A stretch of DNA of 64,000 bases from Octopus vulgaris (Eukaryota): the NCBI GenBank assembly GCA_951406725.2, contig OX597817.1:68510001-68574000 (forward strand), written 5' to 3'. Position 1 is the first letter of the stretch. The number at the start of each line of letters is the position of its first letter. A program made the position numbers and the translations under genes. Under the pieces are notes generated by a model. That model was not told the DNA's origin and made no database searches. It worked only from the letters and a program-made list of their open reading frames with translations. Of this stretch, positions 1-64,000 are shown one piece after another.

Positions 1-110
1 GCCGAGTGGAAAGAGCGGAGTACAAGTACTCCGGAAGGAGGCGTGATGTTGATTGAACGAAAAAAGGAAAGTAAAAGTGCAGGCGAGTTGAATTTACAGC
101 CACATTGGAT

Positions 111-137
111 GTGTGTGTGCGTGTGCCTCTGTGTGCA

Positions 138-210
<73 letters not shown>
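111..210. repeat. (GT)n microsatellite
   Basis: GT dinucleotide run, imperfect at its 5' end. Confidence 0.95.
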
Positions 211-213
<3 letters not shown>

Positions 214-423
214 TGACCGCGCACACTTAATGCATGTATTTTGCTTGTTCGCCAGTTCGCTACGGAACAGCGCTCTGGGGACGGTTAAATTTAATTACGA
301 ATGAGTCTGGGGGCGAATTGTTTTAGTAGCCAGTACTATGAAGGAGTCATCCCCAGAGTGCTGTCTCGCAGCGAACTAATGAACAAACAAAACTGATACA
401 TTGAGTTTGTGCGATTGGATAAT
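210..423. mobile_element. MITE-like element with ~65-bp imperfect TIRs (same family as 60599-60916)
   Basis: ~219-283 (cgcacacttaatgcatgtattttgcttgttcgccagttcgctacggaacagcgctctggggacg) is the imperfect reverse complement of ~347-412. Shares its terminal motif and an internal ggggcgaattgttt with 60599-60916. Confidence 0.65.
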
Positions 424-807
424 GATCACAACACAAGCCCTGCATTTAACTCGTAATTGGTTATATACGAGTTGGTACTGAAATGTTCCTGGCTTTGGTT
501 AAAAGAAAATACAGAAGGATCAGTTAATTATGATTTTATTCAACATATTCTCCTCTCAGATTCATACACTTATTGCAGCGGTCCTTCAGCTTTTCTAAGC
601 CCTGTAAAGGCACTCGGAAGTTTGGGCCTCCAACAAGGACTTTCGCAATATCGGCACAGCTCGGTGCAGCCCCAAAAACCTGCTATTGCCAGATGTTTTC
701 ATTACATTGTTGCACATACACAATTTATATACATTTCGCCATGTATGCATATAAATAAATACATATATATGCATATGTGTGTACATGTTAAACTATATGT
801 ATATATA

Positions 808-978
808 GGCGCAGGAGTGGCTGTGTGGTAAGTAGCTTGCTAACCAACCACATGGTTCCGGGTTCAGTCCCACTGCGTGGCATCTTGGGCAAGTGTCTTC
901 TGCTATAGCCCAAGGCCGACCAGTGCCTTGTGAGTGGATTTAGTAGACGGAAACTGAAAGAAGCCTGTCGTATATATG

Positions 979-1019
<41 letters not shown>

Positions 1020-1230
1020 TTGTGTGTCTGTGTTTGTCCCCCTAGCATTGCTTGGCAACCGATGCTGGTGTGTTTACGTCCCCGTCACCTAGCGGTTCGG
1101 CAAAAGAGACCGATAGAATAAGTACTGGGCTTACAAAAAATAAGTCCTGGGGTCGATTTTCTCGACTAAAGGCGGTGCTCCAGCATGGCCGCAGTCAAAT
1201 GACTGAAACAAGTAATAGAGTAAAAAGAGA
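808..1230 (+). mobile_element. tRNA-derived SINE family A (octopus OR/OK-type), full length
   Basis: Head ggcgcaggagtggctgtgtggt (A box) ... ggttcagtccc (B-box-like), cttgggcaagt CORE-like motif, internal (AT)n(GT)n and a conserved tail ending gactgaaacaagtaa. More than 10 copies or fragments in the window. Confidence 0.9.
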
Positions 1231-1749
1231 GAATATATATATAGTTTGATTCTTGATCTGAATTCACATCCTCTCTTGGTGAATCCCAACCTCTCAAGGA
1301 TGATTTCACCAGTGGATCGCTTCCTTGATTCTGTCTTGGAACTCTAATCACGGATTCTTACCTTCTCAATAATTAGATTCTAGTGTCTAACCGTACACTG
1401 TTTTGATTTTTATAATGCCAATCTATGAGGAATTCACGAGCTTTCCTATTCTTCTATACCTTCTGTACTCTACTTTACCAACGTGCCAAATCTGAAATCT
1501 TTCGTCCACCATTTACCCTGTCGTCTCAAATTACTTCTGGTCATTCACCCTGCCGTGATGGAGAGATATAAGATGCGTTTCCCCAACTTTCTTTCGTCAA
1601 TCTTTTCTCTTCATCTTTATCCACTCTTTCAGGCGAGCGAATAATCAAAACATCAAAGAATTCTTTTTTTCCTTTTTTCCCCATTTCCTGAGCGTCAAAC
1701 TAATACCAAATGTTTGCTTCATTTTCACGTAATCTTCGTGTTGTATGTT

Positions 1750-2392
1750 TCATAATCGTTGCAATATCATGTCATCATATAAAGCACCACCCTGAGGCTG
1801 TAACTGATGGAGGAAATGTCACGATTCTTTGGGACTTCCCAGTATGTACACACCGGACCATCAAAGCAAATAAACCAGATATTGTTGTGAAAGACCAAAT
1901 CAATAAAGTCTGTTTATTGATTGACATGAGCATATCCTGACATGATAATTTCTCGGCAAAAGAATTTGATAAGCTCAGAAATTATAGAGATTTGCTAATC
2001 GAAATCGAAAAGATGTGACGTCTAAAGGCGGTTACAATACCAATGATTATAGGAGCGCTTGGAATGATCAAAAAAGGAACTGAAAATTATTTAAGAATGG
2101 TCCCTGGCTCACTGTCCATGCAGGAAGCTTGGAAGATTGTCTTTAGTGGTTCGTCAGACGTATTGAGAACATTGTCTTACCGCCTTTATTTCATTTGTTT
2201 TCTCTTTCATTTTTTTTTTATTTTCCATTTTTTTTCTCAGTCTTTCTTCCCCTTTCTCTCTATCACATGAATTTGTAAATGAACAATCTTGTGTGTGTAT
2301 TTTAATGGCCTGCCAATGCATACAATACGTGTTTTTGCCCTACGTATCAAGAAGACACTCGCAAGAAATGGAAGCAATTGACAGAAGATGCT
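1750..2392 (+). mobile_element. 3' end of an R4/Dong-clade RLE non-LTR retrotransposon (pseudogenised)
   Basis: Translation ILWDFPVCTHRTIKANKPDIVVKDQINKVCLLIDMSI...IPMIIGALGMIKK gives the PD-(D/E) restriction-like endonuclease motif, with in-frame stops. The 3' UTR runs directly into (AAT)n. Confidence 0.8.
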
Positions 2393-2426
2393 AATGATAA
2401 TAATAACAATAATGATAATAATAATG

Positions 2427-2484
<58 letters not shown>

Positions 2485-2485
2485 C

Positions 2486-2521
<36 letters not shown>
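2393..2521. repeat. (AAT)n microsatellite, tail or target of the R4/Dong copy
   Basis: AAT run with a few GAT/AAC variants. Confidence 0.95.
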
Positions 2522-2522
<1 letters not shown>

Positions 2523-2543
2523 TATATAAATATATGTACAAAC

Positions 2544-2915
2544 GTAGCTGTGTGGTAGAAGCGTGCTTCTCATGCACATAGTTCCGGGTTCAATCACTCT
2601 ATGTGGAACCTTGGGCGAATATCTCCTACTATATCCTAGAGCCGACCAAAGAATGGGTTTGGCAGTTGGAAACTAAAAGAAGCCCGTTATATATGTATGT
2701 GCGTGCGTGTGTGTGTATTTATGTATGTGCGTGCGGGCGCAGGTGTCTTTGTGTTTGTGCTTGTCCTTAGCCACCTGGCAACCGGTGTTGGTGCGTTTAT
2801 GTCCACGTAACTTACCAGTTTGGCAAAGAGACCGATAGAATAAATACCAGAATATAAACTCGTTAAAGCAGTGCCCCAGTATGGCCGCAATCTAATGACT
2901 GACACAAGTAAAACA
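2544..2915 (+). mobile_element. SINE family A, diverged copy
   Basis: Head, ggaaactaaaagaagcccg and tail motifs match 808-1230. Confidence 0.8.
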
Positions 2916-3537
2916 AAGCAAACGCAAAGTAATATATATACATATGTGTGTGTGTATGTGTGTGTCTGCATGTAGGTAAATATGCATGTATGTACAGTTC
3001 CTGTATAGTAGCACGCGTTTTTCTTTTTTTTCTCTCTCTTTTGTTTTTGCTATCCTGAAAATGTATACTATTCTTGGGTTTAATGTAACTTGAATCATCA
3101 AAAGTCACAAAAGAAAAAAACAGTACAAGTCTACAAATTTGCAATTCATGTTGAAGAAAATACACCAACTCACGTGAAGTATTATACTTTCTGAACACTT
3201 TACCTCGATATTCGCAAATCCACATGATTACACAGTAATTATATGTTTTATTTATAGTATTAAAGATATTTTTAAATATTTTAAGTTTTCATAATAGACA
3301 TACAATTTCATTTTGTTTCATTTCATTTAATTTTAAGATCAGCTCTACATTTCATCCTTTTGGGGTTGATAAAGTAATTACCAGTTGAGCACTAGGTTCG
3401 ACATCGTCGGTCATCCTCTTCCACTGAGTTGTGGGCTTTGCGGCAAAATAAGAAAAAAATTATTCCATTTCGTTTTACTATTTCATAGAGGAAAATTATT
3501 CTTCAATTTTTCCTCGTAATTCAGTTCCCATGAAATT

Positions 3538-3664
3538 ATATACATATATATACATATATATATAGCTATACATATATATAGATATATATATAGCTATACA
3601 TATATATACATATATATATAGCTATACATATATATACATATATATATATACACACATATATATG

Positions 3665-3718
<54 letters not shown>

Positions 3719-3807
3719 TGTATACATACACATACATATATATATATACATATATACATATTTATATATACATATTTATATATACATATATACATATATA
3801 TGTATAC

Positions 3808-3840
<33 letters not shown>

Positions 3841-3880
3841 AGTGTGTGTGTGTGTGTGTGTGTATGTCTATATACATAAA
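3538..3880. repeat. Compound (AT)/(ATAC)/(GT) microsatellite
   Basis: Direct inspection; many similar tracts elsewhere are not listed individually. Confidence 0.9.
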
Positions 3881-5309
3881 CAGCATAAATCTAATTAGAC
3901 AAATCTATTATCTGAACAACAAAACACTCTTCAGCTTTCATCGTAAATCTCTTCGGGAGCCATGTACAAGTAGTCAAATCTAGTTAGACCTTCTATTTTC
4001 TTATCTTAACAACAAATCAACCTTCATCCTAAGTCGCCATGCTTTCTCGGTAAAAGGGGGAAAAATCCTTCATACAATGAATGCCAACAAAGCTAATTTT
4101 ATTAAAGGAAAAATCTTGAAAAACAAAATAAGTCTAAAACGAAATTGGAAAACTGCCGTAGTCCGATTTTTTTTTATCAGTATGGAAATTGGTTGAATTT
4201 ACTGCACCCAAGTATCTGATTGCAGAGGCATTAGAGAGTTGCTGCTTTTATGGTTTAACAGCACTAACAAAAAGAAAAATAAACAAATTCGTCTGTTCGT
4301 ATATCCTTGTGAAGCTACATGTATGTATGTTGGATAATTTGATGCAGTACGAAGATGAGGTAAGCACAGACAAAGAAAACCAGCAACTAAGGTGCCCCGG
4401 CATCTATAAACGACCACAACTGAGAAACTAACGCTGTGCCTGAGGATGATACCAAGAAAGCAGACATGACCCAAGCCAACCCTAAAACTTTATCTCAAAG
4501 CAAGATAAAGAAAACAGAACTGGCCAAGTGAAGTTACCTCTGCTACAAAGGACACAACTCTAGAAAGGTCTGGAAGAGACACTAATAAGTAAGATAGAGA
4601 CCAAGACAAAAAAACAAAGTATGTAATACAAGCGCAAGACTAAAAAGAAAAACAACAAATCTAAACTATCTGTGGGTCTACGCAAAATATGGCTACTAGC
4701 TTGGAGAGATGAAGACAAACTGCCAATTTGCTCACCCTAAGCTCGGTCAGAGTACTACTAGGGATACCGATTGCTCGCCACTAAACCAACAGAGCAGAGA
4801 GAGAAACACTCAAAGAAGCCAATGACCCGCAGAACAACAGCAGTATAGAAGGAAAACCACCTGAAGATTCACTGTATATCATCTGTACCCACCGAAATAC
4901 AATATGTAGATGTAGTATGAGATGTAGCGGTTGAGCAACATACTTTTTTTTAAAAGTGTGACGCAACGATAGTGACCAGCCAACATATAGATGTCACCTT
5001 ACGTGGAAGAAAATATTGTCTGGTAGATCAGATAATTGTTTCTGCTGCTAAAAGACAATTCTCTATCATTTCCCCTCTCTCTCTCTCTCTCGCTCCCTTA
5101 CACTTTATATTTCGATACTGCATAAAAGTAGTTTATGTAAGGCAGGATTAAGCATGAGCGACTTAAGGAGGATAAGATAGTTGAAGGAAAGGGTTAGAAG
5201 TGTTTCTGTTACATGGATAAATATACTGACATTAGCTTCACCAAAATGAAGATATGTATTATTCTTGTGAGAAATAACTGGGAAGAATCACGTAAACTTT
5301 GGGTACAAT

Positions 5310-5670
5310 TAATCGAAAATGTTTGCGGAAAATCCTGACAGTTCTATACTACGATTATGTAAAAAGGAAAAATGAGGACGCCTTAAGAAGAGCAACGTTA
5401 CCAACACTCCAAGACATGGTAACGGAACTAAAATGCGACAGGTTAGTCATGTTCTGCGGTAGCCAGATAATCGGTTAGCTAAAAATATATATTGAGCTGG
5501 GCACCAGCAAACAGAAGGCGAAGATGTGAAAGACCACCATTACATTGCGTCGAACTCTCCGGAGGATCTGAAGGCCGTTAACCGACACTGAGAAAAAATA
5601 GCTGAACATGCAACCGATAGAGGAGAGTGGAGAAGTGCCTCCTGGTGCATAAACATGCGTGGGATGAAAT
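5310..5670 (+). mobile_element. RTE-clade LINE 3' coding remnant
   Basis: Degenerate motifs RKCLRKIL..., SHVLR*PDNRLAK and HATDRGEWR, typical of RTE C-termini. Homologous to the minus-strand copy at ~56650-57000. Confidence 0.65.
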
Positions 5671-6040
5671 GATTGATTGACAAGTAGTCCATTAGATGCA
5701 CCGATGAGACATACTAACCGAAACGTGTCTAGCAATCTCCTTGCACATAAAATACAGAATGTCTAATTTTTAACTGAATTTTAATTTTGCTTTCCAACGA
5801 TGTTTTACAATGAACATAAATTAATTATCTCTATTTTGAAGAAGGAGAAAAAGAAAGGAAATAACTATGTTACTGCTTCCGAAAAAAAGAAAAGAAGGAA
5901 ATGAGCGGCCAATAAATGATAGAACAAATACAAGAAATATATACATATAAAAATACATATACATATTCAAACATAAATACATACTTATGGATGTATATGT
6001 ATGTATGCATGTATATATGCATATGTATATGTATGTGTGC

Positions 6041-6089
<49 letters not shown>

Positions 6090-6544
6090 TGTATGTATTT
6101 ATGTATTTATGTACGTATGTACGTATGTATGTATGTATATCTATTTGTACGCATGTATATATATATATACGCACAAACACATGTGTGCAACCAACCATAC
6201 ACTGCCGAACATACTATGGAAACAATTTCAGAATAGACACTTTTACAACCAAATGAACCATAAAACGCCTAGTAACCTCTACGCACCACCATTGAATATT
6301 TTCGTATTAGAGTTATTAAAATACGTTCACAAAAGATAAGACAATAACTTCTTGGGAGCAATAAATTATTCATGAGTTAGTATTTGTGTTTATGTGTGTT
6401 GTACGTATGCGTATATGTATGTATTTGTATATATATATATTGAGTGTATGTGTGCATGTATATGTGTATGTGTTTGTGCTTCATATACATACGTACATAC
6501 ATTAATACACACACACACACACACGCACATACACACACACACAC

Positions 6545-6590
<46 letters not shown>

Positions 6591-6716
6591 GAATATATTC
6601 TTAAGCAAAAGACATAAATAACAATATAATTAGTAGTGCCTGTGCTTAATTAATAAATAGAAAACACTTCTGCTGCATACATATACACTCGTACACACAC
6701 TTACGCGCGCGCATGC

Positions 6717-6795
<79 letters not shown>

Positions 6796-7699
6796 AAGTG
6801 ATATTTTATGATTGTCTGTCTCGCGAATGTAATCTTGTACGTTACATAGTTTATTTATCTCAACCTTACTTGATTTCTTGTTCTTCATTTGTTCTACTCT
6901 ATTTTGTATTCATATTTTGTGGTCGAGGATTTGTTACTTTCACAGCCTTTGAGGCACCGTACGAAGCCCTAGATAAAGCAAAACGGCTTTATATTCATAT
7001 ATTCAACAAACTAACATCATAGCTTTGCTTTATGGTTATTGATTTATGAATAAACATGAACGAGTGGCTGAGAGGTTCGCTTCGCAACTACGTGATTGAG
7101 TATTCAAGCTCCCTTTGCAGCATTTTTTAGTTCTGTTCAACCACGAGAACGGTTCGACCAAAACTCAGAGAGATAACGTTTATAGACTGGAACTGCGTAT
7201 AAGTCCTTTGGATTATGGGATGTTTCTGTTCTTAGTTACTCGATTTAATCGGTTTGTATTTAACAACACCATCTTGTCTCTGGGTACTTTTAGCCTAGTC
7301 AACTCTGTTGCAGTATTCAGTTCAGATCTCATCCAGTCTGAGAATGATTTCATACCTACGTTGTCATCTTTTATCTTGTAAACTTTTCAGCTAATTCAGT
7401 CTGCCTGTAGTAAAATGCTATGTTAATGTATACCAAAATATCTTTCTACGAAATCATGATGTGATGTCTAGTTTTTCAGTGTTGTCCCCCAAATGAGTAA
7501 CAGGGTTATGACTCTGATGATCATCAGAGCATTATTGGGAAATCTCACTGCAATGACCCACACTGTATAATACGAGTTTTGTCCTTTGGTAGCAACTTTT
7601 ATTTCTTATTTCTTAGATTTTTGCCCATGGGTAGCAACTGTTATATTTTAGAAAGTATGAAAAATGGCTAATATTTCCATCAACTTTTCTTTTGTTACA

Positions 7700-7875
7700 T
7701 TTATTCAAACCCCGACGAATCCCTCTCAACACATAGCTATGATGCTCCCTCACCCACTACTCCTGCTCATGATCAGAGATGCAAATATATTACCTGTCAC
7801 AAAGGAACATGCAGACGTGGTTATAGTCAAGCAAGTGACAAATAAATCTGTGGTATTGAGCAGAATATTTGCTAC
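7700..7875 (-). mobile_element. Fragment of the non-coding repeat seen complete at 52423-52980
   Basis: ttattcaaacccc...gaatccctctcaacacat...aaatctgtggtattgagcagaatatttgct matches ~52708-52874. Confidence 0.8.
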
Positions 7876-10490
7876 AATGATATTTATGCGTCTGCAAATC
7901 AGCGCTGAATATGTCTGAAACGTCATAGAAAATTGGTCAGTTTCAAAACATTGATATCCAGGTCACAAAAGCAAAGTATGAATGGAATGATAGTCATTTC
8001 CTTTGATTTCTAGATAGAAGCAAATATAACACTTACTAACCAGAAATAAAAGAAGAAAAAACGCTATACAGTGTCATCGAACAAAAGATATCTCGCGGTA
8101 TTCAGTGGTATCCTTTTATGCTCTGAATGCAAACCCAGCCGCCAAATACGACATTGCTTTTCATACTTTTAGGATCGATAAAACAAAATACCCATCAGTA
8201 ACTGGAGTCGATAACATTGATTATTCCTTCTTTCCCAAAACTTGTAGCATTGTATCTATGTTAGACATCAGTAATAAATATTTATTAATGTATACATGAA
8301 TTAATGTTAAACTGTTAATTTATATCAATTAATATTTATTAAATTCAACTTTCAAATATATATTTAAATAGTAATTTGTATTCACCAATAATATTTCCTA
8401 TTAATTCATTATACAACTTGTAATTTCATATCACAATGTTCGCAACTGCATACTAATAAACTTTAGCTATAGTTTTATTAGATGTCTGGCTCACCTTTCG
8501 AGATACTTATGCACAATAATATGGCGGATTTGTTTCATGAATTTACTCTTAAGTTTAATCAAACTGCTGTTGTTATTGTTGTTGGAGGTACCTGAGGAAA
8601 ATGAGAATGGCCTTTATGGCTGACAACAGTTAGTCTGTAGGAGCGTTGAAAAAAATCTGCAAGTTCAGATGCCGTGAGGAGTGAGGAATTTAACATTTCT
8701 TCCTCTTGGCCTTCGTCTGAGAGTAAGGAAGACAGTGTGTGCATTTGTGTGTGTGTGTGTGTGTCTGAAGATGGTGCCTCTTTGATTTTGTTGTGTAACT
8801 CCAGTGAGCTTTGATCGAATGGAGTTAAACACGTTGGTAGCGAGTTGAATAACAAGATGTATAGATACGGAGTCAAGCAGCTTGGCATGTAGGTAGTTGG
8901 TCAAACAAGCAGGTAAACAGGCAGTCAGCCAAACAACAGATACGCCGTGATCCACAGACCCATTACTCCAGATATACCACGTCTCCCTAGGTTGAGAAAC
9001 ATACTGTACACACTTTTATACGATGGTCTTTTGCATGGGGTGCAGTGAGGAAGTGTTCTCATATTCCCGAATCAAACAGTTATTTATCTTGTTCTTAAGT
9101 CCCTCAAATGCATTGATTGAGTTGACCTAAGATAAAAGATAGTCCACCCATGACTCTCCGGTCTTATTATCAGACATAATGGACATAATACATTTTAGAC
9201 TACATTATACAATGTATCTTTTGATGCAGATTAAGGAAACATGGCAGCAATGCCTAGCAAATAAATCAACCATACTGATGTAGTAAGTGGATATGTGGCT
9301 ATAAGTTTATTTTGGCTGATATCTTTGACCATTTAAATATTATTATAAGCAATTTTATTTGTCATCACGCGTGGTTTATTCTAGCATTGTTGTTTATTTT
9401 ACCCACAACACAATTCAGATATGCAGAATTATAATGAATAAGAATTCAATCGTGGCTGTCCCACCTTTTCCTCCATCGTTAAATCTTCAATTACATTATA
9501 TAATGTATCTTCAAAGCAAGCAGGGTGTGATTTGAGGTGATGTTTGGCTGCAGCTTGTAGCAGATCGTACAACCTTGTAAATGCTTTCTCTGTTGGTACT
9601 TTTAACCATTACATATATAAGTATGTCCTTTGCATAGACAATTATCAGATGATTTGACTATTATTTTTAGCTTGAGAGACAATGTAGATTTCTACTTGTT
9701 GGTTCACACCACACAGCTTTAATAGGGATGGCATGAAATATATCTAAATATGTTGGGTATTATTGGCTTCAATAAGTGTCTTACTGTGATCCCTGACTGA
9801 AATCAGTTCATTCCACTCTTTTCAATGACTTATCCAGATTGATGGGAAAACATTATTATCAGAAAAATGATTGAAGCTAAGACTTGGAACACAGTGGATT
9901 CCGCTAAAAGCACATACGGGTTAGGAGGTGATATCAAATAGAGGGAATAAATACATGACTCATTAGCAAACACGGTCTACCAGATTAGTCTCAACTCAAG
10001 TTTTCATCTACAAAATTTTCTTCATGAAGATTAGGTGAACTCGAGGATCAGGTAAAAGACACTTGCGTAAGGTGCCACACAATCTCGTAACCACGTGATT
10101 GCAGAGCGAATTTCTTAACCACATATTTATACCTGAATCACTAATAAAGTTGGAAATATATTATTGTTACTGCCATCTATTTTATAGCCATCTAAGAACC
10201 GTAAAATTGAAAACAAGCATATAAATTTAATTCTAGCCTGGCCACCTTTCGCACCAATCAACCAATGTTTTGTTAACGATTTTTAAATCAGATAGAGCAA
10301 TTTTCATTTTAGCTCAGTATGTCCGCAGTATTCACCACTGAGATCAAACGAGGTTGCAATATTATGTCTAACTATCCACCGGCGTTCTGACTGAAGCCAT
10401 ACGTTTGCAACACAAAAGTATCTTAGAAAGTTTCTTTGAAACAAAATATTACAGCTAGTCTTGTTCTACATTTGTATACTTGCATGTACA

Positions 10491-11130
10491 CTGATATTCT
10501 AAACTAAGGATGTTTCAAGTACGTATATTAATTTAAGTCTTATCAGCGAGAGAAAAATCAATATTGAATTAATACCAATTTGTCAGTGATGTCATGTGCA
10601 GGAAAAAGGAAATGAAACGAGTATTTGCACAAAAAACAAATGCACTCTCCACTTTCACTCATAACATGGATTTTCCGTCGGGTTTCACGAAGATGGAATT
10701 CGGTTGTCCAGAGTAACGGAATTACCAATTAATTGTAGTTTTAATGTAAAGAGCGAATATCCTACAAACACTTATATCCCCTTGGTAGTTCAACTAATGC
10801 GCCCTGATATTCTAAACTAGGGATGTTTCAAGTACGTATGTTAATTTAAGTCTTTTATACGTATCTTATCAGCGAGAGAAAAATCAATATTGAATTAATA
10901 CTAATTTGTCAGTGTTGTCATGTGCAGGAAAAAGGAAAAGAAACGAGTATTTGTACAAAAAACAAATGCACTCTTCACTTTCTCTCATAACATGGATTTT
11001 CTGTCGGGTTTCACGAAGATGGAATTCGGTTGTCCAGAGTAACGGAATTACCAATTAATTGTAGATTTAATGTAGAGAGCGAATATCCTACAAACACTTA
11101 TATCCCCTTGGTAGTTCAACTAATGCGCCC
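10491..11130. repeat. Tandem duplication of a ~315-bp unit
   Basis: Units 10491-10803 and 10804-11130 both start ctgatattctaaacta and end caactaatgcgcc. They are highly similar, with a short insertion in unit 2. Confidence 0.95.
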
Positions 11131-11759
11131 AAAGTACCCTGCAACTGCAGGGTACTTATCTATTTATCTCTTAAACGTTGTCTGGAACGTGCCGAAATAG
11201 CTGAGAAGTTCTTCATATACTTTTATATTTCTTAACGAAGTTCTTTAGCAGAATCAGCCTGACACTTTAGGTTACATATCCTGCTCAATAGAAGAACTGT
11301 CACACAGTTTATCTCTACCCAGGTTTACTCACAACGCTTAGATCGATCGGATGTTGTGATACAAAATTCATTTTTAAGACGTCGCGCAAAGTTTCGATAC
11401 TACGCACGAACTTACTGCTTTACGCAACTGTATTGTCTTCTACTATACCTCGAGTCGACCAAAGCTTGAGAGTAGAATTGGTAAGCGGAAACTGAAAAGA
11501 AGCCCGTCGTGTTATATTCATACATATTCTTTTATTCTTTTACTTTTTCAGTCATTTGACAGCGGCTATGAAGGGTTTTAGTAGAACAAATTGACACCAA
11601 GGTTTATTTTTTAAAGCCTAGTACTTATCCTATCGTTCTATTTTGCTGAACGGCTAGGTTATGTGGACATACACACACCACCACCGGCTGTCATGCAGTG
11701 ATGGCAGGACAAATACAGACAAAAAAACACGCACATAGATACACACACACAGACACACA

Positions 11760-11813
<54 letters not shown>

Positions 11814-11848
11814 TGAAAGAATGGAGTCGAACGACGATTTTAACAATA

Positions 11849-11947
11849 TTCCTTTATTCTCGACATATGTTTCGAAGACTGCATATTCTTAATTCCGAAG
11901 GAATAAAGGGTGCATTATGCCGCCTTCTCATCAGGAAAGACAAGGAA
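11849..11947 (-). ncRNA. Type I hammerhead ribozyme, opposite-polarity twin
   Basis: The reverse complement of the left arm gives CUGAUGA-gaaggcggcau...augcagucuuc-GAAACAUAUGUC. Confidence 0.8.
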
Positions 11948-12072
11948 CCTATGTCAGCATCATGACGAACAAAAACTTTTAGATGATTTCCCACATGGAG
12001 TCCACATTATCACTGTGGACTCCGTGTGGGAAGTCATCTAAAATTTTTTGTTCGTCATGATGCTGACATAGG

Positions 12073-12171
12073 TTCCTTGTCTTTCCTGATGAGAAGGCAG
12101 CATAATGCACCCTTTATTCCTTCGGAATTAAGAATATGCAGTCTTCGAAACATATGTCGAGAATAAAGAAA
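12073..12171 (+). ncRNA. Type I hammerhead ribozyme (PLE-type, minimal stem III)
   Basis: CUGAUGA at 12086-12092; stem II gaaggcagcau/augcagucuuc with an inner hairpin; GAAA at 12147-12150; C-AUAU-GUC with palindromic CAUAUG. Predicted cut after 12158. Stem I uuuc/gaga, extendable with mismatches. Confidence 0.8.
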
Positions 12172-12357
12172 TTTTGTTAAAATCGTCGTTCGACTCCATT
12201 CTTTCACTTATTTATAGTTAAAAATCACACAAATTTCCACACGAAAACACGTGATTTCTGCCCCTGGCATGTAGCTTCAACCGTGTTTTCTGACGTGAAT
12301 TTGCTACCCGGGTATCGGTTAACCGAATTGTCCATACTAGGATAATTCATTCACTTA

Positions 12358-12402
<45 letters not shown>

Positions 12403-14074
12403 CTACCAAATCCACTCACAAGGCTTTGGTGGGCTATAGTAGAAGGTACTTGCCTAAGGTGCCACGAAGTAGGACTGAACCCGGAACCATGTGGTTGGGA
12501 AGCATGTTTCTTAACACACACCCACGACTGCGCTTAATATATATATATATATATATGAACGCACATGCGCCATAGTGTCTATATTTGTCCCTCATCACCG
12601 ACTGACAACCGGTATTGGTGTGTTTACCACCCCATAACTTGTTGGTTCGACAAAAGAGACCGATAAAATAAGTACCAGGCTTTAAGTGCAAAAATGCACC
12701 GGGGTCGATTCGATCGACTAAAGTTCTTCAAGGCGGTGCCCCAGCATGGCCACAGTCTAATGACTGAAGCAAGTAAAAGTTAAAGTAATTAGTGAAGATG
12801 TTATATAACCCTAGGTCAGGTCTAATTACAGGAATTCTAACATGAATATTCTAGACTTCTAATAAAAGGTATTCTAGCTATAAACAGTTATAACCCCTCT
12901 TATCCAGACTAGATTAACCCCAAACAGCCGAAGAAAAATACCCTAGCTGAAGGCTTTGCACACTAAATACAAGTGCGTTAGGGACTTGTGTATGCAATAC
13001 AGTGAAGTGAAGAGACTCGATTAACTGAGATTATACATGAAATTAGTAGATTTAGCATCTATGCTTGCATAGATAATCTCAGTCAATCGAATATTTTCAA
13101 TTATTCTCGGATTCCCTACTACCGATTTCTTCTGCAAAATCGGGATAACGGCGGATTATCTGAGAAATGAGTCCTTCGAGGTAGAGTGGTTGTTGCAGCA
13201 CTTGTCACTGTCCATACTTCGTGGCAACGTCATCGCTGTCATTATTGCGGGGCGCCGCTTAGCACACCATTTGTTTTGAGGTGTATCACCCATCATCCCC
13301 TCCCACCCCACCTTTTCTTTACTCCCTTTATTACTTTCTTTTCCTTTTTAAATTTTTTGTCTGTTTCTTTGAATTTGAATGTTATAATTTAAAATATGAT
13401 CTGTTGTATAATATTGACTGTAGAAATAACAGCTTTTTACATCTTCTAAATTCTCTATATTATATATGTGCAACTCTATCGTATATGTATTTATATAGAA
13501 CACCATTCTAAAGTATTTTCCATTCAGTCATATTGATGATATTCATAATCAGCATCACCGCCATACTTACTATTTCTTTCACTGTATAGCATCAGCCCAT
13601 ATAATCTTGTAAAGGGGATGTTTTATTGAGGAGGTCTAATAAAACAGAAACATATCTCTAAAACAAGAACGATATCCATTTTCAAAAATCTTTCATTTGG
13701 CTTATAATTTAGAACGATCCTGCTTGCATTTTTATCTGCTTAATTTAGGAATTAAGCACTCTAAGAGTAAGTATATATGTTGTCTATTAATTTCTTGAAT
13801 AATTTCAACTAATTTAACCGTTACAACTAACTATATTGATGTGGACCCCTAGCGTATTTACCGTGTTAATGTCATGATTGTGTTTGCTGTCTTGAGAAAG
13901 GTTAAATAAATTAAACATCTAAATATACTGGAGTCTGCCATTGAGGATTGTGTATGTAACTCATGAGAGTTTGAAATCTCTAAGTTTGGAGTTTCTTACG
14001 AATATTTATTTTAATCTATGTACATACAGGCTATATTGTTTCTAGTATATTTATATTTTATCTACAGTTATTTT

Positions 14075-14124
<50 letters not shown>

Positions 14125-14629
14125 ATATTGACCCCTATAGGGACATTAATATTCATATAACAATGAAATACAGTATTGTATATTTAGCAAGATTTAATTC
14201 AATATTTAACCCTATCGTAATTAACGAAGTAGAGCACTTTATAATGTTAATTCATTTAAACCTGTTCCCCGCGATCTGAGAGCATAAAAATATTGCATAT
14301 TCATTTGGTCGTTCCCTTTGTTCTGTTGCGTTTCGTCTCTTTTACCAAACAAATATATAACACATAAATTAAACAGACATGATTAGAATACTTTCCCCTC
14401 CTTTCCACCGATGACTGTGTATGTAACTTATGAAACTTCGATCTATCAAAGTTCGGAGTTTCATACGTATATATATATGTATGTATATGCAATTAGAATA
14501 AAGGCACTAATGAATAGCGCAACATGCTAGAAATAGACGCTAAATTGCTCTAAGAACTACAGTTATTTGCTCCATTAGCACGGATTGAAAATATGTATAT
14601 TTATATTTATATGTATATAGTAATACCTA

Positions 14630-14660
14630 CTAGCTGGACCCGTGAAAATTTCACGGAAAA
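14630..14660 (-). mobile_element. Helitron-like 3' terminus
   Basis: Hairpin ccgtgaaaatttcacgg followed on the minus strand by CTAG|T; 5' end not located. Confidence 0.45.
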
Positions 14661-14699
14661 CATGAAAAATGTAAGCATCTGTAAACAGTGTACTGGTGC

Positions 14700-14845
14700 T
14701 ACGTCTTTACGTTCTGAGTTCAAATTCTGCCGAGGTCGACTTTGCTTTTCGTCCTTTCGGGGTCGATAAATTAAGTACCAGTTGTGTACTAGGGTCGATC
14801 TAATCAACTGGCCACCTCCCATCAAAAATTTCAGGCCTAGAAAAG
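14700..14845 (+). mobile_element. SINE family B (Nin/Deu-like central domain), partial
   Basis: gttctgagttcaaattctgccgaggtcgactttgc...cctttcggggtcgataaattaagtaccagttg. Further degenerate copies near 3345, 8090, 20355, 25230(-), 40825, 52180 and 60000-60490. Confidence 0.8.
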
Positions 14846-15024
14846 TATATTGTGACAGTTACAGAATATAGAAAGTAATATTACACCAATGACTACATAA
14901 TCCAACTAAAATGTCTCAGTCACACAAACATAAACGGAATTACTATTTAACCTTAAAATACATCGTACGTATTGAAAGAACCTTCTTGGTTTAGTAGTAC
15001 AGAACGTTTTCCTGGTATTTTTTT

Positions 15025-15185
15025 ATGCTTTTATTTGTTTCAGTCATTTGATGGTGGCCATACTGGAGCACCACCGTTTAGTCGAAGAAATTGACCCTTG
15101 GACTTATTCCTTGTAAGCCTGGTGGTTATTCTATCAGACTCTTCTGCTGAACAGCTAAATTACAGGGATGCAAACGCACCAACAT
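15025..15185 (-). mobile_element. SINE A tail fragment
   Basis: ttgtttcagtcatttga...ctggagcaccacc is the reverse complement of the SINE A tail. Confidence 0.75.
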
Positions 15186-16288
15186 CGAGAACGAAATAAT
15201 AAATGGATTTATGAATGAAAGTTTGGTAATTGCGTTTATTTCCACCACGCGACACTTATTATTGCAAACATGCTTTAACTAACCTAAATTATACACACAC
15301 ACAAATACTTTCAAATATATATGTCACGATGAAATTCAAAGGGGCCAACCTTGGCATATTCTGTGTGAGGCTGAATCTCCTCGGGAACTACGTTAATGTT
15401 ATGCATGTCTGTGGAGTACTCAGCCATTTGTGAGTTAATTTTATCCTTGTGTGGTAATGAAAAGTGATATTGACATCCAATATTTGCTGTGTCTATGTAT
15501 CTATGTATGAACTTTTCTTAGAGTTCGAAAATAAGGTTTCTTTTATTCTTTTACTATGAACTTATTTCTCCGTTAACTTTCCTTGCAGTGAACTTTCCTC
15601 GCAGTGAACATTCTTTACGGTGAACTTTCCCTGTGGTGAATTGGTGACGGTGAACTTTCCGGACATGCTTTTCCATAACCATTTCCTTCTCGTTTGCGTT
15701 ATCAAATTTTCGTCACGGTAAACAGGACTTTACTGAACCGAATAGGTGGAAGCCGTAATGCACTAAGTCCAGCCCATTTTGCCGGTTACCGGATTTTTGG
15801 CAAAGATGTGTGATCACGCACGGTCATGGCGAATGTGGATCGTTTTTAGTTCCCCATTCAGTCTCTTCCTTCCAATGATTTCGCTAAGCTTTTATAGCGT
15901 TTCTATGCACCGTTCACTATTCCCATTACAGAAAATCAAGAAAAAAGACGCCACAAAATACTAACCGTGACTTTCAATGCAAATCATTATCTCTTGAATT
16001 CCTTAGACCTTGAAGAAGTAGTGAAATGCTATTCTGTTATCTGACTTTCCTTTTCCGAATCATAAACATAGGCCTACATCTAATTTCCTGTCATAAAATC
16101 GGAAGAAATAGGTCTTCGTTAGATTCTACGCTTCCAGCAGATCAAAGCATACTTCTGCCCTTCTCTTCTTCATATTAAGTATCATTCGTCGAGATACCTA
16201 GATGCGTATTTACGTATGTAGTTGCAAATCCATCCATCCATCCGTCCGTCTGTCTGTCTGTCTGTCTGTCTCACCTTCTGATCCTCTC

Positions 16289-16332
<44 letters not shown>

Positions 16333-16335
<3 letters not shown>

Positions 16336-17012
16336 CTATTATGGGATAAAATTTTCGAAAAAATTTTATCAATGGCTAGCATATTAAAAAATACCTTTAA
16401 AAGTTAAATTTATAAACAACTTATAAACGAGACGCGTGCTTATAGTGATGAATTATATGGTTATTGGCGATTAAGCCTATTTTCGGCATATTTGGCTTTA
16501 GAATATTTTTCTTTTGCTCTTGTTTATAAGTTGTTTATAAATCTAACCTTTAAAGGTATTTTTTAATATGCTGGTTATTGATAAAATTATTTCGAAAATT
16601 ATATCCTATATTAGATGTAAATTTAATACTATTCACTTCCAGACTCTCTCACTCTATGAGAATTTTCAGTCTGATCACACGTTTCTCGACATTTGCAGTA
16701 GAATTTCTATTTTGGATATATTTGGGGTACTTAAATGTACACATGATTTAGTGTTTTCTTCTTCCATGGGTGCATGTAAGTATTTCATATATTTCTTATC
16801 GTATTTATCGCTGACGACGAGAAAATTCTTATGAATTAACTCAAAAATCGGTGCTGATTCGAAAATAACAGAATTTAAAAAAAAATTCTGTCGGCTTGCT
16901 TCGGGACGTGTGCTTATAATGATGAATTATATGGTTATTGACGATTAAGTCTATTTTCGGCATATTTGGCATTGGAATTTTTTCTTTTGCCCTTGTTTAT
17001 AAGTTGTTTATA
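16333..17012 (+). mobile_element. Penelope-like pseudo-LTR element with inverted and partial-tandem structure
   Basis: Inverted repeat 16333-16432 vs 16518-16617; direct repeat 16431-16539 vs 16905-17012; degenerate hammerhead (CUGACGA at 16811, GAAA mutated); flanked by (AT)n; homologous to 27768-28146. Confidence 0.7.
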
Positions 17013-17868
17013 TATATATATATATGCGTGTGTTTGTGTGTGTGCGCGCCTGTGTGTATGGATGTGAGTGTGTATGTGTGTTTATAAGCATATAGGTATG
17101 TTGGCTCGCTACAAAACTAGTCCCAGAACCTTTTGATACCACCTCGTATATAGACCTGTAAGAAATATATTAAGGCATTCCCATAAAAAAGCTATAGCAA
17201 CAAGATGTATTTTAATTCCACCTCTTTTCGAATAAAACTATTAAAAATTTCGTAAAAGCAAGTTTCTGATGCCAACACTAATTTTGAACTCTTTCTGACT
17301 TATACTCTATTAAAAAACCGAACAGACTGGTATTATTTATAACCATTCTCGTATGAAATATAAAATAGCACACCGTCCTATATACGAAGATTAATCCTAA
17401 AACAAACTTCAAGCATCACAAAACATGACCTAAACGAAACATCTTCCACATGAACCCCTATAAAGGTTTACATCTGAAGCCTTTCCATACATACATGCCC
17501 CAGTGAACCCAAAGAATAACAAACTGCCTTTATCAAACCAGGAGAAATGTCGCCACCATTATTTTCCACTTCACTGACACACCACAAACATACTTTTCTC
17601 CTGTACTTCTCTACCCACCCCTTGCACAATTAGTTCTATTTTTTTTTGTCAGCATACTCAGTTATACCACATCTAATTTTCATTCACATTGTTCCACCCG
17701 CCAAAATACCCCCGATCAAAAAACACTCTATATGGGGCCTGGAAATCAAACTAAACTAAGTCTCATGATTGCTAGTGAACTGAACCTTGGAAGTGAACCA
17801 TGTAAAAATTAATAAATATACTACACACACACACTCACACGCACACGCACATACACACACACACACAC

Positions 17869-17900
<32 letters not shown>

Positions 17901-18232
17901 GTACGCTCGCACGCATAGTAAAGACTGGATGCGTTTCGTTCTCGATCTTAACTTTTTGCATACTTTAATGTATCTTAAGTTTACACTTGTGAATTTTCAA
18001 CTGAAATAGTAACCGGTATTTACCAATAATACTAGCACTTAAGACTGCATAACTACTAAGTGCATGTTACAAAAGCAGAATCTTACTTTGCTTTCATCCA
18101 TTAGAATGCTTAATGAGACTCTTTGTAACATAATTTCAGACATTATATATTAATGTTTATCTTTTTCTAGTTTTTTTAGCTATTCATATTTTAGATTTCA
18201 TACTCTACAAAATTATTCTGTGTTTAGCTTGT

Positions 18233-18307
<75 letters not shown>

Positions 18308-19860
18308 GTAAATATAATGCATGCAAAGTGTTTTTAGAAACGCTTATTTAGAATATGAAGTCATCAAAGTTTAAATGTTTCTCGACTTTATAACTAATAT
18401 ACTTTAAAATGTAATGCAATATATATAGTAAACTCTAAAGAATGTTAAATAAAATTACGCGTTATGGTTATGAGATGTAGTTAGCAATCACATGGTTAAA
18501 CGTTCGATCTCACCGTCTGAACTTTGGGCAAGTGTACTTTATTATAAACTCGAGTCGGTCAGAGATATGTGAAAGAAATTTGATTGATGGAAACTGAGGA
18601 ACCCCTCTCCGCACGTGTATGTGTATACATGTACCATACATATCTAGTAACTGCGCAGCTACTGAGAATTTCACATGCATCATGTGAATGTATTGTACTC
18701 ACCATGTAAAACAAATACTTGTGCTCTATAACATGTCTCACGCACTCTTTCGATTGTTTGTGAACCAAATTATTATAAATGTATTCTTTAATTAATGAAT
18801 AAAGTACATAATTAACATTGTAACTGCCACTAATTAAAACATGTTCTCTCTCTCTCCCATCTCTCTCTCTTTCTCTCAGAGATGTCAGTTTTACAGAATT
18901 CTGGATTCTTGAGATATCTTTTCTTTTCTTTCGAGTTGATCCCAACAGTCATCAGGTGTTAGTTTCATAGAAGTGGATATGATTCCAGTTCATCAAGAAT
19001 TTATATTGTATTGTTTTTAATAGTCCTTTATTTCCTTTCGATATCGAAATATATTCCAATGATCATTTCATGTTATTTCACATCTAATCTTTCTTTAAAT
19101 TACTCATACATCTCATTCGTACAAACACGTACACACCGAGTCACACACGCGCACACACATAAGTGGGGATATGTTTGCTATTTTTGACAGACCGAGAGGC
19201 TACGGAAAGACTCTCTCTTTGGTTTCGTCTAATCTGTAAAGAACTTTGGTCACTGGAAAATCAGCACCTTCAAAAGAAAAAAAAACTATTTTCTAGTCTT
19301 TAACAACAATCACATTGGATACAACCACTTCGGCGCTTTGTGAAAATTAATTTTGTATTCACATTTTCATTTTTTTTTTAAATTACATTTTATCATATAT
19401 TACTATAAATATGTCTACTGCCTTGGGTGTGATCTACAGTAAAAATTACTTGACAGATAAATTCACTCTGTGTTTTCTCCACTTATTTTAATGCTTTCCA
19501 AGGTTATTTGAATTAACACAAAAAACATTTTTATCGTAGAGTTTATTGGTATTTTACTAGCTCTATTCTTCCTCTACGACTTTTGTTCATCATATTTGAT
19601 ATTTAAAAAGACTTTTAGCTCCTTTCAGACATGTGATGATGGTGTGCAAAGTAGAAAACAACGAGCAAATTTATCTGACAACGCAATATTTTATCCAGTG
19701 GCAACCTGGAACACCATTAGCAGACTTAGGTTTTGTCATCTGACAGGAGGAAAATCGCAAGTAGACAAGATGCCAGCAGCTCTCCGTTAGTAGGTTTCTT
19801 TTCGAACCTAGAAATGCCTATCGACTCAGTTTGATTGAGCTAGCGATTGGCTTCTACGGA

Positions 19861-20061
19861 AGGCTGCGAGCTGAGAGAAACATTAGGGTGAAATTCTTAG
19901 CGGTATTTCGTCTGTCTATACGTTCTGAGCTCAAATTCCGCCGAGGTCGACTCTGCCGTTCATCCTTTCGTGGTTGATAAATTAAGTACCAGTTGCGAAC
20001 TGGGTTCGATCTAATCGACTATCCCGCCCCCATTTCCCCCAAATTTCCCTAGAGTAGAAAA
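19861..20061 (+). mobile_element. SINE family B with ~16-bp TSD
   Basis: Family B head and body; flanking direct repeat gattggcttctacgga (19845-19860) / gattggcatctacaga (20062-20077). Confidence 0.8.
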
Positions 20062-20862
20062 GATTGGCATCTACAGAAATGAGCTAACATCCGTCTCCCC
20101 CATCGTTATTAGGGATACTGAATTTTCAATTTACAATTTTATTATTTAAAAAAATCGCAATATATATATATATATATATTTCAAAATAAGAAATGTAATA
20201 TATAACTGCCACGTATTTACATGTAAGATTATATTTCCTGGTACCATGCCGTTTTTATCAAAATAACTTTTCATCGAAACGACATTCTGTAGAATAATTT
20301 TGTAAATATTTTAAAAATAAACTCTCTTGTCGACAGCTATGTGATTTGTGATCATTATTTAACTTTGATAAAGCAGTGAACTGACTGAGTCTTTAGCGAT
20401 TCGGAAAAAATAGTAAGTGGCATTTCTCCCGGCTCTTTATTTTCAGGATTTAAATTCAACCAAGATCATCCTTTCGCGGTCGATGAAATAAATACCAACT
20501 GAACACTTGTACTTATTATATCGACATACCCCTCCCTCTAAATTATTGGCATTGTGCCAAATTTGAAGCCATTATCTAAGTGTTATTGTTAACAATGAAC
20601 CGTGGTGTACGTCGCAATGGTTAAAAACCATTGGTTCTAGGTCTCAATCTGCGAAGGGCGAAATAATTAATTATCAGTAATCTATAGCACATAACTTATG
20701 AAAATGATACAAGTAGAAATTCTTGTCGTTTTTTGTTCATGTTCTTTTTTTTTAATTTGATTATTAAATTTGATTATGAATGTAAATTCTATTTATGTTA
20801 TGATAAAAATTCTATATTGAAAATTGTTTTACAAAATGAAATTTTGTAAAACAATTGTAAAT

Positions 20863-21268
20863 GAGCAGGAGTGGCTGTGTGGTAAGTAGCTTGTTTACCA
20901 ACCACATGGTTCCGGGTTCAGTCCCACTGCGTGGCACCTTGGGCAAGTGTCTTCTACTATAGCCTCGGGCCGACCAAAGCCTTGTGAATGGATTTGGCAG
21001 ACGGAAACTGAAAGAAGCTTGTCGTATATATGTATATATATATATGTGCGTGTGTGTGTTTGTGTGTCTGTGATTATCCCCCTAGCATTGCTTGACAACC
21101 GATGCTGGTGTGTTTATGTCCCCGTTACTTAGCGGTTCAGCAAAAGAGACCGATAGAATAAGTACTGGGCTTACAAAAGAATAAGTCTCAGGGTCGAGTT
21201 GCTCGATTAAAGGCGGTGCTCCAGCATGGCCGCAGTTAAATAACTGAAACAAGTAAAAGAGTAAAGAG
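20863..21268 (+). mobile_element. SINE family A, full length
   Basis: High similarity to 808-1230. Confidence 0.9.
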
Positions 21269-21282
21269 ATATAGATGCAGGC

Positions 21283-21765
<483 letters not shown>

Positions 21766-22871
21766 AAATTTATAACCTCATTCTTTGGAAAGTCATTTCA
21801 ATAAAATGGCGTCTCACCGAAGAGTTGTTTCGGTGAAAAGTATTTTCGATGAAATTACGTTTCATTGGAAAGTCGTTTCGATGAACAGCCGTGCCAGGCT
21901 CCAGGGTATCTATAATCAAAGACATTCAAGATGGAAGCCATCTCATCATTTCTTTTATTTTCAGACAGTGTATCTAGAATTTCATTATTCAATGTCACTT
22001 ACTTTCAAAACCACAGGGTACTTGATTTCAAGAAATATTGGCTAATACACAGACACACAGACACACACACACACGTACATACATATACACGCTAGCGAGC
22101 GCATAGCCACAAAGAGAAACGGATCGTGTCAAACGAATTGGAGAATTGTGCTCAGCACATGTTTTAAAGTATATGATTTATTGAAATTGAATGCTTTTCT
22201 CGTGATTCGAATTTCAATAAAAGATGTACGTATGTATGCATGCATGTATGTATGCATGCATGTATGTATGCATGCATGTATGCATGTATGTACGTATGTA
22301 GTAGGACGAGTGACTAATGTAGATGCTTCAGTATTAGCTTGTCCTGGAAATAATTCTAAAATTAGAAAAAGAAAAAAGACTGAGCGTGATAGAACTTTCT
22401 CTTCAGGCCGGATGAGCATCAAATACGACAATAATTCACCCCGGTAGTTTGGTGATGAAACGGAGAACAACAATAACTAACAGTTCTAGAGAGAGAGGTG
22501 GGGGAGGGAAGACAGAATGGGGGAGAGTAAAACTTTTCAGATGTGTATTCTTGCTGTAGATGTAAAATACTCAGCTGATAAAAAGTATTTACACTATCAT
22601 AATCTCCAACTTGTTTAGTTTTGCTTACATTTGTAAGAATCGTTTTTTTATAATTAAACTAGTTGAAACTATATTTATGCTTGCCTTTTCACATAGGTGT
22701 GAGAGAGGGAATGTGACTGCGAGAATTAATTACAGAGTGAAAACGTGGGTGAATGAGTGAGAGAAAGTGTGGATGAGAGAGTGGGAGAAAATGAGGTGAG
22801 TGAATGGGAGAAAGTCTGAGGGGGGGGGGGGGGGAGCAGGAGAATGCGTGACGGAGTAAGTAGGAGCGAGT

Positions 22872-22910
<39 letters not shown>

Positions 22911-23789
22911 GGTGAAAAAGTAAGTGAAAAAAACGTTAGGAAACGTGTGTGGGGCAAAATGTAAGAGTTAAGATATGAGAGAGAGAGAGGGGAAATATGA
23001 GTAAGGAATAGAGAGAATGGGTGAGAAAAGAGAGAGCGAGAATGTGTGTTTGTGTGTTTGTGCGTGTGTGTGTGTGTGTGTATGTGTGTGTGTGTGGGTG
23101 TGTGTGTGTGTACTGTGAGAGAGTGAACTATTAAGTTAGCGAGTTAGATGAGGTTTGAATTCATTGCACTTAAGAACACGTTTCTAGGTTAACTTTATGA
23201 CAGTTTTGAGGTAATAAAGGGCCCGTCAGAGAACATACCCAATAACAGAAGGATAGAAAATTCGACTATATTTGCTTTCATTCAGCTTTGGTGCTACTTG
23301 AACAACGCCCCTTCTCAAACCTATTTATTATTTTCTAGAAAATTATCATCTCTCGGTTTGGAAGAATACAATGAACAAATTAACTAGTTAAGAAAATCTC
23401 GATAAGAGATGAAAGCAGTAACTATACTGAGAAGTAACATTTATCGCCACTTAAACATGGCTGTTTTGTAGAAGCCGACGTTACTGCTATTTTTAACCCA
23501 AGGAGAACGCCTCCTCCCGCTGGTTATTCGATGCGATCTGATCCGATATGTATTGCAAGCAGGAGAGTGAACCCCTACCATCTTCTAGCCACGAGACCAC
23601 AATGAAAATTACGTACAAGTACACCCCTATCCGTCATGAATGAATGAATGTGGCTTGGTAACGTGTGTACATGCTTTCAGTTGTTGTTTTAGGTGCCTGT
23701 ATAGTCAGGATCAGCCATAGACACACTTGAGTTCTTTTCACTCTAGATTCAGCAGAACATCCAGGATGTGACGGCTGGAGAAGGTGACG

Positions 23790-23940
23790 TGGCACAAGTA
23801 AGTAAACTGGGACAATGTGAAATGAAGTGTTTTGCTCAAAAATACAACTCGCTTCCTCCGCTGACCCCTGTTCCGGAATCGAATTCACGACTTTACGATC
23901 AGATACCAAAATCTCTAACAACTAGGCGACGCATCTTCAC
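23790..23940 (-). mobile_element. Another tRNA-derived SINE family, degenerate
   Basis: Minus strand shows gcctagttgtt (A-box-like), gaattcgattcc (B-box-like) and ttgagcaaaacacttcatttcac. Confidence 0.55.
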
Positions 23941-24370
23941 TGGAAATTGCATAACACCTACCATAAATATAGTTTTGAGCGTATTAATAGAAAATCACAA
24001 GGTAAACTGAATCAGACAACATTCATATTTTAGGCTCAAATATATACGATACAAACAATTGAATCAAATATATCATATAATAGTCTCAAATACATTATGC
24101 GACATTGATTTCTTTTATAGAAGACATCGATTTCTTTTGTCATTATGTTAATATTAATGATATGGATACAAATAATGTGAACTCTGAGACCTACTGTATT
24201 ATTAGATGCCCCTAGTTTAAACTATACTATGAAAGGAAGAGTATAGAAAGTGAAAGGACATTATACCCACACACATGATACACACATACATTCATACATA
24301 TATATGTCTATATGTATGTACCTATATATCTTATATCTATATCTACTAAATCTATATCTATATCTATATC

Positions 24371-24456
<86 letters not shown>

Positions 24457-26713
24457 ATGGTAATACATACTGACGAGAGAAAGATGCATGATCAAGTTTT
24501 ATCCAATTTAATGGTTCACCGGTGTCAAATGGGATAAATACAAGCTGCAATTACTGGCTGAACTTCTATCGGTTTTCTTCCTACTTTCCACAATCTTCTC
24601 GCATTTCTTTCTAGTTACATAACGATTGTAGGAGGAGTATGTATAGGACCTACTCTATCACTCGCGAATTCTTGCAACACACTCAGACATATGCACGAAA
24701 TTATAGATATACTTAGTATTGTAAAAATTAATATCCTATATGTTATGAAACGGTTTTCTAGTTTATTCCTTGATATTCTCATCACCGTCTTTCAGTAGTC
24801 GGGAATTGTTTTTCATTTTTACCCAAAACTCTCTCAGGACGTTACCGTTAAATTTGACAGTATCTAAATACGTTGGATATTAGAAATACATATTTATCAA
24901 GAACAGAATGTTTTATCAAAACTATGGCGAGTTTGAAGTTAGGGTGTGTCTGAAAGATGAAATCCGACTATTTTCATTGGCGCTTTTGCTGAAACTGGCT
25001 GATGATGGAAGTCGCAAGATCGGCGTGCAGAAACAGGTCACGCCTCAGTAATACTAAATAGGTATTCATACTTATATCTGTTTCTCTGAAATCTTTTCCT
25101 TGGTTGTTTCACGTTATTTGATGTTTATTATATAATGTTGCAGCATACATACATATATTCGTACATACATGCATGAATACATACACACAGACATACGCAC
25201 ACGTGTGTGTATGTATATGTGTATGTATATTGGTTTCAAATGTTGGCACAAAGCCAGCAATTTCAGTGGGGCGTATCGACCCCAGTATTCAACTGGTACT
25301 TATTGTACCGATCCTGAATGGATGAAAGGCAATTTGATAAGTGTGTATGTACATTACATTTCATCACATTACATGGAACAATCTAACTTCTCTATATTGG
25401 CTTGATTCAAAAACAGTTCCTTCATGCTGCTGTGAGGATTGTTTTAAAGATAAAAGTCTATGCTGGCGGCATTAGTATCAACCAGGAAGGCAATTGTTGT
25501 GAGTTGGAATTACCTTACACACTCATCATGTACACACTCTTTGCCTTATAACCAATTTCTTACCGAAGGTAATTTTGCAAAGGCAGAGTATGACGTAGGT
25601 TGTTAGATTTGTCTAAGCTTAAGCTATTATGTGTATGTCAGTTTCACTTAATTAGACGGTAAATCCAAATCAAATTTTAACAGACTTGTGTTTTCTGATT
25701 ATCTTTCTGTAGTAATTTTAATGACTTAGTCGGAGACGAAAAGACATTCCGTCTTTGACCATCTCGTATTTCTTTTATAGTCATCACGTGCATCGGATTA
25801 CAATATCCTATATATTCAATCACAATACAAGAAGGGATAGCCTGAGAGAAATTTGGCATGTATAGCTAACCATTGATAGCCATTTAAAGGGTACCGCCTA
25901 AGAAAAATGATACTATTATAGAAACAGGCTGGTTCTTAAAGGAAAGACTGATTTTTAAAACAAAGTACAGTGATTCTATTGTAGCTGAAATAATGTTATT
26001 TAGCCACAGTTCTTCTTTGATCGAGTAAACTTATGATCAAACGCATATAAGGCATGCTCATCGCGTCTTTTATTTCAGGCCTTGTGCATTCATATCTCGG
26101 ATTATAATAGATATTTTTCAAATTGTAAATAATGCTGTGCGATTTTTGGTGGGGTGTGAATCCTATGTCGAGCAGTTCCATTATATAGACCTTATGAAGT
26201 TGAACAATGCGGACAAGGTAGATACTGGTGAATTTACATGTACGTAACTGACAAAGTTAAGTGTGTATAAGTGTGTGCATGCGATTCGAGGGTGTATCTA
26301 CATGCATGTGCATAATCACATGCGTATATAAACACATATATCCATACACATATATTTATGAACGTATATACATATGCATATACATATATACGTAAACTCA
26401 GATGCAGACACACACACACACATGCATATGCGTATAAACACATATGCATGCATATATGTATATGATTGCTCGAACGCATATATATATGTAGGTATATTTA
26501 TATTAACCAAAATAGACAGCATTATAGATCTATTAGAGTCGATTTTACTATCGATTTCGCATCGGATATTAGGTAACTGAGTTGTTATTGAATGCACGTG
26601 CTCTTCGGGGATGGCAAGTGTGTTAAAAACACGGATACTCTATTAATATACTCATTCTATTAACAAATATATGCATGTCTATTTTTCTGACTTATGAATT
26701 CCGAGACGATCGT

Positions 26714-26757
<44 letters not shown>

Positions 26758-26760
<3 letters not shown>

Positions 26761-26926
26761 AAATTGAATAAGGGTAGAAATTGATATTAATCAATTAACA
26801 CCAGTGGCCTAGCATAATTTAAAAAAATCCGAAGATTAAAAACTTTTTACATACAAAATTTAGAGGACTGACCACTATCTAGCATATAGGCTGTCTATTT
26901 TTTTTAGTGGTCAGTCCTCTAAATTT

Positions 26927-26991
<65 letters not shown>

Positions 26992-27104
26992 ATCATAATA
27001 ATATATATTCTCCGATTTCAAGCGACAGTTTTTAAATACAAACAAATGGCCGCAAAAGGATGAACTAACCTCAGCCAGAATCGGAGAATATATATTTTTA
27101 TGAT
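26758..27104. mobile_element. Two short fold-back inserts in (AT)n, probable PLE remnants
   Basis: Perfect 27-bp IR 26851-26877 / 26905-26931, and a 26-bp IR 26992-27017 / 27079-27104. Confidence 0.5.
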
Positions 27105-27214
27105 ATATTATTATACAGTTATTATTATTCTATAACTCTTCAGTCGTAGTAGCTTTCTCTCCGTAATTTACAAAGCCTTTCTGGTTTGTTTACAAATGTT
27201 TTATGTAGTATATA

Positions 27215-27228
27215 TAATAATAATGATG

Positions 27229-27298
<70 letters not shown>

Positions 27299-27345
27299 TA
27301 ATAATAATAATAATAATAATATTAATAATAATAATAATAATATAA
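27215..27345. repeat. (AAT)n microsatellite
   Basis: Direct inspection. Confidence 0.95.
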
Positions 27346-27533
27346 TTATGATTAAGGGCACTGGAATGTCAGCGTCTATAGATAGATAGATAGATACATA
27401 CATACATACATACATACATACATACATACATACATACATACATACATACATAGAGAAACACTTGCATACCTACACACGCACTTATAGTAACAGAGATAGA
27501 GAAGAGGAGACTGAAAATATAATCAATTTGTAA

Positions 27534-27597
<64 letters not shown>

Positions 27598-27598
<1 letters not shown>

Positions 27599-27728
27599 TT
27601 ATTTTATTCCACGTCTGTCTATTAGAACTTTCTGAAAACAACTGTAAACTGTGAAACCGGTTGAAGCGTTAAATGTATTTAAAAACATTATTTTAACTAT
27701 TCTCAGTGCATTTTCAACTTCTATTTAC

Positions 27729-27732
<4 letters not shown>
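27598..27732 (+). mobile_element. Short PLE pseudo-LTR remnant with a degenerate minimal hammerhead
   Basis: cuuu-CUGAAAA-caacuguaaacugu-GAAACCGGUU-gaag (27627-27666), lying between (AT)n tracts. Confidence 0.5.
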
Positions 27733-27767
<35 letters not shown>

Positions 27768-27771
<4 letters not shown>

Positions 27772-28146
27772 ATGTAGGATAACATTTTTTCGAAAAAAAA
27801 TTTTATCAATGGCCAGCATATTAAAAAATAACTTTAAAGGTTAAAATCATAAACAACTTATAAATAAGGGCAAGCGAAAAAAGTTCTAATGCCAAATATG
27901 CCGAAAATTGGACATATTGTCCATTATCATATAATTTATCACAATACGCACGCTACTCGAAAGAAAGCCGACAGAAATTTCTAAAAAATTCCATTATTAC
28001 CATATCGGACCGATTTCAGGGTTAGTTCGTAAGAACCCTCCCTTCGTCAGTGATAAACGTGATAAATTATATGATATTGGACAATATGTCCAATTTTCGC
28101 CATATTTGGCATTAGAAATTTTTTCGTTTGCCCTTATTTGTGAGTT
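27768..28146 (-). mobile_element. Penelope-like pseudo-LTR with inverted partial copy (same family as 16333-17012)
   Basis: 28059-28146 is the reverse complement of 27855-27942, with a hammerhead at the inversion junction. Confidence 0.7.
27994..28057 (-). ncRNA. Type I hammerhead ribozyme, intact core
   Basis: uuuauca-CUGACGA-aggg..guuc uuac gaac..cccu-GAAA-ucgguccg-AUA|ugguaa. All three stems pair. Predicted cut between 28003 and 28002. Confidence 0.8.
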
Positions 28147-28622
28147 ATCCTTGTTAACTCTTCTGGACATCTTTTTCACATTCGTTGTGAAACAGATCTG
28201 AGTGTTTGGAACTTTGTGATTCTATATAGCGGATTTGGGTGTGTTTGGAATGTGGTTGGGGTTTGTTAATCAGTGTTGAAGTGAAAGAGTTGATGAATAA
28301 GAACTGAAAGAAAATGGTGAATGGTCAAAACAGGATACTTGATTGAGGGTGGGGTTAGGAGATTGTGGGGTGTTAAAGGAGTGTATTATGAAGCCATAGT
28401 TGAGCTTTGTTGAGAAATATAACGGCCAGATGCTTTTCCAGATTCTTTCTTTTAGTAATTTTCTATGTTTTAGTTGTGAGTCTAGGGAGGTGGGGCTAAT
28501 GAGGTGTAAGATACATGCCTTTTGATTAAAATCTTTGATAGAAATGTTTTTATATATTGGTTTAGGAGGGGAGGTGGGGTAGATCATGATAAATCACATA
28601 TTTACACCCCTCTCTGTCTCTG

Positions 28623-28709
<87 letters not shown>

Positions 28710-28772
28710 GTACACACACATACATATACATATATATATGTATATATACACAAACATGTAAACACACATACA

Positions 28773-28814
<42 letters not shown>

Positions 28815-28904
28815 CACGTATATCTATCTACACACACACATACATATAAATATATATACATACACATGCATGCATATACTCATACATACACACATTTAAA
28901 TGCG

Positions 28905-28935
<31 letters not shown>

Positions 28936-28938
28936 TGC

Positions 28939-28986
<48 letters not shown>

Positions 28987-29285
28987 CGAAGAGAGAGAGA
29001 GAGTGAAAGAGAGAGACGAAGAGAGAGAGAGGAAGAGAGAGAGAAAGAAAGAGGAAGATACAGTTGTCTGTGAATTCATAAGCCAGAAACGCGCGCATAC
29101 ACACACATGCACACACATACATATACACCGCAGGAAAAATATGTCTGAAGGTATGGACATATTTTCACGTCCATGAAACTTATGTATCACGAAGAACAAA
29201 TTCGACGTGTTAGTACTAAATACAACCTCAGCTACGTGTTGGATGCTACTTTCGTGCTTTTGTCCTCTCGCTAGTGAATGTATAC

Positions 29286-29364
<79 letters not shown>

Positions 29365-29862
29365 TTATATATGTGCGTTTCCATGTATGCGTACTCGCAC
29401 ACACGCGCGCAAACGCACAAACACACACACACTCATACATACATTGAAGACAATTTGATTTACTGGAACTCCAATAGATGACTATTTCAACATGAATGCT
29501 GCTGGTATAGCACCTCAGCAGCTCATCGGTAATACAGAAATATTAATGCAGTCAAATATTGATTGATGTAATTATCACACTCTTCTTAGATGAAACGTTT
29601 TTTTTCAAATACTTAACTATATTTTCAGTCTCCCCTTCTCTATCTCTCTAGTACTATGTGTGCGTGTATGCGTGCGTGTGTACGTATGCAAGTTTCTCTC
29701 TGTGTATTGATGCACGTATGAAGTATGTCGTTATTCAGTTTATTTCAAGATGTCTTGCCAATAGAGAAAGAACCGGTTTCTAACCTAGATCCAAGGCTCC
29801 CTCATTGGAATTGCAGCATCGGCAACAGGGTATTTTTGTTTGTATGTATGTATTCTCATAGG

Positions 29863-32022
29863 CGGGTTTAGATGGTCTGTTCTACGAGCTTTGCAATCGG
29901 ATGCCAGACTTGTTTGGAGACGTCTTGGCAGCAGTGTACTGCAACTAGCAGCAAAATGGGAACACTCCTGGTTTTGTGAGCCGATGAGCTGTGACGCTGC
30001 TGAAGAAAGATCCAAAAAAGGGGGACGTAATAGATAACTGTAGGCCCATTACTCTGCTCAATGCAGATTTGAAAATTTTGGCCAAGGTGTTAGCCAAGAG
30101 GTTGGTGCTTGTCATCGAGAAACTGATCGACAAGGCGCAAACGTGCACCGTGCCGGGCTGGGACATCCATGACAACCTCCATCTGATGCGCTACATTATA
30201 GACAGGGTAGTTAAGAAACCTGGCATTGGTGAGGCTCTGATCAATTTGGATCAATCCAAAGCTTTAGATAGGGCAGACCATCGATACTTGGAGGCTGTTT
30301 TCATAGCAGCCCGTTATCCGCGGCTGGATAGCTGCCTTGTACAGAGGCATCCGTTTGGACCTTTCGACATTGCTGGTGACGCTGAGGGGAATCCCACGAG
30401 AAATGGGGGGGGGGGCGTATGCGCATGCGAGGATTACGTCATCGTCATAGTGTCTAGCCATGAGTACATCGAGCTCGTCGGCGGAACACTGAAAGACTAC
30501 GAAGCGGTAACGGGAGCAAAAATCAACCGGGGAAAAGGCTTGCGGCTCGGCACCTGAAGAAGAAAACCCATGCCGTCCACCAGCGCCTCTGTCGTGGGAC
30601 GCTGGACCGACAATCCGGTCAAGTTGCTCGGGGTCTGGTTTGGTCCGGACCTCCAAACGGAGAACTGGGACAAGATAACGAGTAGGGTGGCCACGCTCTC
30701 TCGTCAATGGGCCGAGAACATCCCCTTCCGCTTCTTGTGGAAAGGAAGCATTCCGATGGTCAGGCGATCCGTTTGCTGCCAACACCCGCTAAAAGGAGGG
30801 ATGGGCATGCCGTGGTTGATAATGTGCAAACATGTGCAGAGGCTGCGACATCTCCGGTTCTATGTAGACGATGGTGGACAAGTGTGGTCGCCGTTTGGGT
30901 GGTGCGCTTTCCCGCAGCTCATCTCCATGACCGAGCTGCAGTTGTGGGTCAAGAAGAGGCCGAGGAAGGGCCAATAGTATCGTGAGTGTCGCGTTGCTCT
31001 CGAACAACTATGCCGTCCACGTCGATCTTGAGCGACTGCATCACAACCAAAGCATTCTATAGGAGACTAGTGGAGGGGAGATACGACGACGATCTCGGGG
31101 TGAACCTGGGCGTCGACGAGAAATACCTGACCCGCCTATTCAAGACGACTTTCGGACCGGGACCTATGGACAACTTCCAGAGATCCCTGGCCTGGCAGTG
31201 CTATCGAGAAGCGCTACCCGTTCAGGATAAGCTCTACAGACACGGCTCGAGAAACACGAGGCCGACCTGCTCGAGATGCGGTCAGAGTGACGAAACCATT
31301 CTGCACGCACTCGTGCAGTGTCCAACCATTTCCGACCTGTGGGCTTATGTCGAACGACTGCTGTCACGTGTGGGACGAATCGGTTTATCAGCCGAGTCTA
31401 TCGTCATTATTATCGTGCCTTCTTCCTTCAAACGGGAAAGAAGAGCCATTTTCATCGCACTTGTAGCTATGGCGAAATAATGTGTGTGGTGGACGCGTAT
31501 GAAAGGACTAGAGACAAACACTTTCCTCTCTGGTCAATTTTTCATCAACTTCTTCAAGTATCATTTGAAAAAGAAGGTGATAGTAGAGAGGGAAGTTTTG
31601 TCTAGCGAATGCTTCAACAAAAGATGGGTGAATGTAGCAAGGATGGCACGTGGGAATGACGGAACCATATTGAGCATAATCCTATGAACCAGAAAAAAAA
31701 AACAAAGGAAAAAAGAGTTACCTACTCGTAAATGTGTTATTGTGTGACATTATTGCCCAAGGTTACCGTGGTCTTTTCGTAGGTTTTTTCTTTCCACGGA
31801 CAAGCCTCCCTACTTTTCGGAACTTCTTGTGCTAATTCAACTTTTGTATATCCCAAAGATTTCGATCCCTTTTGATCGTTGTCCCTATTCTTATTTTTTA
31901 TTTGTTTTTTGTTTGATTTCGCCCACTTCGAAAAGAAAAAAAAACTCTATATTGTATTGTCCCCTCTATGTTCAGCCCTATGTTCGAACGTGCGTGCCTC
32001 AAGCATATTCGGGCTGATAATA
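29863..32022 (+). mobile_element. Tx1/L1-clade LINE ORF2 pseudogene, 5'-truncated and internally deleted, with 3' UTR
   Basis: GLDGL...TLLKKDPKKG..NCRPITLLNADLKILAKVLAKRL; LDQSKALDR (RT); a degenerate YADD region; FLWKG; GGMG; CSRC..ETILHALVQC zinc knuckle. Contains stops and frameshifts. Confidence 0.85.
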
Positions 32023-32579
32023 ACATTGCAATTTTACTTATCACTGCTTAGCGCTCCCCCTCTGTAATCTATCTATCTGTTTATTATGCCTGTATATAAT
32101 ACATACGCACGCATACACATCATGCATAATCATATTACATACGCATTAAATATATAATTTATTGATATAACTTTTAGGCACTCAAATATGGGAGAACGGT
32201 CCCTTGTAGCTGAAACAGCTGTAAGCTAATTGAATTCATTCTTTTGCTATTCATTTATTAATAAATATTACACTAGGTTTTTGACCCGCTGGTTCATATA
32301 AGAATCCAGAACAGAGATGTCAGACAGTTCACACCTCCTCACTGCCGGATCTTATTAATACTGTTCAGTATAAGTATATTGATTTCTAACAACTGGTTAT
32401 TGCTACCGCTATGGCAAAGCGGAATTATGAAACACATTAAATATATATGTACGTTTAGACGCGCACACACGCACACATGCACGCACACGCAAATACTCGC
32501 ACACACACACAGACATACACATGAATATACACAGTATATTGTATACACGCATATATATACGTATAAATACCAAATTATA

Positions 32580-32618
<39 letters not shown>

Positions 32619-32635
32619 AAATATATACATACATA

Positions 32636-32804
32636 GGCGCAGGCGTCTCCGTGTTGTCAGAAGCCAGCTTCTGAACGACACGGTTTGGAGTTCAGTCTCA
32701 CTGCGTGACACCTTGGACAAGTGTTTTCTACTATAGCCTTGGGTAGACGAAAGCCTCGTTAATGGATATGGTAGACGGAAAATGAAAGAGGTTTGTCGTG
32801 TATG

Positions 32805-32805
<1 letters not shown>
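32636..32805 (+). mobile_element. SINE A head followed by expanded (AT)n
   Basis: ggcgcagg...ccttggacaagtg...ggtagacggaaa. Confidence 0.75.
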
Positions 32806-32900
<95 letters not shown>

Positions 32901-32911
32901 CACATATATAT

Positions 32912-33406
32912 TAAAATGTCTAAATCTCTCTAAAGGAGACTACGGCAGAGGTACTGGATATTAATAGTTATCGTCAAGCTAATATGGCAGTCCATATTGA
33001 AAACCAGTGGATGTATTCCACTAAATTTAGGCAAATAATCCTTCGAACAGACGGTTAGTCACGACGCCTGCTGGGCGTGTGCTCTCCATTGATAAGGAGC
33101 AAATACCCTGAAACTAGTCTCCAGATGCCTGACCAGCAAGGGGAAGCGGCTGACCTCCCTTGTTCGATGGTTATAATGAATACAGGTTCGTGTGTCACAT
33201 ACCTAGCTAGAGGCGATGGCCTCTTGGAGCTAATCAACCGCAGTATTCGTCCTATATTTCTGGACTGCCATATTAGCTTGGCGATAACTATTAATATCCA
33301 GTACCGCTGCCATATTTTCCTTTAGAGGGACTAAGAAATTTTTATATTTCTATTTTTGAAAACCAGTGGATGTATTCCACTGAATTTAGGTAGGTAAATA
33401 ATCCTT
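32912..33406 (+). mobile_element. Penelope-like fold-back/partial-tandem element
   Basis: IR 32912-32994 / 33261-33344; direct repeat 32997-33043 / 33356-33406; hammerhead-like UUGAUAA (33089) ... GAAACUAGUC (33110-33119). Confidence 0.65.
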
Positions 33407-34510
33407 ATAACATCCATTGGAAATCACCATAAAAATAGTTATATCAATTGGCTCTACCTAAGAAGAGATAAAGGAGGTAGGTGCTTGATATTAGTACAAA
33501 CAGTTTTCGAATGTCACATAGTCTCTCTCAGACAGCACTTGCTAAACAATAGCAAAAATAAACATTTCAATTTAGTGCCGAAGAGTGAAGAAAACAATAT
33601 CTTATCCGTTTGAAGTGAGATCCTTAAGAAGTACTCTCTTCCTGATGATCTCCCATACAACCCTAAATCAGCCGGAGTAGTATCCCTCAAAGAAGACCTA
33701 AAGGTGAAACGCTCAGCATACAAAAAAACCCTCCAAATCCTGCATGGCTATGTTTCTCGTAGACTTGCAGAAGATAGTAACATTGACATGGATCGAAACT
33801 TCTCCTGGACTCGTGGCCGCTAAATCACATCACACTTCGAAGACTATGCATTTGCAATCCAATGAGATTGCTACAAAATAACTAATCAACAAAAGAGACA
33901 ATAAAGTTCTTAGTGTTCCAAGATGCAACCTTAAATGTAGATTTTGTCATATTTTTGTGAAAGATATCACACGTGTGATTAGCAGCTGCCCAAGAAGTGT
34001 CATCAAGGAACTACTTCCCTATGCGATACTACGTTGTCACAAAAACAGTATAACAAAAATACCAGTACAACGACTACTGGTGGAACATAACCATCAAAAT
34101 ATCTGTTAAGCGTAAGCAAAAAAGGCTAGATATTGTTGTTTGGGACAGACAAGTATTTAACGTCATAGAGGTCAGCTGTCCTACTGATGGAAATATCTCT
34201 TTGAAAATCAAAGAGAAAGAAGGTAACTATGGATGACCGCTTCGAATGCTCCAGTTCTATATAAGGATTACAAATTTACATTTATACCAATAATAATTTG
34301 AACATTTGGTTTTGTAAGCTTGGATTTTCAGAAAAAGGAATCAAGCAACTGATTCGCACATTACAAATTCAGCCTTTAAGCAGAACAGTAAAACTATGCA
34401 AAACCTTTCCCAGGTTTAAAATGTGACATTGTTTTCACTATCTACCATTGAAAGATGGAGCTTTGTATCTTTGTTAGAAATCAGCTCCTTCTTCCGAGGA
34501 AGAATTTAAA
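33407..34510 (+). mobile_element. R4-clade RLE LINE 3' half, degenerate
   Basis: WLYLRRDKGGRCL, LHGYV, ITSHFEDYAFAIQ, a CxxC knuckle remnant, YWWN and DIVVWD. 3' UTR homologous to that of 44820-45872. Confidence 0.8.
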
Positions 34511-34554
34511 TGATTAAACACACAAGACATACATTCACGCCTACATACACACAT

Positions 34555-35190
34555 ACAGGGCAAGTGCAGCAGGACAGAGGACAGGGTGACCCACACTACA
34601 CGCTTCCTAGATATATTGGAAACCAACGGGTACTCTATATCCATTGTAAATCGGCTTAAGTACCCAAGACGACCAACACGCTGAACGCATAGAAAACCCA
34701 GCAACACATGCTTCCTTAAAATACCCCAATTTTAGCGAGGGGATAACTACAGCCATCCGAAGAGCAATAACAAGAGAAGGGCTAGACATACAACTAGCCA
34801 ACTCCGGCCCCTCTCTGCGAAGACACCTCGCAAAGAAACCAACAAGGGGCAACAATCAATGCGAACTAACAAACTGTCCCACCCATGATACAGATTTATG
34901 CCAACAGGTAAATGTTGTGTATAGAATACAATGTAATAAATGCAACAAGTTCTATGTGGGTAGCTCAACAAGACCGTTACACGTCTGCATCAAAGAACAT
35001 CTGAACACGAGTGCCCCCTCCTTCAGAAAACATCTAGACAGATGCCAGAACATCGACGAAAGCATAACAGTCACAATTGAGGCCAATGAAAGAAATTTGG
35101 ATAATTTTAGAATTAAGGAAGCTATTCTCATACAGACTAGGGCCCCAAATTAACAACAGGCTGGAGTTTGGTAATCAATATATTATTTAG
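34555..35190 (+). pseudogene. Penelope-like element: RT C-terminus, Cys-rich linker and GIY-YIG endonuclease
   Basis: FLDILETNGYS...CELTNCPTHDTDLC-QQVNVVYRIQCNKCNKFYVGSSTRPLHVCIKEH...IKEAILI. Contains stops and frameshifts. Confidence 0.85.
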
Positions 35191-35763
35191 CTACATCTGG
35201 ATGCATGTAAGTTCATTTTTGATAACATGCTCATGTATTGTTTATAAAAAAAAAAAAAAAAAAAAAAAAAAGAAAAAGGAGAGAACGGGGGGAAATGGAA
35301 GCTGCACGTATAACTCATAAATTAGAAGCAACGCTACGGATGTGCTAGCCCACACGAGATTGAGAAATGGCGGACCTCATGCAATTCTCATCAGGAATTC
35401 CGGAAGGAGCATCGTGAGACCACTGCAGAGATGCTTCCGAAAAAAAAAAAGAAAAGCCGTTGGAAAAACGATTATAGCAGCGACTCCATTAGTTCTTTGG
35501 GATATCTGAAGAAGGAATTTTTATTCCGAAATAGCATATCAGAATATGGATGATTCAATCACAACAGTTGTTATAGTCCATTGCTTGTATTATAGTGCAT
35601 TGTTGTGTCATTAAAAACATTTTGTTCATTATAAACAATACACAATGCTTCAAGCGAGCTACAATACTCTCCTATACATACTCATGTGCATACATGTATA
35701 CATGCATACATCCATGCATGCATACATCCATCGCTCCAACTATCCCTCCCTCCATCCATTCAT

Positions 35764-35794
<31 letters not shown>

Positions 35795-36065
35795 CACACA
35801 CACATACACACACACACACACACACATGCATACGAGCGTAGATAAGAATGACTGAAATAAATATATATGTAAATGGCTCAGTGTTAGAGATAATTCTAAG
35901 AACGTAAACATATCTTTCTATAACTGGAAAAAATTGTATGTATGTATGTTTTTTATATGTATGTATACGTATGTATGTATGTATGTATGTATGTATGTAT
36001 GTATGTATGTATGTATGTATGTATGTATATATGCGTGTGCGTATATGTGTGTGTATGGATATATT

Positions 36066-36135
<70 letters not shown>

Positions 36136-36233
36136 AATATATATGTATAGATATGCATACATTTGCATACACACTCCGAATAACCATACCAATATAAATA
36201 TACAAACACAACATATATATATATATATATGTA

Positions 36234-36274
<41 letters not shown>

Positions 36275-36348
36275 ATATATATGTATACATATGCATACAT
36301 TTGTATACACACTCCAAATAACCATACCAATATAAATATACAAACACA

Positions 36349-36387
<39 letters not shown>

Positions 36388-36796
36388 TATGTATATATAT
36401 ACACATACATATATATAATATATACACACGTTACATATATAGTAACCTTACATATATGCTTGTGTCTACATCATTATAATCAGATTCCACAGAAGATTAA
36501 CACATATTCCCCATACACACATGCACATACACACACACACACACACACAAACAAACACACATATACACATACACATGTGCATGCATGCACATGCGTATGT
36601 TATCATTATTGCCTTTGTAATTGGTTATTGAAATTCACGTAAAATATAAAGTCATTGTAATAAACACCGTTACTATGATTTAAGTAATAAAAGTAATGTA
36701 AATATTGTGTTTGCAATAAAATATTGATGCCGTATCATGAAAAATATCACGAATAACGTCCTTTAATTTCAAAGGAGCGTTAAATATACATTAGGT

Positions 36797-36831
<35 letters not shown>

Positions 36832-36913
36832 TATATACACACATACATATGTATATATATATATATATATATACATATATACATATATATATATACACAT
36901 ATATATATATATT

Positions 36914-36958
<45 letters not shown>

Positions 36959-37122
36959 TTATATATATATGTATATATATATATATGTATGTATATATGT
37001 ACATACATATGAATATACACACACATATGCACATTTATACTTGGATATATATTTATATATGTATATACATATGCATATATATATACACACAAATATATAT
37101 GTTTATATGTGTGTCAGTATAT

Positions 37123-37219
<97 letters not shown>

Positions 37220-37652
37220 ATATATGTACAGGTGTATATTTATATGCCTTTACATTGAGATCATGTATAAACATCATAAACCATATCCGAGGTGTTTAAG
37301 AGCTCAATTATGAACACAATACGTTATTACAATGTAATAAAGATAGATGGAATTAAAAAAAACTGATATGTCTGTACATAATCTGCTAAAACGATAGTTG
37401 AGAGCAACCTGTTTAGAATATTAAGCAGGGGAAAACCATACATTAAACATATTATTAATAATTTAATTATTTCGGGAGCTATTTCAAAGGAATAAAGACA
37501 TCATTTATTTAATGTGTAATTAACATACATAATTATTTAATTACAATATAACAAGTTGCCCATCTTACCTGATGAAATGAGCAGTCCATCACATTTAAAT
37601 TTATTACGTATGCCAATTATGTAATTATATACATACATACATACACACACAC

Positions 37653-37720
<68 letters not shown>

Positions 37721-37732
37721 CATATATTTGTA

Positions 37733-37969
37733 TTAAAACCCGATTTTATTCGGGTCTACTCGGGCCACATTTTAAAGATGAAGAATTTTGCCCTAGAGGG
37801 CATGCCATTCAATTGAGCAAACTGAAAGTTGCCAGGAAAACTCCTCAGCACTTTTAACATAGGTGTGCAATTTTTCTGATCAATCCGACCACATTTACTA
37901 ACGCTTTTGCCTGCACAGCTGCTTGTGAGATAACCTCCGCCCTTTTCACAAAAATATAGTATATATATA

Positions 37970-38000
<31 letters not shown>

Positions 38001-39219
38001 ATGAAATCAAGAAAGAGAAGACAAGTTTCAAAGGTCAGTGTTCTTAATCACTCAATATATTTTAAAGCATCAAATAAAAAAGTTATCTACTGTCATGGGA
38101 AAAGTGTAACTGTAAAAATGCTGAATTATCGGAGTAATGGGCATTAAAAAAAGGATGTATAGAAATGTATAAATGAAGTCATTAAGGTTTAAGATTGAAA
38201 TCAAGAAAGTGCAATAATAATCTTTAGCAGTTCAAAACTGAGTAGTGAAATGCAGAATTAGATTGACCGATCGTGAGAATCAAATATTAATCGCTTTGCT
38301 AAAAACTGCAGGTGATATGGGTTATTTCCCTTGGGTTGCTTTAATAAAATATTGGTAATATGTAGTAGATAGAAGGATCCATTGGAGGGTCCCTATTATC
38401 GATATTTTCAATAATCTAAGTATGTCACGAGGTTTCTAGACATGAGTTCTAGTTGACTGTCAATAAAGTATAAAAGTGATATTGTCTGCAAAAATTAGAA
38501 ATTGGGCACACAAAAAATTATTATTCAAAATAATCGAACATGAACAATGAAACCTGTAAAATATTTCTAAATTCAATGGCTCAATTAGTTTCATGAAAAT
38601 GTAGTATGAACTGTAAACAAGCAATAAATATTATGATTTGTAAAATAAGTATAAATGATACAGAATGTCCCAACTGAATGTGTTGCGGAAGTTTGATTCC
38701 ATGTTTTAAGAATTTTAAGCAATCAAAGTATGAGTTCATTGTACTGGAAAACGCATATAAAATACGTTCTGGAATCAAACATTTATGTACTGTCATCGAA
38801 AAATTTTAACTGGAAAAATGCAGAGTTATGGACATTGAAAGTGTACATGCATCCAAAACTGTGAGTAGTGAAATACAGAATTAGGTTCGCTGACCGTGAG
38901 AATAAAATATTGATCGCTTCGCTAAAAACTAACAACTGTAAATGCAGGTGGTGTGGGTTGAGTGTTTAAAAAAATATTGTGCAGGTGGTATGGGTTATTT
39001 CCCATGGGTGTTTAAAAAATTAGTTATATGAGGGAGATATAAAGATCCGTCCCAGGGGCCGTATTATCGATTTTTTCAACAATTTAAGTATTCACAAGGT
39101 TCCCAGACATGAGTTCTACTCACATGTCAAATTTCATCAAAATCAATAAATCGATGTCAGAGGAGTTAGCTAAGAACACTACAAACAAACACACACCGAT
39201 TTTCCACGTATGTAGAAGA
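37733..39219 (-). mobile_element. Possible non-autonomous Helitron-like element with internal duplication
   Basis: Minus strand starts A|TC at 39219, with (TTTG)n and a gattttgatgaaattt motif. Hairpin acccgattttattcgggt near 37738. Internal diverged repeat ~38236-38460 vs ~38856-39120. The terminal CTRR is not canonical. Confidence 0.4.
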
Positions 39220-39253
39220 TATATAAAAATATGTTCCTATATATATATATATA

Positions 39254-39390
39254 TAGTTCAATTTGAAGACTCCACTAGAGTGGACGAAAGCGCTAATATA
39301 TGATATATGATTTATAAAAACATGTAACATACTAATAAATATCTGTAAATATAAAACCATCCAGATTTCTGAGTACCTCATTTCTTCTAA
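39254..39390 (+). mobile_element. Solo pseudo-LTR of the 48010-48638 family, in (AT)n
   Basis: Clear homology to 48452-48602; hammerhead-like UUGAAGA...GAAAGCGCUA. Confidence 0.7.
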
Positions 39391-39412
39391 TATATATATA
39401 TATATATATATT

Positions 39413-39516
<104 letters not shown>

Positions 39517-40416
39517 CGTATGAAGATAGATTTGTGTAAGGTGGGTGCAGATTTTGTTTGTTTTTTCCTGACCGTCAATTACACTGACACTTACACACAC
39601 ACAAACAGTTACACACAGATACACACCACTCACACTCTTCCCCCCCCCCCCCATACACACATCACATACACATACACACACTTCCTAGTCTTCTTATGTA
39701 AATGTTTCCATTAGCTTGCATAACCAAAGATCTTTCCTGTTGTCTGCAACTGTTATCTATAGACCCGGAAAGATAGTCGGCAATATTTTCCAACACAGCT
39801 CTTACATAAATTCATATTGCAGTTATATACAAAATTTATATTTTGTTTATTGTCATTAATTCCGCGTAGAATACACTACAATAACAATAATGAGTAAATA
39901 GTTTTATTTATCGAGGTAGTGATACGCTAATCGTCAAAACTAAGATGAAATCTATATACTCTATTTTTATCAACAAAATATGCTCATGTGTGCCGTGTGA
40001 ATACTACTGTGCGATCACGCAGTCCAGTGATAAAAAAAAGGGCCAAGTAGATAGAACACAAAGTTGCTAAATAAAATGTTCTCTAATTGAATAAACCCTA
40101 ATAAGTCATCGTGCATCATCAGTTAACTTCATATGCAATGAACCAACGGGGTACTGTCTATGTTGTTGCTCGACCTATAATACATAGCAACCGTATTTCT
40201 GTTACATTAAAACCGACTATCTTAAAAGAGAAGGTCACATGAAATAGCGTAATGTCAGAAATATTGTATAAAGCCGTTGGAACGGCTTTGAGCATAGGGC
40301 TGCTGGACCTGAGCTGGCTTGGTGCTAAACATCAATGCCAACAAAATTTTACGTAGAATTTTCTAAAACAAAATTTAGTTAGATTTTATAGACATTAATA
40401 TTACATGTGAAGATAA

Positions 40417-40820
40417 GGCAGCGAACTGACAGAATCGTTAGCAAGCCGGACAAAATGCTTAACGGCATTTCATCTCTCTTTATGTTCTGAGTTCAAAATC
40501 CGCCGACGTCGACTTTGCCTTTCATCCTTTCGGGGTCGATAAAGTAAGTACCAGTTACGCACTGGGGTCGATGTCGTTGACTTAATCCGTTTGTCTGTCC
40601 TTGTTTGTCCTCTCTGTGTTTAGCCCCTTGTGGGTAGTAAAGAAATAGGTATTTCGTCTGCCGCTACGTTCTGAGTTCAAATTCTACCGCGGTCAACTCT
40701 GCCTTCCATCCTTTCGGGGTCGAAAAAATAAATACCAAGTGCGCACTGGGCTTGATGTAATACACTTTACTTCTTCTCCGAAATCGCTGGCGTTGTGCCA
40801 AAATTTGAAATCATTATTAC
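40417..40820 (+). mobile_element. SINE family B, two nested or tandem copies
   Basis: A complete copy 40417-40647 ending tagccccttgtgggtagtaaagaaata, followed by a second body. Confidence 0.85.
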
Positions 40821-41918
40821 ATATAAAACTTCTGCCGAGGTCATTTTAGGGTCGATAAAATAGGTAACAGCTGAGCACTAGAGTAGAAGTAATTGATTCC
40901 TCCATTTCCTTAAAATTGCTGGCATTGAGCCAAAAATTAGTAAGAGTATTGCATATGAAGGATATTTTTGCCGCTATTTCTTGCATGTTGTGCAACAGTA
41001 CAGGCGCTGTCTCGTTGGATCGTTGGACTGTGGATTATATTTTAGGTATTTAACATAAATCTCTTTACTTCTATTTTTAATAGCATTAGTTAACCTTAAG
41101 TTCTGCAATGTTTTCTTTCGATGAATAAAAAAGAGATTTCGAAAAAAGAAAATATCACATAATCTTTAAAAACTCTAAGAACATATTTTCACTTAGAATA
41201 TGAAATTCAAAGAAAATATTTTCTTTTAGAATATAAAATTTTCACAACATATTTTCTCTAGAAAAAAATATCTGTGAAATGACTGTGAACCATTTTGACA
41301 CTAACATCATTTATAGAAATAGGAATATCGATCTTAATAATGAAACAGCGAGGTTTTCCGAATGCTCATATGATCGATTCCTTATATAAGCTCAAAGCCA
41401 CAAAAATTTTGAGAGGGTATAAAATTTCACTGACCACGAATGGATAATAAGCAAAATTAACATCATTTCGACAAAATTCCTATTTCAGAGTGTGATTCAA
41501 CCGGAAGCAAAACCTATAGATAGAAATTAAGAAACGGACGTGGAAGAAAAATGTACTAAGAACTCAGAAGTTGAGTATCACGCCTCCTTCAGTTGTATAA
41601 CTATATATACTAACCTCACATCATGTATAAGTTAATTCTATATCTTCAACAGAAGACAGCCAGTTCTTACAAACAATTCAACTGCAATTGTTTGTTAATT
41701 TTAAAGAATACTATTACATTTAATAGTATGCTTTCGTATTCTAAGATTGTGTGTGTGCATGTGTGTACATATGTAAATAAATATGTGTGTATATATGTAT
41801 ATATATATATACGTACATATATATGTATATATGTGTATATATGTGTACATATATGTATGTATATATGTGTATTTATATATATATTCATATATACATGTAT
41901 GAATATATACGTATATGA

Positions 41919-41960
<42 letters not shown>

Positions 41961-42639
41961 AAGATAAAAAGAAATGAAAACCCCTATTCCGAACTAATGA
42001 GAAATCTATGATTATTGGTGTACATGTTTATATAATTAACTACCTCCGCAGCAGTCTTAGAAGCTGGGCTTCACAATATCAGAAAGAACACGGGTAATTA
42101 AGAAATTATAATTATAAACCAATAATTAGCCTATAATGAATACATAATACAATCAAGTTTAACCTATCGTAGGTACATATACAGACGTGTACTCATACAA
42201 ACCTACGGACATTTCAACACAACAATATCAAAATATAGAGAAAAGCTTGCAATGATATGCATGTATACATACGTAAATAGATTCATGCATGCATGCACAT
42301 GTACATACGCGTGCAGATGCATGAATGTATGGCCACTAACTTATCTAGAATTTATATGAAAGAACCTTTTTGGATTGGAAACCGCCTCTTTCTCGACTGT
42401 TAAGAAACTTTTAAAAAATATAACCAGGAGAACGGACAAAGGTATGTATACCAGCAAAACAAATACACACATACAGACGTACATTTTCTTACTCATACAC
42501 ACACACAAATTTAGTAATTAAATAAAGAACTACCAAATTTAGAATGCGAACGAGAATTTACAAAATCTAACCAGTCTAGAAGCAGCTCTGGAGATTTGAA
42601 GCTATTAAACTTATTGTTCTAAAAGTGAATACAATCCTT

Positions 42640-43042
<403 letters not shown>

Positions 43043-43292
43043 ATTTCTTATATTTGTACAAGACCAGAAATATTTTTGTATGAGAATGATTTTATTAGGA
43101 GGGTGATTGCAGAGACCAAGCAGATGATGATTGTTGTGATAATGATGACAATGCCGAAAGCCAATCGTCAACAACATGATAATGAACAAACATATATGCA
43201 TATATACATATATGTATATGTATATATATATAAGTGTATATGTATGTATATGTATATGTGCGTTTATATATATATGTATGTACATATGTATC

Positions 43293-43363
<71 letters not shown>

Positions 43364-44103
43364 AAATATATCGATGTATGTATATGTGTATATATATATG
43401 TATATATATGTTTATATATATATATATGTATATGTGTATACATATGTATATATATGCAGATAGATACATATATATATACAAACATACATACATATATATA
43501 CACACACATACATGTATATGAATAACAACATTTTTAATAGCATTAAACAAACCAAGCAAAAACAGAAAAACTTCTCATAACTACAGAAAATATTTTCATA
43601 ATGATAATGATAAAAATACTAACAACAACAGTAATAATAAACACAAATTTACACATAACACATCCACATATATACGACTATTAAGAGTAAAATGTACATA
43701 ACATTTGCAAATACATTCAATTTTTCACAAAATATATTTTTAAGTGAATTTTTATATATGTGAGTGTGACTATGTGCATGAGTGTATATTTATGCATATA
43801 TATAAACATGTATGTAAATAAATGTATAAATGTGTACCTGTTTATATTAATGAAGAAGGACACACAGACACACACATATACATATATATATATGTATATA
43901 TGTATATAACATGCGTATATATGAATGTCGTGTGTATATATATATACACACACGAGATTCATGTGTATATATTTATACTATATATATGAATTTCTTTATA
44001 TACATATATATATATATATTTATACCAAAATATACAACATATACACATATATATATTTATTCATATTATATATCATATATATATCTACACACACATGTAT
44101 AGT

Positions 44104-44173
<70 letters not shown>

Positions 44174-44819
44174 ACGCACACGCATACATAGATATAACAT
44201 ATTTTTATTCATATACTCTGAAACACACACACATACGTATTACTTCGGTAAAACATACACCATAAATATAACAAAAAAAAAAAGGGACTATAATGCAATT
44301 AAACTCCTCTAACAGAATGTTACGTTAGTGGATTTATAACAAATATTTTAAAATTTTGTTGTTATTAACTTCATTATTATACAAAAATATATAGAAAGGA
44401 AGCATATATTTCTAAATTTGATTGTAATGGAAAATACAAGCGAGAGTAATAAAGAAGAAATGAAGGACATTTACTATACAATACATCAGATGATCTCACC
44501 TCACAGTTTAATAGTTTCTGTTAATTTTCTTAAACCTAAATGTGTATTTAGATGTAAGCGACTAATGTAATTGGCAGCAACGGCCTACCACCCAAGCATG
44601 TTCGAGTTTCACATTATTCATAACAAATACAAGCACGCACGCACGTACGCGCGCATACACACGCATATGTGTGAGTGTGCGTGTATACAAATATACATGT
44701 ACAATATGTGTATGCATATATACAAACATATATATATATATATATATATATGTATGTCTGTATATATATATATATATACACATATGCAAACATACGCATA
44801 TATATACATGCATGCATAC

Positions 44820-45872
44820 AGGCAGTACCTTCTAAACAGCAGCTGCAAAAATAAATATATTAACGCAGTACTGAAAGCAAAGGGAGCAACATTGTATGAG
44901 TTAACAGTGAGCTCTTCAGGAATCATTCTCTTCCTGTTGATCTCCTCTACAGCCCCAAAAAAGCTGGGCTCTCAGAGAAGACCTGGATGGAAAGCACTCT
45001 GCGTACGAAAAAAAAAAGACTATGCATGGGTATGTTGCCCGGAAACTTGAAGAAGACCGTAGAATTGACACGAAACGCAGCCTCTCTTGGACACAAGATT
45101 ACTATATTACATCACACTTTGAGGGCTATGCGTTTCCAATTCAGGAACAGGTGATTCCCACAAAGTACCTGGTGAACAAGAGAGACAGTGACGCTATTAT
45201 GACCCCAAGGTGCAACCGCATGTGTAGGCTATGTCATGTTTCTGTGGAAGACATCAAGCATATGATTAGCAGCTGTCCTAAAATTTCACAGTACTACCTC
45301 CCTATGCGGAACGATGTTGTTGCTAAGACAATTTGCAATGCTATCCGCAAAAAAAAAAAGACTGTCCTGAAATAAACTTAGAAAATCCCTCTGTTATGGA
45401 ATACATTCATAAACACCAACTCAAGGAATACTGGTGGAATATTCCCATCAAAACTTCTGTCAAATGTAAACATAACAGACCAGATATTGTTGTTTGGGAC
45501 AGAGGGGCAAAGGTATGTACCATCATAGAGGTCAGCTGCCCCGCATATATAAATATCTCTTTGAAAATCAAAGATATAGAACCTCCAGCTTCTATATCCA
45601 GACTATGAATTCATATTCATACCAATAATATTTGGAGCACTAGGTTTTGTTAGTAAAATGCTTAAAGGAGAATCTGGATAAATTGAGATTTTCAGAAACA
45701 GAAATAGACCGGCTAATTCATACATTACAAGTGCAATCTGTGAGTGGAAGAGTAAAAATATGCAAGACTTCTCTCAAGTTCCAAATGTGAATTTGTCTGT
45801 GTTAACTACATCCCAAAGATGGAGCCTTGTATCTTTGTTGAAAATCGGCTCTCTCCTAAGTGCAAGACTTAT
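44820..45872 (+). mobile_element. R4-clade RLE LINE 3' half
   Basis: MHGYV..ITSHFEGYAFPIQEQ; CRLC..EDIKHMISSC zinc knuckle; RND (RHD-like); HNRPDIVVWD..IIEVSCP; IIFGALG. Ends in (TA)n. Confidence 0.85.
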
Positions 45873-45873
45873 A

Positions 45874-45923
<50 letters not shown>

Positions 45924-47274
45924 ACGAGAGAGCCATAACTCTTGAAATATGCACATACACCCACTATCTGTTTTCTATCTCCGATCGCAGTGTTTGCATC
46001 GATGTAATCGTATACGAAAGGTTGTAATTTTTAGAGCTAGCTCTGAATTCTAGAGGAAATCAATAGTTAAAATAGGTAAAATATAATCCAAATAAAAAGG
46101 CAAAGTGAGATTATAACAAATCATTAATGATCAGTTACATTTGTTTCTGTATCAACTCTTTCAACGCCAGTTCATACCAAAGTTCAAAGTGGAAATTTAT
46201 GTAATACTTGAAGTTTTAAACATTAGATTGACACTTCCTCAGGCCTGCATGAAAGGTGCGATCTCACATCGTGCGTCTGCCAGACTTTTTTTGTTGCATA
46301 TATCAAGTGGAAAGAAAAAGTAAATAAATATGAAAATGAAAATAGAATGTGCCAGAGTTGGTACAGAGAGAATTGTATCTGATTGTTAAAGATATTAAAA
46401 TCTCTTTTTGTCTTCTATTTGAACTGTGTGTGTGTGTGTATGCGTGTGTTCGTATTGCATCATACATATCACAAACAGCAAGACGAAAAGTAATCAATAC
46501 GTATTAATACATATTACTGAGTATATATATATTGTACGAAGCTTGTACTTAGTGTGTAGCTACTTGGATTTTCATATAATGCACGTTTCTTCAGGCAGTT
46601 TTATGTGTGTCGAGATAAAAGCTTTGAAAAGTTTTGCAAAACCACGTTAAATTGAAATAATCAATAAAACGAATACACTATAGCGCCATCTGTCTGTCAT
46701 TGATGCTTCGTTTATCGCTCCTCCAAGTTTCTTAAAGTTTTTGGTGATTGATAGACACGTATGAGTAAATCTTCAAAATTTTGATCATATTCTTCTTACC
46801 ACTCCATTAATAAGTTACCCTAAGCATTACACTGTTCGTTTGTCATTGCTCTTACTTGGATCAAGTACCACACAAATTAGTGGTAAAGTCCTACCATTCC
46901 ATATAGAAAGTAAAGTCCTACCATTCCATATAGAAAGAGCTATATAATGAACATTACATGACCTTTTAACGAAAATTTTATTTTGTGGATTGTTAGTTTG
47001 CTCATAGTTTTCCAGCAAATTCTTCATTTTAATAGCTCCGCTTCGATGACTATAATGATTTATGATGTATCACAATTACTGGTTTTAGTATATCTCGCCG
47101 CAGTCAAATAACTGCCACAATTACAAGGTTTAAAACGGTTAAAAAGTACTATGTATTTCTGTACCATATCTGAACCATATATTTAATTTAACGCATCTTT
47201 ACCATATTTTCATAGTTACTTTACAGTATTTAAGTGATTATAAATATATTTGTTTCATCTTTTACCCATACTTA

Positions 47275-47650
47275 TTTCAGTCATTAATTGCGGCCATGCT
47301 GGGGCACCGCCTTGAAGAATTTTAGTCGAATGTATCGACTCCAATACGTACTTTTAAAAAGCTTGTTACGTATTCTATTGGTCTTATTTGCCGAACAGCT
47401 AGCTTACGGGGACGTAAACACACCAGCACCGGTTAACGTGAAGGAACAAACTCACGTATGTGCAGGGACAAACTCACACACACGCGCGCGCGCGCGACGG
47501 GCTTGTTTTAGTTTCATTGAACCAAATCCTCCCACAAGGCTTTGATGATCCGAGGCTATAGTAGAAGACACTTGCTCAAGGTGCTACGCAGCAGGATTGA
47601 ATCTCAAGCCACGTGGTTAGTAAGCAAGCTTCTTACCACACAGCCACGTT
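47275..47650 (-). mobile_element. SINE family A
   Basis: Reverse-complement tail and head motifs. Confidence 0.8.
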
Positions 47651-47837
47651 GTTGTTTAAAGTCTTATGATTAAGGGCTACGCATAGCACTTTTCGAGAGC
47701 TCATGGGGGTGGTGGAAATTATCTTCACGTCAGAAACATAGCTCTTATGCTTGCACAAGAATGTACTCCATTAAATAAACCCCAAATAAAGGTGGTGGTG
47801 TTGAATCAGAATCCGATGACGGATTATGCCTCAATAT

Positions 47838-47973
47838 AGGCGCAGGCTTGGGGGAATGTTTTCGAAGCTCGCTTTGCAACCATAGCTTTGTAACTATAGC
47901 TCGCTGTCCCCTCCCCAATGCCTTGTGAGTGAATTTGGTAGATGGAAACTGAAAGAAGTCTGTCATAGTTATA

Positions 47974-47975
<2 letters not shown>
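47838..47975 (+). mobile_element. SINE A head, degenerate; its (AT)n hosts the next three elements
   Basis: ggcgcagg...ccttgtgagtgaatttggtagatggaaactgaaagaag. Confidence 0.7.
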
Positions 47976-48009
<34 letters not shown>

Positions 48010-48015
<6 letters not shown>

Positions 48016-48632
48016 GTAATGAGGTACTCAAAAATTCGGATGGTTTTATATTTACAGATATTTATTTGTATATTACATGTTTTTATACATCATATATCAG
48101 ATATCATATAATTGCGCTTTCGTCCATTCTAGTGGAGTTTTCAAATTGAACTAACAATGATAAAAAAGGAATCCAGACAATTTTTTGAAAAGTGACATTT
48201 TTCCCCCCTTGGAGTAAACATCCTGACCAGCTACAAAGAGACTAGCAAAACAATTTTTCTTCTTTCTCTCCCGTTTCTTCCTTTCCTTCTTTTTCTTTAA
48301 CACCTCTTTTAGATACAAAAACACACACATGCACACACAAATGCTCTCTCCCACTTTCTCCCCATTCATCATCCTCTTGTACTATCTTATATCCCTCCCC
48401 ACCACTACACACTCAATAACACTATAAAAAAGGTCAAATTTTCCCAAGAACTTAGTTCAATTTGAAAATTCCATTAGAATGGACGAAAGCGGTATATATG
48501 ATATATGATATATGATTTATGATGTATAAAAATATGTAATATACAAATAAATATCTGTAAATATAAAACCATCCGAATTTCTGAGTACCTCACTACTTCT
48601 AATATAAAATACCTGTACATCATCTCCAAACC

Positions 48633-48638
<6 letters not shown>
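48010..48638 (+). mobile_element. Fold-back element with ~145-bp inverted arms and a short 3' extension (PLE-like)
   Basis: IR 48010-48154 / 48452-48602, extension to 48638, (AT)n on both sides; hammerhead-like motif in each arm. Confidence 0.65.
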
Positions 48639-48672
<34 letters not shown>

Positions 48673-50305
48673 CAGTTGTGGCCAAAATATTCAGAACGGC
48701 ATTGTTTTCACCAGAAAAGTAAGTATAAGTTTTTATAAAAGTTATTTTATATTCTATAATTTTCACAAACAATAAATACAATATTAATTATTATTGTCTG
48801 AGATTTTGGTGTAATTTGAGAGGATAATACAAAAGTTATGGATGATTTAGTGATTTACTGCAAAACCCATGGCGGCCAAAATGATCAGAACGGTTGAAAA
48901 AATAACAAAATAATCAAAAATGACAGAGAATACTGGAATTATTTAATATTTAGTGTGAAGCCCTTTAGCTTCAATCACACTTTGACATCTTCGACTGCAT
49001 GAGGAAATTAAATTTTCAATTTCTTGCTAGGTGATCTTATTCCATTCTTCCTGAAGGGCATGCATTCCATAATTGGTCGGTTGTTTTAGGATTTCTGGCT
49101 TTCGAACGTTCTCCTAGAATATTCCACACATTTTCAATAGGATTGAGATATAGGCTTTGAGCCGGCCAATCCATAATAATAACCTTTTCAGCCTTGAGGA
49201 AGTTCATGACCACCTTAGCCTTGTGACATGGGGTATTGTCCTGCATGAATATGGGTGGTCGCTTAGTTGAATTTCTCAGCACAGGCAAGACATGATCTTT
49301 TACAAGTTGTTTATAAACTCCTGCATTTACCTTTCCATGTAATCGCACCAAAGGGCCCACACCATCTCCAGATATCATCCCCCAAATCATGACACTTCCT
49401 CTACCGAATTTAACACTAGTCTTAAGGCATTTAGGCGACAATTTTTCACCTACTTTTCAATGAACGTACCTTTTCCCATCTGAGCCAAATAACATAAACT
49501 TAGATTCATCACTGAAATGCACTGTTTGCCATTTTTCTTGAGACCACAACACATGTTCGGTTGCAAAGGTAAAACGACACTTTTTATTTTTGGAGCTGAT
49601 CAGTGGCTTCACTGCTGGTGATCTTGCTTGTAGGTTATGTTCAACTAAACGATGAGACAAGTTTTTCGAGATAACGTTTTCTTCAGTACAATGCTCATTT
49701 CCCGAGAAACAGCAGCAGCAGTTTTAAATCTGTCCTTTTTAACCAACTTTACCATAGCACGATCTTCTCTCTTGGTCGTTTTTCTTGGCCTATCTGTAGA
49801 CTTTCTTGCTTCACACGAACCACAATCATCGAAGACCTTAAGAATACCGTGAACAACACTTTTTGACTTGTTAACAATCTTTGCAATAGACCCAATACTT
49901 AAATTATCCTTCTTTGGAAGCTTAATAATCTGCTGACGAATTGATAACGGAGTAAGTGGCATTATATTAACAAAGTACACTGCAGATATTCTTACTAATG
50001 TTTAGTAAACGAACCGTCACGTAAACAAATTCAAAACATTAGAGTTCGCCGGTTAAATATACTAAAACATGTAGTAAAAGCAACCGTTCTGATAATTTTG
50101 GCCGCCATGGGTTTTGCAGTAAATCACTAAATCATCCATAACTTTTGTATTATCCTCTCAAATTACACTTAAATCGCAGACAATAACAATTAATATTGTA
50201 TTTATTGTCTGTGAAAATTATAGAATTATAAAACAACTTTGATAAAAACTTATACTTACTTTTCTGGTGAAAACAATGCCATTCTGAACATTTTGGCCGC
50301 AACTG
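48673..50305 (-). mobile_element. Full-length Tc1-family DNA transposon, IR/DR type
   Basis: TA|cagttg ... caactg|TA. ~224-bp TIRs (48673-48896, 50081-50305), each with outer and inner direct repeats ggccaaaat..tcagaa.gg. Confidence 0.95.
48943..49962 (-). pseudogene. Tc1 DD34E transposase, disrupted
   Basis: HTH region with (G)RPRK; FSDESKF; MQDN..H; 34 residues; NPIEN; ends GLHTKY*. Frameshift near 49650, stop at ~49457, frameshift near 49050. Confidence 0.92.
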
Positions 50306-50901
50306 TATATGAGTATAATTTGAATGGAGGCAATACGAACGGAAATTCTAGGGGAACATGACCTATTATCCAGCAGAATATTCAGTATATATGTGTACTT
50401 TCTTCGACATTAATAAAGCAATATATAGTTCGAAACAATAGTGGTAGTAAAAACATACAAGAATATAAACATATAAATATTTAAAAACACGCACATATTT
50501 AAAAACACGTAGGCATTTTAAAAATATATAAACACATAAGTAGATACATAAATAGATATAAAAAAAACATCGATATGATATAAGACATAGTGAATTATAA
50601 ATTCACACGATATGATACAAAGGAATAAAAATTGACAAGTTACAACAGAAGCATATGAAATATTTAAAAACACGTAGGTATTTAAAAATATTTAAAAATA
50701 TTTATAAATACGTAGGCATTTTAAAAATAGAAAACATCGATATTATATAAAACATAGTGAATTATTAATTCACACGATATGATACAAAGGAATAAAAAAA
50801 ATACAAGTTACAACACGAAGGCCAGTGGAAAGTTTGAAATTATAAAACATTAAAAGGATATACTAAAATACGAAGATAATGTTCAATGGATCCAAAAGTT
50901 T

Positions 50902-50988
50902 CATCGACGGGTCGTTTCGGAGATGTGTCAGATAATATGACATAAATTTCATACTTTAAAGGAAACAGACACTCCCCTCATCAGGATG
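50902..50988 (-). ncRNA. Type I hammerhead ribozyme, intact core
   Basis: cauc-CUGAUGA-ggggaguguc...gacacaucucc-GAAA-cg acc c-GUC|gaug: 4-bp stem I, long stem II, short stem III. Confidence 0.8.
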
Positions 50989-51116
50989 TTCCACAACACC
51001 AAAGACACAGTGAAAACAACATAGAAAAGGACAACTTACATCATTACATTCTAGCCAATTCGAAAAAATCTTTTTGACATTACACTGATCTCCTTTATAT
51101 AACAGTTATGAATATA

Positions 51117-51503
51117 GGCGCAGGAGTGGCTGTGTGGTAAGTAGCTTGCTTACTAACCACATGGTTCCAGATTCAGTCCCACTGCATGGCACCTTGGGAA
51201 ACTGTCTTCTACTATAGTCTCGGGCCGACCGAAGCCTTGTGAGTGGATTTGGTAGACGGAAACTGAAAGAAGCCCGTCGTATATATGTATATATATATGT
51301 GTGCGTTTGTGTGTCTGTGTTTGTCCTCCTAACATGCTGGTGTGTTTACGTCCCCGTAACTTAGCGGCTCGGCAAAAGAGACCGATGGAATAAGTACTAG
51401 CCTCACAAAGAATAAGTCCTGGGGGTCGATTTGCTCGACTAAAGGCGGTGCTCCAGCACGGCCACAGTCAAATTACTGAAACAAGTAAAAGAGAAAAGAG
51501 TAA
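51117..51503 (+). mobile_element. SINE family A, full length
   Basis: High similarity to 808-1230; short gaatat direct repeat on both sides. Confidence 0.9.
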
Positions 51504-51726
51504 AGAATATCAACTCATTAGCATAACCTAGTATCTTTATTAATGTCGAAGAAAGTACACATATATACTGAATGGTCTGCTGGATAATAGGTCATGTTCC
51601 CCTAGTTTCCCGTTCGCATTGCCTCCATTCAAATTATAGATTGGAAGATAGCTCAATTTGAGCACTTCGATTCTAGCCTCTTTCTGAGTATTGTTAATGT
51701 TAACAATCTCTTTATAAAATGGTATA

Positions 51727-51792
<66 letters not shown>

Positions 51793-51992
51793 CTTCCGAA
51801 ACACATGGTTCTGCATTCAGTCCCACTGTGTGGCACCTTGGACAAATGTTTTCTACTATAGCATCGGGCCAACCAAAGCCTTGTGAGTGGATTTGGTAAA
51901 CAGGGACTGAAAGGAGCACCTCTTATGTCCGTCTGTCTCTTTATCTGTCTGTCTGTGTATCTCTGTGTCTGTCTGTCTCTCTCTCTCTCTCT

Positions 51993-52040
<48 letters not shown>

Positions 52041-52374
52041 ATATATATATATATACAAATAACGACTGAAACTGAATTAGAACATGTGACGTCATCGTTT
52101 TGCCAGTATGATAAAATAGATTTTTCCCCATTACCACCACCACATGCACCACCATCATCATCATTATTAATACAAGGACTGCGACGTGCCTAATCGGTTG
52201 AGCAACAAGCAAAATGGTTTGTAGTATTTAGGGACATCCAGTGATATTCTAAGTTCACCTCCAGTCACTAAACTTCGGCTTCCATCTACACTGAGTCGTT
52301 AATATAAGACTTGGGTCAATTTTTATCAGCTGTTTTCTGTGCGCAAATGTAGGCCATTGCGTTAATACAAAGAA

Positions 52375-52422
<48 letters not shown>

Positions 52423-52980
52423 GAGTGAGAGAGCAGTTCATGCCATCAAAGTGACACTGGGGTAAAATATACGAAGCCCAATATACCCATCATGACTACC
52501 CGTCTGATAAAGGTACACCAGGCACATGCATCACAACCATATGTGCGCGACATGGTGATCTCATATCAAGATAAACAGCACATGACCTTGCAGGTGGGGC
52601 CCAGTTAGAATTTTCTTCAGGTTGAGTAGCCCATCCCGCTCAAACGGTCCCTGAATAAGGGTTGTTTAAGGATGTTGAAAGAACCACCCATGTTTCCAGA
52701 GGTGAACTATTCAAACCCCAAAGAATCCCTCTCAACACATGGCTATGATGCTCCCCCACTACTTCTGCTCGTGATCAGAGATGCACATATCGTCAGCCAC
52801 TAAGGGACATGCTCAACTGGTTAAGGTCAAACAACTGACAAACAAATCTGTGGTATTGAGCAGAATATTTGCTGTAGCCCATCTTTTATACCAAGACAAA
52901 ACAATGTACATGATAACACTTCCAATCAGTTAAGATCAGAAGCCATGAGAGCCACTGCCTGGTACTGCATCAGGGCATTT
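52423..52980 (-). mobile_element. ~560-bp non-coding retro-element embedded in (ATT)n
   Basis: Sharp boundaries against (ATT)n on both sides; a second fragment at 7700-7875; no ORF or tRNA head recognised. Strand assigned from the (AAT)n tail reading. Confidence 0.6.
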
Positions 52981-53004
52981 ATTATTATTATTATTATTAT
53001 TATT

Positions 53005-54385
53005 GTCCCTGAAAAGTCGGGCAGAGGTGATGAATGCTTACATCGCCTCTGTTATCGTTTATCATCTGACCGTCGCGCCTTGTCCCAGTTACTGCATGAC
53101 CAGGTTGAAGCGTCTCTAATTAAAATTTTCCAATGGTCAGGCGGTCAGTCTCTTGCCAACATCCTCTAAGTAGCGGATTAGGTATGCCGTGGCTCCTAAT
53201 GCGCAGACACGCTCTTAGGTTGCGCCACTTGCAACGATTTCTGGATGGCGAGTGTATATGAGCACCGTTTGTGAGGATCGTCTTTCCACAGTTCATCTTC
53301 ATGATGGAGCTGCAGTTCTGAGTGAAGAAATTACCGAGACTGGGCGCCTGGCACCTAAAATATCGTCAGACGCTCACAACCCTCTACCGGTCGAGCAATG
53401 GGATCGGTGGATGTTCTGCTTTAGAAATTTATAGAGGATTAGTGGCGGGGAAGTGCGATGATGTTCTCGGGGAAACTCTGGGTTCCAACGAGAACAAACT
53501 GGCTAGTCTGTTCCGGAGAACTTTCCGGTCAGGAACTGTCATTGATAATTTCCAGATGTCCTTGGCCTGGCAGTGCTACCGGGGTGGGGGCGCTACCGGT
53601 TCGAGATTAACTCTACAGGCACGGATGTCAGATAAACTCTACAGGCACGGATGTCAGATAAACTCTACAGGCACGGATGTGCTGTCAGACGGACTTATTC
53701 TAGGTGCACGCAGAGTGACGAAACCATTATTCACGCCTTCGTTCAGTTTCCGGGTATTGCTGACTTGTGGGGTTATGTTGAACAGCTGCTGTCAAGTGTG
53801 GGACGGATCCGTCTGTCGGCCGAGTCTATGATAACTTCCCTTAATCGGGCAGGCAAGGCGGTTTTCCTTTGCTTGGTGGCTGTGGCGAAAGAGGTTGTTT
53901 GGTGGACAAGGCTGAAAGGCAAGAGGACAGATATATTCCTCTTTGGTAGAGTTCTCATTGACTTTTTCAAGTTTAACTTGAAAAGGAAATCGGGAGTGGA
54001 GAGGGAAGTAATGTCCTCGAGTGAGTTAATTGAAAGGTGGGTGAAATTTGCGAAAAGGACAAGAGTGTATGGTACCTCTCTAAGTGTCGATCTATGAGTC
54101 GGAAAGAAGGAATTGGAGAGGGCACTTGCTCCTTGAGTTTCAGGAAAATCTCGAACAGTGGGGTTCCTCGATTATCCCTTGGTACCTCCTGTATCAGGAG
54201 GGCCACATCTCTATCATCCTCCTACCATTTTTTAAAATCTTTGTTTGCTATGCATATGTCTCTCCTTTTCAGTGTATACCGTGTATACTTACTTTTTTTT
54301 ATCATTTCATTATATGTAAACACCCACGCATTATGTCTGCCTCTGTACTGTCCCCCTCATTCTTCGCCCTTATGGCAAATAAATC

Positions 54386-54417
<32 letters not shown>
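53005..54417 (+). mobile_element. Tx1-clade LINE, 5'-truncated, inserted in (ATT)n
   Basis: Homologous to 30700-32000 (GMPWL, DNFQxSLAWQCYR, SDETIIHAFVQ, KEVVWWTR). (ATC)n tail at 54386-54417. Confidence 0.85.
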
Positions 54418-54418
<1 letters not shown>

Positions 54419-54419
54419 C

Positions 54420-54474
<55 letters not shown>

Positions 54475-54996
54475 ATTATTATTATTATTATTGTTATTAT
54501 TATTACTAATGCTATTACTAGCGCATTTTTCTTTTAAAGGAAAAAGATAATATATTTGTATTTTAGATAAAAACATCTAACCGATTCGTTTCTATCGCGA
54601 TAAAATTCATTTCGTAATAACTTCGGAGTAAGATTCTAGCCGTGCACACACACACACAGACACACACACACACACACACATACACACACAAACACACACA
54701 CAAACACACACACGCACACAGTCATATACACATACACGAACGTGGCTACTAATAAAAACATACTAACAATAAAATGTAATACATGAACTCGCCAAGATGT
54801 TAAGTAACAAAAAAAATGAAGAGGTGAGGAGAGGGCGGTGTTTACACAAAACAAATTTATCGAATTATTTGTTGGTGATTTGTAGAGAAAGACTTATCGC
54901 AGTTCGTTCTGTAGGTTATATACCGAGATACATACATTAGATAATGCACTGTGTGTATGTGTGTGTGAGCGTGTGTCTATTATGTTATGAACGTGA

Positions 54997-55047
<51 letters not shown>

Positions 55048-55130
55048 CATGCACATATACATATGTGTGTGTATGTGTATATATGTGTACCTATATATAA
55101 TGTATATATGTGTAAATGTATGTACTTACG

Positions 55131-55183
<53 letters not shown>

Positions 55184-55674
55184 ATATATATACATTATAC
55201 ATATATATATGTATATGTATATATATATATATGTATATGTATATATATATATGTATGTATGTATGTATGTCTGTATGTATGTATGTATGTATGTATGTAT
55301 GTATGTATGTATATATTCTCTCGTACACTACTATCAAGAATATCGCAATTTGTGAGAGATGGCCACACATTTTACATTAGGTAAAAAGATCGATGAAGTA
55401 AAACCCAAAAGGTGGTTATTACCGAGCCATGAGTGAGTTACAAACACATACACACACACATACACACACATATACACACACACACACACATACAGAAGCA
55501 CAGGCACACACGCATACACTCGCGTAGACATACACGTATATGAGAGAGAGCATACACACACCTACACACATACACACACATACATGAGAGCGAGCAAAGA
55601 CAAAGATGAATATTTGCAATTACAAATAACACGAATCTTCAACATATATCATACGATCTGGTAATGCACAAAAG

Positions 55675-55785
55675 CTACCCACCAATCACCCCACCACTAT
55701 TACCACCGCCACCGCCGCCACCGCCACCACCGCCACCGCCGCCACCGCCACCGCCGCCACTATTACCACAACCAGCACCGCCACT
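55675..55785. repeat. (CCG/CCA)n trinucleotide repeat
   Basis: Direct inspection. Confidence 0.9.
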
Positions 55786-56074
55786 TCTTATCAAAACTAA
55801 TATATCTGCTCGTAACAGAGAAGTTTCTCAGAGACAAAGCTCAACGTTAGTCGCTAAAAACAATGCATTCAAAAGCACTTACCCGTTCACCTAAAATAAG
55901 TATTAAAGTGGATGTCGGGTGCTGTGTATATCAAAGAAATGACGTTGCTGATGGTATTTGAAAGGTTTTAGGCTTTTCTCTTGCGTCTTGGGTTAGGCCA
56001 GAATATCAGGAATACAACACGAGAGAGAATACTACTGTTCCATACAGTGATGTATGGTACTTGATAACTTGGGA

Positions 56075-56490
56075 GTCTTTTATCTTTTATCTTCTATATT
56101 TAACGTGTTTCATCCATTGGGCCGCAGCCATGCTGGGGAGCCGCTTTGAAATGTTTAGTAGAGACAAATCGATCCCGGTTCTTAATTTAAAGTCTGGTAC
56201 TTATTCTGTCTGTCTCATTTTTCCGAACCGTTGTTACATAGACGTAATTAAACCAACACAAGTTATCAAGCGGCGGGTGTGAGACAAACACAAAGATACA
56301 CGTGTACACAGTCACACGCACGCACACATCAAGGCTTTACACTCAGCTTCTAACGACCAAATCTAATTCCAAATCATTGGTCGGCCCGAAGCAATAGTAA
56401 AATACATTTGCGCAAGGTGCCGCGCCGTGGGAATGAACCTGAAACTACGTTGTTACAAAATGACCTTCTCAATCACACAACTGTGTTTGC
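56075..56490 (-). mobile_element. SINE family A, diverged
   Basis: Reverse-complement tail and head motifs. Confidence 0.75.
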
Positions 56491-57092
56491 GGTTATGTTA
56501 CATGCCTACACCTATGTGATTGTCAAAGTTGGTACACACTACTTCTATTCAGAATATAAATAATCAAATCTCAGTTGTTTAAAGATGCTTCGCAAGATGA
56601 TGATGGGTTTTGAACCCAGTTCCGAGTTTTTAATAAGTCGATAATACAAACAACCTCCCGCATGTCTGTGCATGAGGCAGTCGTTTTCCATCCAGTATTC
56701 TCAATCAGTTACGTGTTTGTCAATTTTCTTCCCGTGACTGTTAACAGCCTTCAAGTTCTCCCGAACAGCCCGACACCGCGTAACTCATGATTTTTCTATC
56801 TTCTTCCTTCTGTTAGTGTCCAGTTGAAATCTGCTTTGCATGCCAATTATCTGGCTGCCGTAGTACATGTCAAGCCAATCGCATACTTTCTTCCATTACT
56901 AAATCTTGGACTATTTACAATGATACACTTATTCAGACTTTTCCTCTTCGTATATGATCATAGTACAACATTCTCAGGATTTCCCTAAAGTACATCTGGA
57001 GAGAGGCGTCTGACGTTTTGGCGATTTCGCAGTTTCCTTTTTTTTTCATATAAGAACTATCTTAAACGCTGCGCTCCATGCGGACTTTTATA

Positions 57093-57737
57093 CTAGATCC
57101 TGTGAAGGGCTAACTGGACCCGCGGCCCAAAACTAGAGGGAGCAATAATACTAAAGCATTTATTGGTACGCTAAATCCTGAACATCCCTAAGTGACTGAA
57201 AGTGGATTTCAATAGATAAGAACTCTGTGGACTGTCAAAGCCGTTAACAATACTGGTCGACCATATTTGTTACTATGTTAGTGTGACTTGTATTTTTTTA
57301 ATATCGTACCTACGTTCGGGTAGTACAGAATGTGTTCTGTGTGAACATGATAATTCTGCAATAGTTTATTTTAGATAACCACACCCAAATATTTATTTGG
57401 GTAGCACTATTTTACACCCGACGTGTACACACGCACGTCATAACACCTACCAATCTGGTATTACTTTAAATTCAGTTTAAATAAAAAATTTATAAGTTCA
57501 CAAATTTTTGGAGTTCTTTTAAAATTAAAATTTTCAACTATTAGTAAATAACAAATCCTTATCCAAGCCTGATCCCAATGCTGGATGTTCAAGAACCAAA
57601 TGAAGAGCAGATTTTCAATTCCGGGATCATCCTGATTCCAAAATGGTCTATTATGTCTATGTAAGCAAATAATGTAGACTGAGATACAGGGGTCCCGGAC
57701 GGACGGACAGACAGAATTTCGTGTTTATTATTATAGA
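57093..57737 (-). mobile_element. Helitron-like non-autonomous insertion
   Basis: Minus strand starts TCTATAATAATAAAC..(CTGT/CCGT)n at 57737; candidate CTAG|T at 57093-57096. The 3' hairpin is unclear. Confidence 0.4.
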
Positions 57738-57739
57738 GG

Positions 57740-57965
57740 TTCCAAGCAATGCATGAAGCCACTTAATGTAAGAGACTATGAAGAAGGAAACATTAAGACG
57801 AAAAGAATGAATTTACTTTAGACTTGAAAGAATTCAGGTCATAAGGAGAAGGAAAACGAAATGGAAGAGAATTCCAAAGTCTGGTTGTTCGAGGAAAAAG
57901 CTACGACCATAGAAAGACTTTTCCATTCGTGGAAGAACAACACCATTTGGATGAAAACGCTGTGA
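57740..57965 (-). mobile_element. CR1/L2-group LINE extreme 3' end
   Basis: Minus translation SFFPRTTRLWNSL...YDLNSFK matches the conserved C-terminal motif of CR1/Crack/Daphne/L2-type ORF2. Confidence 0.65.
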
Positions 57966-60598
57966 GTTTGTGCCTATATGGCACTATATGCAAGTATTTT
58001 GCCATTACTCGCTGAAATACTGCCAATATACCCGAATCAGTTGACGTTTCCAAGAGCTTGTTCTTCTACCTTCAAAGTAATATTCCCTGGTCTTTTGCGG
58101 TTCTTCATAGAGTTTGTCTTCTCTGAGTGGATTCTTATTCTGACTTTCTTCACTGCTTCTCCCAGATTTTGAGTACACTCTTGTAGACTGTCTCCAGATT
58201 CAACCAACAATTCAATATCATTTGTAAAGTCTAGATTAGTTAACTATTTCTGATAATTCAATTGGAAGCCGTAGTCATTGCTATTGTCAATCTTCATAAT
58301 CAAATTCACTGTAAATTTAAAAGGAAATGGTGACGGGATGCAATCCTAGTGAAACTTTAGTGATGAAATCAAAGTATGTAGTATTATAATTTTCTGACTT
58401 CATGCAGCAATTCATTTTAAGATGAATGTTTCCAAAGATATCGATGTAGCATCCATGATCCATTAGATTGATGCGATGCTCCGTAGAAACTATCTATAAA
58501 TGCAATCGAATGCTTTTTGAAGTCGATAACATTTATTGACGATGATCATTGGAACCCCGGACACTGTTCCACTATATCCCACATTGCGAAGAGTTGTTAT
58601 AAACATGACACACTTGTCGGAACTTGCTTATTCTTCTCGTAGTGGTGTATCAATGAAATGAAAACGACCTCATCAGAGACTGAAAACGTTATAATTCTGC
58701 AACAGTTCTCATAATCGTTTGTATTTCCTTTCTTTGATAATTTACTTTCACACCTTACCGCTACTCTTCTGGGACATGCTGTAATTAACGGCTGCTGTTC
58801 ATCAGTTTGGTCAATGATATTTTAATACTTTCACTTTCGTGCTACTGCACATCATCTGGTATCTGATGTAGAGTAGTGTCTCTGTTGTCTTCCAGTTTTG
58901 GTCGATCCTTTCTAACGTTTCTCGTTTCTATAACCGATTGTTGTTGATGTTGCTTATCAGCGAAGTTGAACACTGCAGTTGGATAAAATTGAATTTGTAT
59001 CTCCCAGAGGTGTTCCACTCAACAGGTATTCAATTCTTTAGCTGTCAAGGCTACTTCACATTATTGGCGTTTACAGACTCATCTAGTGCGTCTCTTGAAC
59101 TGACCGCTTCTCCAACAATTTTGTATGGTATCACTGTTTCCTTTTAGTGAATTTTTCTTCTCCGCTTCACCTTTAAACTCAAACCAGACCTGTTTCTCAG
59201 CTCTGCATCTTGTCTTTAATTTCTGATCAAACAGTTGATACTATTCCAAACCACACATTCAATCAACAAACGTGTTGAAACGGTTTTGACTGCAGGTATT
59301 TTCGATTAAGTGAATAAGAAACACTCACAAAAGTAAACCCTCTTGTATTACTTCATGTCTATGAACCCAGCAAACCTCCTATGTGGTCACTTGGACTGGG
59401 ATAAATAACAACTAGAATTCACGCAAAATCTTAACTTATTGTCTTGAAAATAGGATTATCACATTAGATAATGTAGTCCTGATTACCCACCGAAAGCACG
59501 AGAAAGTCGAGATTGGAATGCCTTTGGTTGTAGTTGACCTGATTAAAAACAATTAGAACGTCATATATTTCGGTTCAATAATGACACTAATTGTTTATAA
59601 ATCGATGTTTTTTGCTATATTTCACTACAAAAATGAATTTATGATGTATGTCACTGAAACACATGTGTTTATATTTGCTTGTATGAACTTTGTGTTATTT
59701 ATCCCCAGGTCAGGTCTGACTGAGCAGACATTTTATTAAAGATATTTAATTTGAACCATTCAATCTTTTTTCCAGACAGTCTAAAATCATATTACCCACC
59801 GCACCTAGGGTAGAGTATGTACTAAATTGAGCAAAGATAACAAAGATATAGTAGCTGTTTTCCTTTCTTTTCTTCACTACCATCAAATTAAGTTAGAAAT
59901 CAGTTAATGGCAGTTGACATTGGTGAGAACTGAACTCACGATGTAGATAAGCACAGTCAAACACTGTAAGGTATTCAGTCCGAGGTTGTACCCTTTACAG
60001 TAAGAAGGGTATATTGACAGAATTGTAAAAGCGTCAAGCAAAATATGTGACATTCAGTTACCTTTTACGTTCTGCATTTAATTCTCACCGTGGTCAAATT
60101 TTCTTTTCCTCCTTCGAGAACCAATAAAGTTAAGTACCACTTAAACACTAGGATTAATTTCATTGACTATATCCCCACTCCCTAAAATGAGTGACCTCGG
60201 GCCAGTGTTAGAAATCAATACTGACTCAAGACCATAAAGTTTGGAGATTAAACCGACACAAGCATTCGATGACTTGGAAGGATGAAAGCAAAGTTATTTG
60301 AACTCAAAACGTAAGGTCCCGCAAGACATTCAGTCTGGCGCTATCGTTTTATTATTGGACCAAAGTTTTCATAGGTAAAAAGGCCTAAAATTTGACTAGA
60401 AGGGATTAACCGATTATATCAACACATTTCTTGACTAATACTTTATTTTACCAATCCCGGAAGGATGAAAGGCAAAGTTAACCGCCAGTCTATAGCTATA
60501 TACAAATAGTGTAAAATCCATTTACTGGTATGCCACGACGATGCTGGGATATGATGAAATTCAATTATAAATTAGAGGTAGCGCTAGCTTTGTAAACA

Positions 60599-60916
60599 TT
60601 ATCGACCGCACATATTCAATGTATATGATTTGCTTGTTTGCCGGTACGCAACAAATGGTTCTTACGCTATTTTTGTATAGTCATAGACTGGCGATTCAGT
60701 TCGCTCCCGGTTAGATTCGGGTACGTGATGTTAATAAGCCACAAAAGTGGCGAAATATCGATAACCATCACCCCATAATGGGATTGGGGCGAATTGTTTC
60801 GCCTGTCTATGACTTTCGGGTGTTTTAACACCCTGTGGTTTTGGGGGAGTCGTCTACACCGCGCGCTAACACAGCTAACAAGCAAAATGCACACATTGAA
60901 TATGTGCTGTCGATAA
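60599..60916. mobile_element. MITE-like element with ~40-bp TIRs
   Basis: ttatcgaccgcacatattcaatgtatatgatttgcttgtt / aacaagcaaaatgcacacattgaatatgtgctgtcgataa. Confidence 0.7.
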
Positions 60917-61919
60917 ACACACACACAGACACACACACACACACACACACGTGATATGTGCTCAATCAGAACGTAGACAGCAGTGACAGCTAGTTGGAAA
61001 GCAATTTCGTTTGGGTTAACTTCACAGCTGGCGAAGTGATAGAATCATTAAGGTATTTGTCCCCGGTTTTCTGCGCTCTGAGTTTAAATACCGATGGGGC
61101 CAACTTAACTTTTAATTTTTAATCGATACATAGAAGGCGGTAGATGAATGAAATTGTCGAGCGAGATTCTTAGGGATATCTGATCCGGTTTGTTTGCGTT
61201 CTGAGCTCCAGTTTTGCTTATAGATTTAAATCCCCCCAGTAGCCATATCACTTCCTTCACTTCACACACTGACAGTGTGAGCCAAAGCGGTTTGCCGCTG
61301 ATTTCAGTACAGGTATCTCTCGCAGCAAAAGACAGGCCTTTCATCAAGGATACGGGGAAAATGAAGAACTACGGGTATCGAACGCGTGATTCTTTATCCC
61401 AACTAAAATCAAACTCACTAGTAAATGGCCTCAGATTTTTCAGAAGTCTTGGAAACATTCTCAACAGCAGCGAAATACGAAATACCGAAAATGACGACGA
61501 CAACGACCACGGCAATTTGACAGGTATTTCATCTGATCGAACTAGGAATGATGAAAGTAAAAGGGATGTTAAATAAATACGGCATGGCATTTAATCCGGC
61601 ACTTTACCATTTTCTGCTAGTCCGCTGTCGTTTCCAATAAACGCAATAATAAATCCTCTCTCTCTCTTTCTCTCTTCCTCTCAATATTACAATTCTTCAA
61701 TCACAATTCAAGAAATACATTTATTCAATTCAAGCGTTATCTTAATAATGTACTTACTTTTGACTATATATTTTAGATAAAATATTTTCAGTCTAATGGA
61801 TTGAATTTCTGTGAGATTATTCAATGTGTATTCAAACAAGACAGACGCATTTTCCCCCCTGCAAACACTCTTCTCCACCATTTTGTTTTTATTATATACA
61901 TACATACATACATGCATGC

Positions 61920-62010
<91 letters not shown>

Positions 62011-63639
62011 TGCATGCGTATATGTATGTGTGTATGTATGTATGTATGCATGCGTATATGTATGTATGTTATCAGAGCGCATTTTCTTTTTACATTTTTA
62101 TCTCTTACGTTTCTGTTTACATTGTGTTATTTTACTGCTCAATAATTATTTATATTTGTTACCATTTATTACAAGTTGATTTAATCAGTTACCATTGTGA
62201 GTCAAGATCTACACGTCTCCTTGTTACCTATCACAATCCATCGCAGATGACGAATAAGTTATTCAGCCAATTTTGTAGAAAATGTCTGTGTGATAATGTA
62301 ATTGTTATTGTTATTTAGACACTATTTAACTTCGATCAAACAGACCTCTGATCAAAGTAGTTTTGTTCCTGACAATCCTGCCTTTTATTCTGACAGAATA
62401 TCTAAAACTACGGCATTATACAATGTATCCTTCATTTTTGGTAAGACAGCATAGCAGTGCTTCCAATTTGTGTATCTAATTTGTGTGAGATCAGATTATT
62501 TTATCTCTGATTGTTCTTTTTCACATTTGAAGTTTAAAATTAAACATTGATTATATATTTTTGACTGCGTGGGCTAACTGTTGAACTAGAACCTGGATAC
62601 ACTACATTTAATGGTTGTACGATGTTTAATGTAAAAAAAAAATTATGATTTTTGAGAAGTTTCTCTAATTCTAGTGTGTATATATATATATATGTGTGTG
62701 TATATATGTGTGTGTGATATTTGTGCATATACAAATGTGTGTGTGTGTGTTATCAGAGCGCATTTTCTTTTTGCATTTATATCTCTTACGTGTAACCATA
62801 CCTTTTAAAATGATTGGAAAAAATTACCGAACGGATGAGATTTAAAGCATTTTTAGCTGCTATTTTAGCAAAGTGCATTACTATGCTGACTTGGATGCTC
62901 TGATAATGGTTCATGTTTAACCCTAAATCCCGATTGGGCAGATGGACCCAAGGTTAAAAGCATTCCAGTCATGATCATCTTGTCTTTTTTCTTCTTCTTC
63001 TTTAGATATCTAAGACTGCATTATCCAATTAGCGTTTTCTTTAAAACATTTGCGATAATTTGAGGAAGATTTAACTGCTATTTCTAGCAGACTGAGTGAC
63101 CACATTGAGGAAGATTCAGCAGCTGTTTCTAACACGCTGAATGACAGTTCTGAGGTTGAGTATTAATTTTCACAAATATATTCATCACTTCTCAAGCATC
63201 ACTCTTCCTCTTCGAAAGATCACACATTGAGTGGTATACACCGTTTGTGCTACGCTACGCCTGAAAACAAGAGGGTATGATGGCAGTTAGAATGTCTTTG
63301 ATCTGCTCGAATGCCAGCTCGATCAGTGTCCTAGGATTCAAAAACAACGTATGTTTCCACAAATGATGTTGATTAACCTTCTGAAATCGATGGGCGGTGG
63401 TGTGTGAAACATTTAAAATTTAATGGGTTGCCACATTAACCCCTTGACGCCGATATGTATTACTCGAAGCATGCGAGACACTGCTCCAGTTTTCGTATCT
63501 AATGAGGTCACACAAACAGACAAGTGCCAACGAGCTCGCGTCTATTTACGTTCACCGTTACAATAACATAGCGTCGTACATTTACGTCTACCGGTTTATG
63601 AAAACGAACTATGTGAAGCTATTTATCATAATACTAATA

Positions 63640-64000
63640 CTAGCAGTATCGCCCGGCGTTGCTCGGGTTTGTTTCGACCCTTTAGAATTGGAATTTTTGC
63701 AAAGTAAAAATTTTGAATTATGTAGCTTGTTATTCTCTTTAAGTTAACCTTTTCCTGGTTGAAATACACCAAAAAATAGCGACACAGCAGTCAAAAAATC
63801 ATAGGAAAAAAGCACCTTTTTGATGTAAATAACTTTTGGTCTTAACATGGTTCGATTTGAATCTTATCTGCAACGGAATGAAGAGCAAGCCTTCTTCTAT
63901 CATACTCTCAATTTTGGTCAATTTGCGCCTCAGGGTCCCGGTGGAGATAGTGTTAGTTGAAGGCTACCAAACCTGCCACACACAGACAACTTCAGCTTTA
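63640..64000 (-). mobile_element. Non-autonomous Helitron, running off the window edge
   Basis: Minus strand ends with the hairpin cccgagcaacgccggg, then cgatactg-CTAG|T, the canonical Helitron 3' end. Confidence 0.7.

Follow-up and report, generated by a model that had tools for sequence, protein, structure and literature searches.

The closest described counterparts of the hairpin presented here are the insertions of Penelope-like elements. According to the accessible parts of the literature, these elements show an inverted 5'-truncated copy, a one-sided tail of 30-40 bp and (TA)n targets (PMC8557442), and for one of them, Penelope-13_HM, the supplementary tables list one hammerhead per strand (PMC8557442 supplement). 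Head-to-head was described as the commonest arrangement, and self-priming was proposed (Arkhipova et al. 2013, PMC3846280). Dual minimal hammerheads on opposite strands, 100-700 bp apart, were found by Cervera and De la Pena (2014, PMC4209133) to be weakly active, dimers included. The PAc protein cleaves and extends both target strands, and two RT start sites bound the tail (Frangieh et al. 2024, PMC11167929); the PAc ribozyme is protein-assisted and dispensable for insertion, and no RNA-seq ends were observed at its cut site (PMC11167929). For Octopus vulgaris, 30 recently active Penelope families were reported in a paper whose accessible part does not mention ribozymes (PMC13282606).

The hairpin studied here lies in the window, by which we mean the whole stretch of 64,000 nucleotides of Octopus vulgaris DNA that was analysed. 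As far as published insertions of EN+ Penelope-like elements are described in the accessible text, it shares with them a 5'-truncated direct copy with an adjacent head-to-head inverted 5'-truncated copy of about 200 bp, a one-sided tail, a (TA)n target and a hammerhead, here of type I, near the 3' end; it differs by the absence of a remaining ORF, by a tail of about 147 nt instead of 30-40 bp and by a centre that consists of a 7-nt loop (PMC3846280; PMC8557442). Further Penelope-like features were a dispersed high-copy family, variable 5' truncation and (TA)n targets across this family. In our reading, to which we give a probability of about 0.78, the hairpin goes back to one insertion event, by which the 3' end of a very abundant repeat, with its hammerhead, came to lie in the (TA)n tract of a host repeat; the abundant repeat is likely a Penelope-like retroelement. 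The insert would consist of a direct copy with tail and a head-to-head inverted copy, and the hairpin would be a passive by-product whose ribozyme is predicted to be locked. The inverted-copy origin had been named as background in the initial annotation of this DNA, and head-to-head geometry, truncation, one-sided tail and TA target all agree with it. The name Penelope-like is drawn from this architecture and is likely, but an ORF-less derivative mobilised in trans would be equally allowed.

The left arm (11810-12006, minus strand) and the right arm (12014-12210, plus strand) measure 197 bp each and lie head to head around a loop of 7 nt (12007-12013, plus strand). Alignment of the arms confirmed this geometry as it had been read by eye, with 6 mismatches at 11996/12024, 11987/12033, 11976/12044, 11921/12099, 11851/12169 and 11847/12173; the duplex is 97% perfect. 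Folding of 11800-12220 as RNA gave −346.6 kcal/mol (z −46.9), a stability that none of 100 shuffles reached. Both arms are 5'-truncated copies of the 3' end of the element, the right one direct, the left one inverted and stopping at the short 3' end of the family. The loop is family sequence as well, namely the upstream continuation of the direct copy, of which only these 7 nt upstream of the arm are present at the locus. No direct repeat of the arm was found in the window. The extent first given for the feature, 11810-12210, holds for the hairpin; it does not hold for the whole insert, which runs on to about 12360 with the tail.

The limits of the insert follow from its flanks. The left flank (11530-11762, plus strand) matched window copies of a composite repeat at 1225-1001, 21265-21051 and 51502-51286 with 70-76%, and the right flank (12402-12545, plus strand) matched copies at 947-796, 21001-20865 and 51256-51115 with 80-82% and is collinear with the left one. 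In these three other copies the two halves are contiguous, parted by a single TA/CA tract. We take this host repeat to be an octopus SINE-like composite. Since the flanks are the two halves of one host repeat, the insertion spans 11810 to about 12360, with (TA)n on both sides: at 11763-11809, the place where the unsplit copies carry one such tract, and at 12361-12395, as read from the sequence. A target-site duplication is unreadable because the TA repeats hide it.

The family to which the arms belong was followed in public sequencing runs. Twenty of the 24 listed runs (9 studies) contain the stretch or part of it; none is recorded as RNA. The contigs of 4 of the 24 runs were aligned to 12007-12360 at 85% likeness, and matching contigs numbered 2690, 2287 and 1803 in three large runs (X1 to X3) and 64 in a fourth, small one (X8), these last being no evidence of expression since X8 is only guessed to be RNA. 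Summed depth, which is not a copy number, reached 150,000-1,100,000 over ribozyme and tail, compared with mostly 10-115 for single contigs. Taken as they stand, the contigs imply a family of thousands of copies. The alignments of contigs X2#9, X3#17 and X8#25 begin at 12007, and over 12007-12018 the summed depth came to 31,000-38,000 in the three large runs. Depth climbs toward the 3' end and drops about tenfold upstream of 12067-12078 in X1, which could mean that many copies are cut off just 5' of the ribozyme, with divergence as an alternative cause. This steep fall precedes the hammerhead core by 8-19 nt. Changes of the kinds A>G plus T>C and G>A plus C>T affected 19/18 places in X8 and 15/16, 15/13 and 13/12 in X1 to X3, counts which, coming from contigs, cannot show editing.

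The insertion is asymmetric, with the tail of about 147 nt (12217-12360, plus strand) on the direct copy only. This tail is family sequence with a depth of up to 1.1 million at 12295-12306, and family contigs bridge arm and tail (X3#24, which covers 12188-12288 at a depth of 876, X2#14, X8#31 and X8#32). Copies of the family can thus end 3' at a long or at a short end, and it is the latter that bounds the left arm. Loose contig ends mark the short end motif (12198-12216, plus strand), which is identical in 17 of 19 nt to the long end motif (12345-12363, plus strand), where the loose ends 12335 and 12353 enter the same end motif or TA repeats. Behind 12216, TA repeats followed in 22 contigs of run X1. 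Other loose ends, before 12274 in X2 and X8, have different upstream sequence joined to the distal tail; this suggests a related subfamily that would have the last ~90 nt of the tail in common.

An intact hammerhead motif on each strand, as claimed in the initial annotation, was indeed found, with a palindromic stem III and loop III. The right arm carries a type I hammerhead motif at 12073-12171 (plus strand), with the core at 12086-12092, GAAA at 12147-12150, loop III at 12152-12155 and GUC at 12156-12158; its stem II (12093-12104/12135-12146, plus strand) closes a loop II of 30 nt and the predicted cut lies after 12158. In the left arm the motif occupies 11849-11947 (minus strand), with the core at 11934-11928 and the predicted cut after 11862. 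Each arm has a proximal stem I of 4 bp, CUGAUGA, a stem II of 6+5 bp flanking one mismatch, GAAA, GUC and a stem III of 2 bp with a palindromic 4-nt loop III; the CUGANGA core, GAAA, the UH cleavage triplet and the three helices of a type I hammerhead are thus present in both. For the self-duplex of loop III and stem III, −8.4 kcal/mol was computed. The distal stem I of 6 bp is fully paired in the left arm and has one pair broken in the right arm by a private change at 12169, where the family letter G makes up 98.6-99.4% of depth. The two hammerheads are one sequence duplicated and are found in both polarities because of the inverted repeat. An AATAAA at 12162-12167 (plus strand), directly 3' of the predicted cut site, is a putative poly(A)-like signal.

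A type I descriptor scan of the window returned 5 matches versus a mean of 0.015 per dinucleotide shuffle (n=200). They comprised the two hairpin arms, 50984 and 28050 (both minus strand) and one at 30000 within an RT remnant, the last one probably by chance. The search with the Rfam hammerhead model that had been suggested as a check, by contrast, gave no hammerhead at the gathering score, nor was there one among the 28 Rfam matches obtained for 11700-12400 with E<=10. That the Rfam models miss these hammerheads is probably due to the long loop II. Rfam miRNA matches at E<=10 were discarded, as all were below gathering score and reflect the hairpin shape.

Conservation of the core was seen across the family: among the 40 variant rows shown of 61, no position of CUGAUGA, GAAAC or GUC was variable, and the stem variants keep pairing. 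Among family variants, all of them unphased, 12097 G>A and 12142 T>C turn a G-U pair into A-U or G-C, 12098 C>T gives a U-G pair, 12099 A>T pairs with 12140 and closes the stem II mismatch, 12161 G>A gives a U-A pair, and 12081 C>T or 12163 A>G closes a mismatch, lengthening stem I. With 12154 A>G, loop III still self-pairs via G-U, as judged by eye. Such stem-compatible variation would fit selection on the motif in active source elements. The arms themselves tell of their origin and decay. Position 12207 is C in both arms versus T in at least 99.8% of family depth, and this rare letter common to both points to one template, or to gene conversion afterwards. The family letter stands in the left arm at 12044, 12099 and 12169, where the right arm has a private one, and two of the six arm differences are CpG versus CpA. 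From their pattern, the differences look like neutral decay since insertion.

As regards coding sequence, no RT or GIY-YIG sequence linked to the arm was found: 151 Penelope-like proteins matched the window only at 34500-35499. Translation of 12009-12041 (plus strand) gives a peptide that could be the last 10 codons, with stop, of a putative upstream ORF, and which in our estimation resembles endonuclease C-termini. None of the 151 proteins ends in this terminal peptide of the arm, nor was a match to it as the end of an endonuclease ORF seen among them or in the supplement text of PMC8557442, whose long lines are partly visible. For the 52-codon open frame at 12008-12163 no homologue was found. 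Four arm motifs had 0 matches in the consensus file of Naiad_Obim, Naiad_Ovul and Hydra-1_Obim, where line breaks or cut lines could hide one; judged by eye, the hairpin family is unlike Hydra-1_oBim in its hammerhead row and unlike Naiad_Obim at the 3' end. A published description of the family was not found among the accessible octopus Penelope and hammerhead papers, a search that lay outside most subscription journals and Repbase/Dfam. A pattern scan gave 0 matches in viral contigs, and its one metagenome match (L001) was rejected as a 24-nt chance match within bacterial genes.

Several neighbouring features of the window deserve description. A remnant of a Penelope-like GIY-YIG endonuclease lies at 34650-35153 (plus strand), with 734 relatives at E<=0.001, and three of four tested relatives pass or approach the Pfam RT and GIY-YIG cut-offs. 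It was considered as the gene of the hairpin family and rejected, having only 13 nt in common with the arm region and belonging to another family. Degenerate hammerhead-like pieces in both orientations follow it at 35385-35530. A second intact-looking type I hammerhead, at 50902-50988 (minus strand), has a long interrupted stem II and a 4-bp stem I and is unrelated in sequence to the hairpin family. A foldback element at 27855-28146, beside a TA tract, has 88-nt arms (93%) and a 116-nt spacer which holds the descriptor match from 28050 (minus strand); it is possibly another inverted Penelope-type stub. Another foldback element next to a TA tract, at 16332-16618, has 101-nt arms (90%), the outer of which resembles 27775-27860 by eye. 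At 48668-50310 a DDE_3 transposase remnant (49037-49456, minus strand) is placed between 230-bp inverted repeats of 95%, and at 10484-11130 there is a tandem dimer of retrozyme size, with units of 313-326 bp that are 91-97% alike, without a hammerhead descriptor match. Broken remnants of non-LTR retrotransposons occupy 29988-31480 and 53322-54097 (plus strand), with an RVT_1 match at 29988-30554.

The hammerheads of the hairpin can be compared with those of other systems, within what the accessible texts describe. Like the Penelope-like hammerheads of Schistosoma mansoni, they are of type I, on opposite strands within 100-700 bp (152 bp between core starts in the hairpin), with a short helix I, a long helix II and a palindromic helix III region; they differ by a helix II of 6+5 bp with a 30-nt loop, by a stem III of 2 bp with a 4-nt loop and by the 6-bp distal stem I beyond an internal loop in the left arm (PMC4209133). 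With PAc (Poseidon) of Anolis carolinensis the locus shares an AT-rich target and two element ends bounding a tail, and the distance from the start of stem II to the short end is about 118 nt in the hairpin (12093 to 12210) and 111-118 nt in PAc. The PAc ORF, however, starts at stem II, whereas the ATG frame at the hammerhead core of the hairpin runs for 25 codons before it closes, and the two ends lie 147 nt from each other (PMC11167929). In animal non-LTR retrozymes, too, a type I hammerhead sits in a short non-coding repeat that is related to the ends of Penelope-like elements (PMC7229834; bioRxiv 10.64898/2026.07.22.740005). They are head-to-tail tandem units (PMC7229834), whereas the hairpin is a head-to-head pair with ends in TA repeats. 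Tandem monomers of the retrozyme kind were not observed: there was no direct arm repeat in the window and no 'go back' joint among the 8 listed, and the ends enter TA repeats.

How could such arms arise? In the preferred reading, the element endonuclease would nick the TA tract, reverse transcription would start at the long 3' end (about 12360) and stall near 12007, and the cDNA would fold back at the centre and copy itself to the short 3' end (about 12210), which would be joined to the other side of the target. The arms would have drifted by 6 changes afterwards. In the family, opposite-strand joints were seen at 12011/12115, 12016/12286, 12094/12220 and 12109/12267, each at a single-contig depth of 12-50 (4 runs). 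Three of these four have no shared letters; the orientation of the joints is not given in the data. As their coordinates differ, inversion recurs at differing points, and the hairpin is not a fixed unit. The junction of the locus itself is absent from the listed joints of the 4 runs, in which the aligned stretch began at 12007 and 60-104 contigs per large run overrun its ends, so that contigs across the junction may be counted among these.

An origin of the same Penelope type could also have involved two priming events, one per nicked target strand, with the long 3' end on one side, the short 3' end on the other and a head-to-head joint between their products; or the TA tract of a first insertion could have received a second one. 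That the left arm reaches precisely to the short 3' end of the family, that short and long ends are alike (17/19 nt) and that three of the four other joints lack the microhomology which simple fold-back would predict speak for it, as does the purified Penelope-like protein which, in the accessible account, cleaves and extends both strands with two RT start sites bounding the tail (PMC11167929). We nevertheless find this course of events unlikely: the stops of two independent cDNAs would have to agree to within 7 nt, and the rare C at 12207 in both arms would need either a common source copy or gene conversion afterwards. It is very unlikely that the hairpin is a palindromic non-autonomous element (MITE-like or foldback) moving as a fixed unit of about 400 bp. 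Two of the four other joints do have one side at 12011 or 12016, near the hairpin centre, the joint 12016/12286 was present in two runs, and the window contains other TA-flanked foldback elements. However, no high-depth joint at 12007/12014 was among those listed; the other joints were variable and of single-contig depth, of 6844 aligned contigs only 1, from X1, could be placed at two positions of the stretch, the depth around the centre amounts to about one tenth of that at the ribozyme, and the structure is asymmetric with its tail on one side only. The least credence goes to an assembly or library fold-back artefact. It would agree with the absence of the junction from the listed joints, but the arms differ at 6 sites, whereas a fold-back artefact gives identical arms; the flanks are not mirrored but are collinear halves of the host repeat, and the left arm ends at a natural family end.

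Avsunviroidae are circular RNAs that carry a hammerhead in either polarity and pair imperfectly, which allows each ribozyme to fold while they replicate. The hairpin resembles viroid-like RNAs in that a hammerhead is readable on each strand of a highly paired RNA. It is, however, a piece of chromosomal DNA in which a single ribozyme was duplicated; its duplex is 97% perfect, and there is one cut site on each strand. The initial annotation had suggested a viroid-reminiscent, rod-like RNA that could switch between self-cleavage and a long dsRNA. In its fullest form this model would have a functional toggling RNA which possibly also forms circles in the manner of a viroid. Both motifs are intact, the run guessed to be RNA contains family contigs, and siRNAs from inverted Penelope regions are in print, as far as the accessible text goes (PMC3681739). 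Our data did not support the switch. Owing to the head-to-head geometry, transcription of either strand reaches the antisense arm ahead of the ribozyme arm, and in computed prefix folds the duplex zips up while the second arm emerges. Core nucleotides were unpaired with a computed probability below 0.001 in the full hairpin, where forcing the hammerhead fold costs 128.4 (plus strand) or 132.0 (minus strand) kcal/mol, compared with about 3-6, in one computation 3.3-3.8, in a lone arm. One cut site per strand yields no unit-length monomer or circle, no 'go back' joint was among the 8 listed, and the arm differences resemble neutral decay, one of them breaking a stem I pair. The likeness to a viroid fails furthermore on an inversion point that varies among copies and on the chromosomal insertion in a host repeat. 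We consider the toggling RNA highly improbable.

The hairpin is instead predicted by these models to keep its ribozyme locked rather than to switch. The penalty falls to 6 kcal/mol or less only if transcription starts right of 11945 (plus strand) or left of 12075 (minus strand); only transcripts starting inside the hairpin beyond about these points would free a ribozyme, and such a ribozyme, its stem III being 2 bp long, would probably depend on a protein or on a partner ribozyme for cutting. Read-through RNA, if transcribed, would form a duplex of about 200 bp and, by analogy, be a plausible generic substrate of ADAR or Dicer. In the accessible reports, siRNAs match inverted Penelope regions (PMC3681739), palindromic repeats are linked to hyper-editing, and a lizard Penelope is heavily edited (PMC5625713).

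Taken alone, the locus matters little, since accounts of Penelope-like elements already contain its arrangement, hammerheads on opposite strands and the consequence for small RNAs. It is mildly unusual by its long tail (about 4 times the described length), its twin 3' ends and the long-stem hammerhead missed by Rfam. The modest value of the family lies in thousands of long-stem hammerheads invisible to Rfam, and this twin-ended family would lend itself to a test of whether inverted arms arise by fold-back or by double priming. A tentative and rather doubtful extension would be that the family has two alternative RT start sites 147 nt apart, marked by the duplicated 19-nt motif annealing to TA targets, and that the locus records the use of both in one insertion, one per target strand. 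If this were true, the thousands of copies would be a natural dataset to decide the origin of Penelope-like tails and inverted arms, and its inverted pairs would be ribozymes that muzzle themselves, which transcribed regions would tolerate and which would supply ADAR or Dicer with substrate. In an octopus, such hairpins would be one concrete source of the abundant perfect dsRNA that the accessible literature links to hyper-editing (PMC5625713).
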